Shown here: positions 1-64,000 of the stretch, piece by piece
Numbering within the stretch: the first letter of the stretch is position 1
How the letters are laid out: each line of letters opens with the position of its first letter
From: Deferrisomatales bacterium
GTDB lineage: Bacteria > Desulfobacterota > Deferrisomatia > Deferrisomatales > JACRMM01
Assembly (NCBI GenBank): GCA_033551855.1
Contig: JAWSUI010000007.1
Span: 33,553-97,552 of the forward strand
Direction of reading: 5' to 3'
Length of the DNA: 64,000 bases
Program-made: the position numbers and the translations under genes
Notes under the pieces: generated by a model
Told to the model about the DNA's origin: nothing
The model's input: only the letters and a program-made list of their open reading frames with translations
The model's database searches: none

Positions 1-1
1 G

Positions 2-361
2 TCGATCGTCCGGGCGGCTCGATCCGTGCTGGAGGGCCGCCCTTATTTGAGCCAGAAGCTCACGGCCGCGCTGATCGGAAGGTTCGTGGGCGCGGGTACG
101 CCCCAGGGACCCGCGCCCGAGGCGTCGCCCCACGAACGGCTTACGAGCCGGGAGCTCGAGGTGTTGCAGATGATCGGGCAGGGGCTGACCACGGGCGAGA
201 TCGCCGGCCGCCTCGCCATCAGCGTCAAGACCGTGGGCACCCACCGGGAAAAGCTCAAGGAGAAGCTCAACCTCAAGACCGCCAGCGAGCTGAACCGCTA
301 CGCCACCCTCTGGCACAACGCCGGGGGGGCCCGCCCCAAGGCCGATCCCTCGGATCGGTGA
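2..361 (+). CDS. NarL/LuxR-family response regulator, C-terminal part (5' end outside the window)
   Basis: LuxR HTH signature LTSRELEVLQMIGQGLTTGEIAGRLAISVKTVGTHREKLKEKL; the frame is open back to base 2. Confidence 0.9.
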   Translation, partial: SIVRAARSVLEGRPYLSQKLTAALIGRFVGAGTPQGPAPEASPHERLTSRELEVLQMIGQGLTTGEIAGRLAISVKTVGTHREKLKEKLNLKTASELNRYATLWHNAGGARPKADPSDR

Positions 362-614
362 TTCACCTACCCCAGCATCCTCCCTCCGCTGAGCGTACAA
401 ACGGGGCGGCGCCGATTGTGGCAGCCGCCCCCGGCGCCTAACATCCCAAACACAGCAAATGGCGTTCTGAAAACTCGGCGAAGGCCGGGCGGACGGTACG
501 CCTGCCCCCGGGACTTTCCGGAGCAGTTTCCCCAAGGGGGGCTGCGAAGACCCGGCCCCACCCAGCAGCGCCCTGCGAGCGGCAACAGCGTCTCCACAAC
601 AGGAGGGAACGAGG

Positions 615-2183
615 ATGACAACGACACTGGATCTGCCCGAACGCTTCAACGCCGCCGACCACTTCATCGATCGCAACGTGCGGGCCGGCCGGGGGCAGAA
701 GGTCGCGGTCCTCTGCGAGGACCGTTCCCTCACCTACGAACAGGTCCAGGCCGGCGTGAACCGCTTCGGGAACGCTCTGCGGTCCTTCGGGGTTCGCATG
801 GAAGAGCGGGTGGCCCTGCTCCTCCTCGACACGGAGGTCTATCCCCAGGCCTTCTTCGGGGCCATCAAGATCGGGGCCGTTCCCGTCTGCCTGAACACCC
901 TCCTGCGCCCCAAGGACTACCAGTACATGCTCAACGACAGCCGGGCCCGGGTGCTGGTGATCGACGCCGGCCTCCTGGAGTGCATCGAGCCCATTCGCGG
1001 CGCCCTGCAGTTCGTCGAGGCGGTGATCGTGGCCAACGGTGCCGCCCCGGCGGGCGACCGCAACCTGGCCGACGTCGTGGCCTCCCAGCCGGCACACCTC
1101 GACGCGGCGCCGACCACTCCGGACGACGCGTGCTTCTGGCTCTACAGCTCGGGGTCCACCGGAGACCCGAAGGGAACCGTGCACCGCCAGCGGGACATGG
1201 TGTTCGCCGCCGAGACCTACGGGAAGAAGGTTCTGGGCATCCAGCCGGAGGACGTGTGCTTCTCCGCCGCCAAGCTCTTCTTCGCCTACGGCCTGGGCAA
1301 CGGCCTGTACTTCCCCTTCAGCGTGGGGGCCACCGCGGTCTACCTGCCGGGCCGTCCCACCCCCGCGGCCGTCTACGAGACGATCCGGCACCACCGGCCC
1401 ACCCTGTACTTCGGCGTGCCCACCCTCTACGGCTATCTCCTCGAGGAGCCCGGCGACCTGGAGGGCGTGCGCCTGTGCGTCTCGGCCGGCGAGGCCCTCC
1501 CGGCGGACATCCTGAAGCGCTGGCGCGACCGCTTCGGCCTGGACATCCTGGACGGCATCGGTTCCACCGAGATGGCCCACATCTTCCTCTCCAACCGCCC
1601 CGGAGAGATCCGGCCCGGCTGCACCGGCCGCGTGGTCCCCGGCTACGAGGCCCGGATCGTGGACGAGAACCTCCGCGACGTGCCCGACGGTGAAGTGGGC
1701 ACCCTCCTGGTGAAGGGGGAGAGCTCGGCCGCCTACTACTGGAACAAGCGCGAAAAGACCCAGCAGACCATGCTCGGCGCCTGGCTCAACACCGGTGACA
1801 AGTTCTTTCGGGACGAGGAGGGGTTCTACTACTACGCGGGCCGAACCGACGACATGCTCAAGGTTGGGGGGATCTGGGTTTCACCCGTCGAGGTGGAAGG
1901 CGCGATCATCTCCCACCCCGCCGTCCTGGAGTGCGCCGTCGTCTCCGCAGTGGACGAAGAAGACCTGGTCAAGCCCAAGGCGTACGTGGTGCTCCAACCG
2001 GGTCGCGAGGCGTCGCCGGCCGTGGAGAGGGATATCAAGGAGTACGTGAAGAAGTCCCTGGCGCACTACAAGTACCCCCGGTGGATCGAGTTCGTGGGGG
2101 ACCTTCCGAAGACGGCGACCGGGAAGCTCAAGCGCTTCGAACTGAGGGACCGCACGTCCGAGCAGGAGGCCGCGGCCGCCTGA
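615..2183 (+). CDS. Benzoate-CoA ligase family aryl-CoA ligase
   Basis: FWLYSSGSTG P-loop, AAKLFFAYGLGN, DGIGSTEMAHIF and LPKTATGK motifs; RBS AGGAGG upstream. Confidence 0.9.
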   Translation: MTTTLDLPERFNAADHFIDRNVRAGRGQKVAVLCEDRSLTYEQVQAGVNRFGNALRSFGVRMEERVALLLLDTEVYPQAFFGAIKIGAVPVCLNTLLRPKDYQYMLNDSRARVLVIDAGLLECIEPIRGALQFVEAVIVANGAAPAGDRNLADVVASQPAHLDAAPTTPDDACFWLYSSGSTGDPKGTVHRQRDMVFAAETYGKKVLGIQPEDVCFSAAKLFFAYGLGNGLYFPFSVGATAVYLPGRPTPAAVYETIRHHRPTLYFGVPTLYGYLLEEPGDLEGVRLCVSAGEALPADILKRWRDRFGLDILDGIGSTEMAHIFLSNRPGEIRPGCTGRVVPGYEARIVDENLRDVPDGEVGTLLVKGESSAAYYWNKREKTQQTMLGAWLNTGDKFFRDEEGFYYYAGRTDDMLKVGGIWVSPVEVEGAIISHPAVLECAVVSAVDEEDLVKPKAYVVLQPGREASPAVERDIKEYVKKSLAHYKYPRWIEFVGDLPKTATGKLKRFELRDRTSEQEAAAA

Positions 2184-2238
2184 AAAACGCCCGGGGCGCC
2201 GTCTGGCGGCGCCCCCTGCCCCGAGCACAGGAGACGAT

Positions 2239-2556
2239 GTGAAGACGAAACCGCAATCCTCGTGGCGTGGCCTCTTCCTGCTGGCCTTCGCCGTCCTGAC
2301 CCTGATGACCTGGTCCCCCCTGGGGTATGGGAGCTACGGCCCCCCCCAGAGGGTCTTCGGCGTGCCCGACTGGGTCGTCATCGCGCTTGCCGCAGGGGTG
2401 GTGCTCTTCGTGCTCCAGTGGATCTACCTCTTCCACAGCGGCCTCGCCCTGGGGGACGAGGACATGGAAAGAATCCTGTCCCGGCTGAAGGAGGACCAGG
2501 CAAGGGAACGGGCTGCCGCCCTCCAGGTAGTCGAGCGAGAGGCGGTGAACTCATGA
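2239..2556 (+). CDS. Small two-TM membrane protein, probable accessory subunit of the downstream symporter
   Basis: Two hydrophobic segments, RBS AGGAG, stop overlaps the symporter ATG (ATGA). Confidence 0.7.
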   Translation: MKTKPQSSWRGLFLLAFAVLTLMTWSPLGYGSYGPPQRVFGVPDWVVIALAAGVVLFVLQWIYLFHSGLALGDEDMERILSRLKEDQARERAAALQVVEREAVNS

Positions 2557-4040
2557 TGGCCTTTCTCATCATCATCACCCTGTGCCTCGTCTCCGCCTTC
2601 GCGGGGTACCTGGCCTACCGCCGGGGGTTCACCCGCACCGCGGACGACTACTTCGTCGCCGGCTCGAGCCTGGGGTATTTCGTGCTGATCTTCAGCCTGC
2701 TGGCCTCGTTCCTCAGCGCGTTCTCCATGTTCGGGATGTCGAGTCTGGGGTACCGCACGGGCTTCGTGGCGCTCTTCGTGCTGTGCATCAATCTCGTGCC
2801 CCTGGGATATCTCTGGTACTTCATCCACCGGAAGACCTTCCTCCTGGGCAAGGCCCGGGGCTGGCAGTCGATGGGAGCCCCCTTCGGGGAGCGCTACGGC
2901 ACCGGGATGCGCCTGCTTATCCCCGTGGTGACGATCCTCGCCTCGATCCCCTATCTCGTCGCCCAGATCCAGGGCATCGGCGTCATGATCGAGGCCATGA
3001 CCGAGGGGCTTCTCCCCTACGGTTCCGGCCTGGTGTTCGTCCCCGCCTTCATCGCCCTGTATCTCATCATGGGCGGCATGAAGGGGGCGGCCTGGGCCAA
3101 CACCATCCAGGGAATCTTCTTCTCCCTCATGGTCTTCGTGCTGTTCTTCGTGGTGATGGCGAAGAACGGGGGCTTCCTGGCCACCATGGACCTCGTCTTC
3201 GCGAAGCACCCCGAGCTCTTCGAGCTGGGGGCCAAGGGCGGCAAGGTGTGGAGCCTGCCCATGATCTTCGGTTTCGCCTCCGCCATGTGCCTGGGGTGCA
3301 TCTGCTTCCCCCAGCCCTACATGCACGCCTACTCCAGCCGCTCTCCCAACGGCTTCAAGGCGATGGTGCTGTCCTTCGGCGGCCTGTGCATCGTCCTGAT
3401 CACCGCGACCACCCTAGTGGGCATCGCGTCCACCATCCTGGTTCCGGGCCTCATCGGCCTGGAAGCCGACAAGGTCTACGGGCTCACGGCCCGCCAGGTG
3501 CTACCCGACGCCCTGGCGGCCCTGGCGGTAGCGGGTGGGTTCACGGCGGCGATGTCCACGGTGAACGGGCTCGTCTTCGGCAACGCCATGAACATCGCCA
3601 ACGACATGTACCGGTACTTCCGGCCCGCGGCCAAACCCGAGCACTTGGTGGGCATCGCGCGGTGGGCGGTGGCGGGGCTCCTGCTGATCTCGGTGATCAT
3701 CGCGTGGAACCCGACGACCCCCGTGGCCGAGCTCTCGGTCATGGCCTTCGGGCTGATCGCGGTGACCCTGTTCCCCCTCTTGGGCGCCTACTTCTGGCAG
3801 CGGGCCACCCGCTGGGGCGCCATGGCCTCCACGGTGATCGGGGTGGGCCTGAACCTGGCCTTTTTCTTCGGCGCCGGTTCCCGGGCAGTGCTCAACCCGC
3901 TGCCCGCCTTCTGGAACCTCAACGGCTTCCTGGTCGCCTTCATCGGCGCCGGGGTGGCGTTCGTGGTCGTGAGCATGCTGACCCGCCCGGGGGAAGTGGA
4001 GAGGAACAGCCTGCCGGTCTTCTTCCACCCCGCCCTGTAG
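2553..4040 (+). CDS. Sodium:solute symporter (SSS; PanF/PutP-like)
   Basis: DDYFVAGSSLG, GGMKGAAWANTIQG and AAMST motifs, many TM helices; start re-picked at the ATGA overlap. Confidence 0.9.
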   Translation: MMAFLIIITLCLVSAFAGYLAYRRGFTRTADDYFVAGSSLGYFVLIFSLLASFLSAFSMFGMSSLGYRTGFVALFVLCINLVPLGYLWYFIHRKTFLLGKARGWQSMGAPFGERYGTGMRLLIPVVTILASIPYLVAQIQGIGVMIEAMTEGLLPYGSGLVFVPAFIALYLIMGGMKGAAWANTIQGIFFSLMVFVLFFVVMAKNGGFLATMDLVFAKHPELFELGAKGGKVWSLPMIFGFASAMCLGCICFPQPYMHAYSSRSPNGFKAMVLSFGGLCIVLITATTLVGIASTILVPGLIGLEADKVYGLTARQVLPDALAALAVAGGFTAAMSTVNGLVFGNAMNIANDMYRYFRPAAKPEHLVGIARWAVAGLLLISVIIAWNPTTPVAELSVMAFGLIAVTLFPLLGAYFWQRATRWGAMASTVIGVGLNLAFFFGAGSRAVLNPLPAFWNLNGFLVAFIGAGVAFVVVSMLTRPGEVERNSLPVFFHPAL

Positions 4041-4116
4041 CCCCGTGCGGGGGCGCGCCGCTCCCGCCCGCGCCGGCGCAGCGAACGAAGCCGCCCCCCG
4101 TGCACGGGAGGCGGCT

Positions 4117-4974
4117 TCATTCCAGGGGCAACCCCACCCAGAGGTAGTCCGCGTCGTCCGCCGTGACCCCCGCGCGGTCGAGGCGGTTGGGGATCTCGGG
4201 CACCACGATGCGCATGGGAAACGGGGCGATCCGCTGGACCTGGTCGGGGATCCCCCGCTTCCACGCGTGGCCGCTTCCCGCCAGGACCACCACGGTGTGG
4301 TCCGGGTTGTCTTCGAGGAAGCCCACCACGTGCACCGCCATCGCCGTGTCCCACAGGATCTGGGCCTCGCAGAAATTCCGGAAGGCGCGCCCCTCGTGGC
4401 CGTGCATCCCCAGGGCCCGGCGGATGAAGTCCTCGTAGGTCTCGTCGACCTCGCAGCGCACCTCGGGCAACTCCCCGAGCTGCTCCTGGGTCAGGCTCTC
4501 GAACCCGTCCCGGGCCACCTGGCGGATGGTGTGCTGGGGTACGTTGAGACCCACGAGGGGGATCCCGTGTTCCCGGGCGTACAGGAAGATGTCCCGGTAG
4601 TAGACCCACGGCATGCCCCAGTTCTCGTAGTAGATCGGCAGAAACTCCTCCAGGGAGAGGCTGCCCTCGACCCAACGGTCCAGCAGGTGCTGGTTCTCGG
4701 CGCGGAACATCTCCAGCCCCACGGCGACGGGCCGGTCGGCCTCGTGGAAAGCCCGTATGACCTGGATTTGGGCCGCGTGGTGGGACCGCTGGTCGTGGAG
4801 CTCGCCCACGAAGACGAGCCTGGCCCCGGCGAGATCGGGCATGGCTTGGGCCAGGGACAGGCGCGCGCCGTCCGCCACGCGGAGGAGCCCCTCCCACGTC
4901 CCGGTCCGAGGGGTCAGGACCGCGTGCAATACCAGAAGCGCCACCGCGGCGCTTACCCAGGCGTACTTCCTCAC
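4117..4974 (-). CDS. ChaN-family (EreA/ChaN/TIKI superfamily) exported protein
   Basis: N-terminal hydrophobic leader; VFVGELHD...HH..Q, VGLEMF, AQILWD.AMA and LAGSGH motifs. Confidence 0.8.
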   Translation of the reverse strand: MRKYAWVSAAVALLVLHAVLTPRTGTWEGLLRVADGARLSLAQAMPDLAGARLVFVGELHDQRSHHAAQIQVIRAFHEADRPVAVGLEMFRAENQHLLDRWVEGSLSLEEFLPIYYENWGMPWVYYRDIFLYAREHGIPLVGLNVPQHTIRQVARDGFESLTQEQLGELPEVRCEVDETYEDFIRRALGMHGHEGRAFRNFCEAQILWDTAMAVHVVGFLEDNPDHTVVVLAGSGHAWKRGIPDQVQRIAPFPMRIVVPEIPNRLDRAGVTADDADYLWVGLPLE

Positions 4975-5030
4975 GAAGTATCCCTCCTAACGCCGCCCGG
5001 CCCCGGGGTGGCCTCGGTCCCAGCGGCCCC

Positions 5031-5189
5031 CTACAGCTCCGAGAGCCACTCGGCGAGCTTGGCCGCGGCGACCGTGAGCAGGTAGAAGAGCGCGGTCCAG
5101 AAGGCGAGGTGGACCCACCAGCCGAGCCCGCGCCCGCCCAGGGGACCGAGACCCCCGCCACCGGGGGGCAAGGGCGTCTGGGAGCTCAC
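5031..5189 (-). CDS. Small single-TM membrane protein (52 aa)
   Basis: GTG overlaps the kinase stop (GTGA); hydrophobic stretch WWVHLAFWTALFYLLTVAAA. Confidence 0.55.
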   Translation of the reverse strand: MSSQTPLPPGGGGLGPLGGRGLGWWVHLAFWTALFYLLTVAAAKLAEWLSEL

Positions 5190-6199
5190 CGGGTTCCCTC
5201 CTCGCCGGCTTGTCCCCGGTTCCCTCCCACCGGCGCCGGAACCAGCGGGATCTCGGCCCAAAAGCAGCTCCCGCCCCCGGGCTCGTTGCGAGCTCCCACC
5301 CGGCCCCCGTGGAGGGCCACGATCTCACGACAGATGTGGAGCCCGAGCCCGAAACCCTTGGGCTCTCCCGCCCCCCCGGGGCGGCCCCCCGCAAACCGCT
5401 GAAAGAACAGCGGGAGAAGCCCCTCATCGAAACCGGGCCCCCGGTCCGCCACCTCCCAACGGATCACATCCCCCCGGAGGGCAACCCGAATCGAGACCTC
5501 CTTTCCCCGGGGCGAGAACTTGATGGCATTCTGCACGAGGTTTCCCAGGGCCTGCCGCAGGCGCTCGGGGTCGCATTCCGCTCCGGGAAACCCGGGGTCA
5601 AGCTCCAACCGGAGCGCCACCTCCTTCTGGCGGGCCTCCTCCCGGTGCATCTCCACCAGGTCTTGGGCGAGCACTGCGAGACTGACCACCCGCGGCTCCA
5701 GGGAGAGCCGTCCCTCGTCCAGCCGGCGGACGGTGCGCAGATCCTCCACCATGCGGTTCATCGTCCGAACGGCCTGAAGAATCCGGTCCACATACCCCTG
5801 CTGCCGCTCGTTCAGCCCGCCCGCGGCCAGCAGCAGCTGCGAAAACCCCTGGATCGCCACCAACGGGGTGCGAAGGTCGTGAGCCACGATCCCCAGGAGC
5901 TCGTCCTGCTGCCGCTGGAGCCGGGCCAACCGCCCGCCCAGGGCCGAGGCATCATGCCGTATCGAGCGCAGACGGCGGCGGCACTCCTCCAGGGTCTCGG
6001 CCGCGGCGGGCCCTTCCTCCCGGGCGGTTCCTGCCTCCTCTCCCTCTGTCGCCCCTCGTTCGGACAGGCGCTCCAGGAGCGCCGTCAGCAGGGCCTCCAC
6101 CTCACTCCACGCCCCGAGCACCGGTTCGGCCTGCCAGCCGTCACCCTCGTTCTCCCCCGGCACCCCTTCCCCGCACTCTCCTCCCGGCCTCTCGACCAT
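5186..6199 (-). CDS. Cytoplasmic sensor histidine kinase (HisKA + HATPase)
   Basis: H-box AHDLRTPL, N-box NLVQNAIKFS, DRGPG, GFGLGL; RBS AAGGAGG before ATG 6199. Confidence 0.9.
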   Translation of the reverse strand: MVERPGGECGEGVPGENEGDGWQAEPVLGAWSEVEALLTALLERLSERGATEGEEAGTAREEGPAAAETLEECRRRLRSIRHDASALGGRLARLQRQQDELLGIVAHDLRTPLVAIQGFSQLLLAAGGLNERQQGYVDRILQAVRTMNRMVEDLRTVRRLDEGRLSLEPRVVSLAVLAQDLVEMHREEARQKEVALRLELDPGFPGAECDPERLRQALGNLVQNAIKFSPRGKEVSIRVALRGDVIRWEVADRGPGFDEGLLPLFFQRFAGGRPGGAGEPKGFGLGLHICREIVALHGGRVGARNEPGGGSCFWAEIPLVPAPVGGNRGQAGEEGTR

Positions 6200-6269
6200 C
6201 GATCCTCCTTCCCAGACGAGGCAATCTAGCAGAAGTCGCACCCCCGGCAAAGACGGCCGGCCCCTCCCA

Positions 6270-6345
6270 GAATCCACCCTCACGTCCCGGGGCGGGGGCT
6301 GGGAGCCCCGGACAGCAGCCCCGTACCGCATCGACCGACCCGCCG
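6270..6345. repeat. 76-bp intergenic repeat, family A, copy 1
   Basis: Ungapped match to 47094-47169 (61/76 by hand, including a 25-bp identical run AGCAGCCCCGTACCGCATCGACCGA). Confidence 0.85.
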
Positions 6346-6444
6346 GGACTTTCCCCCTCCCCCCCACCGATAGTACCCTGGGCGCGTCCTGTTTCGCAGG
6401 AACCCCTTCCGGGCCCCTGCCCCAACCCACCGCGAGAGACAACC

Positions 6445-9402
6445 ATGGCGGAACTCGGTCTCCACGAGGGCGACAGCCTTCACGGCTTCCACATCCATCG
6501 GATCACCCCCCTCGAAGAGCTCAACGCGACCCTCGCACAGCTCGAGCACGCCCCCACCGGCGCCCGCTGGCTGCACCTGGCCAGCGCCGACGACAACAAC
6601 CTCTTCGCCGTGGGCTTCCGCACGCCGCCCCCTGACTCCACCGGCGCACCCCACATCCTCGAGCACACGGTGCTGTGTGGGTCGCGGAAGTACCCCGTGC
6701 ACGACCCGTTCTTCGCCATGCTTCGGCGCAGCCTGAGCACCTTCATGAACGCCCTCACCGCGGACGACTGGACCCTCTACCCGTTCTCCACCCAGAACCG
6801 GAAGGACTTCTACAACCTGATGGCGGTCTACCTCGACGCGGCCTTCTTTCCCCTGTTGCGGGAGCGGGACTTCCGGCAGGAAGGACACCGGCTGGAGTTC
6901 GCCGACCCGGAGGCCCCGACAACGCCCCTGCAGATCAAAGGGGTCGTCTACAACGAGATGAAGGGCCACATGTCGGACCCCCGCTCCCTGCTGGGAACCC
7001 GGGTGGCCGAGGCGCTCTACCCGACCACCCCCTATGGGAAGAACGCCGGCGGCGAACCCCGCCACATCCCGGACCTCACCTGGGAAGGCCTCAAGGCCTT
7101 CCACGCCGCCTGTTACCACCCCAGCAACGCCTACTTCTTCAGCTATGGAGACCTCCCCCTGGAGCCCCACCTGGCCTTCGCGGCCCGGGAGGTCCTGGGG
7201 GCGTTCGGCCGGATCGACCCGGGCACCGCGGTCGGGGTCGAAGAGCGCTTCTCCAGTCCCCGCAAGGAGTCTGCCGGCTACCCCATCGATGCGGGGGAGC
7301 CGACCGCCGGGAAGGCGATGGTGCAGGTGGCCTGGCTCACCTGTCCCATCACCGACCACACGGAGCGCCTCGGCCTGGACCTCCTCTCGGAGCTCCTCCT
7401 CGGCAACCCGGCGGCGCCGTTGCACAAGGCGCTCCTGGACTCGAAGCTTGGGGCGAACCTCGCGCCGGGGTCGGGGTTCCTGGGGGAGAACCGGGAGACC
7501 CACTTCGCCGCCGGACTCCAGGGGACCGAGCCCGAGCGGACCGAGGCCATCGAGGCGCTGGTCCTCGAGACCCTGGAGGAGGCCTCCCGGACGGGGTTCA
7601 CGCGGGAGCGCATCGAGGGGGCCATCCAGCAGGTGGAGCTCGCCCACCGGGAGGTGCGCGGCGACCACTATCCCTACGCCCTGTCCCTCCTCTCCCGGGT
7701 CATGGGCCCGTGGATCCACGGGGCCGAGCCCGCCGAAGCCCTGCGGGTGGCCGAGAGGCTCGCCGAGATCCGGGGGGCGGTGGCGGCGGGCCCCTATTTC
7801 GAAGAGCTCATTCACCGCCAACTCCTGGAGAACCCCCACCGGGTGACCCTCACCTTGCGGCCGGACCCGGACCTCAAGGCGCGCCAGGAGGCCGAGGAGG
7901 CAGCGCGGGTGGCTGCGGTGCGGGAGCGCCTGTCGGAGGCCGACCGGCAGGAGCTGGTGGAGCGCGCCCGAGAGCTCCGGGAGGCCCAGGAGGCGGAGGA
8001 GGACGTCTCGGTCCTGCCCTCGGTCGGACTCGAGGACATCCCCCGGGAGGAACGCCCCGTCTCCAGCGAGGTGGAGGACCGGGGAGCCGTGTCGCTCGGG
8101 TGGTTCGACCAGCCCACCAACGGCATCGGGTATTTCCTGGCGCACGTGGAGGCGGGCGGCGTCCGCAGCGACCTCTCCCCCTATCTTCCCTTCTTCTGCG
8201 CAGCCCTGCCCCTCGTGGGGGCGGCGGGTCAGCCCTACACGGCCATCGCCGAACGCATCGCCGCCGCCACCGGGGGGGTCGGCGCCGGGGTCGGGGTCCT
8301 CGACAACCCCGAGGGGGGGGGGGTCCGGGCCGTGCTGGAGGTTACCGGCAAGGCCCTCGTGCCGAATCTGGACAAGCTGTACGGAATCCTCGCGGACCTC
8401 CTTGGCTCCGCGGACTTCACGGACCGGGAGCGCCTCCACACCATCCTCAACCAGCTCCGGGTCAACCTGGAGAACTCGCTCCCCGCCATGGGGCATCGTT
8501 ACGCCGCCCGGGCGGCGGCCGCCACCCTAACCCCCGGAGCCCAGCTCCGAGAGAGCTGGTCCGGGGTGGAGTACATCCGCTTCGTCCGCGGGCTCGCCGG
8601 GAAGCGCCCGGAGGAGCTCGGACCCGCGGCAGGACAGCTCGCGGCCATCGCCGGCGCCCTGCCGTGCCGGGAGCGAATGGCCTGCGCCGTGACGGGCGAG
8701 GCGCGCGCGTTCCCGCAGGCCCGGGAAGCAGTCGCGCCCTTTCTCTCCGCCCTCCGGACCGGGAGCCCTCCCGCCCAGCCCGGTCCCCCGGCGCCCTGGC
8801 AGGAATCCCCCGCCCGCCTGGGCCTGGCGGCCTCCCTGCCGGTTTCCTACGTGGCGCGGGTCTTCCGAGGGGTCCCCTACACCCATCCCGATGCCCCCGG
8901 CTTGACGGTGCTCGCCAAGCTCCTCAAGGCGGGCTACCTCCACCGGGAGATCCGGGAGCGGGGGGGTGCCTACGGCGGGATGGCCGGGTACGCCCCGGAG
9001 GCCGGCCTCTTCTCCCTCCTCTCTTACCGCGACCCCCACGTGGTGCGCACCCTGAGGGTGTTCGCCGACGCCGCCCGGTGGGCCGCCGCAGGCCGCTTCA
9101 GCGCCCAGGATGTCAAGGAGGCCGTGCTCGGCGTGTTCAGCGACCTGGACACCCCGCTCTCCCCCGCGGGAAAGGCGGCCCGGGAGTTCGCAAACCAGCG
9201 CCAGGGGCTGAGCCGGGAATTGCGCCAGAGATTCCGGGAGGGCTTGCTGGCCGCGTCCTCCCAGGGCCTCTCGTCCCTGGCGGAGCGGTACCTGGTGGCC
9301 GGGCGGCCGGGAAGCGCCGTGGCCGTTCTGGCAGGAGAAGAAGCCCTCCAGCGGGCCAACGAGGAGCTCGGGGACGAGGCACTGGAGATCCGGCGGGTGT
9401 GA
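6445..9402 (+). CDS. M16C (presequence protease/insulinase-like) zinc metallopeptidase
   Basis: Inverted zincin motif HILEH in STGAPHILEHTVLCGSRKYPV; GVVYNEMKG; IRERGGAYG; SYRDP. Confidence 0.93.
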   Translation: MAELGLHEGDSLHGFHIHRITPLEELNATLAQLEHAPTGARWLHLASADDNNLFAVGFRTPPPDSTGAPHILEHTVLCGSRKYPVHDPFFAMLRRSLSTFMNALTADDWTLYPFSTQNRKDFYNLMAVYLDAAFFPLLRERDFRQEGHRLEFADPEAPTTPLQIKGVVYNEMKGHMSDPRSLLGTRVAEALYPTTPYGKNAGGEPRHIPDLTWEGLKAFHAACYHPSNAYFFSYGDLPLEPHLAFAAREVLGAFGRIDPGTAVGVEERFSSPRKESAGYPIDAGEPTAGKAMVQVAWLTCPITDHTERLGLDLLSELLLGNPAAPLHKALLDSKLGANLAPGSGFLGENRETHFAAGLQGTEPERTEAIEALVLETLEEASRTGFTRERIEGAIQQVELAHREVRGDHYPYALSLLSRVMGPWIHGAEPAEALRVAERLAEIRGAVAAGPYFEELIHRQLLENPHRVTLTLRPDPDLKARQEAEEAARVAAVRERLSEADRQELVERARELREAQEAEEDVSVLPSVGLEDIPREERPVSSEVEDRGAVSLGWFDQPTNGIGYFLAHVEAGGVRSDLSPYLPFFCAALPLVGAAGQPYTAIAERIAAATGGVGAGVGVLDNPEGGGVRAVLEVTGKALVPNLDKLYGILADLLGSADFTDRERLHTILNQLRVNLENSLPAMGHRYAARAAAATLTPGAQLRESWSGVEYIRFVRGLAGKRPEELGPAAGQLAAIAGALPCRERMACAVTGEARAFPQAREAVAPFLSALRTGSPPAQPGPPAPWQESPARLGLAASLPVSYVARVFRGVPYTHPDAPGLTVLAKLLKAGYLHREIRERGGAYGGMAGYAPEAGLFSLLSYRDPHVVRTLRVFADAARWAAAGRFSAQDVKEAVLGVFSDLDTPLSPAGKAAREFANQRQGLSRELRQRFREGLLAASSQGLSSLAERYLVAGRPGSAVAVLAGEEALQRANEELGDEALEIRRV

Positions 9403-9572
9403 CGGGACGGACGGGTCCCCCACGTCGCCTAGGCCAGGGCAGGACCCTCCTAACCTCGGAGGGCGATTGGCCGGTCTTAGGAGAGACCTCTGTGTGCAAC
9501 CGCGGTTCGAGGCGCGAGTCGGGCAGCAGCAACCGTCGCGATCGCCTGGGTTCTCGTCTGGACCGGGACGGC

Positions 9573-10178
9573 TCACATCACACGAAACACCGGCAAATGC
9601 AGGCCCCGGCGGATCGCGAGCACCCGAAGCGCCACCACGGTCAGGAACCCAGCCCCGAACGCGACAGGGTCTTGCAACCCCGCGACCTGCAACGCCAGGC
9701 ACAGGACGATCCCAGCGATCGCCGCCGTAGCGTAGATCTCCTTCTGGAGGACGAGCGGCACCCGCGCCGTGATGACGTCTCGCAAGATGCCGCCGGTTAC
9801 GCCGGTCATGGTGCCCATGATCACCACGATGAGGGGGGAGTGCTGGGCCGACAACGCCAACTTGGCGCCGGACATCGCGAAGAGCGCCAATCCCAGCGCA
9901 TCGGCCACCAAGAACGAGATCCCCGGCAGTGGCCGGCAGCGCAGATAGGCGACCGTTGCCGCCGTGGACGCGAGGATGACCGTCAGGTACCAGGTGTCGA
10001 TGACCCAGAAGATGGGATGCCGGTTCAGCAGGAGGTCCCGGAGCGTCCCGCCTCCGATCGCCGTCAGCACGGCGACGATGGCGATTCCGAACAGATCCAG
10101 ATTCCGATCACGGGCAGCCATCACGCCGCTGGCGGCGAATACCGCCACGCCGGCAAGATCCAGATAGTACAAAGGCAC
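9573..10178 (-). CDS. Trimeric intracellular cation channel / UPF0126 (YadS-like) membrane protein
   Basis: Duplicated motifs TAIGGGTLRDLLL and TGVTGGILRDVI; GTG start with GAGGAG RBS. Confidence 0.88.
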   Translation of the reverse strand: MPLYYLDLAGVAVFAASGVMAARDRNLDLFGIAIVAVLTAIGGGTLRDLLLNRHPIFWVIDTWYLTVILASTAATVAYLRCRPLPGISFLVADALGLALFAMSGAKLALSAQHSPLIVVIMGTMTGVTGGILRDVITARVPLVLQKEIYATAAIAGIVLCLALQVAGLQDPVAFGAGFLTVVALRVLAIRRGLHLPVFRVM

Positions 10179-10385
10179 GTGCGCTCCTCGCGTCACACGG
10201 AAGAACGGGCCGCCTCCGGCCCACGGGCCGGCCTGCACACCCGGGTTCGCGTTTCCCTTCGAGCTATGGCTCGGAAGGCGTGCCTTCCCGCACCACCTTG
10301 GCCGCGCGGATCGCTTCGAAAACCTGAAAGACAAGCCTGTGCCGGATGACGATGGACTCTCACCGCGCCCCGAGGCGGCGCCGCC

Positions 10386-11990
10386 CTACAGCGCCGTCTC
10401 CCGGAACGGGACCTTCGGGTGCTTCTCGGCCAGCCAGTTCATCGACCACTGGCTCTTGAAGAGCACCACGGGCCGGCCCGCCTTGTCCTCGCACCACATC
10501 GTGCTCGCGTCCCGGTCCACGGCCCGGGGGTCGAGGCCGGGGCCCTCGGCGGGGGCCTCCACCCAGCGGGCGAGCTCGAAGGGCATCCGCTCGAGCTGCA
10601 CGGTGACGCCGTACTCCCCCTCGAGGCGGTACTTCAGGACCTCGAACTGGAGCACCCCGACCGCCCCCACCACCGGGTCCTTGTCCCCGTATGGCTGGCG
10701 GAAGACCTGGATCGCCCCCTCCTCGCTGAGCTGCTCCAAACCCTTCTGAAGCTGCTTCTGCTTGAGCGCGTTCTTGATCCGCACCCGGGAGAAGTGCTCC
10801 GGGGAGAAGTGCGGCACCCCCTCGAAGCGCAGGTCCCGCCCCTCGGCCAGGGTGTCGCCGATGTGGAGGTTCCCGCGGTCGTGGAGGCCCACGACGTCCC
10901 CCGGGAAGGCCTCCTCCACGAGCACCCGCTCCTGGGCCAGGAACTGGAGCGGCAGGGCCAGGGTGAGCTCCCGGCCGAGACGGCTGTGACGGGCCTTCAT
11001 CCCCTTGCGGAAGTGCCCGGAGCACACCCGCACGAAGGCCACCCGGTCCCGGTGCTGCGGGTCCATGTTGGCCTGGATCTTGAACACGAAACCGGAGAAC
11101 CGGGGATCGTCCGGAACCACCTCCCCCTGGTCGGAGAGCCGGGGCCCCGGCGGGGGCGCCATCCCCAGGAACTCCTGGAGGAAGGGCTCCACTCCGAAGT
11201 TGGTCATGGCGCTCCCGAAGAACACCGGGGTCAGCCGGCCGGCGGCGACCCGCGCCGGGTCAAGCTCCTCCCCGGCGCCCTCCAGCAGCTCCACCTCGCC
11301 CCGGAAGGCCGCGTAGTCCTCGGCGCTCATGACCTGGGCGATCGCCGGGTCGTCGGGGCCGGCGACCCGGGACGAGACCCGCTTCTGTCCGTGGGCCTCG
11401 GCGTCGAAGAGGCGCACCAGCCGCCCCCGCAGGTCGTAGACCCCCCGGAACCGCTTGCCCATGCCCAGGGGCCAGTTCACCGGGCAGGCGGAGATGCCGA
11501 GCACGTCTTCGATCTCGGTGAGGAGCTCCAGGGGGGGACGGCCCTCCCGGTCGAGCTTGTTCACGAAGGTGAAGATCGGGATGCCCCGCGCCGCACAGAC
11601 CTTGAACAGCTTGATGGTCTGGACCTCGACCCCCTTGGCGCAGTCCATGAGCATCACGGCCGAGTCGGCCGCGGTCAGGGTCCGGTAGGTATCCTCGGAA
11701 AAGTCCTGGTGCCCCGGGGTGTCGAGAATGTTGATCCGGGCCCCGCCGTACTCGAACTGGAGCACGCTCGAGGTCACGGAGATGCCCCGCTGTTTCTCGA
11801 TTTCCATCCAGTCGGACGTGGCGTGCCGGGCGGCGCGCCGGGCCTTGACCGCCCCGGCCAAGTGGATCGCCCCGCCGTACAGGAGGAGCTTCTCGGTCAG
11901 GGTGGTCTTGCCCGCGTCCGGGTGGGAGATGATGGCGAAAGTGCGGCGCCGGCGGGTCTCTTCCCGCAGCCGGCTCGGGGACAGGTCCAT
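10386..11990 (-). CDS. prfC: Peptide chain release factor 3
   Basis: RRRTFAIISHPDAGKTTLTEKLLL, DTPGHQDFSEDTYR, NKLD motifs. Confidence 0.97.
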   Translation of the reverse strand: MDLSPSRLREETRRRRTFAIISHPDAGKTTLTEKLLLYGGAIHLAGAVKARRAARHATSDWMEIEKQRGISVTSSVLQFEYGGARINILDTPGHQDFSEDTYRTLTAADSAVMLMDCAKGVEVQTIKLFKVCAARGIPIFTFVNKLDREGRPPLELLTEIEDVLGISACPVNWPLGMGKRFRGVYDLRGRLVRLFDAEAHGQKRVSSRVAGPDDPAIAQVMSAEDYAAFRGEVELLEGAGEELDPARVAAGRLTPVFFGSAMTNFGVEPFLQEFLGMAPPPGPRLSDQGEVVPDDPRFSGFVFKIQANMDPQHRDRVAFVRVCSGHFRKGMKARHSRLGRELTLALPLQFLAQERVLVEEAFPGDVVGLHDRGNLHIGDTLAEGRDLRFEGVPHFSPEHFSRVRIKNALKQKQLQKGLEQLSEEGAIQVFRQPYGDKDPVVGAVGVLQFEVLKYRLEGEYGVTVQLERMPFELARWVEAPAEGPGLDPRAVDRDASTMWCEDKAGRPVVLFKSQWSMNWLAEKHPKVPFRETAL

Positions 11991-12114
11991 GGGTGGTCGG
12001 CCCTCCGGAACAAGGGCCCTATAGGCTACGGAACCCGCGGCGGTACGTCCAGACCTTTGTGCGCGGCTGGCTTCCCACGGCCGGGTGGCGAGCGGGGTCC
12101 GGGAGGGCGAGGGC

Positions 12115-13182
12115 TCAGGCGGGTTTCACCGCGTCCCGGGTGGTCTCCTTGACGCGGTACATGGCCTGGTCGGCGTGGCGGATCAAGGCCAGCTTGGTCT
12201 GGGCGTCCTCGGGGTACGAGGCGACGCCGAAGCTCGCGGTAACCCGGATCCGGTACCCCTGCTCCGAGAGGAAGTAGTGCTCCCTGACCTTCTGGCGCAG
12301 GTTGGAAGCGACCGTGACTGCGCCCTTCTTGTCCGTGTTGGGCAGTACGAGCACGAACTCGTCGCCCCCGTACCGCGCGGCCACGTCGGAGGAGCGCACG
12401 CACCCGCGGATCAGCCGGCCCATCTCCGTGAGCACGCGGCTGCCCACCAGGTGCCCGTGGGTGTCGTTCACGCCCTTGAAGTAGTCCACATCGAAGAACA
12501 CCAGGGACAGGGGCGTCCCGTACCGGTGGGCGCGATCGACCTCGTGGTCCAGGTACTCCAGAAGGTGCCGAGCGTTGTACAAGCCCGTGAGGTCGTCGGT
12601 GATCACGAGCTCGCGCACCCTCTCGAAGTAGCGCGCGTTCTCTATGGCGATGGCGGCGAAGTCGGCGATGGTCGAGAGAATCTTGAGGTCGGCCTCGGAG
12701 AACTCTCCCTCGTCCATGTTGTTGATCAGCTCCACCACCCCCAGGATCCGGTTCCTGCACCGGAGGGGCACGCACACGATGGAACGGGTGGAGAAATCGC
12801 TCGCCTCGTCCACCGCCGGGGCAAAGCGGGTGTCTCCCCGCACGTCCGGAATCAGGAGGGACTCCCCGTGCAGGGCCACCCAGCCGGCGATGCCCTCCCC
12901 CTTATTCAAGCGGAGCCCCTTGAGCCGCTCTGCGGCGGGGGACACCGCAATCTCGAAGACGAGGTCTCCGCTAGCCTCGTCCAGAAGCAAGAGGGACCAG
13001 TTCTTCGGGCGGAGCAGCAGGCTCACCTTCTCCATGATGGCGCCCAGGACCTCCCGCAGGTCCAGGGTGGAGGTGAGCGCCTTGCCGATATCGACGAAGG
13101 TCTCGAGCTCTTCGCTACGCCGCTCCAGCAGGGCGAGGAGCTCCTGCTCCTCGCAGGCGCTGCGGCTGGCCTTTGTGCCCAT
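12115..13182 (-). CDS. GAF-GGDEF dinucleotide cyclase, Hypr-type candidate
   Basis: GAF domain, TDDLTGLYN, RYGGDEF and RSSD I-site; GHLVGSRVL where canonical enzymes have GHxxGDxxL. Confidence 0.9.
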   Translation of the reverse strand: MGTKASRSACEEQELLALLERRSEELETFVDIGKALTSTLDLREVLGAIMEKVSLLLRPKNWSLLLLDEASGDLVFEIAVSPAAERLKGLRLNKGEGIAGWVALHGESLLIPDVRGDTRFAPAVDEASDFSTRSIVCVPLRCRNRILGVVELINNMDEGEFSEADLKILSTIADFAAIAIENARYFERVRELVITDDLTGLYNARHLLEYLDHEVDRAHRYGTPLSLVFFDVDYFKGVNDTHGHLVGSRVLTEMGRLIRGCVRSSDVAARYGGDEFVLVLPNTDKKGAVTVASNLRQKVREHYFLSEQGYRIRVTASFGVASYPEDAQTKLALIRHADQAMYRVKETTRDAVKPA

Positions 13183-13339
13183 CGTTGTTCTCGCTGCCTC
13201 CGGGCCCGTAAGGCCCACGACGTGCCCCGGGGGAAGCCCCGGGATCACCCCCCGCCGCACCAAGGAACGGGCGGCGGCGCCGGAGGAATCCTGGCTCCTC
13301 GCGACCGCCCCGCCGGGAGATCCGAGGGAATCCACTGCC

Positions 13340-13368
13340 TTGCACGCGCATATCTCTTCGGATAGTAT
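13340..13368 (+). promoter_or_regulatory. Putative sigma70 promoter for the zinc-ribbon/ABC operon
   Basis: TTGCAC-N17-TAGTAT in an AT-rich divergent intergenic region. Confidence 0.55.
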
Positions 13369-13414
13369 GCCAAAAATATTGAGAATCTGGCACAAAAAGG
13401 TCTCCGAGGACGCC

Positions 13415-14548
13415 ATGCGGATCTCGTGCCCCCGTTGCAAGAGCCAGTACGACGTTCCGGACGAGCGGCTCGCCCGGGGTGCGGTCAAGATCCGTTGCGC
13501 TGCGTGTCAGCACGCCTTCGCCGTTCGCGCGCGCCCCGCTGACACCCCGCAGACGCCGCCGGGCCCTGCTCCGCTCCGCGAAGGGCGGGCAGCCGGGGAA
13601 ATGCCCTCGACCCCGCCTCCGGAGGCCCGCTTCGAGGACGTTGACCTGGACTTGGCCGCGGAACGGCTGCTCCGGGTAACCGAGCAGCCCGGCCCCCAGG
13701 GCGGGTCTGACGAGGGGTCCTGGGGAGCGGGGGAGGGACCGAGCGACACCCTCGAGTCCCTGGGGGATCTCGACCTGGGAGACCTGGGCGCCCTGGATCG
13801 GGACTTCGACCTTCGCGGGGAACCCCTCGCCCCCGGCTCCATCCCGCAAGAGCCGGCGGAGCGGGTGCGGGAAGACGAGCTCCTGTCGCCGCGAACCCGG
13901 ACTACGCCCTCGCTGGAGGGCGCTGTCGCGCCCCGGCGGGTCGACCTCCAGCCGGGATCCCGTCACACCAAGCAGCGCGCCCGGCCCTCGCCTCTCGCCG
14001 CCAAGGACCGGGGGCGGTCGCCCCTCTTCTGGGCCGTGGCGGCGGCGGCCCTCGCCACCCTGGCGTACACGGGATACAACCTGCAACGCCACCCCGACGC
14101 CTTCACTTTCCTGAGCCCGGCCAAGGTCCGCAGCCTCTGGCAGAGCCGGCAGATCGAAGCCGTTCTCGGCGTGGAGGGGCTCACCGGGTACTACCGCGAC
14201 CTGCAAGGAGACCGTCGGGCGTTCGTGATCCGGGGAGAGGTGATCAACCGCTCGTCCGGGAACCAGAGCCTCATCCGGGTCCAGGGAAGCCTGTTCGGCA
14301 AGGACGGCAGGCAACTGGCCGTCCAGGAGGTGTTCTGCGGCAACGTCGTCTCGGATGCCGAGCTCGACACCCTTTCGCCCTCCGACGTGGAGGCCCGACT
14401 CCAGAACGAGGTGGGCGACGCCATGCAGAACTTGGAGGTCGCCCCAGGGGGCCGCGTCCCCTTCACGGTGGTGTTCTTGCCACCCCCCGCGGGAGTGGAC
14501 TCCTTCAGCGTGCGCCCGGTGGGCGCGCGGGCCGAGCCCGGCACCTGA
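13415..14548 (+). CDS. Zinc-ribbon (MJ0042-like) membrane protein with DUF3426-like C-terminal domain
   Basis: MRISCPRC...VKIRCAACQHAF, acidic low-complexity linker, one TM helix, then FVIRGEVINRS...VPFTVVF. Confidence 0.8.
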   Translation: MRISCPRCKSQYDVPDERLARGAVKIRCAACQHAFAVRARPADTPQTPPGPAPLREGRAAGEMPSTPPPEARFEDVDLDLAAERLLRVTEQPGPQGGSDEGSWGAGEGPSDTLESLGDLDLGDLGALDRDFDLRGEPLAPGSIPQEPAERVREDELLSPRTRTTPSLEGAVAPRRVDLQPGSRHTKQRARPSPLAAKDRGRSPLFWAVAAAALATLAYTGYNLQRHPDAFTFLSPAKVRSLWQSRQIEAVLGVEGLTGYYRDLQGDRRAFVIRGEVINRSSGNQSLIRVQGSLFGKDGRQLAVQEVFCGNVVSDAELDTLSPSDVEARLQNEVGDAMQNLEVAPGGRVPFTVVFLPPPAGVDSFSVRPVGARAEPGT

Positions 14549-16302
14549 GCCCCGAGGGTTCCATCGGTCGCTTCGCCCCCCTCGCCCCCTACCTGCGGCC
14601 CCATCTTACCGCTTTCTTCCTGGGGTCCGGCAGCCTGACCCTCGGCAGCGCGTTCCAGCTCGCCGGGCCGTGGGTGCTGCGCGACGCCATCGACTCCCTG
14701 AGGGATCCGGCGGCCGCCGGCCTGCTGGCCCGCTACACCTTGGTCTTCGTCGCACTGGCTGTTGGCCAAGGGCTCTTCAAGTTCCTGTCTCGCCGCCTCT
14801 TTCTCGGGGGCGCCCGCCGGGTGGAGCACGATCTGCGCGGGTCGTACTTCGGACGCTTGATCCGGCTGCCGGCCGCTCGCCTCCAGCGGGGCCGGAGAGG
14901 GGACTTCGTCAGCCGCGCCACCCACGATCTGCAGGACATCCGGCTGTTCCTCGGTGCCGGCGCACTGAACTTCCTGCAGACCGTAATCCTCATCTCATCG
15001 GCTACGGTGCTCCTGTGGCGGATTCACCCTTTGCTTACATTCGTGGCCCTCCTTCCCTTCCCGGTGGTCTCTGTGCTGGTGCACCGGTATTCCCCCCGAC
15101 TCCACCGCCGCTACCTGAAGGCGAACGAGCAGCAAGGGGAGCTCTCGGCGATGGTGCAGGAAGCCTTGGCCGGGGTTCGCGTCGTCAGGGCCTACCACCG
15201 AGAGGCCTGGCAGCAGGACCGGTTTGAAGACGCCAACCGCGCCGTGCGGGAAACACAGGCCGCCGTGGTGCGGGCCTGGGCCCTGCTCTTTCCGATGGTG
15301 GGCATGGTGGCGGGGCTGGGGCACATCGCGGTGCTGGGTCTGGGCGGCGCGTGGCTCGCGCGGGGGTCCCTCACCCTGGGGGACTTCGTTGCGTTCAATG
15401 CCTATCTGGCCATGCTCACGTGGCCAATGGTAGCGCTGGGGTGGACCCTGAGCCTGGTCCAGCGGGGAGCGGCGGCCCTGGATCGCCTCCGGGAGGTCCT
15501 GCAGTGGCCCTTCGAAGCCAGGGGCAACCGGGTTCCCCTTCCCGATGAGGCCCCGCGCCTGACGGCCCACGGCGTGTCCTTCGCCTACGAGGAATCCCCC
15601 ACCCGGGTTCTCCGGGACGTGGACCTGGACCTCCCCGCGGGCTCCTTCCGCGGCCTGGTGGGGGCGACGGGCTCGGGGAAATCGACCCTGGTCGGCCTTC
15701 TCGCACGACTGCGGCAGCCGGACGCAGGATCCATCCTCCTGCACGACGTGCCCATGGGGCAGGTGGAGGAGCGGGCCTTGCGGGACCTCGTCGCGCTGGT
15801 GCCTCAGGAGGACTTCTTCTTCGCGGACTCCGTGGCCCACAACGTCTGCCTGGGCCGCCCCCGGGAAGCCGCGGGCCTGTCCTGGGCCCTGGAGACGGCA
15901 GGCCTCGCCGTGGAGGTCGCCGAGATGCCCCAGGGAGCGGACTCCCTGGTGGGGGAGGGTGGAATCACCCTCTCCGGAGGTCAGCGCCAGCGCCTGGCGA
16001 TCGCCCGCGCGCTTTACGGGCGCCCTCGGTTCCTTCTCCTCGACTCGGCCCTCTCCAGTCTCGACACCGGGACGTCCCGGCGGGTTCTCTCGAGCATACG
16101 TCGGGCCCTGCCGGAGGCGGCGTTGCTCGTCGTGTCCCATCGGGGCGCGGAGGTGGACGAGGCCGAAGAGGTGGCCTTCCTCAGCGGGGGGACCATCGTC
16201 GCCCGGGGACGCCACCGCGATCTCTTGGAAACCCACCCCGGATATCTGCGCTTGTATCGGGAGGAAGAGCTCCGCCGGGAGTTGGCGGAGGCACCCCCGT
16301 GA
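14545..16302 (+). CDS. ABC exporter, fused permease/ATPase, subunit 1 (degenerate Walker B)
   Basis: GATGSGKST, LSGGQRQR, LLLDSALS; frame open and TM-like upstream of GTG 14674, start placed at the CTG overlapping the upstream stop (uncertain). Confidence 0.85.
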   Translation: MSPEGSIGRFAPLAPYLRPHLTAFFLGSGSLTLGSAFQLAGPWVLRDAIDSLRDPAAAGLLARYTLVFVALAVGQGLFKFLSRRLFLGGARRVEHDLRGSYFGRLIRLPAARLQRGRRGDFVSRATHDLQDIRLFLGAGALNFLQTVILISSATVLLWRIHPLLTFVALLPFPVVSVLVHRYSPRLHRRYLKANEQQGELSAMVQEALAGVRVVRAYHREAWQQDRFEDANRAVRETQAAVVRAWALLFPMVGMVAGLGHIAVLGLGGAWLARGSLTLGDFVAFNAYLAMLTWPMVALGWTLSLVQRGAAALDRLREVLQWPFEARGNRVPLPDEAPRLTAHGVSFAYEESPTRVLRDVDLDLPAGSFRGLVGATGSGKSTLVGLLARLRQPDAGSILLHDVPMGQVEERALRDLVALVPQEDFFFADSVAHNVCLGRPREAAGLSWALETAGLAVEVAEMPQGADSLVGEGGITLSGGQRQRLAIARALYGRPRFLLLDSALSSLDTGTSRRVLSSIRRALPEAALLVVSHRGAEVDEAEEVAFLSGGTIVARGRHRDLLETHPGYLRLYREEELRRELAEAPP

Positions 16303-18092
16303 GCCGCGGCGGATGGGCCCACGACGGAGGGGGGCAGCCGTTGGACTGGCGCCTGCTGCGGCGGCTGTGGCCCTTCGTGAGGCCCCACGGCGTGGCGTTT
16401 GCGCTGGGCATCGGCGTGATGGGACTTGCCTCGGTGGCCAAGCTCGCGGGTCCCTACCTGCTCAAGCTCGCCATCGACGGACCCATCGCCCGAGGCAACC
16501 CGCGGGGGGTCATACCCTATGCCGTCCTGTTCTTGGCGGCCCAACTCCTCGAGGGGGTGCTGGAGGCGGCCCAGGCGATGCTGGTCCGGATCCGGGGGGA
16601 GGACGTGCTGCGCTCCCTGCGCTCCGCCCTTTTCGCCAAGGCCCAGAGGCTTCCGGCGGCCTACCTGGACGCCACGCCCAGCGGCCGCATCCTGTCGCGC
16701 ATCACGGCGGACGTGGCGGTGCTCTCCGATCTGTTCAGCTCGGGGGTGGCGGCCCTGGTGGGCGACATCCTCCTCCTGGTTGGCATCCTCGCGGCCATGG
16801 CCCACCTCGACCCCTATCTGGCGCTGCTGGCCTACGGCAGCCTCCCCGTGCTGCTGGTATCCTCGGAAGTCTTTCGCCGCCGCCTGCGTTCCGTGTACCG
16901 GGCCACTCGCGAGAAGACCGCCCGCCTCACCGGCAGGCTCCAGGAGCTCTTGCGGGGGGTGAACGTCCTCCGGATCTTTGCCGCCGAGCGCTGGGCCGAC
17001 GCCGAGCTCGGAAAGGCCAACGCCGAGCACCGGGATGCCTTTCTCCGGTCGGTCACCCTCTACGCCCTCTTCTTCCCGCTGGTGGAGCTCGTCTCCGCCC
17101 TGACCGTTGCCCTCCTCCTGTGGCAGGGGGGGGGCGCCGTGGTGCGCGAGGCGGTGACCTTCGGGGTGCTGGTGGCCTTCCTCGAGTACCTCCAGAAGTT
17201 CTTTCGGCCCGTTCGGGATCTCAGCGAGAAATACAACGTGCTCCAGGCTTCTATGGCGGCCGCGGAGCGCATCACCGATTTCCTGGACCTTCCGGAGGAG
17301 CCCGCGGGGGGAAAGGCGCGGATTCCCCTGGCGGGCTCGCTGGAGCTCGACCGGGTGGGGTTCGCCTACGACGGCGGCCCACCTGTGCTCCGGGAGGTGT
17401 CCTTCTCCCTGGCTCCCGGGGAGGTGGTCGCCCTGGTGGGCCCCACCGGGTCGGGCAAGTCCACCCTCGTGAGCCTCTTGCTGGGATTTCGCCGCCCGTG
17501 CTCGGGGACCGTTCGGATGGACGGCCGGGAGCTGGGAGAGTTGGACCCGGGGGCCCTGCGCGAGCAGATGGCCCTGGTGCCCCAGGAGGTCTTCCTCTTC
17601 CAGGGGAGCGTGCTGGACAACATCACCCTGGGCCGGCCGGGCATCGGCCGTGACGCGGCGGAGGCCGCCGCCCGGGCCGTGGGCCTCCACGACGCCGTGG
17701 CCTCCCTCCCCCAGGGCTACGACACCCAGGTGCTGGAGGAAGGAGCCCTCCTGAGCGCGGGCCAGAGGCAGCTCGTCGCCTTCGCCCGCGCCCTGGCCGG
17801 CAACCCTCGCCTGCTGATCCTGGACGAGGCAACATCGGAGATCGACCAGGCCACCGAGGCGGCGATCGAGTCGGCCTTGGTGACCTTGCTCCGGGGCCGG
17901 ACCAGCCTGGTGGTGGCCCACCGCCTGGCCACCGTCCGCCGCGCCGACCGAGTGGTCGTCCTGGCCCGAGGGCAGGTGGCCGAGCAGGGCACCCACCGGG
18001 AGCTCCTCAGCCGCCCCGGTCTGTACCGCACCCTGTACGAGCTGCAGTTCCGCCGCACGGAGTCCGGAGAGCCTGTCGGGAACTCGCCGTGA
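16299..18092 (+). CDS. ABC exporter, fused permease/ATPase, subunit 2
   Basis: GPTGSGKST, LSAGQRQ, LILDEATS, VAHRL; GTGA overlap with subunit 1. Confidence 0.92.
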   Translation: MSRGGWAHDGGGQPLDWRLLRRLWPFVRPHGVAFALGIGVMGLASVAKLAGPYLLKLAIDGPIARGNPRGVIPYAVLFLAAQLLEGVLEAAQAMLVRIRGEDVLRSLRSALFAKAQRLPAAYLDATPSGRILSRITADVAVLSDLFSSGVAALVGDILLLVGILAAMAHLDPYLALLAYGSLPVLLVSSEVFRRRLRSVYRATREKTARLTGRLQELLRGVNVLRIFAAERWADAELGKANAEHRDAFLRSVTLYALFFPLVELVSALTVALLLWQGGGAVVREAVTFGVLVAFLEYLQKFFRPVRDLSEKYNVLQASMAAAERITDFLDLPEEPAGGKARIPLAGSLELDRVGFAYDGGPPVLREVSFSLAPGEVVALVGPTGSGKSTLVSLLLGFRRPCSGTVRMDGRELGELDPGALREQMALVPQEVFLFQGSVLDNITLGRPGIGRDAAEAAARAVGLHDAVASLPQGYDTQVLEEGALLSAGQRQLVAFARALAGNPRLLILDEATSEIDQATEAAIESALVTLLRGRTSLVVAHRLATVRRADRVVVLARGQVAEQGTHRELLSRPGLYRTLYELQFRRTESGEPVGNSP

Positions 18093-18104
18093 GAGGGCCG
18101 AAGT

Positions 18105-18200
18105 GCACGGCGCGCCCGGGCAAACGACGAGACACGACCCAGCAGATCGGCGAGTGAGCGCGCGCCCAACGCCGCAGCCGAGCGCGCGACAGAGTGGTTC
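18105..18200. repeat. Degenerate intergenic repeat, family C, copy 1
   Basis: Colinear blocks GCACGGCGCG, AACGAC, GCAGAT, GGCGA, GTGAGCG and CGCGC shared with 51745-51843. Confidence 0.6.
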
Positions 18201-18241
18201 AAAGCTTTGAGACCGCGACAGCCACCCGCGAGGACCGCACC

Positions 18242-19567
18242 ATGGGAGACACCCTGCCCACCGACCACCTGCCCGAGCTTCTGGGCCTCCTGGCCGTGCT
18301 GCTCCTGCTCTCGGCCTTCTTCTCGGGGTCCGAGACCGCACTGCTCGGCACCGACTGGCTCAAGATGCGCTACCTGGCACGCAAAGGGAACCGGCGCGCC
18401 CGCATCCACCAAGGTCTCATGGAGCGCAGGGACCTCCTCCTGGGCACCATCCTGGTGGGGAACAACCTGGTCAACATCGCCGCCTCCGCCATCGCCACCG
18501 CCTTGGCCTTGTCAGCCTTCGGCGAGCGGGGCATCGCGGTGGCCACCGGAGCCATGACGCTGCTCCTCCTGGTCTTCGGCGAGATCGCTCCCAAGACCTT
18601 CGCGAGCCAGCGCGCCGAGCCCGTGGCTCTCGCCGTGGCGCCCGTGTTCGCCCTCCTGGGCCGCCTGCTATACCCCGCCGTGGTGGCGGTGACCTTCCTG
18701 TCCAATGGGCTCCTGCGGCTGTTCGGAGCTCGGCCCGAGGCCGCTCTGCGCCCGAGCCTCTCCGAGGACGAGATCCGGACCCTGCTCACGGAAGGGGGCG
18801 CGGGTGCGGCGGTGGCCGAGAGCAAACGGCGCATGCTCCACGGGATCTTCCAGATGGGACGCCAGACTGTGCGCGAAGTCATGGTCCCCCGCACCCGGGT
18901 GCGGGCGTTGGACGTGGCCACGACGGTCCCGGAGGCCGCGGAGAATTTCGTCACCTCCGGGTACACCCGCCTGCCCGTCTACCGGGAGAGCCTCGACGAG
19001 ATCGTCGGGATCGCCCATGCCCGGGATGCCCTGGCCCTTTTGGGCAGGGGCACTGCCGGAACCCTCGCGGCCATCGCGCGGGAACCCCTCTTCGTCCCGG
19101 AGTCCAAGGACCTGGAGAGCATGCTCTACGAGTTCCAGACGCGCCGCACCCACATGGCCGTGGTGGTGGACGAGTACGGGGGGGTCGAGGGGATCGTTAC
19201 CCTGGAAGACGTCCTGGAGGAGATCGTGGGAGAGATCCGCGACGAGCACGACGTGGAGGCGGACTCCATCCGCTTCCTTCCCGGGGGAGAGGTGCTTGTG
19301 CACGGGGGCGTATCGCTGCGGGAGCTGAACCAGCGTCTGAAGCTGCGGCTTCCCACCGATACGGACGTCACCCTAGGCGGGTTCGTGATGACCCGCTTGG
19401 GCCACATTCCCGAGGTCGGGGAGTGCGTGCGCCACGGAAGCTCGGAGCTTCGGGTCGAGCGCACCGGGCGGCACCGGGTCCTCCTGGTCCGGGTTACCCC
19501 CCTGCCTCTTCCCGTCTCGGGGAGGGCGAATACCCCCGGCGGGGACGTGCCCCCGAAGGGTGGCTGA
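18242..19567 (+). CDS. CNNM/DUF21-CBS-CorC (hemolysin-family) Mg/Co transport protein
   Basis: [25 protein letters not shown] and [30 protein letters not shown] motifs. Confidence 0.92.
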
Positions 19568-19708
19568 AGCACCGCCGCCCCGGGGGCTTCCAGCCCCCGG
19601 CACAGGACCCCGACGCCGTCCCCGGAGGACCTCTCGCGCTCGATCCTGCCCCACTCGCCACCACTTCAAAAACTTCCTGAAAAGACCGGTAGTTTTTGTG
19701 CTCGAGCC

Positions 19709-19737
19709 TTGACAGGCCCCTGGGCGGTTTGTATAGT
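19709..19737 (+). promoter_or_regulatory. sigma70 promoter of the dcw operon
   Basis: TTGACA-N17-TATAGT upstream of mraZ. Confidence 0.85.
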
Positions 19738-19747
19738 CACGCCCATT

Positions 19748-19772
19748 GTGGGGCGAAGTGGGATAAAGTGGG
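19748..19772 (+). promoter_or_regulatory. MraZ operator (three GTGGG boxes at 10-bp period)
   Basis: GTGGG-gcgaa-GTGGG-ataaa-GTGGG, matching known MraZ-binding repeats. Confidence 0.85.
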
Positions 19773-19794
19773 TGAAGAGCCCAGGGGAGCATGG

Positions 19795-20235
19795 ATGTTC
19801 CGCGGGTGCTACGAGCACACCATCGACGACAAGGGACGCCTGAGCATCCCTTCGCGCCTGCGCGAGGCGCTCGACGCGGCGTTTTCCGGCCCTCTGTTTC
19901 TCACCCGCAAGGACGACTGCTTGGTGGCCTACCCGGCGGACGAGTGGCGCTCCCTCGAGGCCAAGGTCAATGCCCTGCCCTCCTTCGACCCAAAAGTGGT
20001 TGCGTTCCGACGGTTCTTCGTGGCCCCCGCCCAGGAGTGCCCCCTGGACAAAGCGGGCCGGATCTTGATCCCTCCGCACCTGCGGTCCTTCGCCGCCTTG
20101 GAGCGCGAGGTCGTGCTGGCCGGGATGGGGAATCATCTGGAGATCTGGTCCAGGGATCGCCACGATGCCGCGATGCAGGCGGCCCAGGCCGACTTCGCCC
20201 AACTGGCCCAGGCCATGGGGGCTTTGGGCCTGTGA
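19795..20235 (+). CDS. mraZ: Division/cell wall cluster transcriptional repressor MraZ
   Basis: MFRG.YEHTIDDKGRLSIP and LDKAGRILIP motifs. Confidence 0.96.
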   Translation: MFRGCYEHTIDDKGRLSIPSRLREALDAAFSGPLFLTRKDDCLVAYPADEWRSLEAKVNALPSFDPKVVAFRRFFVAPAQECPLDKAGRILIPPHLRSFAALEREVVLAGMGNHLEIWSRDRHDAAMQAAQADFAQLAQAMGALGL

Positions 20236-20564
20236 CGGCCATCGTTAGGGGCACCCGCAGGGGCGTCGCCGTGCTCCGTCCGGTCGGCGAGGTGGGCCGC
20301 GACGAGGGAGAGACGCTCTGCCGGGCGGTGAGCGCAGCCTTGGGGGCCACGGGGGGCGGCGTTCTCGTCGATCTGCGATCCACCCGGCACATCCACTTTA
20401 GGGTGGCTGGCGCCCTGGCCAGGATCGGTCGGGGCCAGCGGCGGCTCGGGCTCGTGGGTCCCACGCCCTACGTGCGGCAGATCCTGCGGGTGGCCGGCGC
20501 CCTGGAAGGAGAACTGCCCGTGTACCGGACCTTTCGCGAGGCGGCCGGAGACCGGACGGCGTGA
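20232..20564 (+). CDS. STAS-domain (anti-sigma factor antagonist-like) protein
   Basis: GVAVLRPVGEV...VLVDLRSTRHIH...LGLVGPTPYVRQILRVAG...PVY pattern; GTGA overlaps at both ends. Confidence 0.75.
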   Translation: MTAIVRGTRRGVAVLRPVGEVGRDEGETLCRAVSAALGATGGGVLVDLRSTRHIHFRVAGALARIGRGQRRLGLVGPTPYVRQILRVAGALEGELPVYRTFREAAGDRTA

Positions 20565-21517
20565 CGGCCCCCTACCACGTGCCCGTGCTCCTGGAGGAGG
20601 CCCTGGGCCTGCTCCTCACGGACACCAACGGGACCTACGTGGACGGGACCCTAGGGGGCGGGGGGCACGCTCGGGGGCTCCTGGCTCGGCTCGGGCCCCG
20701 GGGGCTCCTGCTGGGTGTGGACCGGGATCCCGAGGCCCTGGCCTCCGCGGCGCCCCTGGCGGCCCAGTTCCCCGGCAGGTTTCACCTCGTCCGGGGAGAT
20801 TTCGGGAACCTGGGAGAGATCCTGGCGGCCGAGGGATGGGGGCGCGTCCAGGGCATTCTCCTGGACCTGGGGGTGTCCTCGCGGCAACTGGACGAGGGCG
20901 CGCGAGGCTTCAGCTTCTTGCGGGACGGCCCGCTGGACATGCGCATGGACCCGACGGCGGGCGCACCCGCCTCGGACCTGGTCAACACCCTCGACGAGAA
21001 GGCCTTGGCCCACCTCTTCCGGGAGTACGGGGAGGAGCCGAGGGCGGGCCGGGTCGCCCGGGCCGTGACGCGCGCGCGCACCCGCCGCCCCTTCGCCACG
21101 ACGGGAGAGCTGGCGCGGGTGGTGGAGGAGGCCCTGGGGCGCCGGGGCGGCAAACACCCCGCAACCCGCGTCTTCCAGGCCCTGCGCATCGCAGTGAACC
21201 AAGAACTGGCCTCCCTGGATCGCTTTCTGGGGGCTCTCCCGTCCCTGCTGAAGCCCGGGGGACGAGTGGTGGTGATCGCCTACCATTCCCTGGAGGACCG
21301 CCGGGTGAAGCAGGTGCTGCGGTCTCTTGCCCCCCAGTGCCGCTGTGCCCCGGAAGCCCTTCGGTGCTCCTGCGGCTCGCCGGGCCTGCTCCGGCCCCTG
21401 GGCCGCAAGGCATGGAAGGCGGGGATGGAGGAAGTGCGGGTCAACCCGCGGGCGAGGAGCGCCCGGCTCCGAGCCGCCGAGCGGCTCCCGGATCCCCCCC
21501 GAGGAGGAGCGCGATGA
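20561..21517 (+). CDS. rsmH: 16S rRNA m4C1402 methyltransferase
   Basis: HVPVLL, DGTLGGGGHA, DLGVSS.QLD, GPLDMRMD, HSLEDR, NPRARSARLR. Confidence 0.97.
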   Translation: MTAPYHVPVLLEEALGLLLTDTNGTYVDGTLGGGGHARGLLARLGPRGLLLGVDRDPEALASAAPLAAQFPGRFHLVRGDFGNLGEILAAEGWGRVQGILLDLGVSSRQLDEGARGFSFLRDGPLDMRMDPTAGAPASDLVNTLDEKALAHLFREYGEEPRAGRVARAVTRARTRRPFATTGELARVVEEALGRRGGKHPATRVFQALRIAVNQELASLDRFLGALPSLLKPGGRVVVIAYHSLEDRRVKQVLRSLAPQCRCAPEALRCSCGSPGLLRPLGRKAWKAGMEEVRVNPRARSARLRAAERLPDPPRGGAR

Positions 21518-21840
21518 GCGTCACCAAGCCTGCCCGCGCCTTGGCCCTGCCGGCCCCGCCCTGGTCCCTCCCCGCGCTGGGACGCTGGGGGGTGCGGGCA
21601 GGGGTCTTCGCGCTGTGCCTCTTCTCGGCACTCCTCCTCACCGCCGCCCGGCTGGAGATCACGAGGCTCCACTACGACCTGAGCGACCTCTACCGCCAGA
21701 AGGAGGCCGTGGGTGCAGAGGTCTCGCGGCTGGAGGTGGAGGCTGCGACCCTGTCTTCCTCGCGGCGCATCGAGGAGTTGGCCAAGACCCAGGGCTTCGT
21801 GTACCCGGACCGGAACAGCGTCATCGTCCTCGATGAGTAG
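21514..21840 (+). CDS. ftsL: Cell division protein FtsL
   Basis: TM helix plus coiled coil ending in RIEELAK..GF; lies between rsmH and ftsI. Confidence 0.8.
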   Translation: MSVTKPARALALPAPPWSLPALGRWGVRAGVFALCLFSALLLTAARLEITRLHYDLSDLYRQKEAVGAEVSRLEVEAATLSSSRRIEELAKTQGFVYPDRNSVIVLDE

Positions 21841-23800
21841 GAGAAGGGCGGAAGGGCACCGGGCGGGCCGGGCCGCCCGGTGGCGGATCCGCGTGATCGC
21901 CGGTTGCGTGATGGTGCTCTTCGCCCTGGCTGCCCTCCGAGCCGTGCAGCTTCAGGTCTTCGACGCCCCGGAGCTGCTGGCTCGCACCGAGGATCAGCGT
22001 CGCCAGCGCCTGGAGCTGCTCCCGGCACGGGGGGCGATCCTCGACCGCCACGGGCGGGAGCTCGCCAAGAGCATCCCGGGAGCGAGTGTCTTCGTCGACC
22101 CCTCGAGCCTGCTGGGAGCCCAGGAGGATCTCGAGCGCCTCTGCGCAGCCCTCGGCTTGAAGGTGCGGGAGGCCCGCCAGGCACTCGAGCGAGGGGGGGC
22201 GCGCTTCGCCTGGCTCAAGCGCCGGATCACCCCCCGGGAAGAGGAGGCGGTCCGTTCCCTGGGGATTTCCGGGGTCGGCATCGCCCGGGAGCCCCACCGC
22301 ACCTACCCCAAGAAGACCCTGGCGGGCCAGGTGGTGGGCTTCGTGGGGATTGACGGCCGGGGGCTGGGAGGCCTGGAGTACCGCTTCGACGGGCTCCTGA
22401 GAGGCAAGCCCCGCACCGTGCAGGCCGAGCGGGATGCCCGGGGCTGGCTGCTTCTGACGAGCGCCCCGGACACCGCCGAGGGGAGCGGCAGAAGCCTCGT
22501 CCTCACCTTGGACGAAACCATTCAGCACGTGGTGGAGGAGGAGCTCGCCCGGGCGGTGGACCGGAGCAAGGCTCGGGGCGGTATCGCGGTGGCGATGGAT
22601 CCCGTGACCGGGGAGATTCTGGCCCTGGCGCAGGTCCCCCTCTTCAACCCGAACGCGGTCGCGGACAGCCGGTCCGAGGATCGGAAGGTGCGGGCAGTGG
22701 TGGAGGTGTACGAACCGGGCAGCACGTTCAAGGCTCCTTTTCTCGGGATCCTGTTCGACCAGAGGCTGGCCCGCCCGTCGGACATCGTCTACTGCGAGAA
22801 CGGCCGATGGCCCGTCCACCGGCGCGCGATCCACGACACCAAGCCCCACGGGTGGCTCTCCGTGGCAGACGTCCTGAAGGTGTCGAGCAACATCGGGGTG
22901 GCCAAGCTCTCGGAGAAGCTTTCTCCGCAGGCTCTCTACGACGGCTTGGGGCGCTTCGGCCTGGGGACTCCGACCGGGGTGGAGCTGGGGGGCGAGTCCG
23001 GAGGAATCCTCCCGCCCCCGGCGAGATGGTCCAAGCTCACCCCCAAGACCGTCTCGTACGGCCAGGGCGTCTCCGCCACGGCGCTCCAGGTGGTCACCGC
23101 AATCGCCGCGCTGGGCAACGGAGGGGTTCGGATGAAGCCGCATCTGCTGCGGGCCGTCCTGGACGAGGGAGGCAGGGAGGTGGACCAGGTCCAGCCCGAG
23201 GTGGCCGGGAGGGCCATCGGGGCGGACGCCGCCGCCTCCCTGGTGCGGATCATGGAGCAGGTCGTCTCGGGGCAGGACGGGACCGGTGCCCAGGCGGCCG
23301 TGCCGGGGTACCGCGTGGCGGGCAAGACCGGGACCTCGTGGAAGCCGGACCTGGTCAAGGGGGGCTATCAGCGCGACAAGGTCGTGGTGAGCTTCGCCGG
23401 GTTCGTCCCGTCTCGGGCGCCCCGCCTCGCCCTGCTGGTTGCCGTGGACGAGCCGACCCAGGGCTCCCGTTACGGAAGCACCGTGGCTGCTCCCGCCTTT
23501 CGGGAGATGGCCAGGCGGATCCTGGGCTACCTCAAGGTCCCGCCGGAGCCGGGTGGCGAGACGTCGGGACCGGCCGTCGCCCGGAGGCCCCAACGGGGCG
23601 ACGCAGAGACGCCCATGGGTACCATGCCCGACGTCCAGGGCCTGACCATGCGGGAGGTGCTCCGGCGCCTCGAGGCCGCGGGGGTCAGCCTGCGGGTGAG
23701 CCTGATGGGGTCCGGCGTGGCCGCCACCCAGGACCCGGCCCCCGGAACTCCCCTTGACGGGGGACAGGCGTGCCGGATCGTCTTCCGGCCCCTGTTGTAA
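21833..23800 (+). CDS. ftsI: Septal transpeptidase PBP3 with C-terminal PASTA domain
   Basis: RGAILDR, EPGSTFK (SxxK), SSN, GKTGT; MPDVQGLTMREV PASTA repeat. Confidence 0.95.
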   Translation: MSRRRAEGHRAGRAARWRIRVIAGCVMVLFALAALRAVQLQVFDAPELLARTEDQRRQRLELLPARGAILDRHGRELAKSIPGASVFVDPSSLLGAQEDLERLCAALGLKVREARQALERGGARFAWLKRRITPREEEAVRSLGISGVGIAREPHRTYPKKTLAGQVVGFVGIDGRGLGGLEYRFDGLLRGKPRTVQAERDARGWLLLTSAPDTAEGSGRSLVLTLDETIQHVVEEELARAVDRSKARGGIAVAMDPVTGEILALAQVPLFNPNAVADSRSEDRKVRAVVEVYEPGSTFKAPFLGILFDQRLARPSDIVYCENGRWPVHRRAIHDTKPHGWLSVADVLKVSSNIGVAKLSEKLSPQALYDGLGRFGLGTPTGVELGGESGGILPPPARWSKLTPKTVSYGQGVSATALQVVTAIAALGNGGVRMKPHLLRAVLDEGGREVDQVQPEVAGRAIGADAAASLVRIMEQVVSGQDGTGAQAAVPGYRVAGKTGTSWKPDLVKGGYQRDKVVVSFAGFVPSRAPRLALLVAVDEPTQGSRYGSTVAAPAFREMARRILGYLKVPPEPGGETSGPAVARRPQRGDAETPMGTMPDVQGLTMREVLRRLEAAGVSLRVSLMGSGVAATQDPAPGTPLDGGQACRIVFRPLL

Positions 23801-23840
23801 ACGGACGCGCGCTTCGGGCCCGGCCCGGAGGAGACAGAGC

Positions 23841-25334
23841 TTGCGCCTCTCCCGACTCCTGCAGGGCATGCCTGTCGAGCACCTGGACCCCGGCGACCCG
23901 GAGGTGGCTGGGGTGGCTTGCGACTCGCGCGCCGTGGGCCCCGGCGGCCTCTTCGTCGCCCTTCGGGGAAGCCGAGCCGACGGCCACGACCACCTGGAGA
24001 CCGCCGCCCGTGCCGGGGCGGTCGCCTGCCTCATCCAGGACCCGCGCCCCGGCTTCGGGATGGTCCGGGTCCGGGTCCCCGACCCGGAGGCGGCCCTGGG
24101 TCGGACAGCGTCGGCATTCTACGGGCACCCCTCGCGGGCGCTCCGACTGGTGGGGATCACCGGCACCAACGGGAAGACCACGACCGCCTATCTGATCCAA
24201 CACCTCTTGGAGGCGTCCAGGGTCCGCACCGGCCGACTCGGGACCGTGTCGTACGCATTCCCCCGGGGAGAAGAGCCGGCCCCCCTCACGACCCCTGACG
24301 CCCCCACGCTCCAGGCGGCGCTGGCCCGGATGAGGGACGAGGGCGCAGCGGCCGTGGTGATGGAAGTGAGCTCCCACGCCCTGGTGCGCCGGCGGGTGGA
24401 GGGGTGTGCGTTCGCGTGCGCGGTGTTCACCAACCTGAGCCAGGATCACCTGGACTTCCACGGGTCCATGGAAGCCTATTTCGAGAGCAAGCGGCTGCTC
24501 TTCAGCCGGTACGCGCCCGAGGCCCCCGCCGTGCTCAACGCCGAGGATCCCTACGGCCGACGCCTCCTGGCCGATGCCTCCGCACGGGTTGTGACCTATG
24601 GCCTCAGGGCCGGGGAGGTGCGCTTCGAGCTGGAGGAGTTGGGGCCGCGGACCCTGCGGGGGACCGTGTGCTACCCCGGGGGCCGGGCGGCGGTGCAGGC
24701 CCCCATGGTGGGGGAGCTGAACGCCTGGAACGTCGCCTGCGCCCTGGCGACGACCCATGCGCTGGGCCTGGACGTGGCGGCGGCGGCGGCGGCCCTGGAG
24801 AACGCTCCCCCCATCCCGGGGCGCCTCGAGCTCGTGGACGGCGGCGGCGGGCTTTCCGTGTTCGTCGACTACGCCCACACCCCCGACGCGCTGGAGAGGG
24901 CGCTCACGGCCCTGCGAGGCTTTGGGGGCCGCCGGGTCCTGTGCGTGTTCGGGTGTGGGGGGGACCGGGACCGGGCCAAGCGGCCCCTCATGGCCCGGGC
25001 GGCCGCCAGCTGGAGCGACGCCCTGGTCCTCACGGCGGACAACTCCCGCTCCGAATCGACCGAGGCGATCTTGGATGCGGTCGAGGACGGCCTCCCCCCG
25101 GAGTGGCGCCCGGCGGCGTCCCCCCGGGAGCTGGCCGCCGCCGACCGGAGCTTCGCCCGGGTCCCCGACCGCGCCGAGGCCATCCGCTGGGCCATCCGGG
25201 CCGCCAGGCCGGGAGATGTGGTGCTGATCGCAGGAAAGGGCCACGAGACGACCCAGGCCCTGGGGGATCGGGTGCTTCCCTTCGACGACCGGCTCGTGGC
25301 CCGGGCGATGCTGCGGGAGGGGGCGGGGCCGTGA
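23841..25334 (+). CDS. murE: UDP-MurNAc-dipeptide:meso-DAP ligase
   Basis: [36 protein letters not shown] start after GGAGGAG. Confidence 0.95.
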   Translation: MRLSRLLQGMPVEHLDPGDPEVAGVACDSRAVGPGGLFVALRGSRADGHDHLETAARAGAVACLIQDPRPGFGMVRVRVPDPEAALGRTASAFYGHPSRALRLVGITGTNGKTTTAYLIQHLLEASRVRTGRLGTVSYAFPRGEEPAPLTTPDAPTLQAALARMRDEGAAAVVMEVSSHALVRRRVEGCAFACAVFTNLSQDHLDFHGSMEAYFESKRLLFSRYAPEAPAVLNAEDPYGRRLLADASARVVTYGLRAGEVRFELEELGPRTLRGTVCYPGGRAAVQAPMVGELNAWNVACALATTHALGLDVAAAAAALENAPPIPGRLELVDGGGGLSVFVDYAHTPDALERALTALRGFGGRRVLCVFGCGGDRDRAKRPLMARAAASWSDALVLTADNSRSESTEAILDAVEDGLPPEWRPAASPRELAAADRSFARVPDRAEAIRWAIRAARPGDVVLIAGKGHETTQALGDRVLPFDDRLVARAMLREGAGP

Positions 25335-26689
25335 GGCTGCGCCTGGAGGAGGTGGCGCAAGCCACCCAGGGCCTTCCCGAAGGCCCCCCGGAACTGGTCT
25401 TCCAGGGGGTCTCCACAGACTCCCGCACCACGGCACCGGGAACCCTGTTCATTGCCCTGGCAGGTCCTCGCCACGACGGCCACGATCACCTTGCCGAAGC
25501 GGTGGAACGGGGGGCCACAGGCGTTCTCATCCACCGGGGGACCCCACCGCCGGGTGCGGCCGCGGTCCGGGTCGTCGATACCCTGGTGGGACTGGGCCGG
25601 CTCGGGCGCCACGTGCGGCGCCGCCTGGGCCTGCAGGTACTGGCGGTAACGGGAAGCGTGGGCAAGACCACCACCAAGGAGCTCGCCGCCGCGCTCCTGC
25701 GCGCCGCGGGGCTGAGCACCCTTCAGACGCCGGGAAACTGGAACAACCGGGTGGGGCTGCCCCTCACCCTGCTCGGCGCTACCGGGGAGGAGCAGGCTGC
25801 CGTCTTGGAGCTGGGGATCAGCGAGCCGGGGGAGATGGCCGACCTGACCGGGATCTGCGAGCCCGACGTCGCCTTGATCACCGCCGTCGCAGAGTGCCAC
25901 TGTGAGGGGCTCGGCACCCTCGAGGACATCGCTCGGGAGAAGCTCTCGGTGGTGCGGGGCCTGGCGCCTGGAGGCACCCTGGTACTGCCCCACGGGGCCC
26001 CGCTGCTGCCTCCGCCCCCCGGGGTGAAGACCCTCACCTTCGGGTGGGAAGGGGGGGCCGACGTGCGGGGCACGGACGTGTCCTGCACCGCGGAGGGCGG
26101 AACCACGTTCCGGGTAGAGGGCCGGGAGCTCCGCCTCGCCCTCCCGGGCCGCCACAATGCTTCGAACGCCTTGGCAGCCCTGGCTGCGGCGCGCGCCCTG
26201 GGGGTCCCCTGGGACAACGCCGCCGACGCCCTCGCCGGCGTCCGTCCCGCCCCCCTGCGGGGCGAGGTGCGCACCGCCCCCGGCGGCGCCCACCTCCTGG
26301 TGGACTGCTACAACGCAAACCCCGCTGCGGTAGAGGCCGCCCTGGAGACCCTGGGGGAGCTGGCGGGCCCCTCGCGCAAGCTCGCTGTCCTGGGGGAAAT
26401 GCGAGAGCTCGGCCCCCTCAGCCGGGACGGCCACGCCCGGGTCGGGCGCGCGGCCGCCGCCCTCCCGGTGGAAGAGCTCCACCTGCTCGGCGACGAGACC
26501 GTCCCAGCTCGGGATGCGGCCGTCGCGGCAGGCCTGCCGGCAGACCGCGTCCGGATCTACGCAAACCAGGAAACCCTGGCCGCCGCCGTGCTCGCCCGTC
26601 TGGAGGGCGGTGACTGGATCCTTGTGAAAGGCAGCCGAGCCCTGGGGCTCGAAGCGGTGGCCGACGCGCTGGCCGCCTGGAAGGGATGA
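25331..26689 (+). CDS. murF: UDP-MurNAc-tripeptide:D-Ala-D-Ala ligase
   Basis: [32 protein letters not shown]. Confidence 0.95.
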
Positions 26690-26741
26690 CCGTGGACCGC
26701 TCCCCGTGCCGCAGCTCCGTGAGCCCCTGGGGGGGGCACGC

Positions 26742-27818
26742 ATGATCTATCGCCTGTTCTATGCGTTCCAGGAGACGTTCAGCGCACTCAACGTCTTTCG
26801 GTACATCACCTTCCGCTCGGTGGTGGGAATGCTCACCGCCCTGCTCTTGGCGCTCGTGCTGGGCCCCCGGGTGATCCGGGCGCTGCGCCGGCTGAAGATG
26901 GGCCAGGCCGTGCGGGACGACGGCCCCCAGACCCACCTGGCGAAGGAGGGGACGCCCACCATGGGCGGCATCCTGATCCTACTCGCCCTGGGGATCTCTA
27001 CCTTGGCCTGGGCCGACCCCGCAACCCCCTCGGTGTGGATCGTGCTGGGGGTCACCCTGGGCTTCGGGGCCGTGGGCTTCGCCGACGACTATCTCAAGGT
27101 GGCCCGGCGCAACCCCAAGGGCCTCTCGGCCCGGACCAAGCTGTGGTTTCTGGTGGCGATTGCCACCGCCGGCTGCCTGGCCCTCTGGTCCACCCCGGGC
27201 TTCGACACCCGCCTGGCGGTCCCCTTCTTCAAGGACCTGCGGCCGGACCTCGGGTGGCTCTACCTGCCCTTCGCCGTCTTCGTGGTGGTCGGTGCGGGCA
27301 ACGCCGTCAACCTCACCGACGGCCTGGACGGTCTCGCCATCGGCCCGGTCATCACGGCGAGCGTCACCTACCTGCTGTTCTCCTACGCCGCAGGCCACGC
27401 AGGGATCGCCGAGTACCTCCAGATCCCCTTCGTCTCGGGGGCCGGGGAGCTCAGCGTCTTCTGCGCGGCCATGGCCGGCGCCGCGCTGGGCTTCCTCTGG
27501 TACAACGCCTACCCGGCCCAGGTCTTCATGGGTGACGTGGGGGCCCTCGCCCTGGGTGGGGCCCTGGGCATGGTGGCGGTAGTGACCAAATTCGAGATCG
27601 TGCTCGCCCTGGTGGGGGGCGTCTTTGTCCTGGAGACGGGCAGCGTGATGCTGCAAGTGGCCTCCTACAAGATTCGGCGCAAGAGGATCTTTCGCATGGC
27701 CCCCCTCCACCACCACTTCGAGCTCAAGGGCTGGGCCGAGCCCAAGATCATCGTGCGGTTCTGGATCATCTCGATCATCCTGGCCCTGCTCGGCCTCTCC
27801 ACCCTGAAGCTGAGGTGA
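26742..27818 (+). CDS. mraY: Phospho-MurNAc-pentapeptide transferase
   Basis: [34 protein letters not shown]. Confidence 0.97.
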
Positions 27819-29203
27819 CGATGGGAACGGGCGGCGGCAGGGCGGTGGTCTTGGGTGCCGGGGTGAGCGGCCGGGCGGCTGCCCGCTTCCTGCTCTCCCG
27901 GGGATGGGCCGTAGACATCCACGACGACGCCCCCAGCGCGGGCCTCCACCCGGGCACGGAGGGCCTGCAGCGAGAGGGTGCGCTGCTGCTGGCAGGAGGG
28001 GTCGCGCTCGATCCGACCCGGTACGACCTGGCCGTGTTGAGCCCGGGCATCTCGGTCCACGCCCCCCGAGTCAGGGCGCTGGCGGAGGCCGGGGTGGAGG
28101 TGACCGGGGAGGTGGAGCTCGCCGCCCGGCACCTCTCCGCTCCGGTGCTCGCCGTCACCGGCACCAACGGCAAGACCACCGTCACCGAGCTCCTGGGGGA
28201 GATCCTGCGGGCCCAGGGGAAGAGGGTGTTCGTGGGGGGAAATCTGGGAACCCCCCTGGTGGAGGCCGTGGGGGGCGACTGGGACTTTCTGGTGGCGGAG
28301 GTCTCGAGCTTCCAGCTGGAGACCATCTCCCGGTTTCGGCCCCGCGTCGCGGTGCTCCTCAACGTTACCGACGATCACTTCGACCGCCACGGCGACCTCG
28401 CCGGGTACGCCCGGGCCAAGGAACGCGTCTTCGAGAATCAGGGCCCGGGGGACGCCGCGGTCGTCAACCGGGAGGACCCGGTGGCCTGGGAGGCGGCGCG
28501 GCGAGCCCGCTCGGCCGTGCTCCCCTTCTCCGTGAGCCGCATCCTCCCGGTCGGCGCCTGGCTGGAGGGAGACGACGCGGTCTTCCTGCTGCCGGGCCAC
28601 GACGGCGTGCGGGTGCCCGCGACCTCCCTGCAACTCCCCGGTCGCTTCAACCGAGGGAACGCCCTGGCTGCGTGTCTCGCCGCCGCCTGGGTCGGGGTCT
28701 CCCCCCAAGGGGCATGGGAGGCCGCCCGGGGCTTCTCCGGGCGGCCCCACCGCCTCGAGCCGTTCCTCTACTGGGAGGGCATACGGTTCGTGGACGACTC
28801 GAAGGCCACCAACGTCGGCGCGGTGGTCGCGGCACTGGACAGCGTCGAGGGTCCGGTGGTTCTGGTGGCCGGCGGAGTGGACAAGGGCGGGGACTACTCG
28901 GCCCTCGCCCCCCCCTTGACGAGCCGGGCACGGGAGGTAGTGCTCGTGGGCGCTGCCGCCCCGCAGATGGCCGACGCCTTGGCCGGCGGCCTGGCCGGGC
29001 GGGTTCCGGTGGGCGTTTTCCCGGACTGGCCCTCCGCGGTGCGCCGGGCGGTGGCTGCCGCGCGCCCCGGCGACACCGTCCTCCTCTCGCCGGCCTGCTC
29101 GAGCTTCGATGTCTTTCAGGACTACGCCGAACGGGGCGACACCTTCCAGCGCCTGTGCCGCGAAGAGACAGCCCGGCTCACGGAGAGGTCGGGAGATGAC
29201 TGA
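27815..29203 (+). CDS. murD: UDP-MurNAc-L-Ala:D-Glu ligase
   Basis: [33 protein letters not shown]. Confidence 0.96.
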
Positions 29204-30299
29204 CGGGGGCCGGACCGACTGGGTGGTGCTCGGCGCCGCCTTCCTGCTCACCGCGGTGGGGCTCGTGCTGGTGTACTCCACGTCGTCCCCCCTCGCCTTT
29301 GGCCGGGAGGGCGCGGACACGGCGTCCTACCTCAAGCGCTCCCTGGCCTTCGCCGGCCTCGGGGCCGTGGCGGCCTGCGCGGCTGCCCGCGTCCCCACGA
29401 CCTGGCTCCGCCGGGCCGCCTACCCGGCCCTGGCTGCGGCCACCGTGCTCCTGGTCCTGCCCTGGGTTCCCTCCGTGGGACAGGCGGTGAACGGAGCCCA
29501 CCGGTGGGTGCGGGTCGGGGGGTTCGGCTTCCAGCCTTCCGAGCTGGCGAAGCTGGCCCTGATCCTCTTCCTGGCCCACAGCCTGGCCAAGCGGGGAGAC
29601 GGGGTGCAGTCCTTCGCCTACGGGTACCTGCCCCACGTCGTCCTGCCGGCGATTCCGATCGGGCTGGTCTTGGCCGGCCCGGACCTGGGGACGGCCATCC
29701 TCCTCGCCGCGGTCGTGGGGGTGACGGCTTTCAGCGGGGGAGTGCGGCTTCGCCACCTGGGCGCCGGGCTGCTCCCCCTTGTTCCTCTGGCCGTCTACCT
29801 GCTCTGGTTCGTCTCCTTCCGACGGGACCGCATCCTCGCGTTCCTCGACCCCTGGAGCCACGCCCAGGGGGCCGGTTTTCAACTCGTCCAGAGCCTCCTG
29901 GCCTTCGGCGCAGGCGGTATCTGGGGTGTCGGGCTCGGGGCCGGCCGCCAGAAGCTCTACTACCTGCCGGAGGCCCACACGGATTTCATCCTGAGCGTCT
30001 GGGCCGAGGAGCGCGGCCTCGTGGGGATTCTCCTCGTACTGCTCCTGGTCGCCGTCCTGGTCTGGCGGGGCTACCGGATCGCCCTTCGCCAGGAAGACCC
30101 CTTTCGCCGTCTGCTGGCGACGGGGATCAGCACGTGGCTCGGCTTCCAAGCGGCGCTCAACGCCCTCGTGGTCACGGGGTGCCTGCCCACGAAGGGCCTC
30201 CCCTTTCCCTTCCTCTCCTACGGCGGGACCGGCCTGGTGGTGTGCCTCACCGGGGCCGGGCTCCTGGCCGGGCTCGCCCGGCAGGAGCAGCAGGCATGA
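29196..30299 (+). CDS. ftsW: SEDS-family septal glycosyltransferase
   Basis: FQPSELAK, PDLGT, LPEAHTDFI, LPFPFLSYGG. Confidence 0.95.
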   Translation: MTDGGRTDWVVLGAAFLLTAVGLVLVYSTSSPLAFGREGADTASYLKRSLAFAGLGAVAACAAARVPTTWLRRAAYPALAAATVLLVLPWVPSVGQAVNGAHRWVRVGGFGFQPSELAKLALILFLAHSLAKRGDGVQSFAYGYLPHVVLPAIPIGLVLAGPDLGTAILLAAVVGVTAFSGGVRLRHLGAGLLPLVPLAVYLLWFVSFRRDRILAFLDPWSHAQGAGFQLVQSLLAFGAGGIWGVGLGAGRQKLYYLPEAHTDFILSVWAEERGLVGILLVLLLVAVLVWRGYRIALRQEDPFRRLLATGISTWLGFQAALNALVVTGCLPTKGLPFPFLSYGGTGLVVCLTGAGLLAGLARQEQQA

Positions 30300-31390
30300 G
30301 GCTCTTGATCGCCGGGGGCGGCACCGGGGGCCACCTCTTCCCGGGGATTGCGGTAGCCGAGGAGCTCCTGTCCCGGGGGAAGGAACACGCCGTGCTCTTC
30401 GCCGGAACGGACCGGGGGCTCGAGGCCCGGGTGCTCCCCCCCCTGGGGTTGCCCTTCGCCACGGTCCGGGCCGGCGGGGTGGTGGGGGCCGGCCTCGCAG
30501 GGACGCTCCGGGCCCTGGCCCTCTTGGCGGCCGGCACGGTCGACGCCGCGCGCGTGCTCCGGCGGTTCCAGCCCACCGCCTGTCTGGGAGTGGGCGGGTA
30601 CGTGAGCTTTCCAGTGGTGGCCCTGGCCTGGGTGCGGCGCATCCCCACGGCGATCCAAGAGCAGAACGCCCGGCCCGGCCTCGCCAACCGGGTGCTCGCC
30701 CGGCTCGCGGGAGCCGTATACGCCGGGGACCCAGCGGCCGTGCGGCACCTGCCCCGGGCCAAGGTGCGGGTCACGGGGAACCCGCTCCGGCGGGCCCTCG
30801 CCTCGGCCCTGCCCTATGCCCCCCCCGAGCACGGCCAGCCGGCGCGCCTCCTGGTCCTGGGGGGAAGCCAAGGGGCTCGGGTCCTCAACGAGCTCCTGCC
30901 GGCCGCAGTGGACGCCCTCGGGGCTCCCGTCTCGGTGTGGCACCAGGCAGGCCGGGGGCGGGCCGAAGCGGTCGCCGAGACCTACGGAAACCGCGAAGGG
31001 GTGCGCGTCGCAGAGTTCATCGAGGACATGGCGGGAGCCTACGGGTGGGCGCACCTGGTGGTGGCCCGGGCGGGAGCCCTCACCGTCGCCGAGTTGGCCG
31101 CCGCGGGCCGGCCCGCGGTCCTGGTGCCCTTTCCCCACGCAGCGGGGGGGCACCAGGCGGCCAACGCGCGGGCCGCAGAGGACCGCGGGGCCGCGGTCAC
31201 GGCCTTGGAGGCGGGGCTGACCCCGGCGCACCTGGCGGAGCTGCTACGGGCCCTCCTAGGAAGCGCCGAGAGGCTGAACGCCATGGCGGCGGCCGCAGCG
31301 GCCTCTGCCCGCCGGGACGCAGCCAAGACCATCGTGGACGACCTGTTGCAGCGGGAGGGCCGGCGCCCGGCCCCCGGCGCCACCCCGTGA
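30296..31390 (+). CDS. murG: Lipid I GlcNAc transferase
   Basis: AGGGTGGHLFPG, EQNA, GNPLR, GGSQGA. Confidence 0.96.
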   Translation: MRLLIAGGGTGGHLFPGIAVAEELLSRGKEHAVLFAGTDRGLEARVLPPLGLPFATVRAGGVVGAGLAGTLRALALLAAGTVDAARVLRRFQPTACLGVGGYVSFPVVALAWVRRIPTAIQEQNARPGLANRVLARLAGAVYAGDPAAVRHLPRAKVRVTGNPLRRALASALPYAPPEHGQPARLLVLGGSQGARVLNELLPAAVDALGAPVSVWHQAGRGRAEAVAETYGNREGVRVAEFIEDMAGAYGWAHLVVARAGALTVAELAAAGRPAVLVPFPHAAGGHQAANARAAEDRGAAVTALEAGLTPAHLAELLRALLGSAERLNAMAAAAAASARRDAAKTIVDDLLQREGRRPAPGATP

Positions 31391-31403
31391 CCCGGAGAGT
31401 CCC

Positions 31404-32780
31404 GTGTATCGTCGCGAGCAGAGAGTCATCCATTTCGTCGGGATCGGGGGCATCGGGATGAGCGGCATCGCCGAGGTGCTCCTCACCCTGGGATACCGGG
31501 TGAGCGGGTCGGACCTCAGGGAGTCGCCCCTCACCCAGCGCCTGGCGGGCCTCGGGGCCCGGGTCGCCCAGGGCCATGCCCCGGAGAACCTCGGGGACGC
31601 CTCGGTGGTGGTGACCTCCTCCGCGGTGAGGGCGGACAACCCGGAGGTCATCGAAGCACACCGGCGCCTCCTCCCGGTGATACCCCGGGCCGAGATGCTC
31701 GCCGAGCTCATGCGGATGAAGTACTCCGTGGCCGTGGCCGGGGCCCACGGCAAGACCACCACCACGTCCCTCGTGGCGGCGGTGCTCTCCGAGGCCGGCC
31801 TCGACCCGACCGTGGTGGTCGGGGGGCGGCTGTCGGGGCTGGGCTCCAACGCCCGACTGGGCCAGGGGGAATTCCTGGTGGCCGAGGCCGACGAGAGCGA
31901 CGGGAGCTTCCTGGTGCTCTTTCCCACATTGGCGGTCCTGACCAACATCGACCGCGAGCACATGGAGCACTATGGCACCGAGGACGCCCTGGAAACCGCG
32001 TTCGTGGATTTCGCCAACAAGGTCCCCTTCTACGGGGCCGTGGTGGCCTGCCTCGACGACCCCCGGGTCCAGGCGGTCCTCCCCCGCATCCGCAAGAGGA
32101 TCCTCACCTACGGACTCTCCGCCCAGGCCGACGTCTCGGCCCGGCACCTGCGCAGCGAGGGGGGAACGTCGCGTTTCGAGGTTCTGGTCCGGGGGGAGCC
32201 GCAGGTGGAGGTCACCCTGAACCTTCCCGGTGAGCACAACGTGCTCAACGCACTGGCGGCGGCGGCAGTCGGCACCGAGCTCGAGGTGGACCCCGAGCGG
32301 ATCGCCAGGGCCCTCAGCGGCTTTTCCGGGGTCGACCGCCGCTCCCAGTTGGTGGGAGAGGCCCGCGGGATCCGTGTGATGGACGACTACGCCCACCACC
32401 CCTCAGAGCTCCAGGCCACCCTGCGGGGCCTCCGGGAGGCGTACGGTCGACGACTGGTGGCCGTCTTCCAGCCCCACCGCTACTCCCGCACCCTCGACCT
32501 CTTCGAGCGCTTCCTCACCGCCTTCTACGGGGCCGACGTCCTCGTGGTCACCGAGGTGTACCCGGCCGGGGAGACGCCCCTTCCCGGGGCGACCGGCACC
32601 GCTCTGGTGGAAGGCATTCGGCTCCACGGGCACAAGGACGTTGAGCTGGTCGCGGACCTCGCCCGCGTCCCGGAGCTCCTGGAGCACCGCCTCCAAGAAG
32701 GGGACCTCGTCGTGACTCTGGGGGCGGGAAACGTCTGGCAAGCGGGCGAAGCGTTGCTGCGCCGCCTTCGGGGAGACTGA
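31404..32780 (+). CDS. murC: UDP-MurNAc:L-Ala ligase
   Basis: HFVGIGGIGMSG, HGKTTTT, EADESD, DDYAHHP, FQPHRYSRT. Confidence 0.97.
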   Translation: MYRREQRVIHFVGIGGIGMSGIAEVLLTLGYRVSGSDLRESPLTQRLAGLGARVAQGHAPENLGDASVVVTSSAVRADNPEVIEAHRRLLPVIPRAEMLAELMRMKYSVAVAGAHGKTTTTSLVAAVLSEAGLDPTVVVGGRLSGLGSNARLGQGEFLVAEADESDGSFLVLFPTLAVLTNIDREHMEHYGTEDALETAFVDFANKVPFYGAVVACLDDPRVQAVLPRIRKRILTYGLSAQADVSARHLRSEGGTSRFEVLVRGEPQVEVTLNLPGEHNVLNALAAAAVGTELEVDPERIARALSGFSGVDRRSQLVGEARGIRVMDDYAHHPSELQATLRGLREAYGRRLVAVFQPHRYSRTLDLFERFLTAFYGADVLVVTEVYPAGETPLPGATGTALVEGIRLHGHKDVELVADLARVPELLEHRLQEGDLVVTLGAGNVWQAGEALLRRLRGD

Positions 32781-32784
32781 ACCG

Positions 32785-33732
32785 GTGGCCGGGAACGCCC
32801 TCGACCGGGTCCGGCGGGCGGTGCGGGGCCGAACAGCCCGCGCGCTACCCATGGCGGAGCACACCACCCTGCGGGTGGGCGGCCCCGCGGACCTGGTGGT
32901 CTACCCGGCGGACCTGGAGGACGTGCGGCGGGTGCTGGCGGCACTGGCGGCGGAAGGGGTCCCGTGGTTTCCCCTCGGGAACGGCTCCAACCTGGTGGTA
33001 CGCGACGGGGGGATCCGAGGGGCCGTGGTCTGTCTCTCCGGCGGATTCACCGGCCTGGAGCGCAGAGCGGGACCCGACGGGAGCCCCCTGGTCTGGGCGG
33101 AGGGGGGCCTGCCGCTGCGCCGTTTGGTGGGCTGGTGCGTGCAACAGGGGCTCTCGGGGTTCGAGCCCCTGACCGGCATCCCGGGTACCGTCGGGGGCGC
33201 CCTGTCGATGAACGCCGGGGCCTGGGGAGCGACCATCGGGGACCGGGTCGCTGCGGTGCACGCCGTGGCCCCAACGGGGGAGCTCCGGGTCTTCGACCGT
33301 GACGCCATGGGTTTCGGCTACCGCTCCAGCGAGCTGCCGGAGGGCCACGTGGTGGTAGGTGCCCTGCTCGGCGGGTCGGAAGCCCCGGGGGAAGCCGTGA
33401 AGGGCCGCGCCCGAGAGCTCTACCGCCGCCGGCTCGACACCCAGCCCGCGCGGGAGCCGAGTGCGGGCAGTGTCTTCAAGAACCCCCCCGGCCGGAGCGC
33501 CGGGCAGCTCATCGACGCCTGCGGGCTCAAGGGCGTGCGTGTGGGGGACGCGGAGATCTCGCCGGTGCACGCGAACTTCATCGTCAACCGGGGCATGGCG
33601 ACCGCAAGCCAGGTGGTGGGGCTCATGGGGATGATCCAGGAGCGGGTCTACATCCGCCACCACCTGAAGCTCGAGCCCGAGGTGAAGGTGGTGGGGGAAT
33701 GGGAAAAGGGCAAACTCAGGATCCAGGAGTGA
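32785..33732 (+). CDS. murB: UDP-GlcNAc-enolpyruvate reductase
   Basis: LGNGSNL, GIPGTVGGA..MNAGA, SAGSVFKNP, HANFIVN. Confidence 0.96.
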   Translation: MAGNALDRVRRAVRGRTARALPMAEHTTLRVGGPADLVVYPADLEDVRRVLAALAAEGVPWFPLGNGSNLVVRDGGIRGAVVCLSGGFTGLERRAGPDGSPLVWAEGGLPLRRLVGWCVQQGLSGFEPLTGIPGTVGGALSMNAGAWGATIGDRVAAVHAVAPTGELRVFDRDAMGFGYRSSELPEGHVVVGALLGGSEAPGEAVKGRARELYRRRLDTQPAREPSAGSVFKNPPGRSAGQLIDACGLKGVRVGDAEISPVHANFIVNRGMATASQVVGLMGMIQERVYIRHHLKLEPEVKVVGEWEKGKLRIQE

Positions 33733-34634
33733 CCGTGAACCGAGTGGCGGTGTTGATGGGGGGACGGAGCGCCGAGCGCGAGGTGAGCCTGCGCACCGGC
33801 GCGGCAGTTGCGGAGGCCCTTCGGGGGCGGAACCGGGAGGTGCTGGAGGTCGACGGGGGACCGGACTTGGCGGTCCGTCTCGCGGAGCTCCGTCCCGACG
33901 CTGCCTTCGTGGCCCTGCACGGCCGCTGGGGAGAGGACGGTACGGTGCAGGGGCTGCTCGAGATGCTGGGGATCCCGTACACGGGCTCCGGGGTGCTCGC
34001 GAGCGCCCTCGCCATGGACAAGGGGATGTCGAAGGTGGTCTTCCGGGCCCTTGGCGTTCCCACCCCCGACTTCCAGGTGCTGGGACCGGGCATGTCCGGG
34101 AGAGAGGTCGAGATCCCGGCGCCCCTGGTGGCCAAGCCGGTACGGGAGGGGTCCACCATCGGCGTGGCCGTGGCGCGGGAGCCCGCCGAGGTGCCCGAAG
34201 CGGTCGCTTTCGCCCGTGGCCACGGCAGCCAGGTCCTGGTGGAGCGGTTCGTGGAGGGCCGAGAGGTCACCCTCGGGGTCCTGGACGGCGCCCCCCTGCC
34301 CCTGGTGGAGATCGTGCCCGACAAGGGTTTCTACGACTACGAGGCCAAGTACACCCCCGGCCACACCCGGTACCTGTGCCCGGCGCCCCTCGATCCCCGG
34401 GAGACCGAGGAGGCCGTGAGGGCGGGGTGTGAGGCGTACCGGGTGCTCGGGTGCGCCGGGGCCGCCCGGGTGGACCTCATGATCGACCGACGGGGCCGGC
34501 CCTGGGTCCTGGAGGTGAACACCGTTCCGGGCATGACCCCCACCAGCCTCCTCCCGAAGGCAGCGGAGGCGGCCGGGTTGAGCTTCGCCGAGCTGGCCGA
34601 GCGCATCCTGGCCGGGGCCGGGCTCAAGGCGTAG
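33729..34634 (+). CDS. ddl: D-alanine--D-alanine ligase
   Basis: GGRSAEREVSL, LHGRWGEDG, YDYEAKY, LEVNTVPGMT. Confidence 0.96.
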   Translation: MTVNRVAVLMGGRSAEREVSLRTGAAVAEALRGRNREVLEVDGGPDLAVRLAELRPDAAFVALHGRWGEDGTVQGLLEMLGIPYTGSGVLASALAMDKGMSKVVFRALGVPTPDFQVLGPGMSGREVEIPAPLVAKPVREGSTIGVAVAREPAEVPEAVAFARGHGSQVLVERFVEGREVTLGVLDGAPLPLVEIVPDKGFYDYEAKYTPGHTRYLCPAPLDPRETEEAVRAGCEAYRVLGCAGAARVDLMIDRRGRPWVLEVNTVPGMTPTSLLPKAAEAAGLSFAELAERILAGAGLKA

Positions 34635-34637
34635 ACG

Positions 34638-35384
34638 ATGGAGCGGCTGCGGCCGGTAGCGGTCTTCGCCTGGGTGCTGGCGACGGTTGGGCTGGCCGCC
34701 GCGCTGGCCGCGGGGGTTCGGGTGACCTCCGGGCGCCACCTCTTCGTGCTCCACTCCGTGGGGGTGGAGGGGGCCCAGCGGACCCCGCCCGGGGAGCTCG
34801 TTCGAAGTGCCGGGCTGGAAACCGGGACAGGTCTCTTCCAGGTGGAGGTCGACAGGGTGCGCACCCTCGTGGAAGGGCTCCCGTGGGTGCGCCGGGCCCG
34901 GATCGTGCGTCAGTTGCCCTCCACCCTGCGGATCGAGGTGGAGGAATGGGAGCCGCGGTGCCTCATTCGGCTGGACCGGCTGTATTACCTCACCGCCGAG
35001 GCCCACGTGGTCCAGGCTCCCCTTGACCAGGGCCTCGACTACCCGGTGGTGACGGGGCTGGCCTGGGCCGACCTGGAGGCGGAGGGACCGACTCGGGCCG
35101 GTCTCCTGGAGCTCCTCGCGCTCCTCGAGGGCGGAGCCCTGGGGGCGGAGGTGAGCGAGATCCATGCGGACCCGGAGGAGGGTTTCACCTTGTACACCTC
35201 GGCAAACGGCGGCACCGGCATCCGCCTGGGGCGCAACGAACTGGAAGAGAGGCTCCGCCGCCTGGCCCGGCTCCAGCGGCACCTCGCCAAGCGCGGCCAG
35301 ACCGCCTATGCGGTCGACCTCGGAGACGAGGACAAGATCGTGGCCCGGCTCCTGCGCGGAAACCGCAAGGAGCCCAGGCGATGA
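34638..35384 (+). CDS. ftsQ: Cell division protein FtsQ/DivIB
   Basis: TM helix plus POTRA (LPWVRRARIVRQLPSTLRIEVEE); lies between ddl and ftsA. Confidence 0.88.
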   Translation: MERLRPVAVFAWVLATVGLAAALAAGVRVTSGRHLFVLHSVGVEGAQRTPPGELVRSAGLETGTGLFQVEVDRVRTLVEGLPWVRRARIVRQLPSTLRIEVEEWEPRCLIRLDRLYYLTAEAHVVQAPLDQGLDYPVVTGLAWADLEAEGPTRAGLLELLALLEGGALGAEVSEIHADPEEGFTLYTSANGGTGIRLGRNELEERLRRLARLQRHLAKRGQTAYAVDLGDEDKIVARLLRGNRKEPRR

Positions 35385-36613
35385 GGAGCGGGGCGGAGAC
35401 CGTGGTCGGGCTGGATATCGGCACCACCAAGATCTGCGCCGTCGTGGGGGAGCTGAGCACCGACGGCGTACGTATCCTTGGCTACGGAACCCACCCCTCT
35501 CGGGGCTTGCGCAAGGGCGTCGTGATCAACATCGAGGCGACGGTCCAATCGATCAAGAAGGCGGTCGAAGAAGCGGAGATGATGGCGGACCGGGAGATTC
35601 GGCGGGTCTTCGCCGGCATCGCCGGGGGCCACATCAAGGGGTTCAACAGCCACGGAGCCATCGCCCTGAAGAACCGCGAGGTCAGCCCCGCCGACATCCG
35701 GCGGGTCATCGACGCCGCGCGGGCGGTGGCTATCCCCATGGACCGGGAGGTGATCCACATCATCCCCCAGGAGTACATCATCGACGACCAGGACGGCATC
35801 AAGGAGCCCCTGGGCATGAGCGGGGTGCGATTCGAGGCGCGGGTGCACATCGTCACGGGGGCGGTCACCAGCGCCCAGAACATCGTCAAGTGCTGCAATC
35901 GGGCGGGGCTGGAGGTGGCCGACATCATCCTGGAGCCCCTGGCCAGCGCCGAGGCGGTGCTCACCGAGGACGAGCGGGAGCTCGGGGTGTGCCTGGTGGA
36001 CATGGGGGGAGGCACCACCGACATCGCGGTGGTGGGGAACGGCGCGGTCAAGCACACCTCGGTGCTTGCCCTGGGGGGGAACCACGTGACCAACGACATT
36101 GCCGTCGGGCTGCGCACGCCCGCGGGCGAGGCGGAGCGGATCAAGCGGCGCTACGGGTGCTGCCTGACCACCCTGGTGGGAAAGGACGAGACCCTCGAGG
36201 TCCCCAGCGTAGGGGACCGCAGGCCTCGCGTCCTCAACCGGCGAATCCTGGCGGAGATCGTCGAGCCCCGGATGGAAGAGCTCTTCGGTCTGGTGCGCCA
36301 GGATCTGGAGAAGAGCGGCGGGCAGGACGAGGTGGCCGCAGGGGTCGTGCTCACCGGAGGAGCCTCCAGCCTTGCAGGAGCCCCCGACCTCGCGGAGCGC
36401 GTGTTCGGGCTCCCCGTGCGGCGCGGCACGCCGCAGGAGCCCGAGGGGCTCCCGGACGTGCTGCGGGACCCGGCCTATGCGACCGGTGTGGGCCTGGTGC
36501 TCTATGCCGCCCGCAAGCGCGACGACCTGCCGCGGGACCTGGAGGCGGACGACGAGAACCTCTTCGCCAAGGTCACCCGGAGGATGAAGTCCTGGTTCAA
36601 GGAATTCTTCTGA
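35381..36613 (+). CDS. ftsA: Cell division protein FtsA
   Basis: GLDIGTTKI, DMGGGTTD, VLTGG; C-terminal amphipathic helix MKSWFKEFF. Confidence 0.97.
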   Translation: MRSGAETVVGLDIGTTKICAVVGELSTDGVRILGYGTHPSRGLRKGVVINIEATVQSIKKAVEEAEMMADREIRRVFAGIAGGHIKGFNSHGAIALKNREVSPADIRRVIDAARAVAIPMDREVIHIIPQEYIIDDQDGIKEPLGMSGVRFEARVHIVTGAVTSAQNIVKCCNRAGLEVADIILEPLASAEAVLTEDERELGVCLVDMGGGTTDIAVVGNGAVKHTSVLALGGNHVTNDIAVGLRTPAGEAERIKRRYGCCLTTLVGKDETLEVPSVGDRRPRVLNRRILAEIVEPRMEELFGLVRQDLEKSGGQDEVAAGVVLTGGASSLAGAPDLAERVFGLPVRRGTPQEPEGLPDVLRDPAYATGVGLVLYAARKRDDLPRDLEADDENLFAKVTRRMKSWFKEFF

Positions 36614-36710
36614 CCCACGCCAGGATCGGCTCACGGCGACCAGCGTCGCCGGGGGCGTGAGCCCCGGCCCGCGACAACGGTAACGTTCTCTCCATCACAG
36701 GAGGTGTCCC

Positions 36711-37874
36711 ATGTCGAAGTTCCACATCGAGGACTCGAGCCACTTCACCGCCACCATCCGCGTCGTCGGCGTGGGGGGCGGGGGCGGAAACGCCGTGAAC
36801 ACCATGATGACCGCGGGGATTCAGGGTGTGGACTTCATCGTGGCCAACACCGACGCCCAAGCCCTGAAGGCGAGCCGTGCGCCCATGAAGCTCCAGCTCG
36901 GGGGGGGCTTCACCCGGGGGCTGGGGGCGGGGGCCAACCCCGAGGTCGGGCGTCAAGCCGCCCTCGAGGACACCGCCGCCATCGCCGACGCCCTCACCGG
37001 TGCAGACATGGTCTTCGTCACTGCCGGCATGGGCGGCGGAACCGGCACCGGGGCGAGCCCCATCATCGCGCGGGTCGCACGGGAGTGCGGCGCCCTCACC
37101 GTGGGCGTGGTCACCAAACCCTTCGCATTCGAGGGCAAGCGCCGGATGCGGCAGGCCGCGGAGGGGATCGAGGAGCTCCAGTCCGCGGTGGACACCCTCA
37201 TCACCATCCCGAACGAGCGGCTCCTGTCCATCGCCGGCAGGCAGGCCTCGATCGTCGACGCCTTCGCCATGGTGGACGACGTGTTGCGGCGCGCCGTGAA
37301 GGGCATCAGCGACCTCATCACCAACGCGGGCCTCATCAACGTGGACTTCGCCGACGTGCGCACCGTGATGAGCGAGAAGGGCCTCGCGCTCATGGGAACC
37401 GGTTACCACCAGGGGGAGAACCGCGCCGTCCTCGCCGCCCAGGACGCCATCTCCAGCCCCCTCCTGGACAACTTGAGCATAGAGGGGGCCCGGGGCGTGC
37501 TCATCAACATCACGGGGCCGTCCGACATGACGCTGTCCGAGGTGACCGAGGCGGCCACTCTCATCCAGGAGGTGGCCCACGAGGACGCCAACATCATCTT
37601 CGGCCAGGTCATCGACGACGCCCTCGAGGACGCGGTGCTGGTCACCGTCATCGCCACCGGGTTCGGGCAGGCCAAGCCCGAGGCACCGCCGTTGGAAGTG
37701 GTGCGCCTGAACCGGACCGAGAAGGAGCCGGAGGCCAACCGGGACATCCCCACCTTCCTCCGGCGGCGCAGGGAGTCCGCCTCCGCGGTCACCGTGACGC
37801 GGGTGGTCGGGTCCGACATCGAGCTCGAGGACGAGTACGACATCCCCACGTTCCTGAGGAAGCAGGCGGACTGA
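36711..37874 (+). CDS. ftsZ: Cell division protein FtsZ
   Basis: [21 protein letters not shown] tubulin motif, C-terminal [11 protein letters not shown]. Confidence 0.98.
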
Positions 37875-37913
37875 GAGTCCGGGCGGGAGGCGGTGGGTAG
37901 CGGCGGCCCCCCG

Positions 37914-38624
37914 TCAGAGGGAGACGCCGAGGGTGGCGAGCTCGTCCTCCAGGAGGGGCACCCAACCGCGGTTCGCCGCCGGGTTGGCGGGGCTGGGATG
38001 GGTGATGCGCCCCACGGGGACTCCCAGCCCGGCGAGTACTTCCCTCGCCCGCTCCTCCGCGAACTTACCCACCCCGACCACGAGCCGGGGCCGCAGGTAG
38101 GCCACCGCTTCGCGCAACGCCCGGTCGCACGCCGCATACAGGGGTGCGGCCTCCCGAGCTGGGAGCTTGTCCGGCGTCCGGTTCCGCGCGCTCTCCTCGA
38201 GGAAGAGGAGGGGGCAATAGTTCGCCACGAAAAAGCGCCGGAAGAAGGCCTCCGGCGGGCCGAAGCGCTCCCGCGCCCACCCCCAGAGGCGCCGACCGCT
38301 GACCTCGCTCCGGCGGCAAGAAAACCCCAGGACCGGCCGCCTCGGGTGCTCCGCGGGGGGCTTCCCCACGGGCGCCTGGATGCCCATCCAGTCCCGCACC
38401 GCCGAGACCTCGCCGAAGGGGACCCCCGTCTGGGCCATCCCGAAGGGGCCGGGGTTCATCCCCAGGAAGAGGACCTCCTTGGGGGGGCGCCCGAAGCGTT
38501 CCCAGTAGAGGGCGTGGGGCGCCCCGGCGTAGGCGAGGGGATTGTAGACCCAGGCCACCGGGGGGCTGAAGCGGAGCACCGCCACCTCGGCGCCCAGGCG
38601 GTCGGCGATTCCCGTGCCGGTCAC
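37914..38624 (-). CDS. SMUG1-family uracil-DNA glycosylase
   Basis: [17 protein letters not shown] and HPSPANP motifs; GTG overlaps the recQ stop. Confidence 0.92.
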
Positions 38625-40453
38625 GAGGTGTCCTCCTCTCCCCCGAGGCCCTGCCCCCGGAGCGCCTCGAGGAACGCCCGGCCGTAACGCGCCAGCTTTC
38701 GTTCCCCCACCCCGGGGATTCCGGCGAGCTCCGCCAGGGTCTCGGGGACGCGCTCCGCCATCTCCCGCAGGACCGTGTCGTGGAAGATGACATAGGGCGG
38801 AACGCCCTGGGCGCGCGCCAACTCGAGCCGCAAGGCCCGAAGCCTTGCGAACAGGCGCTCTCCGGCCTCGGAGCCCCCCACCCGCGCACCGCGAGGCCTC
38901 GCACCGCGCAACGACCTCCGGCCGGACCGGTCGCGTCGCAGCAGCACCCTCTCCTCGCCCCGGAGCACCCCCCGACTCTTCCCCGTGAGGCGAAGGGCCC
39001 CGTGGCCGTCGTGATCCACGGCGGCCAGACCCCCGGCGACGAGTTGCCGGAAGACAGAGCGCCAGGCCGCGGGCTCGAGCTCGGCCCCGATCCCGAAGGT
39101 GCTGACCCGGCCGTGTCCCCACCGGCGCACCCGCTCCGTCTCCCGCCCGAGGAGGACGTCCACGAGGTGAGCCACGCCGAACCTCTGGCCGGTGCGGTAC
39201 ACACAGGAGAGCGCCTTCTGGGCGGCGAGGGTCCCGTCCCATGTCTCCACCGGCTCGAGGCACGTGTCGCAGTTCCCGCAGGGCTCGGAGCGCTCCTCAC
39301 CGAAGTACCCGAGGAGCACCTGGCGCCGGCACCGGGCCGTCTCACAGTAGCCCAGCAGGGCGTCGAGCTTCCGGCGCTCGAGCCGCTTGTGCCCCTCCTC
39401 CGCCTCCGACGCGGCGAGCATCTGCCCCAGCAGCACCACGTCCGCCATGCCGTAGCACAGCCACGCGTCGGAGGGCAGGCCGTCCCGGCCGGCGCGGCCG
39501 GTCTCCTGGTAGTACGCCTCCACGCTCTTGGGGAGATCCAGGTGGGCCACGAACCGGACGTTGGGTTTGTCGATGCCCATCCCGAACGCCACGGTGGCCA
39601 CGACCACCACCCCCTCTTCCAACACGAAGCGCTCCTGGTGAGCCCTCCGGACGTCGGCGTCCAAGCCCGCGTGGTAGGGCACGGCGTCGAAGTCCCGTCC
39701 CCGGAGCCACGCAGCCGTGTCCTCCACCCTCCGGCGGGACAGGCAGTACACGATCCCCGCGTCCGCCGGGTGCTCTGCCCGCAGAAACGCCAGGAGCTGC
39801 TCCCGCGGGCGCTCCTTGGGAACCACCCGGTACCGGATGTTCGGGCGGTCGAACCCCGTTCGGAACGTCGCCGCACCCTCGAGCCCCAAGCGCGAAGAAA
39901 TGTCGGCCCGGGTGGGGGCGTCGGCAGTGGCGGTGAGTGCCAGCCGGGGCACCCCGGCGTAGCGCTCGGCCAGGACGCCGAGGCCCAGGTACTCGGGCCG
40001 GAAGTCGTGCCCCCACTGGCTCACGCAGTGGGCCTCGTCGATGGCGAAGAGGGCCAGGCCGGCACGGTCGAGAAGGGCGAGGAACCGGTCGGTGAGCAGG
40101 CGCTCCGGGGCCACGTACACCAGGTCGAGGCCTCCCCCGAGGATCGCCGCCTCCACCCGCCGTGCCTCCTCCGGGGGGAGGGAGGAGTTGAGGGCGGCGG
40201 CCCGGACCCCCAGTTGGGCGAGGGCGTCCACCTGATCCTTCATCAGCGCGATCAGGGGCGAGACCACGACGCCTACCCCGGGCCGCACCAGGGCGGGGAT
40301 CTGGTAGCACAGGCTCTTCCCGCCCCCCGTGGGCATCAGCACCAGGGCGTCGCCCCCAGCGGCCACGTGGCGGATTACCGCCTCCTGCTGCCCCCGGAAC
40401 GCGGGGAAGCCGAACACCGTGCGGAGCACGTGGAGGGGGTCGGCGCCGGCCAT
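38621..40453 (-). CDS. recQ: ATP-dependent DNA helicase RecQ
   Basis: [32 protein letters not shown] cysteines, HRDC domain. Confidence 0.97.
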
Positions 40454-40724
40454 GGAGAACACGCTCGGTGGGGAGGAAGACACGGGCCCCAGTGTGACCG
40501 ACGGCGGGCCCGCGCGCAACGTCCGGCAGACGCCGTTCGACGGAGTCGGGCACGTCGCCTCCCGGCAGGGAGAGAGCGTGGGGCACACTCCGAGCGCCGT
40601 GGCCTCCCGGCCCGCAGACGGGCGTGGGGCGAGGACGGCTCCGCAAGCCTCCACGCGCGCGGGGGCGGCAGCGGCCTCGCCGCTTGCCGCCCCCGCTGTC
40701 TGGGCGCGCCCCCGGTGCTACCGG

Positions 40725-42206
40725 TCAGTAGCTCAGGCGAACGACCTGGCCCGGCTCGGTCACGTAGATGTTCCCGAACCAGCTCTCCTCGTCATACCCG
40801 TAATCGCTGTCCCACCAGTAGACGATCACGAAGTACGGGGTGGTGCCCACGGCGACCTGGACGTCGTCGACACCGCTCCAGCCGGGGCACGACCCCGAGC
40901 CGGAGGCCACGACGGTCCCGGACCACCCACCCCGGCGGACCACCCACGAAGCCTCGGCCTCGGGGTCTCCAGGGCAGGGCGGGCCGCTCGTGTCGCTGTC
41001 GCCCCAGACGAGGCGGAGGGTCCCCGTGCCGCTCGTGACGGTGAAGGTGACGGTGTTCTCGGCCTCCACGTTGCCCGACCAGTCCTCGGACCAGAAGGCC
41101 AGTGTGTAGGAGATCGTCCCGGTCGCGGCGGGGATGACGACCCGGGTGCCCGTCTGGATCGGGCCGTCGTTGAGGCGGTAGTAGGTCGCCTTCACCCCCA
41201 GGGTGCCGTCGTCGGTCGCCGTCAGGGTGATCGTGGTGCCCTGGTAGTAGATGGGCTGGGTGTTCGAGGTCGTGGTGGGCGGGGTGGTATCCTCGACGAC
41301 GGTGAAGATCACCGTGTTGGGCTCCAACTCGGTGTTCCCGGCCTGGTCCTTCGACCAGAACTCCAGGGTGTGCCGGCCGGGCTCCGCGACGAAGACGTAT
41401 TTGCCGGAGGCGGTCACCGGGCCCCCGTTGAGCCGGTAGAAGGTGCGCCCGACCCCCACCTTGCCGTTGTCGGTAATGGAGAAGCCGATCCTCGCCGGGC
41501 CGATGTACTCCCCGATGGCCTTCGCGGCTGTGACCGGCGGCGTGGTGTCTCCGGGGGTGTACCCTGCGTGGCAGTTGAGACAGGCGGACTGGGTGACCCG
41601 GAAGTCGCCGCCGTGGCAGAGGTTGCAGTCGTTTGCGGGGTCGTAGGAATCCTCCCAGGGCAGGTGCCCGATCGTGGAGTCCTGGTGGTAGAAGGCGTGG
41701 CAACCGCCCTGCTGGCACCCCCCGCCCCAGAGGCCCAGGGTGTCATAGGGGGTGGGGTGGCATGTCGCGCAGTCGCCGCCGTGCACGGCGACCAAGTCCA
41801 CGGCGTGGCAGATGCCGCAGTCCACGGTCACGCCGAAGTAGGGCCGGTCGCCCCGCCATCCGGCATCGTCGTGCTGGTTATCCTCGAAGAGGACCACCCG
41901 TCCGCTCCCCAGGGTCGCGGAGTGGCTGAAATCCCCGTGGACGTCCTCGAGGGTGCCGTGGCAGGGGAAGCAGACGCAGTCGCTCTGGGCGGCCGCCGGG
42001 CGCGCCCACGCGCCTGCCACCAGGAAGGCCGCCAACGGCAGGGTCGCGGCGCCCATCGCCCGGCGGAACCCGGTTCTGCCCGCGGGATGGCGCGCCCCGG
42101 CCGCTGCCGGCTCGGAGCGAGAACGCCCCCGATGTCGGGCGTAGGGCTCCCCTATTCCGTTGGAAATAGGCAACGACCTCCTGTGAACACTTTCACGAGA
42201 CTTCAT
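40725..42206 (-). CDS. Exported multiheme c-type cytochrome (six heme motifs) with C-terminal Ig-like repeats
   Basis: CFPCH, CGICH, CATCH, CQQGGCH, CNLCH, CLNCH; signal-like segment ending PAAA-Q; two DTTPP-initiated beta-rich repeats; start at 42206 (RBS) or 42056. Confidence 0.85.
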   Translation of the reverse strand: MKSRESVHRRSLPISNGIGEPYARHRGRSRSEPAAAGARHPAGRTGFRRAMGAATLPLAAFLVAGAWARPAAAQSDCVCFPCHGTLEDVHGDFSHSATLGSGRVVLFEDNQHDDAGWRGDRPYFGVTVDCGICHAVDLVAVHGGDCATCHPTPYDTLGLWGGGCQQGGCHAFYHQDSTIGHLPWEDSYDPANDCNLCHGGDFRVTQSACLNCHAGYTPGDTTPPVTAAKAIGEYIGPARIGFSITDNGKVGVGRTFYRLNGGPVTASGKYVFVAEPGRHTLEFWSKDQAGNTELEPNTVIFTVVEDTTPPTTTSNTQPIYYQGTTITLTATDDGTLGVKATYYRLNDGPIQTGTRVVIPAATGTISYTLAFWSEDWSGNVEAENTVTFTVTSGTGTLRLVWGDSDTSGPPCPGDPEAEASWVVRRGGWSGTVVASGSGSCPGWSGVDDVQVAVGTTPYFVIVYWWDSDYGYDEESWFGNIYVTEPGQVVRLSY

Positions 42207-42546
42207 GCGCTCCCCCTTCCTCCCAAAAAGGTTCACTGCAGACGCCCACGCCGACGGGCGGCACACAATCGCCTAGTGCCGTTCCCTTCGACTTGAAGCC
42301 CAGTCGCACCGAAGACGTGATCTCCACCAAACACGCAACGAGCACACCGCTTACCACGCGCGCGAAAGAGCGTCAATCCAAATGGTGCATCCAAACGGTG
42401 CATCGTTTCACGGTCGGCGCGCTTCCGACCGTTCCAGGCAGGCCCGAGTCGGGCCCCTTCCCGTGCCGACTACTCGTAGACAAGAACTTCGGTTGGTCCG
42501 AAGAGCCACCTCCCCCTTGTGCGCCCTGCTCGAAAGGTTACTGGAC

Positions 42547-42704
42547 TAGCAGGACGCTGAAAAACGGCCTGGGGTGCGCCCCACGGAGGGGGCGCCGAAT
42601 CTCGGAGCTTGAAAAGCGCAGTGATTCATGAGGGTTCGAAGGGGCCGTCCCCGAGAGCCCTCACCTGCAAAACCCCGTGGAGGGGGTTTTTCAGTGCCCT
42701 GCTA
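42547..42704. mobile_element. MITE-like element, 158 bp
   Basis: Terminal inverted repeats TAGCAGGACGCTGAAAAAC / GTTTTTCAGTGCCCTGCTA (17/19 match), TA at both ends, too short for a transposase. Confidence 0.75.
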
Positions 42705-44454
42705 AATCCAACGCCGCGAGCCGCGCCAGCGAACCGTCCGGCGCGGTGTCCCGCTGGAGGCGGGCCACGAGCTCGCGGTCGTGGCCGTAGAGGTCGGTGC
42801 GGAAGTGGACGGCACCGTCCTTCCCGACCCAGGCCGTGAAGTACTCGATATGAACGGACACCGGTTCCCGTAGGTACACCGTGCGTTCGAGCCCCTGGGC
42901 CAGAACGTCGGTCAGTGCCTCCGGGGGCCAGCGCGGGTCTCCTGCCAGGACGTACTCCGCCAAGCGGACCGGCTCCGCCACCCGGATGCACCCGCGGCTG
43001 AAATCCCGGCGCGCCCGGGAGAAGAGGTCGCGGGACGGCGTGTCGTGCAGATAGACGTGGAACCGGTTGGGAAAGAGGAACTTGACTTGCCCCATCGCGT
43101 TCTCCGGGCCCGGCCGCTGCCGAAAGTGCAGCCCCTCCCGCTGGAGCGACACGGCGGCCCAGTCGACGGTAGTGGGGTCTACGACCTGAGGCGCGTCCCA
43201 GCCCCGCAGGACCTGGAACCCCTTCTCCTCCAGCCGCAAGGGATCCTTCCGCAACTGCGGCAGGAGATCTTCCCGGGCGATCCTGGGCGGCACGTTCCAG
43301 GAAGGGTTCAGCACCAGGTGCGTCATGCGGCCGGTGAAGACCGGCGTCGGGTTCTGCGTGGCCCCCACGACCACCGGCATCTGCAGCACCGGGTTTCCCT
43401 GCTCCCAGGCCTCCAGGCGAAAGGCCGCCGTGTTGACCCGGAGGTGGCGCGCCGCGGGGAGCTGCCCCCGCCAGCGCAACCGCTCCAAATTTGCCTCGAC
43501 CTGCGCCACCCGCGTCTCGACAGGCACATTCAGTGCCCTCCGGGTCGCGCGGCCCACCACCCCGTCCGTCTCCAGGCCGTAGCGGTCCTGAAACGCCCGC
43601 ACGGCCGCCTCGAGGTCCGCATCCATCCCGGGGGGGCCTTCCGGCGCGGCCAGGAAGCCTTCGGCAAAGAGCCGCTGCCGCAAGAGCGCCGTCGCCGGGG
43701 AGAGATCCCCGCGGCGCAAGGCGGCCGTCTCGGGCAGCGGCTCCCACCCCCCCGCGGCGGCGACGGCTCGGTACCAGGCCAGGGCGCCGCGAAGCCCGCG
43801 ATACCCGGCATCGGAAGGGGCCAACCCTTCCAGGGTCTCGGCAATGCGCCCGGTGGAGAGGGCCTCTTCGAGCACGGCCGTCAGGTCGGCGGAGGGGGGC
43901 GTCGTCCCCGGCTCCGCCCGGCCCCCGCGCAAGTGATCCGCCAGGGTCAGGAAGGCGTCCGTCAACAGGAGGTCGCGCACGGCCTGGGAGGGAGCGTCCA
44001 GGAACCCCGGGCCTCCCTCCTCCTCGTCGCTCCGCCACCCCTCCGGCGGCAGATAATCGTCCGGCCGCAAACCGTGGCCGGCGGCACGTCGGATCGCAGA
44101 CTTCAGGGCCTCCGCGGCCGGGAGGAGCCGGCTGTCCTCGGTCCAGGCCAGTCGGAATCCCCTCTCCCGGTAGAAGCGCGCGCAGAGCTCGGGACTGTGG
44201 AGCGGAAGCGTCCCCGCTGCCCGCTCCGCGACGGCGCCTACGGCGGCGTCCCCGGAGGCTCCACCCGCTGCATTGGCACGGCCCGCCGCCCCCGCGACGG
44301 CCACGAGGGCCGCCAGCAGCAGGAGCCCGGCACCCCACCCCGCTATCGCCCGCAGCCGATCCCAACCCGTGGCCCGGGCGCCGAGGCGACCGTTGGTCGC
44401 CACGATCCCCTCGCCCGGAGTAGCTCCCCGGGGCTGCGTGACCGCCCGACACAT
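42691..44454 (-). CDS. L,D-transpeptidase (YcbB/LdtD-like) with peptidoglycan-binding domain
   Basis: AVRAFQDRYGLETDGVVG PG-binding motif; NPSWNVP, VKFLFPN, YLHDTP...SRGCIRV catalytic region; RBS GGAGGAGGAG. Confidence 0.92.
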   Translation of the reverse strand: MCRAVTQPRGATPGEGIVATNGRLGARATGWDRLRAIAGWGAGLLLLAALVAVAGAAGRANAAGGASGDAAVGAVAERAAGTLPLHSPELCARFYRERGFRLAWTEDSRLLPAAEALKSAIRRAAGHGLRPDDYLPPEGWRSDEEEGGPGFLDAPSQAVRDLLLTDAFLTLADHLRGGRAEPGTTPPSADLTAVLEEALSTGRIAETLEGLAPSDAGYRGLRGALAWYRAVAAAGGWEPLPETAALRRGDLSPATALLRQRLFAEGFLAAPEGPPGMDADLEAAVRAFQDRYGLETDGVVGRATRRALNVPVETRVAQVEANLERLRWRGQLPAARHLRVNTAAFRLEAWEQGNPVLQMPVVVGATQNPTPVFTGRMTHLVLNPSWNVPPRIAREDLLPQLRKDPLRLEEKGFQVLRGWDAPQVVDPTTVDWAAVSLQREGLHFRQRPGPENAMGQVKFLFPNRFHVYLHDTPSRDLFSRARRDFSRGCIRVAEPVRLAEYVLAGDPRWPPEALTDVLAQGLERTVYLREPVSVHIEYFTAWVGKDGAVHFRTDLYGHDRELVARLQRDTAPDGSLARLAALDLAGH

Positions 44455-44500
44455 GTGCTCGCTCCTCCTCCCTGAGACATCCGCGGATATCCGCAAGAGG

Positions 44501-44516
44501 AGCAAGGGCCGTGCCG
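44501..44516 (-). promoter_or_regulatory. Putative sigma54 (-24/-12) promoter of the L,D-transpeptidase gene
   Basis: Minus strand CGGCACGGCCCTTGCT = GG-N10-GC; IHF-like AATCAGAAGGTTT at 44545-44557. Confidence 0.6.
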
Positions 44517-44779
44517 CCTGGCGACGACAGCACCAACTCTCTGAAATCAGAAGGTTTTTCGGCGGAAAACAAAAAATGGTCCGCCCCGGTGGGCAGTGAA
44601 TTTCCATTTCAAGGAAGTCCACGCCACCCAAAGGCTCGCCGTATCCACTCCGACACCCACCCCAGGGCCCCGGAGCAAAGAATCGTTCCCCGGCAGGACG
44701 TCGAGAGCGGGGATGCGAGCCTGGGCCGCTCTCGCCCCTCGGGGAACAGCCCGAATGGGAGCGAGAGGCGGAGCCTCGG

Positions 44780-45622
44780 CTACCGAGGCGTTGCCGGATC
44801 GCCCCGCAGGGCCCTCCAGGTGGGCCGCTCCAGGAAGCTGCCTGCCACGTTGGCCTCCATGCGCTCGAAGAGCTTCCACGGAACCGCGAACGTGAAGAGG
44901 TCGTCGCCGAGCTTCGGCCGCAGCTGGAGGCGCGCGGAGAGGTCCACCAGACCCAGCACCGCTCGAGGGTCCTCCGACTCCGCCTCCCGGTAGGGGTAGA
45001 TGCCGATGGATTGGCAGCCGGCGGCGAAGGGCACGGTGACGTGCTCGTTGTGCCGCCCGTCGTAGTTGACGAGGACGACCAGGGCGGCGATCTGGTGGGG
45101 GTTCGCGAGGAAGATCACGACCCGGGGCAGGCCGCTCCGCGGCGGAGCGCCCGTCAGGGGACGGAAGACCACGAACCGGGCGGGGATGTCCGCCATCGGC
45201 AGGTTCTCCGCAAACCGGGCCACGAGCTCCGGGGAGCGCAGATAGCGCTCCCCGTGCAGGAACTCTTCGTGGGCCTCGGGCGCCATGTGGGGCTTCACGG
45301 CCTCGGCCACCCGCCGCCCCTCCTCCGAGGGCTCGTTGCCGGTGGAGAGGAAGCGGCAGAAGCAGTCCATGCCGCCGGGAAAGTTGCGGTACTGGTCCCC
45401 GAACCCCAAGCCCACCCCGCCCCCGAAGCAGCCGAAGGTCTCCCGGTCGCAGGCCGCGGTCCTTCCCTTGGCCGCGGCGGCCACCAGCCACATGACGCAG
45501 CCCCACCCTCCCTTCTTGAACCGTGTCGCCCCCTCCGGGGCTTCGTCGGCCCACAGGAGGGCCACCGGGGGATGCCGAAGCCCGAGGGCATCGGCGACGC
45601 GGCTCTTTCCTCCGTTCTCCAT
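44780..45622 (-). CDS. DUF169-family protein
   Basis: ALGLRHPPVAL, three Cys motifs (GCV, GCFGGGVGLGF, GCQS), GLVDLSAR; family assigned from memory. Confidence 0.7.
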   Translation of the reverse strand: MENGGKSRVADALGLRHPPVALLWADEAPEGATRFKKGGWGCVMWLVAAAAKGRTAACDRETFGCFGGGVGLGFGDQYRNFPGGMDCFCRFLSTGNEPSEEGRRVAEAVKPHMAPEAHEEFLHGERYLRSPELVARFAENLPMADIPARFVVFRPLTGAPPRSGLPRVVIFLANPHQIAALVVLVNYDGRHNEHVTVPFAAGCQSIGIYPYREAESEDPRAVLGLVDLSARLQLRPKLGDDLFTFAVPWKLFERMEANVAGSFLERPTWRALRGDPATPR

Positions 45623-45758
45623 GCCAGCCTCCTCTCCCGGGCCCCGGTCGGACCCGCAGCCGGGTGTCGTCCGGCCGTGTGCACCTCCGCCCACACCGGC
45701 CCCTCCACCCCTCGATAGGGTGTGGTGGGATCATCACGGATGATGGGGCGGGGGGCAA

Positions 45759-45791
45759 GGGCTTCTCGGGCTTCTCGGGCTTCTCGGGCTT
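45759..45791. repeat. Tandem 9-mer (GGGCTTCTC)x3 plus a partial unit
   Basis: Read directly in the divergent intergenic region. Confidence 0.9.
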
Positions 45792-45889
45792 GCAATCCGA
45801 GGATTGAGTGGAAACACGGCCTCCCCGGGCTTGCGCTCTCCGCCGGAGTCTGCGAAAACGCCCTCCTCGGCACGGGAAGGGCAGCGAGG

Positions 45890-46594
45890 TTGAGAACACG
45901 CGTGCGCACGGAGATCCGCGACGGGGCGAAAGCCGCCTGGCCCATCTGCCTAGGGTACGTACCCATCGGGCTCGCGTTCGGGGTGCTCGCCCAGAAAGCG
46001 GGACTGGGGCCCTGGAAGGTCGCCCTGATGTCGGCACTCGTCTTCGCGGGCAGCTCCCAGTTCATCGCCGTGGCCATGCTGCAGGCCGGCGCGGGAATTG
46101 GCCCGATCGTGGCTACCACCTTCGTCGTGAACGTGCGCCACGCGCTGATGAGCTCGTCTCTGGCGGTCCCCCTCACCGGGGCGGGGCGCTGGTTCCTCGC
46201 TCTGTTCGCCTACGGCATCACGGACGAGAGCTTTGCTCTCAACATGAGCCGGTTCCGGCAGGCCGGATGGGACCGGTGGCGGGCCCTGACCCTGAACCAC
46301 GCGGCCAACCTCGCCTGGATCGCCAGCGCCGTCGCCGGCGCCCATGCCGGGCATCTGATCCCGCCGAGGGCATTCGGGATCGACTACGCCCTCATAGCCA
46401 TGTTCTTGTGCCTGCTCGTCCTCCAGCTCCGCAGCCGGGCCCACGCGCTCACCGCCCTGCTCTCCGGCGCCGTCGCCCTTGCCCTGTACCTGACGCTCCC
46501 GGGAAACGGCTACGTCGTCCTGGGAGCGGTCGTGGGCGCGACGGCGGGGCTTGCCCTCCGCCGCCTGGCCTCGGCCAAGAAAGGCCTCTCGTGA
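45890..46594 (+). CDS. azlC: AzlC-family branched-chain amino acid exporter, large subunit
   Basis: PICLGYVPIGLAFG, VFAGSSQF, VNVRH, ITDESFA; start uncertain (TTG 45890 or GTG 45902). Confidence 0.9.
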   Translation: MRTRVRTEIRDGAKAAWPICLGYVPIGLAFGVLAQKAGLGPWKVALMSALVFAGSSQFIAVAMLQAGAGIGPIVATTFVVNVRHALMSSSLAVPLTGAGRWFLALFAYGITDESFALNMSRFRQAGWDRWRALTLNHAANLAWIASAVAGAHAGHLIPPRAFGIDYALIAMFLCLLVLQLRSRAHALTALLSGAVALALYLTLPGNGYVVLGAVVGATAGLALRRLASAKKGLS

Positions 46595-46914
46595 GCACCG
46601 GCGCCTATCTGCTCCTGCTCGTCGGCATGGCCGCGGCGACCTACCTCCCCAGGGCCGTGCCGCTGCTCGTGCTCTCCGGCCGGCCGCTCCCGCCGTGGAT
46701 GCGCGAGTGGCTCGAGCTGGTCCCCGTGGCGCTCCTGGCCGCCCTCGTGACCCCGGCGGTCCTGGCCACCCCCGATCCCCGGGCCGTCGGCCTGGCGCGG
46801 GCGGAGCTCTGGGTAGCCCTCCCCACCCTGGCTTTCGCCTGGAAGACCCGCTCCCTGGGGGGCACGGTGGTCGCCGGGATGCTGCTGTACTGGCTGGCGG
46901 GTCACCTCCGGTGA
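46591..46914 (+). CDS. azlD: AzlD-family small subunit
   Basis: GMAAATYLPRAVP...VPVALLAAL; GTGA overlap with azlC. Confidence 0.88.
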   Translation: MSTGAYLLLLVGMAAATYLPRAVPLLVLSGRPLPPWMREWLELVPVALLAALVTPAVLATPDPRAVGLARAELWVALPTLAFAWKTRSLGGTVVAGMLLYWLAGHLR

Positions 46915-47093
46915 TCCAGGGGCGGGGCCCGGGCGGACCCGGGGTCCACCGAACCCCCGGACACGGGCCCGGTCGATGACCCTCGGCCCACCGATGCCCC
47001 CGACACTCGCTCGGACCATCGGGGGATCACGGGGCGTTGCGTAAGGCTTTTCCGGCCCCGCCCCGCCAAGCGGGGAATCCGGCGAGGGGGCCG

Positions 47094-47169
47094 GAATCCA
47101 ACGCCACGTCGTGGAGGGGAGTTCGGGAGCCCCGCGGAGCAGCCCCGTACCGCATCGACCGAACCGCCG
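47094..47169. repeat. 76-bp intergenic repeat, family A, copy 2
   Basis: Ungapped match to 6270-6345. Confidence 0.85.
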
Positions 47170-47312
47170 AGTCCGGCGCAAAAAGGGGTGAAGCCCGGCG
47201 TGCCCGGGCCTGCGCGGACACCTCTTCGAATCGCCGCGGCTTGCGGGGCGAAGCGCAGGGGCTCCCGGGCTCCCCTCACCGAGCAAAGGGGAACCCCGGG
47301 ACCAAGGCTCGG

Positions 47313-47341
47313 TTGACCGCCGGCGCCGGTGTCCCTACCAT
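47313..47341 (+). promoter_or_regulatory. Putative sigma70 promoter of the TraB-family gene
   Basis: TTGACC-N17-TACCAT. Confidence 0.6.
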
Positions 47342-47373
47342 GGCGCGGCCCGCACCCCCTGGGAGGAGCACCC

Positions 47374-48558
47374 ATGTCCACGCCCCCCGCGCCGGAGGCC
47401 GACGCCCCGACGCGCATCGACCTCCCCGACAGGACCGTCTACCTGGTCGGCACGGCCCACGTGTCCCAGCACTCCGTGGAGGACGTGCGCCGTGCCATAG
47501 AGGAGCTGCGGCCCGACTGTGTCTGCGTGGAACTGGACGCCCAGCGCCTCGAGGCCCTCCGGGACCCCAACCGGTGGAAGGATTTGAACCTGGGGGCTGC
47601 CCTCCGCCGGGGAAACGGGGCCTTCCTCCTGGCCAACCTGGCCCTCTCTTCCTTCCAGCGCCGGATGGGGCTCCACACGGGCGTGCGGCCGGGCGCCGAG
47701 CTCCTGGAAGCGGTGGAGGAGGCCGAGCGCCGCGGCGCCGCCGTGGAGCTCGTGGACCGGCCGATCCGCACGACCCTGCTCCGGGCCTGGCGCCGCACCG
47801 GGCTTTGGAAGAAGGTCTCCCTCTTCTCGGCGCTCCTGGCGAGCGCCTTCGAAAATCCGGAGCTCGGAGAGGAAGACCTCGCCAGACTTCGGCAAAAGGA
47901 CGCCCTGTCCGGCCTTTTGGAGGAGATGGGGCAGGCCCTGCCGGCGGCGAAGGAGATCCTGATCGACGAGCGCGACCGCTACATGGCGGAGCGCATCCGC
48001 CGGGCACCGGGCCGGACCGTGGTGGCCGTTGTGGGCGCAGGACACCTGCCCGGAATCTCCCGCGAGCTCGCAGGGACGGGCGACGGAGCGGACCTTGAGG
48101 CCCTGGATGCGGTCCCCCCCAAGCCCCTCTCTTCCCGCGTGATCCCCTGGCTGATCCCGACCGTCGTGGTCGCCCTGTTCGCCTTCGGCTTCTTCTTCGG
48201 CGACGCCTCCCGGGTACGGGAGGCGGCATGGGCCTGGGTGCTCGCCAACGGAGGCTTCGCGGCCCTGGGCGCCTTCCTGGCGCTGGCACACCCCGCCGCG
48301 ATTGCGGCCGCCTTCTTTGCGGCACCCGTGACCAGCCTCAACCCCACCGTCGGCGCCGGGATGGTCACCGGTCTGGTCCAGGCCTGGGCGGGCAAGCCCC
48401 GGGTGCGGGACGTCGAGAACCTGCTCGACGACCTCGGCCACTGGAAGGGATGGTGGGCCAACCGGGTCTCCCGGGTCTTGCTGGTCTTCCTGTTCTCCAA
48501 CCTGGGGTCGAGCGTGGGGACGTTCGTCGCCTTCGGGTGGCTCAAGGACCTGGTGTGA
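47374..48558 (+). CDS. TraB/PrgY (pheromone shutdown-like) family membrane protein
   Basis: LVGTAHVS, VCVELD, LIDERDRYMA, VVGAGHLPGI; C-terminal TM helices. Confidence 0.9.
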   Translation: MSTPPAPEADAPTRIDLPDRTVYLVGTAHVSQHSVEDVRRAIEELRPDCVCVELDAQRLEALRDPNRWKDLNLGAALRRGNGAFLLANLALSSFQRRMGLHTGVRPGAELLEAVEEAERRGAAVELVDRPIRTTLLRAWRRTGLWKKVSLFSALLASAFENPELGEEDLARLRQKDALSGLLEEMGQALPAAKEILIDERDRYMAERIRRAPGRTVVAVVGAGHLPGISRELAGTGDGADLEALDAVPPKPLSSRVIPWLIPTVVVALFAFGFFFGDASRVREAAWAWVLANGGFAALGAFLALAHPAAIAAAFFAAPVTSLNPTVGAGMVTGLVQAWAGKPRVRDVENLLDDLGHWKGWWANRVSRVLLVFLFSNLGSSVGTFVAFGWLKDLV

Positions 48559-48579
48559 CGACCCGCCGGCGCGACGCTC

Positions 48580-49269
48580 CTACTCCCGGAGCCGAACCCG
48601 GAGCAGGCCCTCCTCCACCCGCAGATCCTCCACGCCGGCGGAGAAGGCCGCCCAAAAGCCGCCGGCCGCCTCGAGATCCCCGGCCAGATCGACGTTCTTG
48701 ATCCCCCCCAGCCAGGCGTTCGGGACCGGGACCCCCATCACGCTCACGCCCCGCAGCACGACCCGGGGTCGCCCCTCGGCGTAGGCCAGCTCGAGGCCCG
48801 CCGTGACCTTGATCGTCCTGCCGCCCAGCAATGGCACATCCTGGGCCAGGGGAAGCAGGAGCGTCGCGCTGAGCAGGTCCTCGGAGAAATGGAGCGCGAC
48901 GGTGCGGGCCAGGTCGGTGTTCCGGGCGAGGAGCGCGTTGATCTCCCGTTCGGTCAAGCGGACCTCCCGATCGGCGCCCTCCTCGCTGTACGGCTCGGGC
49001 TCCGGGGGGCCCGGAACGCGGGAGGAAGCTCTCTCGCCGGCCCCTGGGGTCACCCGGTCCAACTTTTCCGCCAGGGTGCGCTCCTCCCGGGGGCTCAGCG
49101 TGACCGGCGCCAGCTCCCGCGGAAAGACATAGGCCCTGACGCCCGCGACCGCGGCGACGACGGCCGCCGCCACGAGGACGGCGAGGATGAATCCCCGGCG
49201 CCCCCGGGCCCGGCCCGGGGCCGGATCCCTCGGGAGCCCCGGCACGCCTTCGCGCCGACCGTCTGCCAT
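48580..49269 (-). CDS. Hypothetical membrane-anchored protein
   Basis: Basic N-terminus plus one TM helix, then a globular domain (LTEREINALL, VSVMGVPVPNAWLGG); stop overlaps no other gene. Confidence 0.7.
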   Translation of the reverse strand: MADGRREGVPGLPRDPAPGRARGRRGFILAVLVAAAVVAAVAGVRAYVFPRELAPVTLSPREERTLAEKLDRVTPGAGERASSRVPGPPEPEPYSEEGADREVRLTEREINALLARNTDLARTVALHFSEDLLSATLLLPLAQDVPLLGGRTIKVTAGLELAYAEGRPRVVLRGVSVMGVPVPNAWLGGIKNVDLAGDLEAAGGFWAAFSAGVEDLRVEEGLLRVRLRE

Positions 49270-49599
49270 CCGCGCGTGTCTCCTTTCTCGCGTCGCCACT
49301 GAAACGGCCGGGGGTGCCCGCCGGGAGCGGCAGCTGAGGCCAGCGTACCCCGCGCTCCTGCCCCTGCAAGACGGGGGCTCCGGGCGCCTCCGAAGCTCCC
49401 CCCGGGGATGCGCAGCAGGAGACCCGGTCCCCGGCGTTTCCCCGCGGCGCGCGCCCGGGGTTTCTGCCCCCCGGCGGGACCCCGGACAGATTCTGGCCGG
49501 TCGAACGTTGGCAACGGAGGCGGAAACGGGCATCCTCTGCCCACTGTCCCCGGCCCATTTCGGGCTCTTCCGGGGAATGACGGGCTGCCGCGCCAGAGA

Positions 49600-49756
49600 A
49601 CGGCCGGGTGGGTCCGACGGCCCAGGCGGACGGCCGCTCGTGGAACCTATCCCGGTCGAGGCCTGTGACCTCTCGGGCGTTCCGGAGGACCCGAGGGCTC
49701 GTAGGCGACGGGGCGTCCGGCATCGGACGCCGGAGTGGGCGGCCCCACCCGGCCGT
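49600..49756. repeat. 157-bp fold-back intergenic element, family B, copy 1
   Basis: Perfect 13-bp terminal inverted repeat ACGGCCGGGTGGG/CCCACCCGGCCGT; ungapped similarity to 56900-57056. Confidence 0.8.
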
Positions 49757-49787
49757 CTCCCGTATGAACTCATTTTCAGAGGTGAAC

Positions 49788-51104
49788 GTGGCGTCTCGAG
49801 ACTCCTCTCCCCCCGAGTGCACCGCGCCGTATCCCCCCGGCCGCCTCGCGTGGACCGTCTGGGGGCTCGGTGCGGCCCTGTACCTGATCGGATTCTACCA
49901 GCGCGTGGCCCCGGCCGTGATGACCGCAGAGCTGACCCGGGATTTCGGCCTTTCGGGGGCCGCTCTGGGGAACCTGTCCGCGTTCTACTTCTACAGTTAC
50001 GTGGCGATGCAGGTGCCCACCGGCATCCTGGCGGACCGCTGGGGGCCGAGAAAACTGCTCGCGGCGGGCGCAGGCGTGGCGGCAGCCGGCAGCGCGGTCT
50101 TCGCCCTGGCGGGGACCCTCGCCGGTGCAGGGGCAGGCCGCCTGCTGGTCGGAGGCTCCGTGGCGGTCGCCTTTGTGGGCATGCTCAAGCTCGCCAGCCG
50201 GTGGTTCGCACCCCGGCAGTTCGCTCTGGCCACCGGGATGGCCCTGTTCTGCGGGATCATCGGGGCCGTGTTCGCCGGGGTGCCTCTGCGGCTGCTGGTC
50301 GCTGCTCTCGGGTGGCGCCCCGTCATGCTCGTCTCGGCCCTCTTCGCCTTCGGGGTGGCCGCCGCCATCTGGCTCGTCGTGCGCGATGACCCCGCCGAGC
50401 GGGGGTATCGCAGCCATGCGCACCCGGGCGCCGACGATGCACAGCGGCGGCCCCACGGCATCTTTTCCGGTATCCGCGAGGTCTTCCGCTTCCGGAACAC
50501 CTGGCTGCTCACCCTGGCCCCCGGGGGTGTGGTGGGCTGCGTCCTCACCTTCTCCGGGCTGTGGGGCATCCCGTTTCTGACGAGCCACTACGGCCTGAGC
50601 CCCACCCACGCGGCAGCGCTCACCTCCGCCCTCCTGGTGGCGTGGGCCGTGGGCGGCCCCCTGTTCGGCTTCGCGTCCGACCACTGGGGTCGGCGGAAAC
50701 CCCTGTATGTCCTGGGCTGCGCCCTGGTAACTGCCTCCTGGGGGCTGATCGTGCTGGTCCCGAACCTGCCTCTTCCCCTGCTCACGGGGGCGCTCCTCGT
50801 GGCCGGCCTGGCCTCCGGGGGCATGATCATCGGTTTCGCCTTCGCCAAGGAGTCGGTACCGTCGCCCCTGGCCGGGACGGTCTCCGGGGTGGTCAACATG
50901 GGAGTGATGACGGGCCCCATGATCCTCCAACCCGCCGTGGGCTGGGTCTTGGACCGCCTCTGGGACGGCACCCTCGCCGGCGGCCTCCGGGTCTACCCCT
51001 GGCCCGCCTACCGCGCGGGCTTCTCCCTGATGCTCGGATGGGCGGCGCTCGCCCTGCTCCTCGTGCTACTCACCCGCGAAACCCACTGCCGGCAACGGGC
51101 CTAG
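49788..51104 (+). CDS. MFS transporter
   Basis: Motif A GILADRWGPRK and GFASDHWGRRK, about 12 TM helices; start at GTG 49788 or ATG 49764. Confidence 0.92.
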   Translation: MASRDSSPPECTAPYPPGRLAWTVWGLGAALYLIGFYQRVAPAVMTAELTRDFGLSGAALGNLSAFYFYSYVAMQVPTGILADRWGPRKLLAAGAGVAAAGSAVFALAGTLAGAGAGRLLVGGSVAVAFVGMLKLASRWFAPRQFALATGMALFCGIIGAVFAGVPLRLLVAALGWRPVMLVSALFAFGVAAAIWLVVRDDPAERGYRSHAHPGADDAQRRPHGIFSGIREVFRFRNTWLLTLAPGGVVGCVLTFSGLWGIPFLTSHYGLSPTHAAALTSALLVAWAVGGPLFGFASDHWGRRKPLYVLGCALVTASWGLIVLVPNLPLPLLTGALLVAGLASGGMIIGFAFAKESVPSPLAGTVSGVVNMGVMTGPMILQPAVGWVLDRLWDGTLAGGLRVYPWPAYRAGFSLMLGWAALALLLVLLTRETHCRQRA

Positions 51105-51257
51105 TACGACAACGAGCGATCGGGTCTCCGCGTGCGTTCGGCCCGAAACCTTCCCTCCGGCGGACAGGATCCCGGCGCGCAGTCCAGCTCGCGAGACGGT
51201 TTCGAGCGGCCCTACGGCCCCTCCGTGCGCCCAGAGCATCGTGCCAAGGCCGCCTGC

Positions 51258-51635
51258 TCACCCGGCGAGTCGGGTGAGCAGGACCGTGCCCAGGACCAGG
51301 GCGACCACGCCCCAGAGCCGCAGGGTCCTCTCCTCCGGCTCCCGGAGCCACAGGGCAGCGATCGCGGCCGCCCGTTCCGGGGAGATTCGGACCAGGTAGA
51401 CCCCCTTGGCCAGGGCGGCGGCCCCGATGAGGAAGGACCACCAGAAGAGCCGATCCAGGGTGAACGCGCCGAGAACGAGGAAGACGCCCAGGACCAGGGG
51501 GATCAGCGCGATCCCCTTGAGGCGGGCCGGGTCGAGGAGCCTGGCCGCCGCGTCCCGGGTCGGCGCCGTGTTGAGGATCAGGGACGCGCCGGCCGCAATC
51601 CAGAACAGGGCGACGAGGAGCAAGAGTACGCGCAT
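51258..51635 (-). CDS. Small four-TM hypothetical membrane protein
   Basis: Four hydrophobic segments; RBS GGAGGAGG. Confidence 0.75.
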   Translation of the reverse strand: MRVLLLLVALFWIAAGASLILNTAPTRDAAARLLDPARLKGIALIPLVLGVFLVLGAFTLDRLFWWSFLIGAAALAKGVYLVRISPERAAAIAALWLREPEERTLRLWGVVALVLGTVLLTRLAG

Positions 51636-51744
51636 GGGAACCTCCTCCCGTAGCTGGGATCCATGGGGCTGAGAACGGGCTCTGCCAAAGCGCCCGGGGT
51701 CCCGCCCAGCCTACCAGTTCCGCCCGAAACGTCACGGGCGGTGC

Positions 51745-51856
51745 GCACGGCGCGAGCGAGCGAACGACCAAACATAGCAGGCAGATGGGCGAGGCGTGAG
51801 CGAGTGCGCGACGATGCAATCCGGTCGCGCAGCAGATAGTTTCACAGGTAGGCTCT
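51745..51856. repeat. Degenerate intergenic repeat, family C, copy 2
   Basis: Colinear blocks shared with 18105-18200; flanked by a short inverted repeat AGCCTACC/GGTAGGCT. Confidence 0.6.
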
Positions 51857-52086
51857 GAGCCGGCCCCCGGATCCTCGGCCGCCGCGCCGCGGGGTGCGGC
51901 CCCCGGGGTCCGGCACCGGAACCCCCCAAAGCGCCCTCCGACCTTCGTGCCGGCAGGTTCGCGCCGCGAGAACCTGTTGCCAGTGGGAGCGGTCTCCCGG
52001 CCGCCACACCGGCCGCAGGCTGCCGCGCCTACCTCCCCAATCGCCTCGCCCCCTCCCCCGCCGCGGCGGCCCGAGGGCCGGCCTCC

Positions 52087-53115
52087 TCAGAAGTGCGGCC
52101 GCAGCAGGTCCGCGATCTCCTCCGGGAAGGCCATGCACAGGGTCTCGTTGTAGAGGTTCCGGAGTGCCCCCACGTCGGTCGTCCCGAGGGCCTGGTTGAA
52201 GAACGTCCGGGGCGAGAAGAGGAGGTGGACGCGGCTGTGGTCGTCGCCGGAGGCCCCGGTGAAGAGGTTCACGTTGAAGCTGTAGATCCCCATGGCATCG
52301 TAGGCTGCCATGGCGCGGACCAGGCCCGACGCCAAGTCGGCCAGGTCCCCCTCGGAGAGGTCGAGAGTGGCTCGGGTCCCCTCCACCACGCCGAGCACGT
52401 CGCCCGCCACCCCCATGGGGGCGAAGGGCACGAGCCAGTCGGTGCTGCCGATGCGCCCCAGGTATCGCCGGCCGTCCTCTCTCTCGGCCGCCACCAGGTC
52501 GTCCCAGTAGTTCGTACCCGTGCGGTCCCGATAGACCCGGGCGGCCTCCAGTTCCGCCCGCATGAGGTTCGGGGCGTTGGAGCTCGCGAAGACCTGGAGG
52601 TGGGAGTGAATCAGGGAGCTCCCCGCGGGCGGCATGTGGTTCCAGTTGACGACGTGATAGACGGACTCGGGGTGCTTCACGGCCTGCAGCGCCCGGAAGA
52701 ACCGCATCGCGAGGCCGAAGGCGCGGGCGATCCGCTCCGGTTCGATCTCGGTCATCGGAAAGAAGTGCCGGCCGCCCAGGGTGGCCACCGCGCTGAGCGC
52801 ATCGTACGGCGCCATGTTGGGGAACAGGACCATGTCGTCCTCCCGGAGGCGCCCCTCGGGGAGAATCTCCGGCGGGAAGGACGGGGTCACGCTCAGCACC
52901 CGCTCCGGACAGAAGGGGCACCAGGACTCCGTGCCGGCCACCAGCTTCTCGAAGTCGGGCTTCTGCCACTGGAGCTTCATGAAGTGACAGATCCGGGCGG
53001 TCCGCCCGGTCAGCGGGTCTTCCCGGATCTCGCTGGGGATGGCCCGGCGGGAGCCGTCCTTCGGGTCGAGGAGCACCGTCTCCTTGCGGAGCGCCACATT
53101 GTCGATCCGTGCCAT
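52087..53115 (-). CDS. GalT-like (HIT superfamily) nucleotidyltransferase
   Basis: EIREDPLTG, CPFC, FPN.APY, AGSSLIHSHLQ. Confidence 0.8.
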   Translation of the reverse strand: MARIDNVALRKETVLLDPKDGSRRAIPSEIREDPLTGRTARICHFMKLQWQKPDFEKLVAGTESWCPFCPERVLSVTPSFPPEILPEGRLREDDMVLFPNMAPYDALSAVATLGGRHFFPMTEIEPERIARAFGLAMRFFRALQAVKHPESVYHVVNWNHMPPAGSSLIHSHLQVFASSNAPNLMRAELEAARVYRDRTGTNYWDDLVAAEREDGRRYLGRIGSTDWLVPFAPMGVAGDVLGVVEGTRATLDLSEGDLADLASGLVRAMAAYDAMGIYSFNVNLFTGASGDDHSRVHLLFSPRTFFNQALGTTDVGALRNLYNETLCMAFPEEIADLLRPHF

Positions 53116-53379
53116 GTCTTGGTCCCTCCTCTGCTGGAATCGCGTCGGCGCCCAAAGCTAGCAAGGCCCGCCCCGGGGTGCAAGCGGGCGGACCCCGGGC
53201 CGGAGCTGCCCGCCGTGTCGAGGAGATCCGGCCGCAGCACTGGGTCCCTCGCACCCCGGAGCCGCCGGCGGATGCCTCCGGGGTGCTCCGGAATCCACCT
53301 CCACGTTGTGGTGGGGAACGGAGGGGCTCCCCGACCCCGAGCACGGGCCAGGTGGCGGGTCCGGGGCGCTGCCCCGCGC

Positions 53380-53409
53380 TTGCACCCGCACCGGGCGGCG
53401 CGCTATGAT
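53380..53409 (+). promoter_or_regulatory. Putative sigma70 promoter of ilvE
   Basis: TTGCAC-N18-TATGAT. Confidence 0.5.
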
Positions 53410-53450
53410 TTTCGCCCCCAAACCCTGTTTCTTCTCTAGAGTCCGCGAGG

Positions 53451-54479
53451 ATGCCGATGGAGCGCGCCAGTCTCGACTTCGCCCACCTGCCGTTTGCCTA
53501 TCACAAGACCGATGCCAACATCCGGTATCGGTGCAGCGACGGCGTCTGGGGGCCCGGCGAGCTCACCTCGGACGAGACCCTGACGCTCCACATGGCGGCC
53601 ACCTGTCTGCACTACGGCCAGGAGATCTTCGAAGGCCTCAAGGTCTTCGAGCGGCCCGACGGCAGGCTCCAGACCTTCCGGCTCGAGGAGAATGCCCGCC
53701 GCTTCCAGCGGTCGGCACGGAAGCTCCTGATGGAGCCCGTGCCGGAGGACCTCTTTCGGGAGGCCGTGCACCGGGTGGTGCTGGCGAACCGGCGCTTCGT
53801 GCCCCCTTACGGGAGCGGCGCGAGCCTCTACGTGCGCCCCCTGCTCCTCGGGTCGGGGGCGGAGGTCGGGGTGAAGCCGAGCAGCGAGTACCTGTTCCTC
53901 GTCTTCGTGACCCCGGTCGGCCCCTACTACAAGGCCGGCTTCACCCCGGTCCGGCTGATCGTCGAGGAAGAGATCGACCGGGCCGCGCCCGGCGGGGTCG
54001 GCGACATCAAGTGCGGGGGAAACTACGCCGCGGGCCTGCGGGCCACCATGGGGGCCAAGGAGAAGGGCTACTCGGAGGTCCTGTACCTGGACTGCCGGGA
54101 GAAGAAGTACATCGACGAATCGGGCTCCTCGAACTTCTTCGCCATCATCGGCAAGCGCTACGTGACCCCCACCAGTCCCTCGATCCTGCCCAGCATCACC
54201 AACATGAGCGTACGCCAGTTGGCCCGGGACCTGGGCCTCGCCGTGGAGGAGCGCCCCGTCTCGGTGGACGAGCTCGGCAGCGTGGACGAGGCGGGGTGCC
54301 TGGGCACCGCGGCCGTCATCACCCCGGTGGAGGCCGTCACCTACCGGGGCCGGGACTTCGTGTACGCGAAGGACGGGAACGCCGGGCCCCTCACCCAGGA
54401 GCTCTACCGGCGCCTCACCGCCATCCAGCTCGGGGAGGCCCCCGACCCCTACGGCTGGACCGAGGTCATCCCGGAATGA
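53451..54479 (+). CDS. ilvE: Branched-chain amino acid aminotransferase
   Basis: LHYGQEIFEGLK, YVRP, KCGGNYA (PLP lysine), ILPSIT, GTAAVITP. Confidence 0.95.
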   Translation: MPMERASLDFAHLPFAYHKTDANIRYRCSDGVWGPGELTSDETLTLHMAATCLHYGQEIFEGLKVFERPDGRLQTFRLEENARRFQRSARKLLMEPVPEDLFREAVHRVVLANRRFVPPYGSGASLYVRPLLLGSGAEVGVKPSSEYLFLVFVTPVGPYYKAGFTPVRLIVEEEIDRAAPGGVGDIKCGGNYAAGLRATMGAKEKGYSEVLYLDCREKKYIDESGSSNFFAIIGKRYVTPTSPSILPSITNMSVRQLARDLGLAVEERPVSVDELGSVDEAGCLGTAAVITPVEAVTYRGRDFVYAKDGNAGPLTQELYRRLTAIQLGEAPDPYGWTEVIPE

Positions 54480-54802
54480 GCTCTCCGCACGCCGCCTTCG
54501 CCGGGGAAAACAGCGTCCGAATCGAGGTTCGGGACGAGACAGCCACCTACGCCTACGCGGACCTCTTCCACGTGAAGCTCCGGGTATCGGCCTGGATACC
54601 GGGCGAGGACGAGCCCTACGTGCGAAACCTCGAGCGCGCAGGGGTCCGGGCGCCCGACCTGGAGGTCATCCGTGCCCGCCTGCTCGCAGACTTCGAACGC
54701 CACGCCCTTCCCTACCTCCTCCGCCCCGACTTTCCCAGGCGCTGGGTGGAGCACCGGTCCCGTGCCCGGACGCGGGTGATCCCCTTCCCCGGCGCCTCGT
54801 GA
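54476..54802 (+). CDS. Hypothetical protein (108 aa)
   Basis: ATGA overlap with ilvE; protein-like composition. Confidence 0.7.
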   Translation: MSSPHAAFAGENSVRIEVRDETATYAYADLFHVKLRVSAWIPGEDEPYVRNLERAGVRAPDLEVIRARLLADFERHALPYLLRPDFPRRWVEHRSRARTRVIPFPGAS

Positions 54803-54812
54803 GATATTCCCG

Positions 54813-55097
54813 ATGACCTGCGTCCGCTGCGGCCGCCGCCTCCCCCCGGGCCCCTACGGCAGGCGCGACACCTGCCCCGGCTGCGGTGCGGACCTCCACG
54901 CCTGCGTCCAGTGCACCTTCTACGCCCCCGGGCACTACAACAACTGCCGAGAGCCCCAGGCCGAACGGGTACTCGACCCGGAGAAGGCGAACTTCTGCGA
55001 CTACTTCCGGCCCACCGGCGCCGCTGCCGGGCCTGCGGCCGTCGATCCCAAGGCCGAAGCCAAGGCCCGCCTCGACGCCCTCTTCAAGGGATCGTGA
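54813..55097 (+). CDS. Small Cys-rich putative zinc-binding protein
   Basis: CVRC, CPGC, CVQC plus two further Cys (NNC, ANFCDYF). Confidence 0.8.
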   Translation: MTCVRCGRRLPPGPYGRRDTCPGCGADLHACVQCTFYAPGHYNNCREPQAERVLDPEKANFCDYFRPTGAAAGPAAVDPKAEAKARLDALFKGS

Positions 55098-55125
55098 GGA
55101 ACCGCCACCGACGGGGGCCCCGCCC

Positions 55126-55461
55126 GTGACCTGGCTTCGCCGGCTCCTGCGCGCCGCCTGGCCGGACGCGGTGCCCGAGGTGGACCTCCACGGCCTGCGG
55201 GTCCCGGAGGCCCTCGCCGCCGTGCGGGCATCGCTGGACGCCGCGGAGCGGGCAGGCGTCGCGCGCCTGCGGATCGTCTGCGGCAAGGGGAAGGGGAGCC
55301 GGGGGGGAGAGGGGGTGCTGCGGGTGGCCGTGGCGGGCTGGCTGGAGGCCAACGGCTATGAGGGCAGCTTCCGGCGGGAGATGGACCGGGACGGCCGCGA
55401 CGGGGCGCTCGTGGTGCACCTCGGCCGGCCGCCGCGGCCGGGCGGAGAACGACCAGGCTGA
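55126..55461 (+). CDS. Stand-alone Smr/MutS2 domain protein
   Basis: EVDLHGL, RIVCGKGKGS, GVLR, DGALVVHL. Confidence 0.85.
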   Translation: MTWLRRLLRAAWPDAVPEVDLHGLRVPEALAAVRASLDAAERAGVARLRIVCGKGKGSRGGEGVLRVAVAGWLEANGYEGSFRREMDRDGRDGALVVHLGRPPRPGGERPG

Positions 55462-55767
55462 ACGCGCTGAAAAGCTCGCCTTTTCAGCGGCTGTCCCAGC
55501 CGTGTGTTCGGACCATGCGACCCTCCCCGTGATGACAGTTGCCGATGATGATGGCATCACCCCCCCTGGAGCCTCTCCGAGGTCGGGCGTGGCGGCCTCC
55601 GGCGTGAGGTACCACCGCGCGCAACTTGCGCGTCGTGTAACTTACATCCCACGTGAGCTGCCTGCGTCGGCATGGAAACCTTCGCCAACCGCCTGAAGGA
55701 GCTGGAGTCCCCCGTCCTGGCCGAGCGGACAGCCATGGCGGGAATCCGGCGGCCCGGAAATCCTGGG

Positions 55768-55796
55768 TTGACATGGACACCCCCATTCGCTAAGGT
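55768..55796 (+). promoter_or_regulatory. sigma70 promoter of tRNA-Lys
   Basis: TTGACA-N17-TAAGGT. Confidence 0.7.
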
Positions 55797-55819
55797 TCCG
55801 CACCTTCCAACCGTCTCGT

Positions 55820-55895
<76 letters not shown>

Positions 55896-55939
55896 AAGAA
55901 ATCAAGGGGTTAGGCGAATGTGCCTGACCCCTTTTTCTT
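55896..55939 (+). terminator. Intrinsic terminator after tRNA-Lys
   Basis: AAGGGGTTAGGC-loop-GCCTGACCCCTT followed by a T-rich tail. Confidence 0.75.
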
Positions 55940-55975
55940 CGTGTCAACCGGGAGGGACCGCTGCCGGCCGCCGCC

Positions 55976-56605
55976 TCAGAACCCGTACCCGGCGGTCTTC
56001 ACGTCCACGACCCGCCCGTTCTCTAGGGTGAAGACGTACAAGAGCCGATGGGGCCCGAAGTTGTACGTCCACTCCTCCACCGCCACGGCGGCCCGGCGCT
56101 CGACGAGGCGCCTCCCGGCCCTGTCCACGGTGGTGCGCCCTCTCTCCTCGTGGCGCACGTCGATGGAAGCCGGCTGCCCGCAGTAGCGGAGCAACTCCGG
56201 TTTGCTCCTGCCCCTGGCGAGGCTCTCCGCCCAGCACGCCGTGCCGGGCTCCGGGACCGGCCCTTCGGTGTAGCCGTACCCCCCGGTGCGGACGTCGGTC
56301 AGCCTGCCGTCCTGAAAGGTCAGGAAGTACAGGAGTCGAGAGGGGCCAAAGTTGTAGACCCATTCCTCCACGGTGGAGACCACCCGCCTCTCGTCCAGGA
56401 GGGCGCGGTCCGGGGTGTCGAGAAAGTGCCGCTCCGCGGTCTCGACCAGGCGCTCCTCCCTCCAGGAAGGCTCGCCGCACTTCCCCAGCACCTCGATCCT
56501 GCGGTCCCCCGTGCTGACGATCCGCCCCGCGCAGGTGAGCCCCCAGGAGGTTCCGGGGAGCCCCGTCGCCGCAACCACCGCCAGGAGCCATGCGATCCGG
56601 TTCAT
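55976..56605 (-). CDS. Exported protein with two DUF2845-like repeats
   Basis: Signal peptide; repeated unit CG[EQ]P...VEEWxYNFGP.R.LY..T...GR..DV.T.GYG. Confidence 0.8.
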   Translation of the reverse strand: MNRIAWLLAVVAATGLPGTSWGLTCAGRIVSTGDRRIEVLGKCGEPSWREERLVETAERHFLDTPDRALLDERRVVSTVEEWVYNFGPSRLLYFLTFQDGRLTDVRTGGYGYTEGPVPEPGTACWAESLARGRSKPELLRYCGQPASIDVRHEERGRTTVDRAGRRLVERRAAVAVEEWTYNFGPHRLLYVFTLENGRVVDVKTAGYGF

Positions 56606-56899
56606 CGAGAAGCCTCGGTTTGGTTCCGCGGTGTCGGGGCATGCGCCCGCCGCAGTTCGGCAACGTCGGTCCGTTTCATTCGGAGCGTCGCACAATCTCT
56701 CACAGGTTTTCATCCGCATCCTGCGACAGGCGAAAGACATTCCGGGGCCTACCGACTCTGAGGAAGCCCCTCGGAACGACTGTAGCATACCGCGTCCCGA
56801 CGCCGACTGGAGGACCGCAGGGGGCCCGGCCCCGCGTTCGCCCCGGAAGCCGCCCACTTTCGGATCATCCGGGAAATGACCGGGTACTCGTGTCCAGGG

Positions 56900-57056
56900 A
56901 CGATCGGGTGGGCCTGACCACGTAGGCGGACGGCCGCTCGACGTGAGCAGCCGCTTCGGGAGTCGCGATGTCGCGAGGATTCCGGACGCGGCGGGGGAGA
57001 ACACCTACCGTGCAGTCCGGCCTCGTCTGCCGGAGTGGGCGGGCCCACCCGGTCGT
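56900..57056. repeat. 157-bp fold-back intergenic element, family B, copy 2
   Basis: Terminal inverted repeat ACGATCGGGTGGGCC/GGCCCACCCGGTCGT; ungapped similarity to 49600-49756. Confidence 0.8.
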
Positions 57057-57131
57057 TTACCGGGAAACCCCACTTTCGTCTTCCCAGGACGACATCCGAT
57101 GTTGTAGGCTGCGCAGTTCGTCTGGACCCGT

Positions 57132-57216
57132 GCGAGAGTGGCGGAACTGGCAGACGCACTGGACTTAGGATCCAGCGGGTAACTCCGTGGGGGTTCGAGT
57201 CCCCCCTCTCGCACCA
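57132..57216 (+). tRNA. tRNA-Leu (TAG)
   Basis: 85 nt, long variable arm, CTGGA-CTTAGGA-TCCAG, encoded CCA. Confidence 0.96.
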
Positions 57217-57349
57217 ACACCACACCCGCGGGGCGGCCGGCGGCCGCGCCGCTGCCCGCCGACACCAACCACCGCAGACCACCGGTTCCACCAGGGTGCC
57301 CGCCGCGAGCCGGCGCTCCCCTGCCGCCCGACGAAGAGGAGAGACGCCC

Positions 57350-58666
57350 ATGAAGGCCAGCGTCGAGTCCATCAGCCCGGTCAAGACCAAGCTCACCGTG
57401 GAGCTGACGCCGGAGGAGGTCTCCCAGGAAGAGGGGGTCCTGTTCCGTGACCTGCAGCGCAGCACCACCGTGCCGGGGTTCCGCAAGGGGAAGGCGCCCC
57501 TGCACGTCCTCAAGCGCCTGTACGGCGACCGGGTCCGCTCCGACGTGTTCGGCCGCCTGATCGAGAAGAGCTACGGCGATGCGCTTCGGGAGCAAGGCAT
57601 CGCGGCCGTCTCGGAAGCCGACATCCAGCTCGCCGAGGCGTCGGCCGAAAAGGGAATCTCCTACACTGCGGTGCTGGAGGTCCGGCCCAAGGTCAAGGCC
57701 CGCGGCTACACGGGGCTGACCCTGCCGAAGGAGAAAGTCACCGTGGCCGAGCCCGAGATCGACGCTCGCCTAGACAGTCTGCGCTCCCAGCGGGGCACCT
57801 TCGAGCCGGCTCCCGAGGGCCACACCGCAGCCGGCGGGGACATGGTGGTCATGGACTACGAAGGCCGCGTCGACGGGGAGCTCTTCGAAGGGGGGGCGGG
57901 GCAGGACCGCACGGTCGTCCTGGGTTCCGGGGTCCTGATCCCGGGCTTCGAGGAGGGGATCCTGGGTGCGGCGGCGGGGGAGGAGCGCACCGTGGAGGTG
58001 CAGTTCCCCGAGGACTACCCCAAGAAGGAGCTGGCGGGCAAACCGGCGTCGTTCCGGATCACGCTGAAGGACGTCAAGCTCCGGCGGTTGCCCGAGGTGG
58101 ACGAGGACTTCGCGCGGGAGGTCGCCGGGGTGGAGTCCGTGGAGCTCCTGCGGGCGCGCCTGCGGGAGGCCATCGAGGCGGAGAAGCAGAGCCGCGTCGA
58201 GCGCGTGTTCCGGGACCTGGTGAAGGACACCCTCCTCGAGGCGAACCCCTTCGAGGTCCCCGAGAGCATGGTCAGCGGCCAGCAGGCCTTCAGCCTCGAT
58301 CGCCTGCGGCAAGACCTCTCCCAGCGGGGCATGGACCCCCAGGCCCTGGGGATCGATCGGCCCGACGTGCAGGAGGTGCACCGTCGGGCGGCCGAGCGTT
58401 CGGTGCGCTGGGCCTTCCTTCTGCGGGCCATCGCCGAGGCGGAGGGCCTGGAGGTCACCGAAGACGACGTGGACGCACGCATCCGGGCGATCGCCGAGGA
58501 GGACGGCAGACCTTACTCCGTCGTCCGGGCTTTCTTCGACGAGGACGAACGCCTCGACAGCCTGCGAAGCCATCTCCTGGACGAGAAGGTGATTGCCCAC
58601 GTGGTGGCGGGCTCCACGGTGGAGGAGCGCGAAGAGCTCGGCACGGAGGAGGCGCCCCATGAGTAG
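57350..58666 (+). CDS. tig: Trigger factor
   Basis: [10 protein letters not shown] ribosome-binding motif, FKBP domain (IPGFEEG, FPEDY). Confidence 0.96.
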
Positions 58667-59264
58667 CCTGATCCCGTTCGTGGTCGAGAAGACCAGCCGC
58701 GGCGAGCGGTCCTACGACATCTACTCCCGGCTGCTCAAGGACCGGATCGTCTTCCTCGGCTCCGTCGTCGACGACGACGTGGCCAACGTGATCATTGCGC
58801 AGCTTCTCTTCCTCGAGTCGGAGGACCCGTCGGCCGACATCTACCTGTACGTGAACTCGCCCGGGGGGTTGGTCTCGGCCGGCCTTGCCATCTATGACAC
58901 CATGCAGTACGTTCGGCCCGATATCTGTACGATCTGCCTCGGCCAAGCGGCCAGCATGGGGGCCCTGCTGCTGGCGGCGGGTGCTCCGGGGAAGCGGTGG
59001 GCGCTGCCCCACTCCCGGATCATGATTCACCAGCCCCTCGGGGGATTTCAGGGCCAGGCGACCGACATCGAGATCCACGCCCGCGAGATCTTGCGGCTGC
59101 GCCGGGAGCTCAACGAGATTCTGGCTCGCCACACGGGCAAGGAAATCGACACGATCGCCGTGGACACCGAGCGGGACTTCTTTATGGATGGAGGGCAGGC
59201 TCTGGCGTATGGTATTCTCGATAAAGTAATCGAAAAACACCTGAGACCACAGGGCGGGGTGTGA
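58659..59264 (+). CDS. clpP: ATP-dependent Clp protease proteolytic subunit
   Basis: [33 protein letters not shown]. Confidence 0.98.
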
Positions 59265-59286
59265 GCCGCCCGGGAGATGCTGCCGG

Positions 59287-60546
59287 GTGAATCCGAGAAA
59301 GGGCAAGGGCACCGGCCTCTACTGTTCGTTCTGCGGCAAGGGGCAGGAGGAGGTCCGAAAGCTGATCGCAGGGCCGACGGCCTATATCTGCGACGAGTGC
59401 ATCACCCTGTGCAACGACATCATCGCCGAGGAGGCCACGCCGCAGTCCTCCCTCGAGGACAGCCTGCCTGCCCCGCCGGAGATCAAGAGCTTTCTCGATG
59501 ACTACGTGATCGGGCAGGAACGCGCCAAGCGCGTCCTCTCGGTGGCGGTGTACAACCATTACAAGCGCATCTACTCCCCCGCGCGGCCCGGAGACGAGGT
59601 GGAGTTGGAGAAGTCCAACATCCTCCTCATGGGGCCCACCGGGTGCGGCAAGACCCTCCTGGCCCAGAGCCTGGCGCGCGTGCTGCGGGTCCCCTTCGCC
59701 ATGGCCGACGCCACGAGCCTCACCGAGGCCGGCTACGTGGGCGAGGATGTGGAGAACATCATCCTGAGCCTCCTCCAGAACGCCGACTACGATGTGGAGA
59801 AGGCCCAGAAGGGAATCGTCTACATCGACGAGATCGACAAGATCGCGAAGAAGACCGAGGGCCCCAGCATCACCCGCGACGTCAGCGGCGAGGGGGTGCA
59901 ACAAGCCCTCCTGAAGATCCTCGAGGGCACCGTAGCGAGCGTTCCGCCCAAGGGCGGGCGCAAGCACCCCCAGCAGGACTACATCAAGGTCGACACCCGC
60001 AACATCCTGTTCGTCTGCGGGGGGGCCTTCGTGGGCCTCGAGGACGTGGTGGAGCAGCGCCTCGGGTCGAAGAGCATCGGCTTCGGCGCGGACGTCAAGA
60101 CCAGGCGCCAGAAGCGCGAGGAAGGGGTGCTGGCCCACGCCCAGCCCCAGGATCTGATCAAGTTCGGGATGATTCCCGAGTTCGTCGGCCGCCTCCCGAT
60201 CCACGCCTCCCTGGAGGAGCTGGACGAGGCGGCCCTGGTACGCATCCTCAAGGAACCCAAGAACGCCCTGGTAAAACAGTACCGGAAGCTGTTCGACATG
60301 GAGGGAGTGACCCTCTCCTTCACGGACGGATCACTCAAGGCCGTCGCCCGGGAGGCCACCCACCGCAACACCGGCGCCCGCGGCCTGAGAGCCATCCTGG
60401 AATCCGTGATGCTCGACCTCATGTACGAGATCCCGTCCCAGAAGAACGTGCAGGAAGTGATCGTCAACGAGGACGTCATCAACGAGGGAGAGGCCCCCAT
60501 CATTCTGTACAGCGGCCAGGACTCCGGGCGCGTCGGCACCGGCTGA
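59287..60546 (+). CDS. clpX: ATP-dependent Clp protease ATP-binding subunit
   Basis: CSFCGK zinc domain, [19 protein letters not shown] loop. Confidence 0.98.
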
Positions 60547-60564
60547 GGCCGGAGAGAGACGCCC

Positions 60565-63027
60565 ATGACCACCGCCACGACCGGACCCGACAGGGTCCTC
60601 CCCCTCATTCCCCTGCGCGACGTCGTCGTCTTCCCCCACATGGTCATCCCGCTCTTCGTGGGCCGCGACAAGTCCATCGCCGCCCTGGAGGAGGCCATGG
60701 CCGGGGACCGCGAGATCCTCCTCGCTACCCAGAAGGAGGCGCGCGTCAACGAGCCCGGCCCCAATGACATCCACCCCGTGGGGACCGTTGGGGCCATCAT
60801 CCAGCTCCTCAAGCTCCCGGACGGCACCGTCAAGGTGCTGGTCGAAGGCAAGGCCCGGGCCCGCCTCAAGAACTACCTCGGCACCGACCGGTACTTCCTC
60901 GTCCAGGCGGAGGAGCTGCCCGAAGCCTCGACGGGCAGCGCCGAGTCCCACGCCCTGCTCCGCACGGTGGTGGACTCCTTCGCGGAGTACGTGAAGCTCA
61001 ACCGCAAGCTCCCCTCCGAGCTCGTCGGCTCCGCCCAGACCATCGAGGAGCCGGGGAGGCTGGCCGACACCATCGCCTCCCATCTCGCCATCAAGACGGG
61101 CGTCAAGCAAGAGCTGCTCGAGATGCAGGACCCCATCCGCCGCCTCGAGAAGCTCCTCGAGCTGATCAAAGGCGAGATCGAGGTGCTGGAGATCGAGCAG
61201 AAGATCAAGCGCCGCGTCAAGAAACAGATGGAAAAGACGCAGAAGGAGTACTACCTCAACGAGCAGATGAAGGCGATCCAGAAGGAGCTGGGGGAAGGGG
61301 AGGACACCCAGAACGAGATTCGGGAGCTGGCGCAGCGGATCCAAGACAAGGACATGCCGGAAGATGTCCGGGAAAAGGCCCAGAAGGAGCTGCAAAAGCT
61401 CAAGATGATGTCGCCCATGTCGGCGGAAGCCACCGTGGTGCGCAACTACATCGACTGGATCCTGGACCTCCCCTGGAACGAGCTCACCGAGGACAAGGTC
61501 CAGATCCCCGACGCCCATCGGATCCTCGACGAGGACCACTGCGGCCTCCGGGAAGTCAAGGAGCGCATCCTGGAGTACCTGGCGGTCCTCAAGCTCGTCG
61601 GGACCACCAAGGCGCCCATCCTGTGTTTCGTCGGCCCCCCGGGAGTGGGCAAGACGAGCTTGGCCCGCTCCATCGCGCGGGCCATCGGCCGCAACTTCGT
61701 CCGGCTGAGCCTGGGCGGGGTACGCGACGAGGCACAGATCCGCGGGCACCGGCGGACGTACATCGGCTCCATGCCCGGCAAGATCCTCCAGAGCCTCAAG
61801 AAGGCCAAGAGCTCCAACCCCGTCTTCCTCCTGGACGAGGTGGACAAGATGAGCATGGACTTCCGCGGGGACCCTTCGGCGGCCCTCCTGGAGGTCCTCG
61901 ACCCGGAGCAAAACGACACGTTCAATGATCACTACCTGGATCTGGATTACGACCTGAGCAGGGTGCTCTTCATCACCACCGCCAACTACCTGCCCAACAT
62001 CCCGCCTCCCCTCCGGGATCGGATGGAGGTGATCCAGATCGCCGGCTACCCCGAGCTCGAGAAGCTCGACATCGCCAAGCGCCACTTGGTGCAGAAGCAG
62101 ATGGAGGCCAACGGCCTCAAGGAGTCGGACATCCGCTTCACCGACGCGGCCCTCCTGGAGGTGATCCGCCGCTACACGCGAGAAGCCGGGGTCCGGAACC
62201 TGGAGCGCATGATCGCGAACATATGCCGGAAGGTCGCCAAGGAAGTCGTGGCCGAGGGAGGAACCGGCCCCCGCCTGCACCGCATCACCCCCTCGGTGGT
62301 CCGCAAGCACCTGCGCGCGCCCCGGTACAAACACGGGGTAAAGGAAGAGCGCAGCGAGGTGGGGTACGCGACCGGCCTGGCCTGGACCGAGGTCGGGGGG
62401 GAGCTCCTCGGGATCGAGGTGGTGCTGCTGCCCGGGAAGGGCAACCTCACCATCACCGGGAAGCTCGGTGACGTGATGATGGAGTCGGCGCGGGCGGCCG
62501 TCTCGTACGTGCGCAGCCGCGCGCACCGCCTCGGGCTCGAGCGGGACTTCTACCAGAAGATCGACATCCACATCCACGTGCCCGAGGGCGCGATTCCCAA
62601 GGACGGGCCCTCCGCCGGGATCACGATCGCCACCTGCCTGACGTCGGCCCTGACCGGGATCCCCGTCCGCAAGGACGTGGCGATGACGGGGGAGATCACC
62701 CTGCGAGGGAAGGTGCTGTCCATCGGGGGCCTGAAGGAGAAGCTCCTCGCGGCCCACCGAGCCCACATCGCCACCGTGCTCCTGCCCCGGGAGAACGAGA
62801 AGGACGTGCCGGATCTCGACCTGCCGCGCTCCGTCGCCAACGAGATCCGGCTCGTTTACGTGGACCACATGGATCAGGTGCTGGGCACCGCCCTGGAGAC
62901 CGAAGATCCGGACGCCATCCTCGCCGGCACCCCCGGGGGGGCACGCACCGTAGAAGAGATCCTCGGGATCCCCTCGGCCGCCCCTCCCCCCGCGCCGCAC
63001 GGACCCGAGGCGTCGCAAATCCAGTAG
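60565..63027 (+). CDS. lon: Lon protease
   Basis: [25 protein letters not shown] catalytic serine, GGLKEK. Confidence 0.98.
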
Positions 63028-63036
63028 AAAAGGGCC

Positions 63037-63066
63037 TTGACAGCGTTCGGGGGCCGTTGCTATAAC
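63037..63066 (+). promoter_or_regulatory. sigma70 promoter of the hup-tRNA unit
   Basis: TTGACA-N18-TATAAC with extended -10 TG. Confidence 0.7.
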
Positions 63067-63104
63067 CCGGCAACACCTCGCGACCCGATGCAAGGAGGGA
63101 CACC

Positions 63105-63374
63105 GTGACGAAGGCTGAGCTCATCGAGGTCATGGCGACAAAGGCCAATACCTCCAAGGCGGCAGCGAAGCGGTTCTTGGATGCCTTCACGGAAGCCGTC
63201 ACGGACACCTTGAAGAAGGGCGACAAGGTGACCTTGGTCGGGTTCGGAACCTTCAGCGTCACCGAGCGCAAAGCCCGGAAGGGGCGGAACCCCCAGACCG
63301 GCAAGGAGATCAAGATCTCCGCCAGCAAGGCGCCGAAGTTCAAGTCCGGCAAGGGCCTGAAGGACAAGCTCTAG
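63105..63374 (+). CDS. hup: DNA-binding protein HU
   Basis: MTKAELI, VGFGTF, GRNPQTG. Confidence 0.96.
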
Positions 63375-63389
63375 GTCCTTGCCAGCCCC

Positions 63390-63465
63390 GGGCGGATAGC
63401 TCAGCCGGGAGAGCGCCGGCCTTACAAGCCGGAGGTCGCAGGTTCGATCCCTGTTCCGCCTACCA
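63390..63465 (+). tRNA. tRNA-Val (TAC)
   Basis: CCGGC-CTTACAA-GCCGG anticodon arm, encoded CCA. Confidence 0.96.
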
Positions 63466-63487
63466 GAACGCCCAGGACCCGTTTTGC

Positions 63488-63998
<511 letters not shown>

Positions 63999-64000
63999 CG

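Follow-up and report, generated by a model that had tools for sequence, protein, structure and literature searches.

A GAF-GGDEF protein of a Deferrisomatales genome as a candidate GacB-type GMP-AMP cyclase

Proteins that pair a GAF sensor with a GGDEF domain are named diguanylate cyclases by the databases, and the question raised by one such gene in a Deferrisomatales genome is whether that name describes its product. The gene lies in a window of 64,000 nt (the whole stretch of contig JAWSUI010000007.1 that was analysed; GCA_033551855.1). A sequence-only reading had proposed that it encodes a Hypr enzyme, a synthase of 3',3'-cGAMP that routine annotation would label as a plain diguanylate cyclase, and current database naming bears out the latter point. 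We examined the selectivity residues, orthology, sensor domain and inhibitory site of the protein, and searched the genome and its relatives for candidate readers and partners (Table 1). The reading that we favour, and hold to be fairly probable from comparative sequence evidence, is that this is a GacB-family GAF-GGDEF protein that would make mainly 3',3'-cGAMP upon cAMP binding, with weak c-di-GMP feedback and with predicted partners elsewhere in the genome.

Table 1. Features of the cyclase gene, its surroundings and the candidate partner and reader loci (window positions, or genome:contig:positions for loci given as G000)
Feature	Position	Strand	Basis or remark
GacB-type Hypr GMP-AMP cyclase candidate gene (P0001), GAF-GGDEF, 355 aa	12115..13182	-	Translation, no internal stop; Pfam
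GAF domain, residues 41-180, cyclic-nucleotide-binding type	12643..13062	-	Pfam, E 2.5e-20
GGDEF catalytic domain, residues 194-350	12133..12603	-	Pfam PF00990, E 2.9e-45; best PDB match GacA 6D9M; AlphaFold
Ala204, cross-dimer residue (Y304 in GmGacA; canonical cyclases have Arg)	12571..12573	-	Alignment to GacA
Ser248, Hypr selectivity residue (PleD D344, GmGacA S348)	12439..12441	-	Codon AGC; alignments
RxxD part of I-site, R263-S-S-D266	12385..12396	-	Sequence; R in 120/120, D in 84/120 homologs
GGDEF motif, residues 272-276, with Asp needed by Ser-type enzyme and catalytic Glu	12355..12369	-	Sequence; PMC6456294
Asn294, replacing third I-site arginine (PleD R390, GsGacA R393, MxGacB R286, Bd0367 R260)	12301..12303	-	Alignments
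Zinc-ribbon/DUF3426 membrane protein gene, divergent from cyclase	13415-14548	+	Pfam
Predicted multiheme cytochrome	40725-42266	-	Six motifs resembling CxxCH, one of them with a four-residue gap between its cysteines
RxxQ HD-GYP, candidate cGAMP phosphodiesterase (L136)	G000:C73:7592-8257	-	RAYQ aligned to PmGH RPYK
gacA ortholog before hisS	G000:C35:21061-21738 (L138:1562-2239)		Internal deletion
Tandem GEMM-I riboswitches, G20 (L001, L002)	G000:C21:34775-35069	-	Before large secreted DUF11 protein (adhesin)
GEMM-I riboswitch, G20 (L003)	G000:C86:1391-1471		30 nt before OmcS homolog
Riboswitch and OmcS-like genes (L003, L140)	G000:C86:1391-5578		

Selectivity residue and predicted product

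The start of the gene at position 13182 was favoured over an upstream TTG at 13488, as close homologs are 347-363 aa long and cover 95-100 % of the protein, and the longer ORF was rejected on these lengths. An AlphaFold model (mean pLDDT 87) linked both domains by a long helix comprising residues 163-194, and a fold search with this model returned GAF/PHY-GGDEF cyclases, 6D9M and 5W10, with no further family. A promoter and terminator scan gave nothing above chance.

The GGDEF domain found its best PDB match in Geobacter GacA (6D9M, E 2.1e-52; next match 8.4e-34). Ser248 is encoded within VNDTHGHLVGSRVL (NDTHGHLVG-S-RVL). The match to PleD chain 9g85_A paired residues 191-299 of the query with 287-395 of the chain, segments of equal length that were taken as gap-free (the alignment was not printed), which places Ser248 at D344, Asn239 at N335 and Asn294 at R390. 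In PleD, D344 is reported to be the guanine reader, with Ser in its place in Hypr enzymes (PMC7288161). The sequence-only reading had put this Ser at the position of PleD D344 and of the corresponding residue in GacA, and the placement held for both proteins. Ser occupied the selectivity position in all 120 listed homologs, and when the genome was scanned in six frames, Ser/Thr combined with the GG[DE][ED][FY] pattern occurred a single time; together these results argue that Ser248 is not there by chance.

Published work on Hypr enzymes (PMC6456294) reports that the Ser-type enzyme requires GGDE[F/Y] and that the cross-dimer residue biases the product, Tyr, Ser, Ala or Gln leading mainly to cGAMP and Arg to more c-di-GMP; the enzymes are described there as promiscuous in vitro, and two that were assayed, both with a cross-dimer Arg, made more c-di-GMP. 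All three marks published for Hypr enzymes are present in our protein (Ser248, GGDEF at 272-276 and the non-Arg residue Ala204), whilst the marks of canonical diguanylate cyclases, Asp at PleD 344 and a cross-dimer Arg, are absent, Ser248 and Ala204 standing in their stead. Canonical paralogs in the tree alignment display D at the selectivity position and mostly R at the cross-dimer position, the latter of which was occupied in the 120 homologs by Ala (50), Ser (50), Gly (16), Asp (3) and Cys (1), and by Arg in none. The reported catalytic residues of PleD (D327, N335, E370, K442 and R446; PMC7288161) correspond by offset to D231, N239, D274, K345 and R349, which were invariant in 41/41 aligned homologs. 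Because all three marks are present and a characterized GAF-Hypr enzyme is orthologous to our protein (see below), the prediction of cGAMP synthesis is supported, and we consider cGAMP the very probable product; the Hypr assignment of the sequence-only reading was upheld on the same grounds.

The closest named relatives of the protein belong to Deferrisomatales and Deferrisoma (72-74 % identity). A Ser-bearing ortholog was identified in 19 of 20 genomes of the same order (Deferrisomatales), the twentieth returning only a canonical paralog with the GAF-GGDEF query, and a Ser-type match was present in 5 of 20 further genomes of the phylum. One close ortholog (L046:2374-3372, 82 % identity) reads GGGEF for GGDEF, possibly an inactive variant or a sequencing error. 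The 1.5-kb flanks of the 19 ortholog loci contained the divergent zinc-ribbon/DUF3426 gene beside the cyclase in 15 cases and prfC after it in four, and contained no gene hinting at an output.

GacB orthology, predicted cAMP sensing and the inhibitory site

MxGacB (MXAN_2643) of Myxococcus xanthus is reported to be a GAF-GGDEF Hypr enzyme that cAMP activates (EC50 about 79 nM) and that c-di-GMP inhibits through R286 (IC50 17.8 uM), both R286 and R292 having been mutated in that study (bioRxiv 10.1101/600031). A single full-length match to our protein was found in each of 27 of 40 Myxococcaceae genomes (a count that leaves out one unpublished genome), with 46-56 % identity and with Ser in all 27. 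Three Myxococcaceae matches carry Arg at both 286 and 292. L207, a Myxococcaceae protein with both arginines that is labelled GacB by residue numbering only, was 55 % identical over 340 aa to the GAF-GGDEF protein and 58 % identical in the GAF domain. A FastTree phylogeny of 59 GGDEF domains joined our protein, together with its relatives from Deferrisomatales and Desulfuromonadia, to the GAF enzymes of Myxococcaceae (support 0.99), and GacA formed a separate clade (support 0.978). By sequence the protein is a GacB ortholog, the GacB label having been assigned by numbering.

The best PDB match of the GAF domain was 5W10 (E 1.1e-38; 41 % identity, TM 0.86), annotated as the cAMP-bound GAF domain of Lcd1, and the next matches were the cGMP-binding GAFs of PDE5. 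Lcd1 of Leptospira interrogans is itself reported to be a cAMP-activated GAF-GGDEF diguanylate cyclase (PMC8846402). As judged from overall similarity, the GAF domain is likely a cAMP sensor.

The sequence-only reading had described both the GGDEF motif and the I-site as intact. This was correct for the GGDEF motif and for the RxxD residues R263 and D266, and R217 (PleD R313 by offset) is retained as well, but the third I-site arginine is replaced by Asn294. The PleD I-site is reported to include R390 besides RxxD (PMC7288161), and Asn294 sits 46 residues past the selectivity Ser, the same spacing as between S347 and R393 in GacA and between S214 and R260 in Bd0367. Substitution of R393 (GacA) or R260 (Bd0367) by Ala is reported to have cost these enzymes their bound c-di-GMP and raised their activity (PMC9140294), and loss of the equivalent arginine is reported to abolish c-di-GMP binding in GacA, GacB and Bd0367. 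The residue was other than Arg in 21/21 same-order copies, and across the 120 homologs it was Asn in 49, Lys in 33, His in 16, Arg in 11, Asp in 9 and another residue in 2. A complete I-site, which is a reported property of MxGacB and does not define the family, is absent from the protein, with RxxD kept and the third Arg exchanged. Because Asn294 replaces this arginine, inhibition is predicted to be weak or nil, and we regard it as likely that c-di-GMP inhibits the GAF-GGDEF protein weakly or not at all. WspR, a feedback-inhibited cyclase, has Lys at the position aligned to Asn294, so loss of the I-site Arg need not abolish inhibition.

Readers, partners and alternative explanations

A Geobacter-style output, whereby cGAMP acts through GEMM-Ib riboswitches on electron-transfer genes, had been suggested by the sequence-only reading together with a genome scan for such riboswitches. 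The scan identified three GEMM-I riboswitches (RF01051; still three at E up to 5) and no RF01786 match among the 150 of 322 candidates scored, in a 132-contig assembly that leaves absence unproven. Position 20 is reported to set the GEMM-I ligand, G for c-di-GMP and A for cGAMP, and the G20 riboswitch Vc2 to bind cGAMP at 10 uM versus picomolar for c-di-GMP (PMC6140456); an A20G change in Gmet_0970 is likewise reported to switch the riboswitch to c-di-GMP. Position 20 was G in all three copies of this genome and A in none, so that they are predicted to be of the c-di-GMP type and the suggested output found no support. As a control, the same column read A in 7 of 10 Geobacter hydrogenophilus copies fetched, of 21 found.

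Two of the three riboswitches are arranged in tandem before the DUF11 gene, the upstream copy of the pair having an altered GGGAAAGA segment. The third precedes a homolog of the hexaheme nanowire protein OmcS (E 1.9e-112 to 6EF8), behind which lie two additional OmcS-like genes; another contig (G000:C24:18675-48288) holds four further matches of this kind. The omcS riboswitch of one Geobacteraceae genome (G105) was identical to the C86 copy at 59 of 81 nt but displayed A20, and a further genome (G004) also carries a riboswitch-omcS pair, with G20. An omcS-linked GEMM-I copy of another Geobacteraceae genome (G085; L270:2843-2929) has C at position 20, for which an alignment shift or a variant is possible. 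The search of 21 genomes gave 14 riboswitches, 10 with G20 and four with A20; every A20 copy belongs to G013, G015 or G017. These three genomes contain a Ser ortholog, an RxxQ HD-GYP gene and A20 riboswitches together, and their GacA has Gly. Their loci (L128-L130, L132) make up a complete predicted writer-reader-eraser set; wherever an ORF could be made out behind one of the readers, it was not a cytochrome gene.

The multiheme cytochrome at 40725 had been mentioned as the kind of target that such pathways control. No riboswitch was identified near it (Rfam; the window at gathering scores, positions 40000-43200 at E up to 1), neither upstream of the gene nor elsewhere in the regions covered, and a link from the cyclase to this cytochrome was rejected as unsupported. 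The protein has a C-terminal beta-rich repeat region and a weak Pfam C7 match only.

RxxQ, reported as the PmxA signature of cGAMP phosphodiesterases (bioRxiv 10.1101/600031), was present in 1 of 12 HD_5 matches of the genome, the HD-GYP protein on contig C73; a close paralog of that protein, on contig C22, has RxxR. RxxQ homologs occurred in 11 of the 21 genomes searched (11/22 loci), G013, G015 and G017 included. A PAS-class III adenylate cyclase is encoded at G000:C5:123640, and the genome yielded a single PF00211 cyclase. The gacA ortholog before hisS lacks about 650 nt relative to a same-genus copy. A contig from run X1 spans the deletion junction, and another X1 contig has two extra bases near an apparent frameshift; run X1, possibly the source sample, is not independent. 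We take the internal deletion as supported and the frameshift as not firm. Among the hisS-linked gacA copies of the order (L153-L166, L274-L278), 13 of the 14 that are full length and all five partial or shorter ones have Gly in place of Ser; counted by genome, the Gly type was present in 18 of the 19 Deferrisomatales genomes where gacA was found. The Gly and deletion data leave the GAF enzyme as the only Ser-type Hypr found in this genome.

Since the riboswitch readers found in the genome are all G20 and no cGAMP reader was identified, the GacB reading is weakened. The foremost alternative is that in the cell the protein serves chiefly as a diguanylate cyclase activated by cAMP, in the manner of Lcd1, and feeds the G20 riboswitches that precede the DUF11 adhesin gene and the omcS-like cluster. 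This would fit the predominance of G20 here and across the 21 genomes, as well as a GAF domain closest to that of Lcd1 among solved structures, and Hypr enzymes are reported to make c-di-GMP too in E. coli (PMC8835794). We nevertheless judge it improbable, given that the homologs uniformly have Ser and never a cross-dimer Arg, that canonical Asp-type cyclases in the genome can supply c-di-GMP, that an RxxQ phosphodiesterase is present, and that GacA and Bd0367 are reported as cGAMP sources in vivo. A second alternative, which we place a little lower, accepts the Hypr chemistry but supposes that the GAF domain binds cGMP or a metabolite instead of cAMP, or that the protein is a nucleotide receptor of little activity; the rank of the PDE5 GAFs among the PDB matches and the single PF00211 cyclase speak for it, whereas the identity of the GAF domain to GacB-numbered proteins and to the cAMP-bound Lcd1 GAF, and the invariance of the catalytic residues, speak against it. 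Least probable, and in our view quite unlikely, is that cGAMP from this enzyme turns on electron-transfer genes through the riboswitch before omcS: its place ahead of three OmcS-like genes, its resemblance to the Geobacteraceae copy and the report that the Geobacter sulfurreducens omcST riboswitch senses both nucleotides are set against G20 in the C86 and G004 copies, which selects c-di-GMP, and against a cytochrome at 40725 with no riboswitch nearby.

Proposed mechanism and relation to known systems

Under the preferred GacB reading, and by extension from GacA and GacB, cAMP bound in the GAF domains would reorient the dimer via the linker helix such that the half active sites meet. Ser248 could then take adenine or guanine, Asp274 would hold Mg2+ at the proper distance, and Ala204 would represent the loss of a guanine-favouring cross-dimer arginine. 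An active site of this Ser/Asp/Ala composition may produce mainly 3',3'-cGAMP from ATP and GTP and be subject to little feedback by c-di-GMP. The PAS-class III cyclase is a candidate source of cAMP and the RxxQ HD-GYP protein a candidate eraser of cGAMP, whilst the cGAMP reader in this genome is likely something other than a GEMM-Ib riboswitch.

A wider and distinctly more speculative proposal, which we consider doubtful as a whole, is that the GacB branch of Deferrisomatales and Desulfuromonadia forms a cAMP-to-cGAMP relay free of c-di-GMP feedback, that it replaces the Gly-type GacA as the cGAMP source of Deferrisomatales, that a single-base change shifted the omcS nanowire switch of this genome from cGAMP to c-di-GMP, and that cGAMP acts via a protein receptor. 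If so, Gly would constitute a third selectivity state, one not described in the literature consulted on Hypr enzymes. The preferred GacB reading would by itself extend the cAMP-activated GacB type to an order of OmcS-bearing bacteria and correct the routine diguanylate cyclase annotation. The loci also offer natural variants for published rules, namely an enzyme without the I-site Arg, a Gly-type GacA and an omcS riboswitch that differs from a Geobacteraceae copy at the specificity base; of these, the I-site change is lineage-wide and worth testing. A genome with a candidate writer and eraser, in which a GEMM-Ib reader was not found, would be a place to seek a protein receptor for cGAMP.

The enzyme type, the GAF-Hypr architecture and the cAMP activator are already published for MxGacB. 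A full-text literature search, the scope of which lay outside the Hallberg 2016 candidate list, found no paper joining Deferrisoma and GGDEF, and the supplementary candidates of Hallberg 2016 may already name Deferrisoma proteins. For Deferrisoma and omcS, the full-text search returned only an unrelated entry.

Among Geobacter enzymes, GSU1937 was rejected as the closest relative, being reported as a transmembrane GGDDF protein (PMC8835794). GacA (GSU1658/Gmet_1914, PDB 6D9M) resembles the protein in its GGDEF domain, which is 52 % identical to that of G. hydrogenophilus GacA and shares with 6D9M an identical NDTHGHLVGS stretch in the printed alignment. Unlike our protein, GacA carries an N-terminal receiver domain, a cross-dimer Tyr and the I-site Arg, and its riboswitch readers are of the A20 type; Pfam detected no receiver domain in the GAF-GGDEF protein, and the hisS-linked gene of this genome is a separate, deleted remnant. 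Lcd1 is alike in its GAF domain, the part compared here by sequence, and in its sensor-cyclase layout, but has c-di-GMP as its reported product. GacB (MXAN_2643) matches in GAF-GGDEF architecture, length class, the Ser, Ala and GGDEF marks, and clade. It differs in the I-site, where all 27 Myxococcaceae orthologs have Arg at R286 and the Deferrisomatales protein has Asn294, and in its host, Myxococcus as opposed to a member of Deferrisomatales with OmcS-like cytochromes.
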